14,409 nucleotides of DNA, from the NCBI GenBank assembly GCA_048939465.1, contig JBHLPL010000046.1, forward strand, positions 1 through 14,409. Direction: 5' to 3'. Made by a program: the position numbers and the translations under genes. The notes beneath the pieces were generated by a model. That model was not told the origin of the DNA and searched no databases. It saw only the letters and a list, made by a program, of their open reading frames with translations. The DNA comes from Promethearchaeota archaeon (lineage in GTDB: Archaea; Asgardarchaeota; Odinarchaeia; Odinarchaeales; JBHLKK01). Shown in pieces: positions 1-14,409 of the stretch (position 1 is its first letter; every line of letters starts with the position of its first letter).

Positions 1-2237
1 GGCTCTACACCCAATGCCAGGGCAGGCAACCCGTCAGTAACCAGATTTATCCATAATATCTGGATCGCAATAACCGGAAGCGGTAACCCGATTAGTGTTC
101 CGATGAACAATGTCAGGATCTCCCCGAAGTTTGTAGAGATTAGGTAACGCACTACTTTGGATATATTATCATAGATCATTCTCCCCTCTTCAATAGCGGC
201 AACAATTGATGCAAAATTATCGTCTGTCAGTATCATATCCGAAGCTTCTTTTGTAACCTCGGTTCCCGTGATTCCCATTGCCACTCCTATTTCTGCGCTT
301 TTGAGAGCAGGTGCATCATTTACTCCATCCCCTGTCATAGCGACAATCTGCCTCTTTTTCTTAAACGCTTTTACGATTCTCATTTTATGTTTTGGCGAGA
401 CCCTGGCAAAAACCGCTACTCTGTCTATAGTTCTTTCCAGTTCTTCATCGCTTATTTCATCCAATTCTACACCTGTAAGAACCAGGTCGCCGTCTCTCAT
501 TAAGCTCAGTTCTTTGGCTACGGCCATAGCCGTGATTTTGTGATCGCCGGTGATCATTATGGACCTGATTCCTGCCATCTTAGACAGTCTTAAGGCATCC
601 TTGACCTCCTTTCTTGGTGGATCCATCATCCCGCTTAAACCAACAAAGACAAGATCCTTTTCTACGGTTTCTGATGCAAATTGCGTCATCTTTTTGGGGA
701 GCTTCTTGAAAGCCATTCCCAAGACTCTTAACGCTTTTTCCGCCATTCCCTGATTTATCTGCAGGATCTGCTTCCGTTTTTCTTCAGTCAACTCGTTCAT
801 TTGACCGTTTTCATAAATGTGGCTGGAGAGCCCCAGAACTACTTCGACTGCTCCCTTAACGTACGCAACATTATTGCCTTCTGAAGTGCTATGGATAGTC
901 GTCATACGTTTTCTGTCGGAATCAAACGGAATTTCGATTTTCCGCTTAAACTTCTTTTCCAGTTCATCTTTCTGCAAACCTGCCTTAGCCGCAGCTACCA
1001 GCAGTGCCCCCTCGGTTGTGTCCCCTATTATCAGCCAGTGACCCTTCTCCTCATCGTATTCCAAGCTTGCATTATTACATAATGAATCTATTCTCAATAA
1101 GAGAGAAATACTCTCGTCATTCTTGGGATCAATCTCCTTTCCATCAAGATAGAATTTGCCTTCGGGCTTATAACCCACACCCGTTATCTGATACATCTTA
1201 TTATTCACATAAATCTCCCTTACAGTCATCTCGTTCTGAGTAAGGGTTCCAGTCTTATCAGAGCAAATCACTGTGGAGCAGCCTAATGTTTCGACTGCTG
1301 GTAGTTTCCTTATTATAACATTCCGTTTCACCATTCGCTGAACGCCCAAGGCAAGGGCCATTGTTACAATGGCTGGCAGCCCCTCAGGAATAGCTGCCAC
1401 TGCTAATCCTACAGCGATAAGAAACATTTCAAAAATGTTTAGTGCTCTCAGTACTCCGGTTAGAAAGACGACACCGCACAGGGCAAGTATGATTATTCCA
1501 AGATGCTTGCCCAAGTTGGCAAGCTTAACCTGAAGAGGTGTGGGCTCTCTCTCCGCCACTTGGATCATTTCAGCGATTTGACCAATTTCGGTCTTCATTC
1601 CAGTAGCTACTACAACCCCCTTTCCTCTACCGTAGGTCGAAACCGTTCCCATAAAAATCATATTCCCGCGGTCAGCCAGCGGTGTGTTTTCTGGGATAGC
1701 ATCTATGCCCTTGGATATTGCAAAAGACTCTCCTGTCAAGCTGGATTCATCAACTTTGAGACCGATGACATCGATGAGACGGCTGTCCGCAGGAACTCGG
1801 TCTCCAGTCTCTATAACTATTGTATCTCCTGGGACTATTTCTCGGGAAGGAAGTTCTGCCTCTTTGCCATCACGTATTACAATCGTTCTCGGTGTTGTAA
1901 GTTCTTTTAACGCCTCTAGTGCTCTTTCTGCTCGATATTCTTGTGTGAAGCCTACAATTGCATTAATAACAACTATAATCCCTATGACTACGGTGTCTAT
2001 TATTTCTCCCAAGAAGGCGGATATAGCCATCGCAACAAGGAGTATAATTACTAGATAACTCCTAAATTGCTCAAGGAAGATTCTGTAAGGGGATGTTCTT
2101 TTCTCTCCCCGTAATTCATTAAACCCGTATTTGACTAGTCGGTCCTTCGCTTCTATTCTGCTTAAGCCCTCCGGTCGGGTACCTAGCGCTTCCATTACTT
2201 CTTCCTTTGTCTTGGCATGCCATTTTCCTTCGCTCAA
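1..2237 (-). CDS. Cation (Ca2+)-transporting P-type ATPase, type IIA (SERCA/PMR1-like); partial, runs off the left edge
   Basis: Not in the ORF track because it is open at the edge; translated manually. TTG start at 2237 (MSEGKWHAKTKEEVMEALG; in-frame TGA just upstream at 2244-2246). Motifs: YGFNEL, DESSLTGES, M4 PEGLP, phosphorylation site DKTGTLT (1239-1259), MITGD, TGDGVNDAPAL, M5 RYLISTNFGE, M6 ILWINLVTDGLPALALGVE. Confidence 0.96.
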   Translation of the reverse strand, partial: MSEGKWHAKTKEEVMEALGTRPEGLSRIEAKDRLVKYGFNELRGEKRTSPYRIFLEQFRSYLVIILLVAMAISAFLGEIIDTVVIGIIVVINAIVGFTQEYRAERALEALKELTTPRTIVIRDGKEAELPSREIVPGDTIVIETGDRVPADSRLIDVIGLKVDESSLTGESFAISKGIDAIPENTPLADRGNMIFMGTVSTYGRGKGVVVATGMKTEIGQIAEMIQVAEREPTPLQVKLANLGKHLGIIILALCGVVFLTGVLRALNIFEMFLIAVGLAVAAIPEGLPAIVTMALALGVQRMVKRNVIIRKLPAVETLGCSTVICSDKTGTLTQNEMTVREIYVNNKMYQITGVGYKPEGKFYLDGKEIDPKNDESISLLLRIDSLCNNASLEYDEEKGHWLIIGDTTEGALLVAAAKAGLQKDELEKKFKRKIEIPFDSDRKRMTTIHSTSEGNNVAYVKGAVEVVLGLSSHIYENGQMNELTEEKRKQILQINQGMAEKALRVLGMAFKKLPKKMTQFASETVEKDLVFVGLSGMMDPPRKEVKDALRLSKMAGIRSIMITGDHKITAMAVAKELSLMRDGDLVLTGVELDEISDEELERTIDRVAVFARVSPKHKMRIVKAFKKKRQIVAMTGDGVNDAPALKSAEIGVAMGITGTEVTKEASDMILTDDNFASIVAAIEEGRMIYDNISKVVRYLISTNFGEILTLFIGTLIGLPLPVIAIQILWINLVTDGLPALALGVE

Positions 2238-2297
2238 AACCTGTCACATCAAGAAACTCAGATATCGGATTTGGGTTAAAATATTCACGTCCTCTCT

Positions 2298-2305
2298 TAT
2301 TTAAA
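2298..2305 (-). promoter_or_regulatory. Candidate TATA box (TTTAAATA) for the ATPase gene
   Basis: AT-rich archaeal TATA-like octamer about 60 nt upstream of the TTG start, in the serS-ATPase gap. Confidence 0.45.
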
Positions 2306-2323
2306 TATTAATAAGCGGCCATC

Positions 2324-2329
2324 AAAAAA
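2324..2329 (-). terminator. Oligo-T tract, possible archaeal intrinsic terminator of serS
   Basis: T6 on the minus strand 27 nt after the serS stop. Confidence 0.35.
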
Positions 2330-2356
2330 GGTCAATGAGCATGAAGTGCTGCTCCT

Positions 2357-3895
2357 CTAAGCTGATACTTCTGGAGGAGCAGGTAACGGCTCCACCATCT
2401 TTCTAACCTCTGCTGGCCAATCTTCGGGATTGAAACCATGTTGTGCTAAAAAGCCTGCAAGCCATCGTGTGGTTCCCAAACCTGTACATCCTGTCCAGAT
2501 TGGTTCTTTTGTTTCTAACTTGGTTGAGAATCCCTTAACATAATGCTGACCGTGTACATTGCAGGATGCTATCGCCATGCTTTCTTTTTTCTCCGGCGTA
2601 CTGCGGTAGGGTAGGGTGGCCCTAATCTCATATTTGGGAATATCCGGAAGCTCTATATCACGATCTTCTGCAAATCTACCGACTAGGTAAAACGGATCGT
2701 CACCAACTTCGGACCACCACTCCAGCTCCAGTATGTCATCGGCTACTCTCTCTGATTCTTTTAATGTCTGATCACGTATCTCCTCAACCATCTCGGGGGT
2801 TCCTGCCCAAACCAGCTCAATTCTCTGAAGCTCAAATACCCTTTCCAGTCCTTTTGCTCCTCCTGCCTCATATCGCCACGTATATCCGGAATGATCCATG
2901 AACTTTATTGGCAGCTTATCTCTTCTGATGGTCTTACCCCCAAGGTATTGGTAGAATGGTTCGCATTGTGCTGCTGCGAGTGCATAACCTGGGCTCTTCA
3001 GTCCTTTTCTCAGGAGATCATAGGGAATCTTGCGAGTAATGAAGAGCTTTGTTTTCAACTCCTCGAAGAGCTTCGGATCTCTTTCAGGGGATGAGACATA
3101 GAACATGCCTTCACAGATCCCCTCTAGATATCTCATCTTATCCATTATCTCTAATGGAATTAGCTTTGGAAATAAGCACTCCTGAAAGCCTAATTTTTCC
3201 CCAACTTCTTCTATCAAGATTCCTTCAATTACCCTGAACAGCTTGGCCAATGGAGCGGTGTAGAAATACTGCCCTTTTCCTGGGTATTCTTCAATCCATC
3301 CCAGCTCAAAGGCGGTTTGAGTTGGATCGCCTGAGAACTTGGGGACCCGGGGTTTTGATTTTGACACAACTGTTCCAGGAGCCACTTTGGTAGCTCTTTC
3401 AATCAGGGAAGGAAGGGCAAATGATTGAACCAGTCTGATTATACGGTCTATCTCGTATTCTCGCAGAACAGACTCATCGAGATCCTTAAACCGAATTACT
3501 ATGGAATCCGGAGTCACATTGACTTCTGAAACATAAGGTAATGACGGGAGTTCGTCCTCCAGAGGCCTTTCCAATGGAATCTCTATGACGTATTCATCGA
3601 CAAATATCTTACGCGCACCGATTTTATGCTTGGAGCCAGTTATGGCCGCTACAGCCTTGTGTATTCTGAGTATTGCAGTGTGTGCCCGAACATATCTTCC
3701 TGACTCTATAGTCAGACTCAGTTTATCATCCTTGATTCTCCAATTCACGATCCTTGCGGCTTCATCTAATTTGTCCTTGGGAATCCCTTTAGTAAGTAAT
3801 CTTTTATTGGCCTGTGTGATGAATTCCCTTATATCTGACTCGGCTCTTTCCAGATTGTCACTAAATGCTATATAGCCTTTCAACTTGAATTTCAT
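2357..3895 (-). CDS. serS: Seryl-tRNA synthetase, methanogen-type (type 2, zinc-dependent)
   Basis: 512 aa. N-terminal MKFKLKG..FS and IESGRYVRAH are characteristic of the methanogen-type tRNA-binding domain. Motif 1 FPKLIP; AQCEPFY; motif 2 WRYEAGGAKGLERVFELQRIELVW; motif 3 WTGCTGLGTTRW. SD GGAGTGA 7 nt before the ATG. Confidence 0.95.
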   Translation of the reverse strand: MKFKLKGYIAFSDNLERAESDIREFITQANKRLLTKGIPKDKLDEAARIVNWRIKDDKLSLTIESGRYVRAHTAILRIHKAVAAITGSKHKIGARKIFVDEYVIEIPLERPLEDELPSLPYVSEVNVTPDSIVIRFKDLDESVLREYEIDRIIRLVQSFALPSLIERATKVAPGTVVSKSKPRVPKFSGDPTQTAFELGWIEEYPGKGQYFYTAPLAKLFRVIEGILIEEVGEKLGFQECLFPKLIPLEIMDKMRYLEGICEGMFYVSSPERDPKLFEELKTKLFITRKIPYDLLRKGLKSPGYALAAAQCEPFYQYLGGKTIRRDKLPIKFMDHSGYTWRYEAGGAKGLERVFELQRIELVWAGTPEMVEEIRDQTLKESERVADDILELEWWSEVGDDPFYLVGRFAEDRDIELPDIPKYEIRATLPYRSTPEKKESMAIASCNVHGQHYVKGFSTKLETKEPIWTGCTGLGTTRWLAGFLAQHGFNPEDWPAEVRKMVEPLPAPPEVSA

Positions 3896-4224
3896 TCCGT
3901 ACTCACTCCAATTAATGAATATCCTGAAGCATAGCGAGGAAGAAAGCAGTGCCTAGACATTTCTTCACATGCTTCTTTTTGCGTCGAAGATAAATAATCT
4001 ATTTCTCGAACATAGGAAAGACGCTTAAAGCTATTATCTGCCCGTGTGATATATCGGGTTGAAGAAACTAGATCCCGCCATCGGTGTTCCAAACAGGTAA
4101 TGTTGCTGAATTGCGGTGGTTTGCGAGAACACGTTCCGTCTTGGTTTCTACTAGTCTTGTAAATGAGCCCATCATCTAGGGCTGAATCAAAATGAGATGA
4201 GACGATTGGCAGTGATACACTCAC
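3892..4224 (-). CDS. Doubtful Ser-rich hypothetical ORF (110 aa from GTG 4224; the ORF track extends it to 4254)
   Basis: GGAGG 4 nt before the GTG, TATA-like TTTATAT at about 4261-4267, stop overlaps the serS ATG (ATGA). The composition is not protein-like and no family was recognised. Confidence 0.2.
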   Translation of the reverse strand: MSVSLPIVSSHFDSALDDGLIYKTSRNQDGTCSRKPPQFSNITCLEHRWRDLVSSTRYITRADNSFKRLSYVREIDYLSSTQKEACEEMSRHCFLPRYASGYSLIGVSTE

Positions 4225-4312
4225 CTTTCCTCCATGGTGGTAATTACTCAGCAATGATGGATATAAATCTTATCGTCCGCTTCTTCTATTCGGCTTACTT
4301 CCTCTATTTAGC

Positions 4313-5437
4313 CTATATTGATATTCTCTCAGCTAGCCCACTCTTAAGAGCAAAGGTCGCGGTATCTGTAGCCATCTGACTGCGGACTTCTTTTGCTTCT
4401 TTAATGAAGGTTCTTAATGACTGCAAAACCCAACCAGTCACACCAACCCATTCTAAGATCAAACGGGTACATAGTAGTCGCTTGTATTTGATTTCCTGGA
4501 GTTTTAACCACAACAACTCATTTCGCAGTTTTCTTGTCGCATTCTCATCCAATTGATCAAGAATGAGTCTCGATGTGCTTTTGAATCTCCAGTTCTTTTC
4601 TAGCAACAGGCATACGTTTTCTAGAGTTGGTTTTGGCAGTATACTTTTAATCTGCTCATCATCTAGTTTCGGGGCAACAAGTTGACTTGCGAGTTTCATA
4701 AGCATCCTCTCCAACATTAATGCCTTGAACCCGTAGACTAAGTATACCGCACCTTGTTTATCTTTAAACAGATCATCCTCCTTTCTCATGAACCACATTT
4801 CATTGATGACGTCTATGATAGAATCTTGAGTCCTTACTTTCTTACTTTCTCCGCCAAGGGCAAAAGCTTGACTTATCCCGTCAATTATGGGCTCCCTTTC
4901 AGGGAGATAATCAGTTTCTCTACCTAGAAACTTGAGAAGCTGAGCGATTTCGCTTCCAAAATCATAGATAAATGCCCCCCGAATGAATTTCACCTTGTTC
5001 AGGTGGTTCTTCAGCCCGTCTTCTGCCTCTTGAGTCTCGAAGTTGAAATTGCCAGCAATCTGATAGAAAATCCTTAGTGCGGTTGATTTTGCGAAAAAGC
5101 GGACTGCCTCAATTGACGTCTCTGGCGAGAAGCCATTCCCCCGTGCGAGACTCATTATACTCTTGCCCTTCCCGATAAGGGACTTGTTCACAATAACGTC
5201 GTATTTGTTGCCTTTGATCAGATTAGGGTAGTAAAGTCTCTCCTCGTAAATTCTCGTCTTCTTCTCCCTTATGACAATCTGAACGTTGTTGCTTAATGTT
5301 ACTTGGGATCGTTTTAAGAATCCCTTCTCTTCTATGGTTTTTATACTGAGTTGAGGTAAAGCAATGCCTTTAGTCTCATGGAGGGCATTCAAAAACTCTT
5401 GAGTTACGATCTCTGAGCTGATTCTTCCATCACTCAA
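4313..5437 (-). CDS. Hypothetical protein, possibly a degenerate protein-kinase-like fold
   Basis: 374-aa ORF; TTG start with SD GGTGAT; weak kinase-like motif order (VIREK, EERLY, YPNLIK, IYDFG). The ORF is credible; the fold call is weak. Confidence 0.8.
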   Translation of the reverse strand: MSDGRISSEIVTQEFLNALHETKGIALPQLSIKTIEEKGFLKRSQVTLSNNVQIVIREKKTRIYEERLYYPNLIKGNKYDVIVNKSLIGKGKSIMSLARGNGFSPETSIEAVRFFAKSTALRIFYQIAGNFNFETQEAEDGLKNHLNKVKFIRGAFIYDFGSEIAQLLKFLGRETDYLPEREPIIDGISQAFALGGESKKVRTQDSIIDVINEMWFMRKEDDLFKDKQGAVYLVYGFKALMLERMLMKLASQLVAPKLDDEQIKSILPKPTLENVCLLLEKNWRFKSTSRLILDQLDENATRKLRNELLWLKLQEIKYKRLLCTRLILEWVGVTGWVLQSLRTFIKEAKEVRSQMATDTATFALKSGLAERISI

Positions 5438-5611
5438 AAGACTGTATCACCCTCTCTTCGCCATAAGTTGCCTGATTTAATTACAGAATAATAAAGATTA
5501 TTTATAGGAAAACCAAATAAAGATTATCCTTGTTCTCCTGCCATAAGAGAATAAAATCATTCAATATGGATACTTAAAAACTAGGAATATTAGACTTGTA
5601 TGAGGTGCTTT

Positions 5612-6604
5612 GTGCTGGAGGAAGATATTATCGCCGATATAGCTGGAGAAGAGGCTGACGAGGAAGAAGGAGAGATTCTCTATTCAGCAGAGGAACCTTA
5701 CTTCAAACTTAAGAAACAACTAAGATTGACTACCAAAGGGATAGGGATAATGTTTCCGAGAAAGCGAAGACTCCGCTCTGCTGAAGAAGTCTATTTCAAC
5801 CTGTTGTGGAAAAATATTAGTTCTTATGAAGTCTTGGAAGTCATTTTCAACTCTGAAAAGGATTCCCGTCCTAGTGATGAAGAACCTCCTAAGGATTTTA
5901 GATCAGAGGGGAAAACCGGCGAGTTCTTTGTTTTTGGATTCTCTAAGGATGAAACCTGGTTTGCAATGAATGTTTTTTTCCCCCTCAAAGACAGACCTAA
6001 AATTGAGGGGATTATGAGACGGTACGCTGGCCGACCGCCAGTCCCAGGTCTGGCGCACTATGGCAACCTAGCTGTTGTTAAGTATGTTCTTGACCACTGT
6101 AATGTTCTTGGAGAATACGAGATTAGTCTAGAGGACTTTATCTACTCTTCTAGGTTAGTGAAGCAAGCCGGGCTTGATCAGCTGTCACTCAAGCTTAAAG
6201 GAGATGAACCAAGCCCAGTTTTTAACGTGTGTAGCGAAGGCCTCGGGATTCTCTTTACGAAAGATAATATGATCGGACTGCAGCAAGGCTCAACCTTCTG
6301 GCCCTGGAGCAAGATTGAGGAAGTCTTCGAACATAAGGGTGCTATAATTGGCTTCAGATGGAAGGATGAACCTTACAGATTCGGACAGCTGGTTTCAGAT
6401 GACGATATGAGGACAGAAATCCTCGAAAAATGTAACGAGGCTCTTAACAGATATAACCCGAGGCTACATGCTTGGGACACATTCATTCGACCCAATTCAT
6501 TTCCTTCAAGATACACTGATACTTGGTTTGCTCTGGAGCCGATGGGATGTAAAGCAAGCAGAGATGGATTTCCTCCAAAGGCTAAGAATGCTCCTAGATC
6601 CTAG
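5612..6604 (+). CDS. Hypothetical protein with an acidic N-terminus and two possible PH-like/FERM-C-like domains
   Basis: Long ORF (track start 5600; GTG 5612 preferred because GAGGTG at 5602-5607 is an SD). Two segments follow the pattern beta-G-hydrophobic...W-x-x-I...helix (RLTTKGIGI..LLWKNISSY; NVCSEGLGI..WPWSKIEEV..EILEKCNEAL). The stop overlaps the convergent stop at CTAG 6601-6604. Confidence 0.8.
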   Translation: MLEEDIIADIAGEEADEEEGEILYSAEEPYFKLKKQLRLTTKGIGIMFPRKRRLRSAEEVYFNLLWKNISSYEVLEVIFNSEKDSRPSDEEPPKDFRSEGKTGEFFVFGFSKDETWFAMNVFFPLKDRPKIEGIMRRYAGRPPVPGLAHYGNLAVVKYVLDHCNVLGEYEISLEDFIYSSRLVKQAGLDQLSLKLKGDEPSPVFNVCSEGLGILFTKDNMIGLQQGSTFWPWSKIEEVFEHKGAIIGFRWKDEPYRFGQLVSDDDMRTEILEKCNEALNRYNPRLHAWDTFIRPNSFPSRYTDTWFALEPMGCKASRDGFPPKAKNAPRS

Positions 6605-8124
6605 TCTTGATTAGTTCCGGATGAATTCTCCTCAGGCCCTGTGTATCTCTTCGTAACATAATAATGTGCTATCAGGATTGATGTAACTATCGCTGCGATT
6701 AGGCCCCCAATGATAAGATAGACCCATTCTAGCCCACTTGTGCTACCTATTAAGGCAATCAGAATTCCCAGGTAGCCATAGAAGAATGCTCTCGGAAAAG
6801 CACCAACGGCGGTTGCAATCAAAAAACTCCTGAACCTCATTTTAGTCAGACCTGCACCGTAAGAGACTGCGTCAAATGGAATTAACGGAACAAGTCGGCC
6901 AATCAAAACTGCCCAGCCGCCCCATTTTATGAACCACTCATCAGCGAATCGAATACCTCTTTCTCCTATCAAGCGCAGGGCTATGGGTCTGCCTCCGAGT
7001 CTAGAAATATAGAACCCACACAGAGCCCCCGCACACTCTCCTAGTCCTCCAATCAAACCCGTCATTAAAAGCCCAGTCCAGAAACCATAGAGGCTGAAGA
7101 ATGCTCCCCCTCCAAACATTATTATAGCCTCCGAAGGGATTGGAGCTGCTACGGCCTGTACTATCATGACCGCGAAGAATCCTATTGGGCCGATTATGAT
7201 AATCAAGTTTATTAGCCAGTCTACCGCCACACTTGCAGCATTGACTATGGCATCAAGAATAGTCTGTCCTCCCCCTCCAACTAGAACGGGCATCGAAATT
7301 GCAGTAGCTATTAGCCCTAATATAATACAGAAGTAGGCGAAATTAATACGTCGAGAGAGTTTTGTAAGTCCCCCAACTGTTAGGAAACCTATAGCAAATG
7401 CCACCAAAATCATAATCAGAAGTGTAACCAAAGACAGTTCAGCAGAAGTGGGAACGCCATACACGGTGTAGTCCAAGATAACTCCGGCAAGAACGGCCGG
7501 TACGCTCATCATGAAGCTAAGTTTTAAGCTTTCGCTCTGGCCGTAACCTCTCCACAGCAAGGCAGCTATTGTAAATCCTGATCTGCTAATTCCTGGAAGA
7601 ATGGTAAGTCCTTGAACCAGTCCGATTATAAACGCATCCTTCCAGGACATATCAGAAATACGCCTATCGCCGAACATTCTTCTTGATATTAGAAGAGCTA
7701 TTCCTGTTATTATTAGCCCCACTCCCACCACAAGCATGGCGAAGTCCCCATAGACAGGGTTAAAAGAATTCATTATTAGAAGGTAAAGCGGTACGCCTAG
7801 GATTCCTGTGGCTATTGTTGATATCAGAAGAAACTGTCTTAGTTTTGAAGACTCTTCCGTGGTACCCTTAATCACCCCTAGAAAATCACTTCTATAGAAA
7901 ACAGCAACGGCACCTACGGTTCCAATGTGAAGCCACAATGCAATTGAAACGGCCATTGCGGGATCAATCCCCAGAAACGAGGTAAGGAGTAAGACTGACT
8001 GCCCCTCCGAGGATATCGGAAGCCATTCTATTAAACCCTGTAGAATGGCTAAAAGGAGAAATGCCCACAAGGTCTTATCCTTCCAACAAGGTTGTCCTAA
8101 ACCCTCGTTAAGTTCCACAGTCAT
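6601..8124 (-). CDS. uppP: Fusion: BacA/UppP polyprenyl-diphosphate phosphatase (aa ~15-282) + DedA/VTT (SNARE-associated) domain (aa ~288-490)
   Basis: UppP motifs QGLIEWLPISSEGQ, LHIGT and QGLTILPGISRSGFT; Gly4 linker (7267-7278); DedA motifs PIPSEAII.FGGG, WFIKWGGWAVLIGRLVPLIPFDAVSYGAGLTKMRFRSF. One continuous frame. Confidence 0.92.
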   Translation of the reverse strand: MTVELNEGLGQPCWKDKTLWAFLLLAILQGLIEWLPISSEGQSVLLLTSFLGIDPAMAVSIALWLHIGTVGAVAVFYRSDFLGVIKGTTEESSKLRQFLLISTIATGILGVPLYLLIMNSFNPVYGDFAMLVVGVGLIITGIALLISRRMFGDRRISDMSWKDAFIIGLVQGLTILPGISRSGFTIAALLWRGYGQSESLKLSFMMSVPAVLAGVILDYTVYGVPTSAELSLVTLLIMILVAFAIGFLTVGGLTKLSRRINFAYFCIILGLIATAISMPVLVGGGGQTILDAIVNAASVAVDWLINLIIIIGPIGFFAVMIVQAVAAPIPSEAIIMFGGGAFFSLYGFWTGLLMTGLIGGLGECAGALCGFYISRLGGRPIALRLIGERGIRFADEWFIKWGGWAVLIGRLVPLIPFDAVSYGAGLTKMRFRSFLIATAVGAFPRAFFYGYLGILIALIGSTSGLEWVYLIIGGLIAAIVTSILIAHYYVTKRYTGPEENSSGTNQD

Positions 8125-8136
8125 TTAAAAAGGTTC

Positions 8137-8202
8137 TCATGATTTACGAACGAAGAGTTTATAAGAATAAGGAAATAAATCGTCTTCGGTATTCAATCAT
8201 GA
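8137..8202. promoter_or_regulatory. Divergent overlapping promoters framed by an imperfect 20-bp inverted repeat
   Basis: Arms 8137-8156 (TCATGATT-tacgaa-CGAAGA) and the reverse complement of 8183-8202 (TCATGATT-gaatac-CGAAGA). Each arm ends in a purine-rich BRE-like hexamer followed by a TATA-like box (TTTATAAG + 8158-8165; ATTTATTT - 8180-8173). Confidence 0.55.
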
Positions 8203-8227
8203 ATCCCCTAATCGTTGGGTGAGATGC

Positions 8228-8884
8228 GTGACAATAAATCCAGAAACAACAAGAAATCAAGAGAGACAAGCTCTGTACACATCTCAAGACCATGTGAGGC
8301 TTGTGTTAATGGCAATAAAGGAATTCGGCCTCCTCATCGATGATTGGATCAGCAGAGGAATAGACGAAGCAAAAGAAAGAATAGGCAGGATTTCTGAGTT
8401 GGAGCAAGAGGCAAATAGCATCAAATGGTCTTTGCTAAGTCAGCTGTCACAATCGACCACTCTTCTTCAGCGAGAAGATTTAATGAGACTGGTAATGTCT
8501 GTGGATCGAATTGCTGACATTGTGGAGGGAGCAGGATTTCGTGTGATAGCGCTAGGCCCTCAGGTGCCTCCAGATGATGTTTGCAATGGCATTAAATCCA
8601 TGGTAGATGTACTAATCAAGTCGGCTGAAAGCCTGAGAGAATCCATATTCATACTAAGCCAAAATGCAGACAGGGCGACATATGTCGCCAAAAAGGTGGA
8701 TGAGGCCGAAGAGGAGGTAGACGTTATCCAGAGGCGACTCATTCAGGAAAATTATGATGCTATCAAAGACATAAAATTATTGCTCAAGACCAATGCGTTA
8801 ATCTATGAGATAGAGGACACTACCGATCGAATTAAAGATGCGGCAGATGCAGTTAGAGTGCTTTCGATGGCCTTGCGCACTTAG
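8228..8884 (+). CDS. DUF47 / PhoU-like phosphate transport regulator family protein
   Basis: Helical protein with ISELEQEANSIK, LLQREDLMRLVMSVDRIADIVEG, EEEVDVIQR and EIEDTTDRIKDAAD. GTG 8228 preferred over track start 8219 (SD GGGTGAG 8217-8223). Confidence 0.88.
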   Translation: MTINPETTRNQERQALYTSQDHVRLVLMAIKEFGLLIDDWISRGIDEAKERIGRISELEQEANSIKWSLLSQLSQSTTLLQREDLMRLVMSVDRIADIVEGAGFRVIALGPQVPPDDVCNGIKSMVDVLIKSAESLRESIFILSQNADRATYVAKKVDEAEEEVDVIQRRLIQENYDAIKDIKLLLKTNALIYEIEDTTDRIKDAADAVRVLSMALRT

Positions 8885-8953
8885 CCCATCTACTCTCATG
8901 CATCAGACGTTGTTTTTGGCAGGTGAATACTGAAGAAAAGAGAAGAATCAAGG

Positions 8954-9568
8954 ATGACTAGCATGGAAGAGACTCAAGGGCGCTCGGGAAAGACGGAGGA
9001 AGAGAAGGAGACTGTGGAGATTCCAATAAAGGCTGAGTTGGTCAAGAACAGTGTTGTAGTATGGGATCCAATAGCGGGATCATCCCTCTATAAACACGGT
9101 TTCTACGGAAAACCTGTAGGCATAAGAAAGCCAAAGATACCGGAATTCAACCGTCCGCTTGAGTTGTCCCTCCTTGAGGCCACCTACCTGCTTGAAAAGA
9201 AGAGAATAACATTGACTGATATGAAAACTGGCTCGTCGATGAACATAAAGAAGCTTATGAAAAAGGCTGAGGAATTACACGATCAATTTAATGACAAATA
9301 TGCTGTTTATAAGGACCTTAGGAACCGCGGACACATTGTTAGGCCGGGGCTGAAATTTGGCGCTGATTTTGGGGTTTATGAACACGGTCCAGGTATAGAT
9401 CATTCTCCATTTATTGTCCACGTACTATCCAAAGGTAGCAAGATTGCTGCAATAGAAATGGTGCGTGCTGGAAGACTGGCAACAACTGTTCGAAAGAAGT
9501 TCATAGTGGCCACCATCTCCACTACTGGCGAACCCAGATATTACGCCTTCACATGGTTTAAACCATGA
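8954..9568 (+). CDS. endA: tRNA-splicing (intron) endonuclease, catalytic subunit
   Basis: LELSLLEATYL, VYKDLRNRGHIVRPGLKFGADFGVYEHGPGIDHS, RLATTVRKK. Catalytic Tyr, His and Lys are all present. Confidence 0.96.
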   Translation: MTSMEETQGRSGKTEEEKETVEIPIKAELVKNSVVVWDPIAGSSLYKHGFYGKPVGIRKPKIPEFNRPLELSLLEATYLLEKKRITLTDMKTGSSMNIKKLMKKAEELHDQFNDKYAVYKDLRNRGHIVRPGLKFGADFGVYEHGPGIDHSPFIVHVLSKGSKIAAIEMVRAGRLATTVRKKFIVATISTTGEPRYYAFTWFKP

Positions 9569-9640
9569 TTACTTAGGTCCGAATAATGTTTTTAAGCATA
9601 TTTCAGAATAATCCTGATAGTGAGAGTCGGAGGAATTTGC

Positions 9641-9949
9641 TTGTCCGAAAATATACAGAGGATCTGCAGTTTCCTTGAAAAAGCATGGGGTACTACTTCC
9701 ATAATTGCCGTTACAGCAGATTATGTGTACTGTCTTTCCTTTGATTCCGAAGAAGGTGTGTGGAAAGAAGCATCTTATATGTTTAAAGAGAAGGATCTTC
9801 AAATGCGCAATCTTTCTCCGGATAGGGCTTTGCTGTACCTGATCGAAGAACTGACTAAAGGAATATCTCAATATGCGAAACCTCTAAGCGAAGTTATTAT
9901 AACGGAAAAGGCAAAGCTAGACGAGTTGATCGGCAAAATAAAGCAGTGA
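9641..9949 (+). CDS. Hypothetical protein (102 aa)
   Basis: Protein-like composition; TTG 9641 follows SD GGAGG (track start 9620); TATA-like TTTTTAAG at about 9589-9596; fills the gap between endA and the next gene. Confidence 0.75.
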   Translation: MSENIQRICSFLEKAWGTTSIIAVTADYVYCLSFDSEEGVWKEASYMFKEKDLQMRNLSPDRALLYLIEELTKGISQYAKPLSEVIITEKAKLDELIGKIKQ

Positions 9950-10036
9950 GAATACAGACAAACTGCAAAAAATGTCAAAGTTTATCAATTGGTTTCTTCA
10001 AATTCTTAATGAAACTCTTATGGAAGAGGCATAGCA

Positions 10037-10774
10037 ATGGACGAAATAGTATGCCCGAATTGCGGAAGAGCGGTTCCCCAATTCCACAAGTTCTGCCAGT
10101 ACTGTGGTGCAGCTCTCCCTCAAGATCCTGTCCTGTCCTTATTGAGACCTCCGGACTACGGAGAATTCCTTCCGGAAAAAATAAGGGAGCAGCTAGAATT
10201 CCGGGGACAACTAGCTGAGCTAAAAGATGAGAAGTATAAATGCTATGAGAGAGTCAAAAGACTCGAAAGAGATCTTTCTGGCGGTAAGAAGTCATTACCC
10301 GAAATCGAGACCGAGCTTAAGAAATTGAAAGAGCGTATAAAGAAGATTAAAGCTGCTGAGAAAAATCTAACCGAATCAATTGAGAAGCTTCCATTTGAGG
10401 AGATGCTTAATCGAAAGAAAACCATTAAGGAACGCATGAAGAAACTCGACGAGATTCTTGAGGCTGGAAGAATAACTGAAGATGTCTATCACAAATTAAG
10501 AAGAGAATTCAAAACAGAACTGGAGGTTGTGGAGGGGCAATTCTCTGATTATGATAATCAGATTAAGCATTGGCTGAGTAAATTCAAGTCAGACATAAAG
10601 GAAAGCAAAGACGAGCTGAATGTTTTATACGCGAGATACGAAATTGGTCAAATAAGTGAAAAGGATTATTCTAAAAAGAAAGACGAATTAGAAAAGGAAT
10701 TGAAAAGCGCAAAGCGATGTTTTTCTATATTAAAATCCGAGTCATCAGTTCTCAAACCGAGCAAAAACAAATGA
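10037..10774 (+). CDS. Zinc-ribbon + CdvA-like coiled-coil protein
   Basis: N-terminal CPNCG..FCQYCG; long K/E-rich coiled coil with LEAGRITEDVY (G144) and YEIGQISEKDY (G204) motifs 60 aa apart, resembling the CdvA C-terminal helical domain. Confidence 0.85.
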   Translation: MDEIVCPNCGRAVPQFHKFCQYCGAALPQDPVLSLLRPPDYGEFLPEKIREQLEFRGQLAELKDEKYKCYERVKRLERDLSGGKKSLPEIETELKKLKERIKKIKAAEKNLTESIEKLPFEEMLNRKKTIKERMKKLDEILEAGRITEDVYHKLRREFKTELEVVEGQFSDYDNQIKHWLSKFKSDIKESKDELNVLYARYEIGQISEKDYSKKKDELEKELKSAKRCFSILKSESSVLKPSKNK

Positions 10775-10798
10775 GTTTTTATAGAGAGTTGATGAGAC

Positions 10799-11122
10799 TT
10801 GCCCGTCGTCTCTTCTAAAAAAATCTGCACTCCAACGTGTAAATTCTTTAAGTGTGCACAGCACGCGATTACAATAAGAGAGGGTAGAAGAGAAGAACAG
10901 ACTATCGCGTGCCGGTTCATACCTGGGGAAGATCTCTGTCAAGGTCCGAAGTGTAATTTTGCATATTGCGTGAAACGAAAGCTTAGGCCCGATTTGACAT
11001 GCGGTCTCAGTCTGCCCAAGGAGAAACCTCTACATGTAGAAAAAAAGGAAGAATGGAGGAAACCAATACCTATTAAGGGAAAGGTCTTGAAACGAATAAA
11101 GGAAGAAGATCTTTACTATTAG
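10799..11122 (+). CDS. Small Cys-rich (8 Cys) putative metal-binding protein with a basic C-terminal tail
   Basis: Cys at 10, 14, 19, 38, 47, 52, 57 and 68 (CxPxCxFFxC...CxGxxCxFAYCxKRxLxPDxxC). Resembles a conserved uncharacterised Crenarchaeota/Bathyarchaeia family as recalled. TTG start. Confidence 0.8.
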   Translation: MPVVSSKKICTPTCKFFKCAQHAITIREGRREEQTIACRFIPGEDLCQGPKCNFAYCVKRKLRPDLTCGLSLPKEKPLHVEKKEEWRKPIPIKGKVLKRIKEEDLYY

Positions 11123-11170
11123 TAACTTCTCGTTTTCGAAATTCAAGCCCTAACCTCAAGGGACTAACGC

Positions 11171-11184
11171 ATTTGCCGGCAAAT
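11171..11184. repeat. Perfect 14-bp palindrome ATTTGCCGGCAAAT
   Basis: Read directly; intergenic, about 100 nt upstream of the 47-aa ORF. Confidence 0.85.
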
Positions 11185-11288
11185 ACTCTTGGTCAAAATC
11201 CAAAATTCATATTGGCAGTCATACCAAACGCTAAAATACTATAACTTGTTATACCTCCAGCCAATCAAACGAGGAGAACGTAAGAGTG

Positions 11289-11432
11289 ATGAGACCGCAA
11301 GTTATTGCTGTAATTGTTCTCTCCATTGGATTAGCTCTAATTGCTGCAGGTCTTACTCTGGGACAGCAATCCATAATAGACGCATTAATGAGAGTTTTTA
11401 ATGCAGAGATACTTGCGGGAGTTCCTTGGTGA
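11289..11432 (+). CDS. 47-aa single-TM membrane peptide (MRPQVIAVIVLSIGLALIAAGLTLGQQSIIDALMRVFNAEILAGVPW); not in the ORF track
   Basis: Manual translation; clean hydrophobic helix; its TGA forms part of the GGTGA SD of the next gene (translational coupling); position and shape match the small peptides that precede this 4Fe-4S family. Confidence 0.75.
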   Translation: MRPQVIAVIVLSIGLALIAAGLTLGQQSIIDALMRVFNAEILAGVPW

Positions 11433-11438
11433 GAATGT

Positions 11439-12317
11439 ATGGCATCAAGAAGACCTTCCAAAATCAGGGTTGTCAGATTTGCGACTCAATTAACATCATT
11501 CATATTGCTAAATGCGGCTCTTATAGGTGTTGTTTTTAACCTTGTGGTACCGTTCTTGCATCCTTTCTCGTCCCCTTTAACCAATGCAGGAGGGGCTTTT
11601 GAACTGCTGCTGAAGCTTTCAGTTGACCTTGTCTTTCCTTTCATTCCTCTGGCTGTCTTTCTAATAATTGCAGCTGTTTTTGGGCGGGCTTTCTGCGGCT
11701 GGGCCTGTCCATTTGGCTTTATTCAGGATTTGATTGGAATGATCCCAACTAAAAAACGTAATCCGTCCAAAAAGACTGAAAAAAGCCTTTCTGAAATAAA
11801 ATTCGTTATACTTGGGATTTTGATAATTCTTACCATCTGGGTAGTTATCTCCAAAATTCAGGGAGCTGAGGCCATAATTCTCCAAGCTCTTGGACCTTTC
11901 GCAGAAAGTCCTTTTGAGCCCCTCTCTCCCGTAACGACGCTCTTTTCCTTAATCCCTTGGATGATAATTCAAGGAACCATTGCTGAAATACTCTCAGGGA
12001 ACATTTTGCTTTGGATGCGGCTTGTGATTTTGGCAGGAGTTCTTATTCTGGTACTTTATGTCCCTCGTGCTTGGTGCAGGTGGTTCTGCCCCGCTGGAGC
12101 TATTCTAGGGATATTTAGCAAGAACAGTTTCTTAGGAATAAAAAGAAAGATCACTAAATGCACGACTGAGAAATGCAGGAGAGAGTGCGAAGCTAAGTGT
12201 CCCATGGCCATAAGAATAATCCAAGAACCCTGGAAGAGAATACGCCATCATAATTGCATACTATGTCTTAACTGTAAAGCATGTCCGGAAGATGCAATCG
12301 AGATGGCTGCACCATAG
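11439..12317 (+). CDS. Membrane 4Fe-4S binding protein (NapH/MauN/FixG-like polyferredoxin)
   Basis: Multi-TM protein with two CxxxCP motifs (GRAFCGWACPFG, RAWCRWFCPAG) and a C-terminal ferredoxin-like pair (CTTEKCRRECEAKCP, CILCLNCKACP). Confidence 0.9.
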   Translation: MASRRPSKIRVVRFATQLTSFILLNAALIGVVFNLVVPFLHPFSSPLTNAGGAFELLLKLSVDLVFPFIPLAVFLIIAAVFGRAFCGWACPFGFIQDLIGMIPTKKRNPSKKTEKSLSEIKFVILGILIILTIWVVISKIQGAEAIILQALGPFAESPFEPLSPVTTLFSLIPWMIIQGTIAEILSGNILLWMRLVILAGVLILVLYVPRAWCRWFCPAGAILGIFSKNSFLGIKRKITKCTTEKCRRECEAKCPMAIRIIQEPWKRIRHHNCILCLNCKACPEDAIEMAAP

Positions 12318-12321
12318 CAGG

Positions 12322-13395
12322 CTATAGAGCTTTCATCACCTGTTCGTGATAGTGCGGTCCGTAGCTTAAAACGATCTGGTGAAAGCTTCTTTTTGGAACA
12401 GAGACTTTTTCTAAGCTCCCCTCTACAAGAACTCTTTCTCCAGTTCTGGCCTGCATTCTAAATTCCTCGACAAAAGAGACTATTCGAATTATGCTTCCTG
12501 ACCCGATCCCACTTAGAGTCCTCTCTACCTCAATTGGATAGATTGATGGCATGAAATAAGATTGGTCTTCGGCCAAGATTTTGGCAATGCACCTAACCCG
12601 CCCTACTTTTTCGATTGACATACTCTTCGGTTCTCTTTCGATTTCATTCCAATTTCGTATGGGCTCAAATTCAACCTTTATCTGTCTTCCGAGTGATTTG
12701 GAATTATATATTGCCCATATCAGTTTTCTTTTTTCATGCCACACGTATTCTTCGGGGGAATAATTCTTAAACATCCAGTGGCTGCTTGAACTGGGCTTTG
12801 CAGGACCTCCAAACTCATTTCTCAGATTAGATCCCTTTTCAGCATAGAAATCTTTCAACACTTCCAGAAGCGCATTAAGTCCTTTTCTTCCGTAGATAAC
12901 GAAATCCAAATCGCTGTATAAAACATGATAAAAATTATGCAAAATCGAACCAAAAACGCCAAAGTCTGTACTTCTGAGATTAGATCGATCAAAAATCATA
13001 TCAAGCAATTCAACCCCGGAGCTGACGAGTAGATCTCTTTCGTTTCCCATTAGCAGTTCTTGGAGCTTATCATTTGGTCTTCTCAACTCTGAAATCTGAT
13101 CTTCTTTAATTCCAACAATATATTTCTGTAGGGGGCCGTAATAGACCTGATATTGAGGATAACTGTCCTTTATGAATTGAAGCCCTTCATCGGAATAAAA
13201 CTTGTAGTAAATACTTCCCGATTTCCGGTCTTTTCTAAGAGCTCGCGTATCATCACTACGGTAAATTCGTTCACTTGCATACTCTGCATCGCATATGGCC
13301 GCGTTTGGCGGGTGGGAGTAACCGTATACTCGAAGAATTATGCCCTCTTTCGTGACCGGAGCATCTCTATCCCTTAGTCCAGGATTTCTGGCCAA
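12322..13395 (-). CDS. COG1665-like predicted nucleotidyltransferase (Pol-beta superfamily) with a C-terminal OB-like domain, paralogue B
   Basis: GVFGSILH...YSDLDFVIYG NTase motif; N-terminal LRDRD..VTKEG..LRVYGYSHP; TTG start with SD GGAGG; overlaps the upstream gene by 22 nt. Confidence 0.85.
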   Translation of the reverse strand: MARNPGLRDRDAPVTKEGIILRVYGYSHPPNAAICDAEYASERIYRSDDTRALRKDRKSGSIYYKFYSDEGLQFIKDSYPQYQVYYGPLQKYIVGIKEDQISELRRPNDKLQELLMGNERDLLVSSGVELLDMIFDRSNLRSTDFGVFGSILHNFYHVLYSDLDFVIYGRKGLNALLEVLKDFYAEKGSNLRNEFGGPAKPSSSSHWMFKNYSPEEYVWHEKRKLIWAIYNSKSLGRQIKVEFEPIRNWNEIEREPKSMSIEKVGRVRCIAKILAEDQSYFMPSIYPIEVERTLSGIGSGSIIRIVSFVEEFRMQARTGERVLVEGSLEKVSVPKRSFHQIVLSYGPHYHEQVMKAL

Positions 13396-14381
13396 ATATA
13401 TTCCTCCCCGAGGCTCGAACCTACAACCACTCTATATGTTATCTCCTTGCCTTCTGCTCTTTCCAACATTCCTTGAACCTCTATTCTATCTCCTGCTCCA
13501 GCAATATCTCTATATTCTCCTATCATCGAGACCACGGTTTTCGGTATATTTTCAATTTCAGATGACCTATTAAGGGGGATGTAATCCTCAATATAATATT
13601 TCGCAGGTCTAAACATGGCCTCATTGGCATTGATGACTCTGCACGAGAATTTCAGGGTTTTCATTGGTCTGTACAAAGTGGCACCGTACTGGCCGGAGAT
13701 TTCCTCGATTTTGCGAGTTGCATTGAATACAAATTCTTTTTCCTCATAGAATCCTCTATTGCATCGAATTCTTTCAATCGGACTGTTCCTGGACAGAACA
13801 ACAGACCCCTCCTCCTCCAGCTCGGTTACAGACTTCTTCACTTTTCCGAAACTCTTCGCTCCGTAAACTGATATATCGATATCGCTCTTCTCAGTATGCA
13901 TGCCCAAGGATATCGAGCCATGAATCCCAAAATCCTCAATACTTACTCCTGATTCGCCAGATAATAGCTCGATGAGATCGATAGCCTTTCGTTCCAGAGG
14001 GTCAAAGGTCCTTTTATTCATCAGATATTTAAGGCGTTGAGACGGGAAAAAGACCTTTTTTATGAGGTCTCTGGGAACTACAATTACTGGTTTCCCTATG
14101 ACATCATCTTCATACGAATACCTGGGAGATATGTTTTTCAGCCCCTCAATTACTTCCGAATATGTTTTGGGGGAATACAACTCTGAAGGTCTGGTGAGAG
14201 GTATTCCCTGAAAATTCCACTTATATTTCAGCCATGAAATCCTAAAATACTCTTTATACTTATTTGGAACGTACTTCAGAAAAGCTATTGTGTTTGCTTG
14301 CGGGTGCACATACCCGAAAGCGTAGAAAATAAGATTATGCTTCGAGACTATTGCATCCCCGTCTCTTATTAATTCCGTCAA
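13374..14381 (-). CDS. COG1665-like predicted nucleotidyltransferase with a C-terminal OB-like domain, paralogue A
   Basis: GIHGSISLG...SDIDISVYG motif; N-terminal IRDGD..IFYAFGYVHP..IAFLKY; C-terminal GDRIEVQGMLE; TTG start with SD GGGGAG. Confidence 0.85.
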   Translation of the reverse strand: MTELIRDGDAIVSKHNLIFYAFGYVHPQANTIAFLKYVPNKYKEYFRISWLKYKWNFQGIPLTRPSELYSPKTYSEVIEGLKNISPRYSYEDDVIGKPVIVVPRDLIKKVFFPSQRLKYLMNKRTFDPLERKAIDLIELLSGESGVSIEDFGIHGSISLGMHTEKSDIDISVYGAKSFGKVKKSVTELEEEGSVVLSRNSPIERIRCNRGFYEEKEFVFNATRKIEEISGQYGATLYRPMKTLKFSCRVINANEAMFRPAKYYIEDYIPLNRSSEIENIPKTVVSMIGEYRDIAGAGDRIEVQGMLERAEGKEITYRVVVGSSLGEEYIWPEILD

Positions 14382-14409
14382 TTCTGTCTCCCCTAAGTCA
14401 ATGTCTCAA

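Follow-up and report, generated by a model that had tools for sequence, protein, structure and literature searches.

Background

How dolichyl phosphate returns to the cytoplasmic leaflet is unsolved in archaea as well as in eukaryotes. Neither recycling nor a flippase is mentioned in a 2024 review on N-glycosylation in archaea, and the candidates named by Roney & Rudner, PopT in archaea and 'a DedA member' in eukaryotes, are guesses. The locus described here, on a stretch of 14,409 nucleotides (hereafter the window), raises the question whether a single archaeal polypeptide could dephosphorylate the spent carrier and bring it back. A first-pass annotation, made from the DNA alone, had read one frame of 507 aa as a complete UppP/BacA phosphatase, a GGGG linker and a complete DedA domain, and had proposed a one-chain recycling machine. 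Here we examine whether this fusion is real, what each half is likely to do and which function best explains the whole.

The fusion gene and its domains

The 507-aa frame is uninterrupted and lies on the minus strand (between 6601 and 8124 the plus strand has many stops), with ATG at 8124-8122 and TAG at 6603-6601. All three parts that had been read in it are there in one chain. Pfam PF02673 (BacA) matches residues 23-272 over profile positions 2-257 of 257 with 168 bits (cut-off 33.4) and PF09335 (VTT_dom) matches residues 329-454 over positions 1-122 of 123 with 80 bits (cut-off 33.9). PAP2 (PF01569) gave no Pfam match in the fusion protein, the phosphatase half being UppP. Of all segments the linker is conserved least (12-67% identity). 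It has an AF2 pLDDT of about 74; its amphipathic helix is an N-terminal helix that is also present in stand-alone VTT relatives. Feature coordinates are collected in Table 1.

Table 1. Features of the fusion gene and its upstream region (window coordinates; residues numbered from the initiator Met).
Feature	Position	Strand	Remarks
UppP-VTT fusion ORF	6601..8124	-	507 codons + TAG stop; protein P0001
UppP/BacA domain, res 19-282	7279..8070	-	Pfam 168 bits; alignment to E. coli BacA 5OON/6CB2; archaeal-type undecaprenyl/polyprenyl-diphosphatase
BacA motif 1, res 29-42 (Q29, E33, S38, S39, Q42)	7999..8040	-	First re-entrant loop
BacA motif 2 PGISRSG, res 177-183	7576..7596	-	R181 = R174, S180 = S173 of E. 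coli BacA
Linker, res 283-306	7207..7278	-	GGGG 283-286 (window 7267-7278), then amphipathic helix without Lys/Arg
VTT/DedA-superfamily domain, res 307-495	6640..7206	-	YdjZ/TVP38 (COG0398)-type; Pfam 80 bits; YdjZ similarity; tree placement
Re-entrant hairpin 1 tip PIPSE, res 328-332	7129..7143	-	E332 aligns with YqjA D51
Re-entrant hairpin 2 tip GRLVPLIPFD, res 409-418	6871..6900	-	YqjA alignment
TATA-like element cttataaac	8157..8165	-	About 35 nt 5' of ATG; by-eye reading

No glycosylation or lipid gene lies beside the fusion, be it in the window or in Odinarchaeum. The neighbouring genes encode a P-type ATPase, SerRS, two soluble proteins of unknown function, PhoU_div and a tRNA-splicing endonuclease.

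Host, junction and distribution

The host is an archaeon, as had been supposed: it belongs to the Asgard phylum and to the GTDB order that also holds Odinarchaeum. The NCBI label 'Hodarchaeota' of close relatives was considered as a guide to placement and dropped, GTDB grouping and gene order both pointing to Odinarchaeum.

The fusion is real, conserved and restricted to one lineage. Contigs from three other studies span the junction (about 7207-7280) with no substitution or indel, and the same fusion is carried by about 13 clusters at 90% identity, among them that of the closed genome of Odinarchaeum yellowstonii, where gene order is that of the window. Fusions that have diverged by about 50% are aligned yet with linker length and reading frame kept. 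That two adjacent genes were joined by a sequencing error, at assembly or at gene calling, can hence be dismissed with near certainty: apart from the split, adjacent uppP/vtt form that does occur in Sif/Borrarchaeia we found nothing in its favour, and an identical junction in three studies, a closed chromosome, independent assemblies behind the clusters and a conserved frame have already refuted it.

A survey of 400 genomes of the phylum places the fusion in a single order, where all seven genomes have it; the other 393 genomes lack it. An exhaustive phmmer search of 1.84 billion representatives returned the fusion solely from the Odin-related set among its best 150 matches, a range below which a bacterial fusion of UppP with a COG0586 DedA domain would score, so that such a protein is not covered by it; two word-index searches and Atlas clusters of at least 50 members likewise gave the fusion in the Odin-related set only.

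Both halves are under purifying selection. Between the two families of the order identity is 51-64% for the VTT half, 44-50% for the UppP half and 12-35% for the linker. The fused VTT halves are monophyletic in our tree (support 96/91), and for the fused UppP halves an AU test does not reject a common clade (p = 0.29). The probable origin of the fusion is read-through between two neighbouring genes, uppP followed by vtt, in the common ancestor of the order to which Odinarchaeum belongs.

The UppP half is probably competent

E. coli BacA (5OON/6CB2) aligns over residues 22-276 with an E-value of 3e-21 at about 25-30% identity, and comparison of the UppP domain with archaeal UppP models gives a TM-by-hit of 0.9 (AF2 prediction, pLDDT 86.8). 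Compared with the E. coli enzyme the fusion keeps the equivalents of E21, S26/S27, S173/R174 and R261, has the same predicted fold and presumably the same N-out/C-out orientation; it differs in a Gln for H30, in an added C-terminal transporter domain of 220 residues and in its substrate, presumably the dolichyl- or polyprenyl-PP of N-glycosylation instead of the peptidoglycan carrier. In the alignment E33 and S39 correspond to E21 and S27, and Q42 stands at H30. E33, S38, S39, S180 and R181 are invariant in all 11 aligned fusions, and mutagenesis has shown E21, S27 and R174 of E. coli BacA to be essential (PMC4641660).

Could the UppP half nevertheless be a non-enzyme that binds polyprenyl-PP/P or anchors the VTT transporter? 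This would be suggested by the Gln at the H30 position, where mutants are inactive according to Chang et al. in the form in which PMC4641660 cites that work, and by the NCBIfam species-level equivalog models for UppP, all of which score below cut-off (e.g. 165 vs 354). We consider it very unlikely. The equivalents of the essential Glu, Ser and Arg are all kept, H30A retains about 6% activity and still complements (Manat et al.; PMC4641660), and no second UppP accompanies the fusion in six of the order's seven genomes, a closed one among the six. In addition, among 184 motif-bearing homologues the position holds Gln in 96 and His in only nine; the 175 non-His proteins are nearly all stand-alone. 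The change from His to Gln characterises the archaeal subfamily as a whole. As His is rare among homologues and H30A still complements, Q42 does not disqualify the domain as UppP/BacA, and we rejected H30Q as the mark of a dead enzyme. Sub-threshold NCBIfam scores are what a divergent branch of archaeal proteins would be expected to give. We found no characterised archaeal UppP in the literature consulted.

The VTT half is of the YdjZ/TVP38 type

The second half belongs to the VTT superfamily, with a full-length profile match, two re-entrant hairpins and the helix pattern in the AF2 model. By structure it lies next to a VTT cluster from archaea in the Atlas (TM 0.80) and to Pyr_redox-fused VTT proteins, the typical COG0398 fusion. 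PIPSE (328-332), GRLVP (409-413) and LIPFD (414-418), the motifs singled out in the first-pass annotation, are in place. Its reading that the first Arg is kept and the second replaced also stands, R130 of E. coli YqjA aligning with R410 and R136 with P416. The hairpin tips hold one acidic and one Arg residue.

The comparison with UptA/YngC-type flippases, on which the same annotation had drawn for function, does not hold. UptA (B. subtilis YngC) and E. coli YqjA/YghB (COG0586) share the fold with two opposed re-entrant hairpins and the residues at D51 (E332) and R130 (R410), but the fusion lacks the equivalents of E39 and R136; with Q323, E332, R410 and P416 in place of the UptA-type set (E39, D51, R130, R136) it falls outside that subfamily. 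NCBIfam UptA models give 44-47 bits against cut-offs of 250/300. Among the E. coli paralogues YdjZ scores 89 bits, YdjX 33 and YqjA/YqaA at most 2, and the tree puts the VTT half in a clade with YdjZ/YdjX (support 92/98). YdjZ / TVP38-TMEM64 (COG0398; eukaryotic TMEM41B, VMP1, Tvp38) is accordingly the best match, with the YdjZ-type hairpin-2 motif R-x-x-P-x-x-P, extended as R-x-x-P-x-x-P-F-D...Y-x-x-G-L-T, common to both. The fusion differs from YdjZ in keeping the hairpin-1 acid (PIPSE; YdjZ has PLPAF) and in carrying a phosphatase. Todor et al. (2023; PMC10127716) judged COG0398 proteins unlikely to flip UndP and likened them to eukaryotic phospholipid scramblases.

Topology

Both termini and the active site of BacA are outside (PMC5852022); in YqjA the D51 hairpin enters from outside and the R130 hairpin from inside. 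Applied to the fusion, whose predicted segments leave 23 Lys/Arg inside and 2 outside, this suggests a coherent topology in which the UppP C-terminus would be outside and the first VTT hairpin would enter from there. E. coli YdjZ reaches the same starting point by an extra N-terminal TM helix, a role that the last helix of UppP takes over in the fusion. The word 'machine', if taken as physical channelling of substrate, found no support. Co-modelling the halves as separate chains gave a score of 0.00 with poorly folded chains, a result with no bearing on domain docking.

Genomic inventory and linkage to phosphatases

Searches of six genomes, that of the window and five sisters of which one is closed, turned up neither PopT (DUF368, PF04018) nor an UptA-type DedA. 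PopT, the proposed archaeal Dol-P transporter, has the same proposed job as the VTT half, return of the carrier monophosphate, and is of an unrelated family. The only other VTT protein in the inventory is YqaA-like, and one PAP2 phosphatase is also encoded. The window's genome further encodes a cis-prenyltransferase, an enzyme of the PF00953 GlcNAc-1-P-transferase family and AglB/STT3.

Linkage of VTT genes to phosphatases recurs outside the fusion. In Sif/Borrarchaeia uppP is followed on the same strand, 120-160 bp downstream, by a VTT gene of a different clade, and the gene for P0063, a stand-alone VTT protein among the closest to the fused one, lies 5 bp upstream of a PAP2 gene, with PIG-L next. 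Most stand-alone relatives of the fused VTT clade are without a phosphatase neighbour, and none was found for P0072, P0137, the G001 VTT, P0128 and P0036. Two stand-alone relatives (Jordarchaeales and a related MAG) are encoded just downstream of a geranylgeranyl-reductase-family gene, a neighbour that fits membrane-lipid as well as dolichol biosynthesis.

In bacteria such linkages are published. The first-pass annotation gave mainly PAP2 as fusion partner of DedA. DedA-PAP2 fusions and dedA-uppP adjacency are described by Roney & Rudner (10.1101/2022.02.03.479048 / Nature 2023), Sit et al. (10.1101/2022.02.04.479082 / PMC9876793) and Todor et al. (PMC10127716), and we found no UppP-DedA fusion there. 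The present fusion is a variant of that theme. Alike is the tie between a DedA domain and an outward-facing carrier-pyrophosphate phosphatase, i.e. sequential steps of the carrier cycle. The published cases are bacterial, with PAP2 as fused partner, uppP by adjacency only (Streptomyces, Paenibacillus) and a COG0586/UptA-type DedA, whereas here UppP itself is fused to a COG0398/YdjZ-type domain in an Asgard archaeon without peptidoglycan.

Proposed function

We infer that the fusion is a bifunctional membrane protein that recycles a polyprenyl, most likely dolichyl, glycan carrier, a reading that we favour on balance as the best explanation of the whole. Its most likely function would be dephosphorylation of polyprenyl/dolichyl-PP outside the cell, coupled to return of the monophosphate carrier. 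AglB/STT3 would transfer the glycan from its pyrophosphate-linked carrier and leave carrier-PP in the outer leaflet, where the UppP domain, opening outward as in E. coli BacA, would remove the terminal phosphate. The tethered VTT domain, with E332 and R410/D418 in its two opposed hairpins, could then act as a flippase or scramblase and carry the monophosphate head group back to the cytoplasmic leaflet, with the isoprenoid tail remaining in the membrane. Joining the domains in one chain would set a 1:1 ratio and proximity of the two steps.

This recycling role is favoured by the completeness of both domains, the conserved Glu/Ser/Arg triad, a VTT half conserved even above the UppP half, the monophyly of the fused VTT halves and the coherent topology; by a sole UppP without PopT in genomes that have cis-prenyltransferase, the PF00953 transferase and AglB; and by the independent linkages of DedA-superfamily proteins to carrier-PP phosphatases. 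It is weakened by the COG0398 type of the VTT half, without the second Arg and the E39-equivalent acid, by the Gln at H30 and the missed NCBIfam cut-offs, by a host carrier that may be either Dol-PP or Dol-P, by the many VTT relatives without a phosphatase neighbour and by window neighbours unrelated to glycosylation.

The strongest alternative, though unlikely, keeps the architecture and turns the VTT half into a non-specific or outward-delivering scramblase for new polyprenyl-PP. Polyprenyl-PP made by cis-prenyltransferase in the cytoplasmic leaflet would be brought to the outward UppP site and the product equilibrated too, so that the fusion would solve the access of de novo carrier-PP to an outside phosphatase, instead of or besides recycling. 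Eukaryotic relatives of the YdjZ/TVP38 group are described as bidirectional phospholipid scramblases, the BacA structure paper (PMC5852022) counts the phosphatase that acts on de novo C55-PP among the unknowns, a 2025 review offers a 'flip-flop' model for that lipid, and a sole UppP may have to serve de novo synthesis too. On the other hand, direct evidence of PP-lipid transport by a DedA-superfamily protein was not found in the literature consulted, and the one encoded PAP2 phosphatase could act on either pool.

Next in probability, and likewise unlikely, the VTT half would serve the isoprenoid phospholipids of the archaeal membrane as a general scramblase or homeostasis factor, fused for co-expression or co-localisation with no substrate in common. 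Published opinion on COG0398 leans this way, as do the relatives next to geranylgeranyl-reductase-family genes and the majority without a phosphatase neighbour. Set against this are the retention of the fusion in both families of the order despite a sequence difference of about 50% between them, and the phosphatase linkage itself, seen in three independent archaeal cases (the fusion, the Sif/Borrarchaeia adjacency, P0063 with PAP2) besides the bacterial ones, which argues for a shared substrate and is otherwise hard to explain.

A wider role may be considered tentatively, with doubt prevailing: YdjZ/TVP38-type VTT domains, the prokaryotic branch nearest to TMEM41B, VMP1, TVP38 and TMEM64, could be polyprenyl/dolichyl-phosphate translocases, and the fusion a Rosetta stone for Dol-P return in N-glycosylation of archaea and, by descent, possibly in the eukaryotic ER.

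Significance

For Dol-P return the fusion provides a candidate that is concrete and can be cloned. It comes from the archaeal phylum to which eukaryotes are thought to be most closely related and from the very COG0398/TVP38-like subfamily argued not to handle polyprenyl phosphates; the case for it is strengthened by the linkage in two further independent archaeal contexts. Should the proposed activity be true, functions across the DedA superfamily would have to be mapped anew, archaeal UppP would have its first assigned role, and Dol-P movement by relatives of TMEM41B, VMP1 and TVP38 would become directly testable. Should the VTT half be only a general scramblase, the finding would shrink to a lineage-specific curiosity.

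Upstream region

The TATA-like cttataaac sits in a 94-bp divergent intergenic region common to the fusion gene and the PhoU_div gene. A look-up among public RNA runs returned none that carries the gene. It is a possible promoter, put forward with low confidence, of a short-leader mRNA.

Domain architecture and topology

The 507-aa UppP-VTT protein is encoded by a single frame as described in the first-pass annotation; the frame lies on the minus strand (ATG at 8124, TAG at 6603-6601, 507 codons), and the plus strand of 6601-8124 carries stops throughout. The same annotation had both domains complete, which the Pfam profiles confirm, and the GGGG, PIPSE, GRLVP and LIPFD motifs it listed were all found. 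Codon 19, a TTG, matches the position at which most homologues begin with 'MW'; hence the first 18 residues are uncertain, which is of no importance.

Features of the fusion protein, its neighbourhood and linked loci in other genomes (nt, nucleotide positions in the window or in the named locus; res, residues of the fusion)
Feature	Position	Strand	Evidence
BacA/UppP domain	res 23-272		Pfam 168 bits, profile 2-257 of 257
GGGG	res 283-286		
VTT/DedA domain	res 329-454		Pfam 80 bits, profile 1-122 of 123
TATA-like element	~35 nt upstream of fusion ATG		
Methanogen-type seryl-tRNA synthetase, class II aaRS, 512 aa	nt 2357-3895	-	NF002120 639 bits (cut-off 611); TIGR00415 serS_MJ 610 bits
Soluble protein, 374 aa	nt 4313-5437	-	no Pfam/NCBIfam match
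Soluble protein, 334 aa	nt 5600-6604	+	no Pfam/NCBIfam match
Protein with N-terminal zinc ribbon and C-terminal coiled coil, 245 aa	nt 10037-10774	+	weak CdvA-like, GvpG-like and SMC-like matches
NapH/Fer4_5-type polyferredoxin membrane protein, 292 aa	nt 11439-12317	+	below family cut-offs
uppP-VTT pair, Sif/Borrarchaeia	L006 nt 4393-6049		
uppP-VTT pair, Sif/Borrarchaeia	L007 nt 3565-5146		
uppP-VTT pair, Sif/Borrarchaeia	L008 nt 2884-4375		
uppP-VTT pairs, Sif/Borrarchaeia	L094, L096, L097, L098		
Geranylgeranyl-reductase-family flavoprotein and VTT	L110 nt 2536-4909		
Geranylgeranyl-reductase-family flavoprotein and VTT	L111 nt 2774-4837		

Both termini and the active-site opening of BacA lie outside (PMC5852022), and the Lys/Arg residues of the fusion number 23 in predicted cytoplasmic segments, 2 in predicted outside segments and 0 in the linker. 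VTT hairpin 1 (tip PIPSE) is therefore predicted to enter from outside, and hairpin 2, which holds R410, from inside, in agreement with the experimentally mapped YqjA, where D51 is in the outer and R130/R136 are in the inner hairpin. In E. coli YdjZ an additional N-terminal TM helix leads the chain outside before the same amphipathic helix, a role taken in the fusion by UppP's last helix. The stand-alone VTT relative P0063 can be aligned from residue 289 of the fusion onward, so the two domains are joined plainly end to start, with a linker of at most 8 residues.

Proposed carrier recycling and its alternatives

The most economical reading, which we consider somewhat probable, is that of a one-chain carrier recycler, in which polyprenyl/dolichyl-PP would be hydrolysed outside by the UppP domain and the resulting monophosphate translocated by the VTT domain tethered to it. 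Carrier substrate, transport direction, enzyme activity itself and any coupling beyond proximity are what we infer here. Coupled dolichyl-PP hydrolysis and dolichyl-P flipping, as first proposed, is partly supported: the domain architecture, its conservation, a coherent topology, the gene content of the genome and the repeated genetic linkage are shown, and a DedA half of YdjZ and not of UptA type speaks against it.

The window's genome, which is 91% complete, and five sister genomes, of which one is closed, have no PF02673 match besides the fused gene; a YqaA-like paralogue is the sole further VTT protein in these six, and the proposed archaeal Dol-P transporter PopT (PF04018) was not found. 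The window's genome has one PAP2 gene and encodes a cis-prenyltransferase, AglB/STT3 and a PF00953 sugar-1-phosphate transferase of the type creating pyrophosphate-linked carriers; such a set belongs to a cycle in which carrier-PP would be set free outside.

By identity (46-49%), the UppP of Sif/Borrarchaeia ranks with the closest stand-alone relatives, and in all these genomes with sequence available a same-strand VTT gene follows 120-160 bp downstream of uppP. That VTT forms a different, divergent clade (E39-like Glu, PIPSP tip, one Arg; 80-95 bits on the UptA model), and the pair links UppP and DedA a second time and independently. P0063 is one of the stand-alone proteins nearest to the fused VTT; its gene lies 5 bp before a PAP2 gene, with a PIG-L deacetylase next. 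In Jordarchaeales and a related MAG, a geranylgeranyl-reductase-family flavoprotein precedes a stand-alone VTT relative by 70-280 bp, which may reflect an isoprenoid/dolichol-saturation link; neighbours of the remaining relatives examined were uninformative. The metagenomic proteins P0092 and P0207 (562-569 aa) are another UppP fusion, with a BacA domain followed by SPFH/Band_7.

A likeness of the DedA half to UptA-type flippases was not borne out. Against E. coli references it scores 89 bits with YdjZ and 33 with YdjX (both COG0398), 2 with YqjA (COG0586, UptA type) and 0.6 with YqaA; NCBIfam UptA models give 44-47 bits (cut-off 250). Twelve fused VTT halves are monophyletic (96/91) within a YdjZ-like clade (92/98), and their nearest stand-alone relatives in the tree are archaeal. 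The earlier caveat of a TVP38-like LIPFD in place of the second Arg was justified and matters: YqjA residues E39, D51, R130 and R136 align with Q323, E332, R410 and P416, and the hairpin tips keep a single acid and a single Arg, with D418 of the PFD motif in addition.

We consider it rather unlikely that VTT is a scramblase whose additional, or main, task is to carry de novo carrier-PP outward. A role as a general scramblase of phospholipids, sharing no substrate with UppP, would fit the view of Todor et al., who judged COG0398 proteins unlikely UndP flippers and closest to eukaryotic scramblases; set against the recurrent genetic linkage, we regard it as distinctly unlikely.

Published support for UptA includes DedA-PAP2 fusions, which make up ~1.3% of dedA genes, and the adjacency of dedA and uppP in Streptomyces and Paenibacillus. 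PAP2 and rhodanese fusions of DedA were catalogued by Sit et al. and by Todor et al.; the first-pass annotation had named PAP2, and not BacA, as the chief partner. The DedA/UppP literature examined, 2025-2026 reviews included, does not mention a UppP-DedA fusion, and recycling of the carrier is not covered in a 2024 review on N-glycosylation in archaea. The Rosetta-stone logic is already published, and what is new is the UppP-DedA combination in an archaeon, which differs from the published DedA-PAP2 fusions in phosphatase family, DedA subfamily and domain of life. With it, two questions can be tested directly: what protein returns Dol-P, and do VTT domains of TVP38/YdjZ type handle polyprenyl phosphates.

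The UppP half

The UppP half aligns to E. coli BacA (5OON/6CB2) across residues 22-276, and its AF2 model (pLDDT 86.8) superposes with archaeal UppP models at a TM-by-hit of 0.9. E21, S27 and R174 are essential in BacA, whereas H30A retains ~6% activity and complementation (Manat et al., PMC4641660). E33, S39 and R181, as well as S38, S180 and R259, are invariant in all aligned fusions, while the H30 position holds Gln. Among 184 motif-bearing homologues, nearly all stand-alone, this position is Gln in 96 and His in 9, so Gln is a subfamily trait and no mark of decay. With these residues kept, a catalytically dead UppP module is very improbable. In a tree the fused UppP halves fall inside an Asgard clade of UppP (86/95), and an AU test does not reject their monophyly (p = 0.29).

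Distribution and conservation

The fusion is genuine and rare, and it suggests a mechanism. Of 400 genomes from the phylum, only seven, all from two genera in a single GTDB order, gave a match: three of the window's genus and three of Odinarchaeum at full length, plus one more of Odinarchaeum cut by a contig end; no full-length match was found in the remaining 393. The best 150 phmmer matches listed from 1.84 billion representatives include one full-length fused representative and two truncated ones, and no Atlas cluster of at least 50 members combines both domains. Word-index searches of 5.8 billion proteins gave 13 clusters (90% identity) of 484-510 aa that contain both Pfam domains; the closed chromosome CP091871.1 of Candidatus Odinarchaeum yellowstonii encodes one of these proteins. 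Near-identical gene copies occur in mangrove and sediment metagenomes, and the junction, for which a check in reads and sister genomes had been advised, is covered by contigs of three other studies of such metagenomes, with zero substitutions and zero indels. An artefact is refuted by these identical junctions and the 13 clusters. Both halves are under purifying selection; between-family identity is 44-50% for UppP, 51-64% for VTT and 12-35% for the linker.

As the fusion is confined to Odinarchaeum's GTDB order, the host is Odin-related. At NCBI its closest relatives are named 'Hodarchaeota' or 'Promethearchaeota archaeon'; the former label was rejected as a placement, since GTDB groups the window's genome in Odinarchaeum's order and the gene order agrees with that of O. 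yellowstonii over >11 kb. The window's genome is larger (1.96 Mb versus 1.3-1.4 Mb).

Genomic neighbourhood

The order shared with O. yellowstonii is P-type ATPase, methanogen-type SerRS, 374-aa protein, 334-aa protein, fusion, PhoU_div and tRNA-splicing endonuclease. Both soluble proteins are kept beside the fusion in all Odin-related loci examined, and the 334-aa frame is convergent with the fusion, overlapping it by 4 nt at its stop codon. The zinc-ribbon/coiled-coil protein is also found near the fusion in Odinarchaeum. The SerRS, with a tRNA_bind_4 N-domain, is of a rare form, here in an Odin-related Asgard genome, and occupies the same position in O. yellowstonii.
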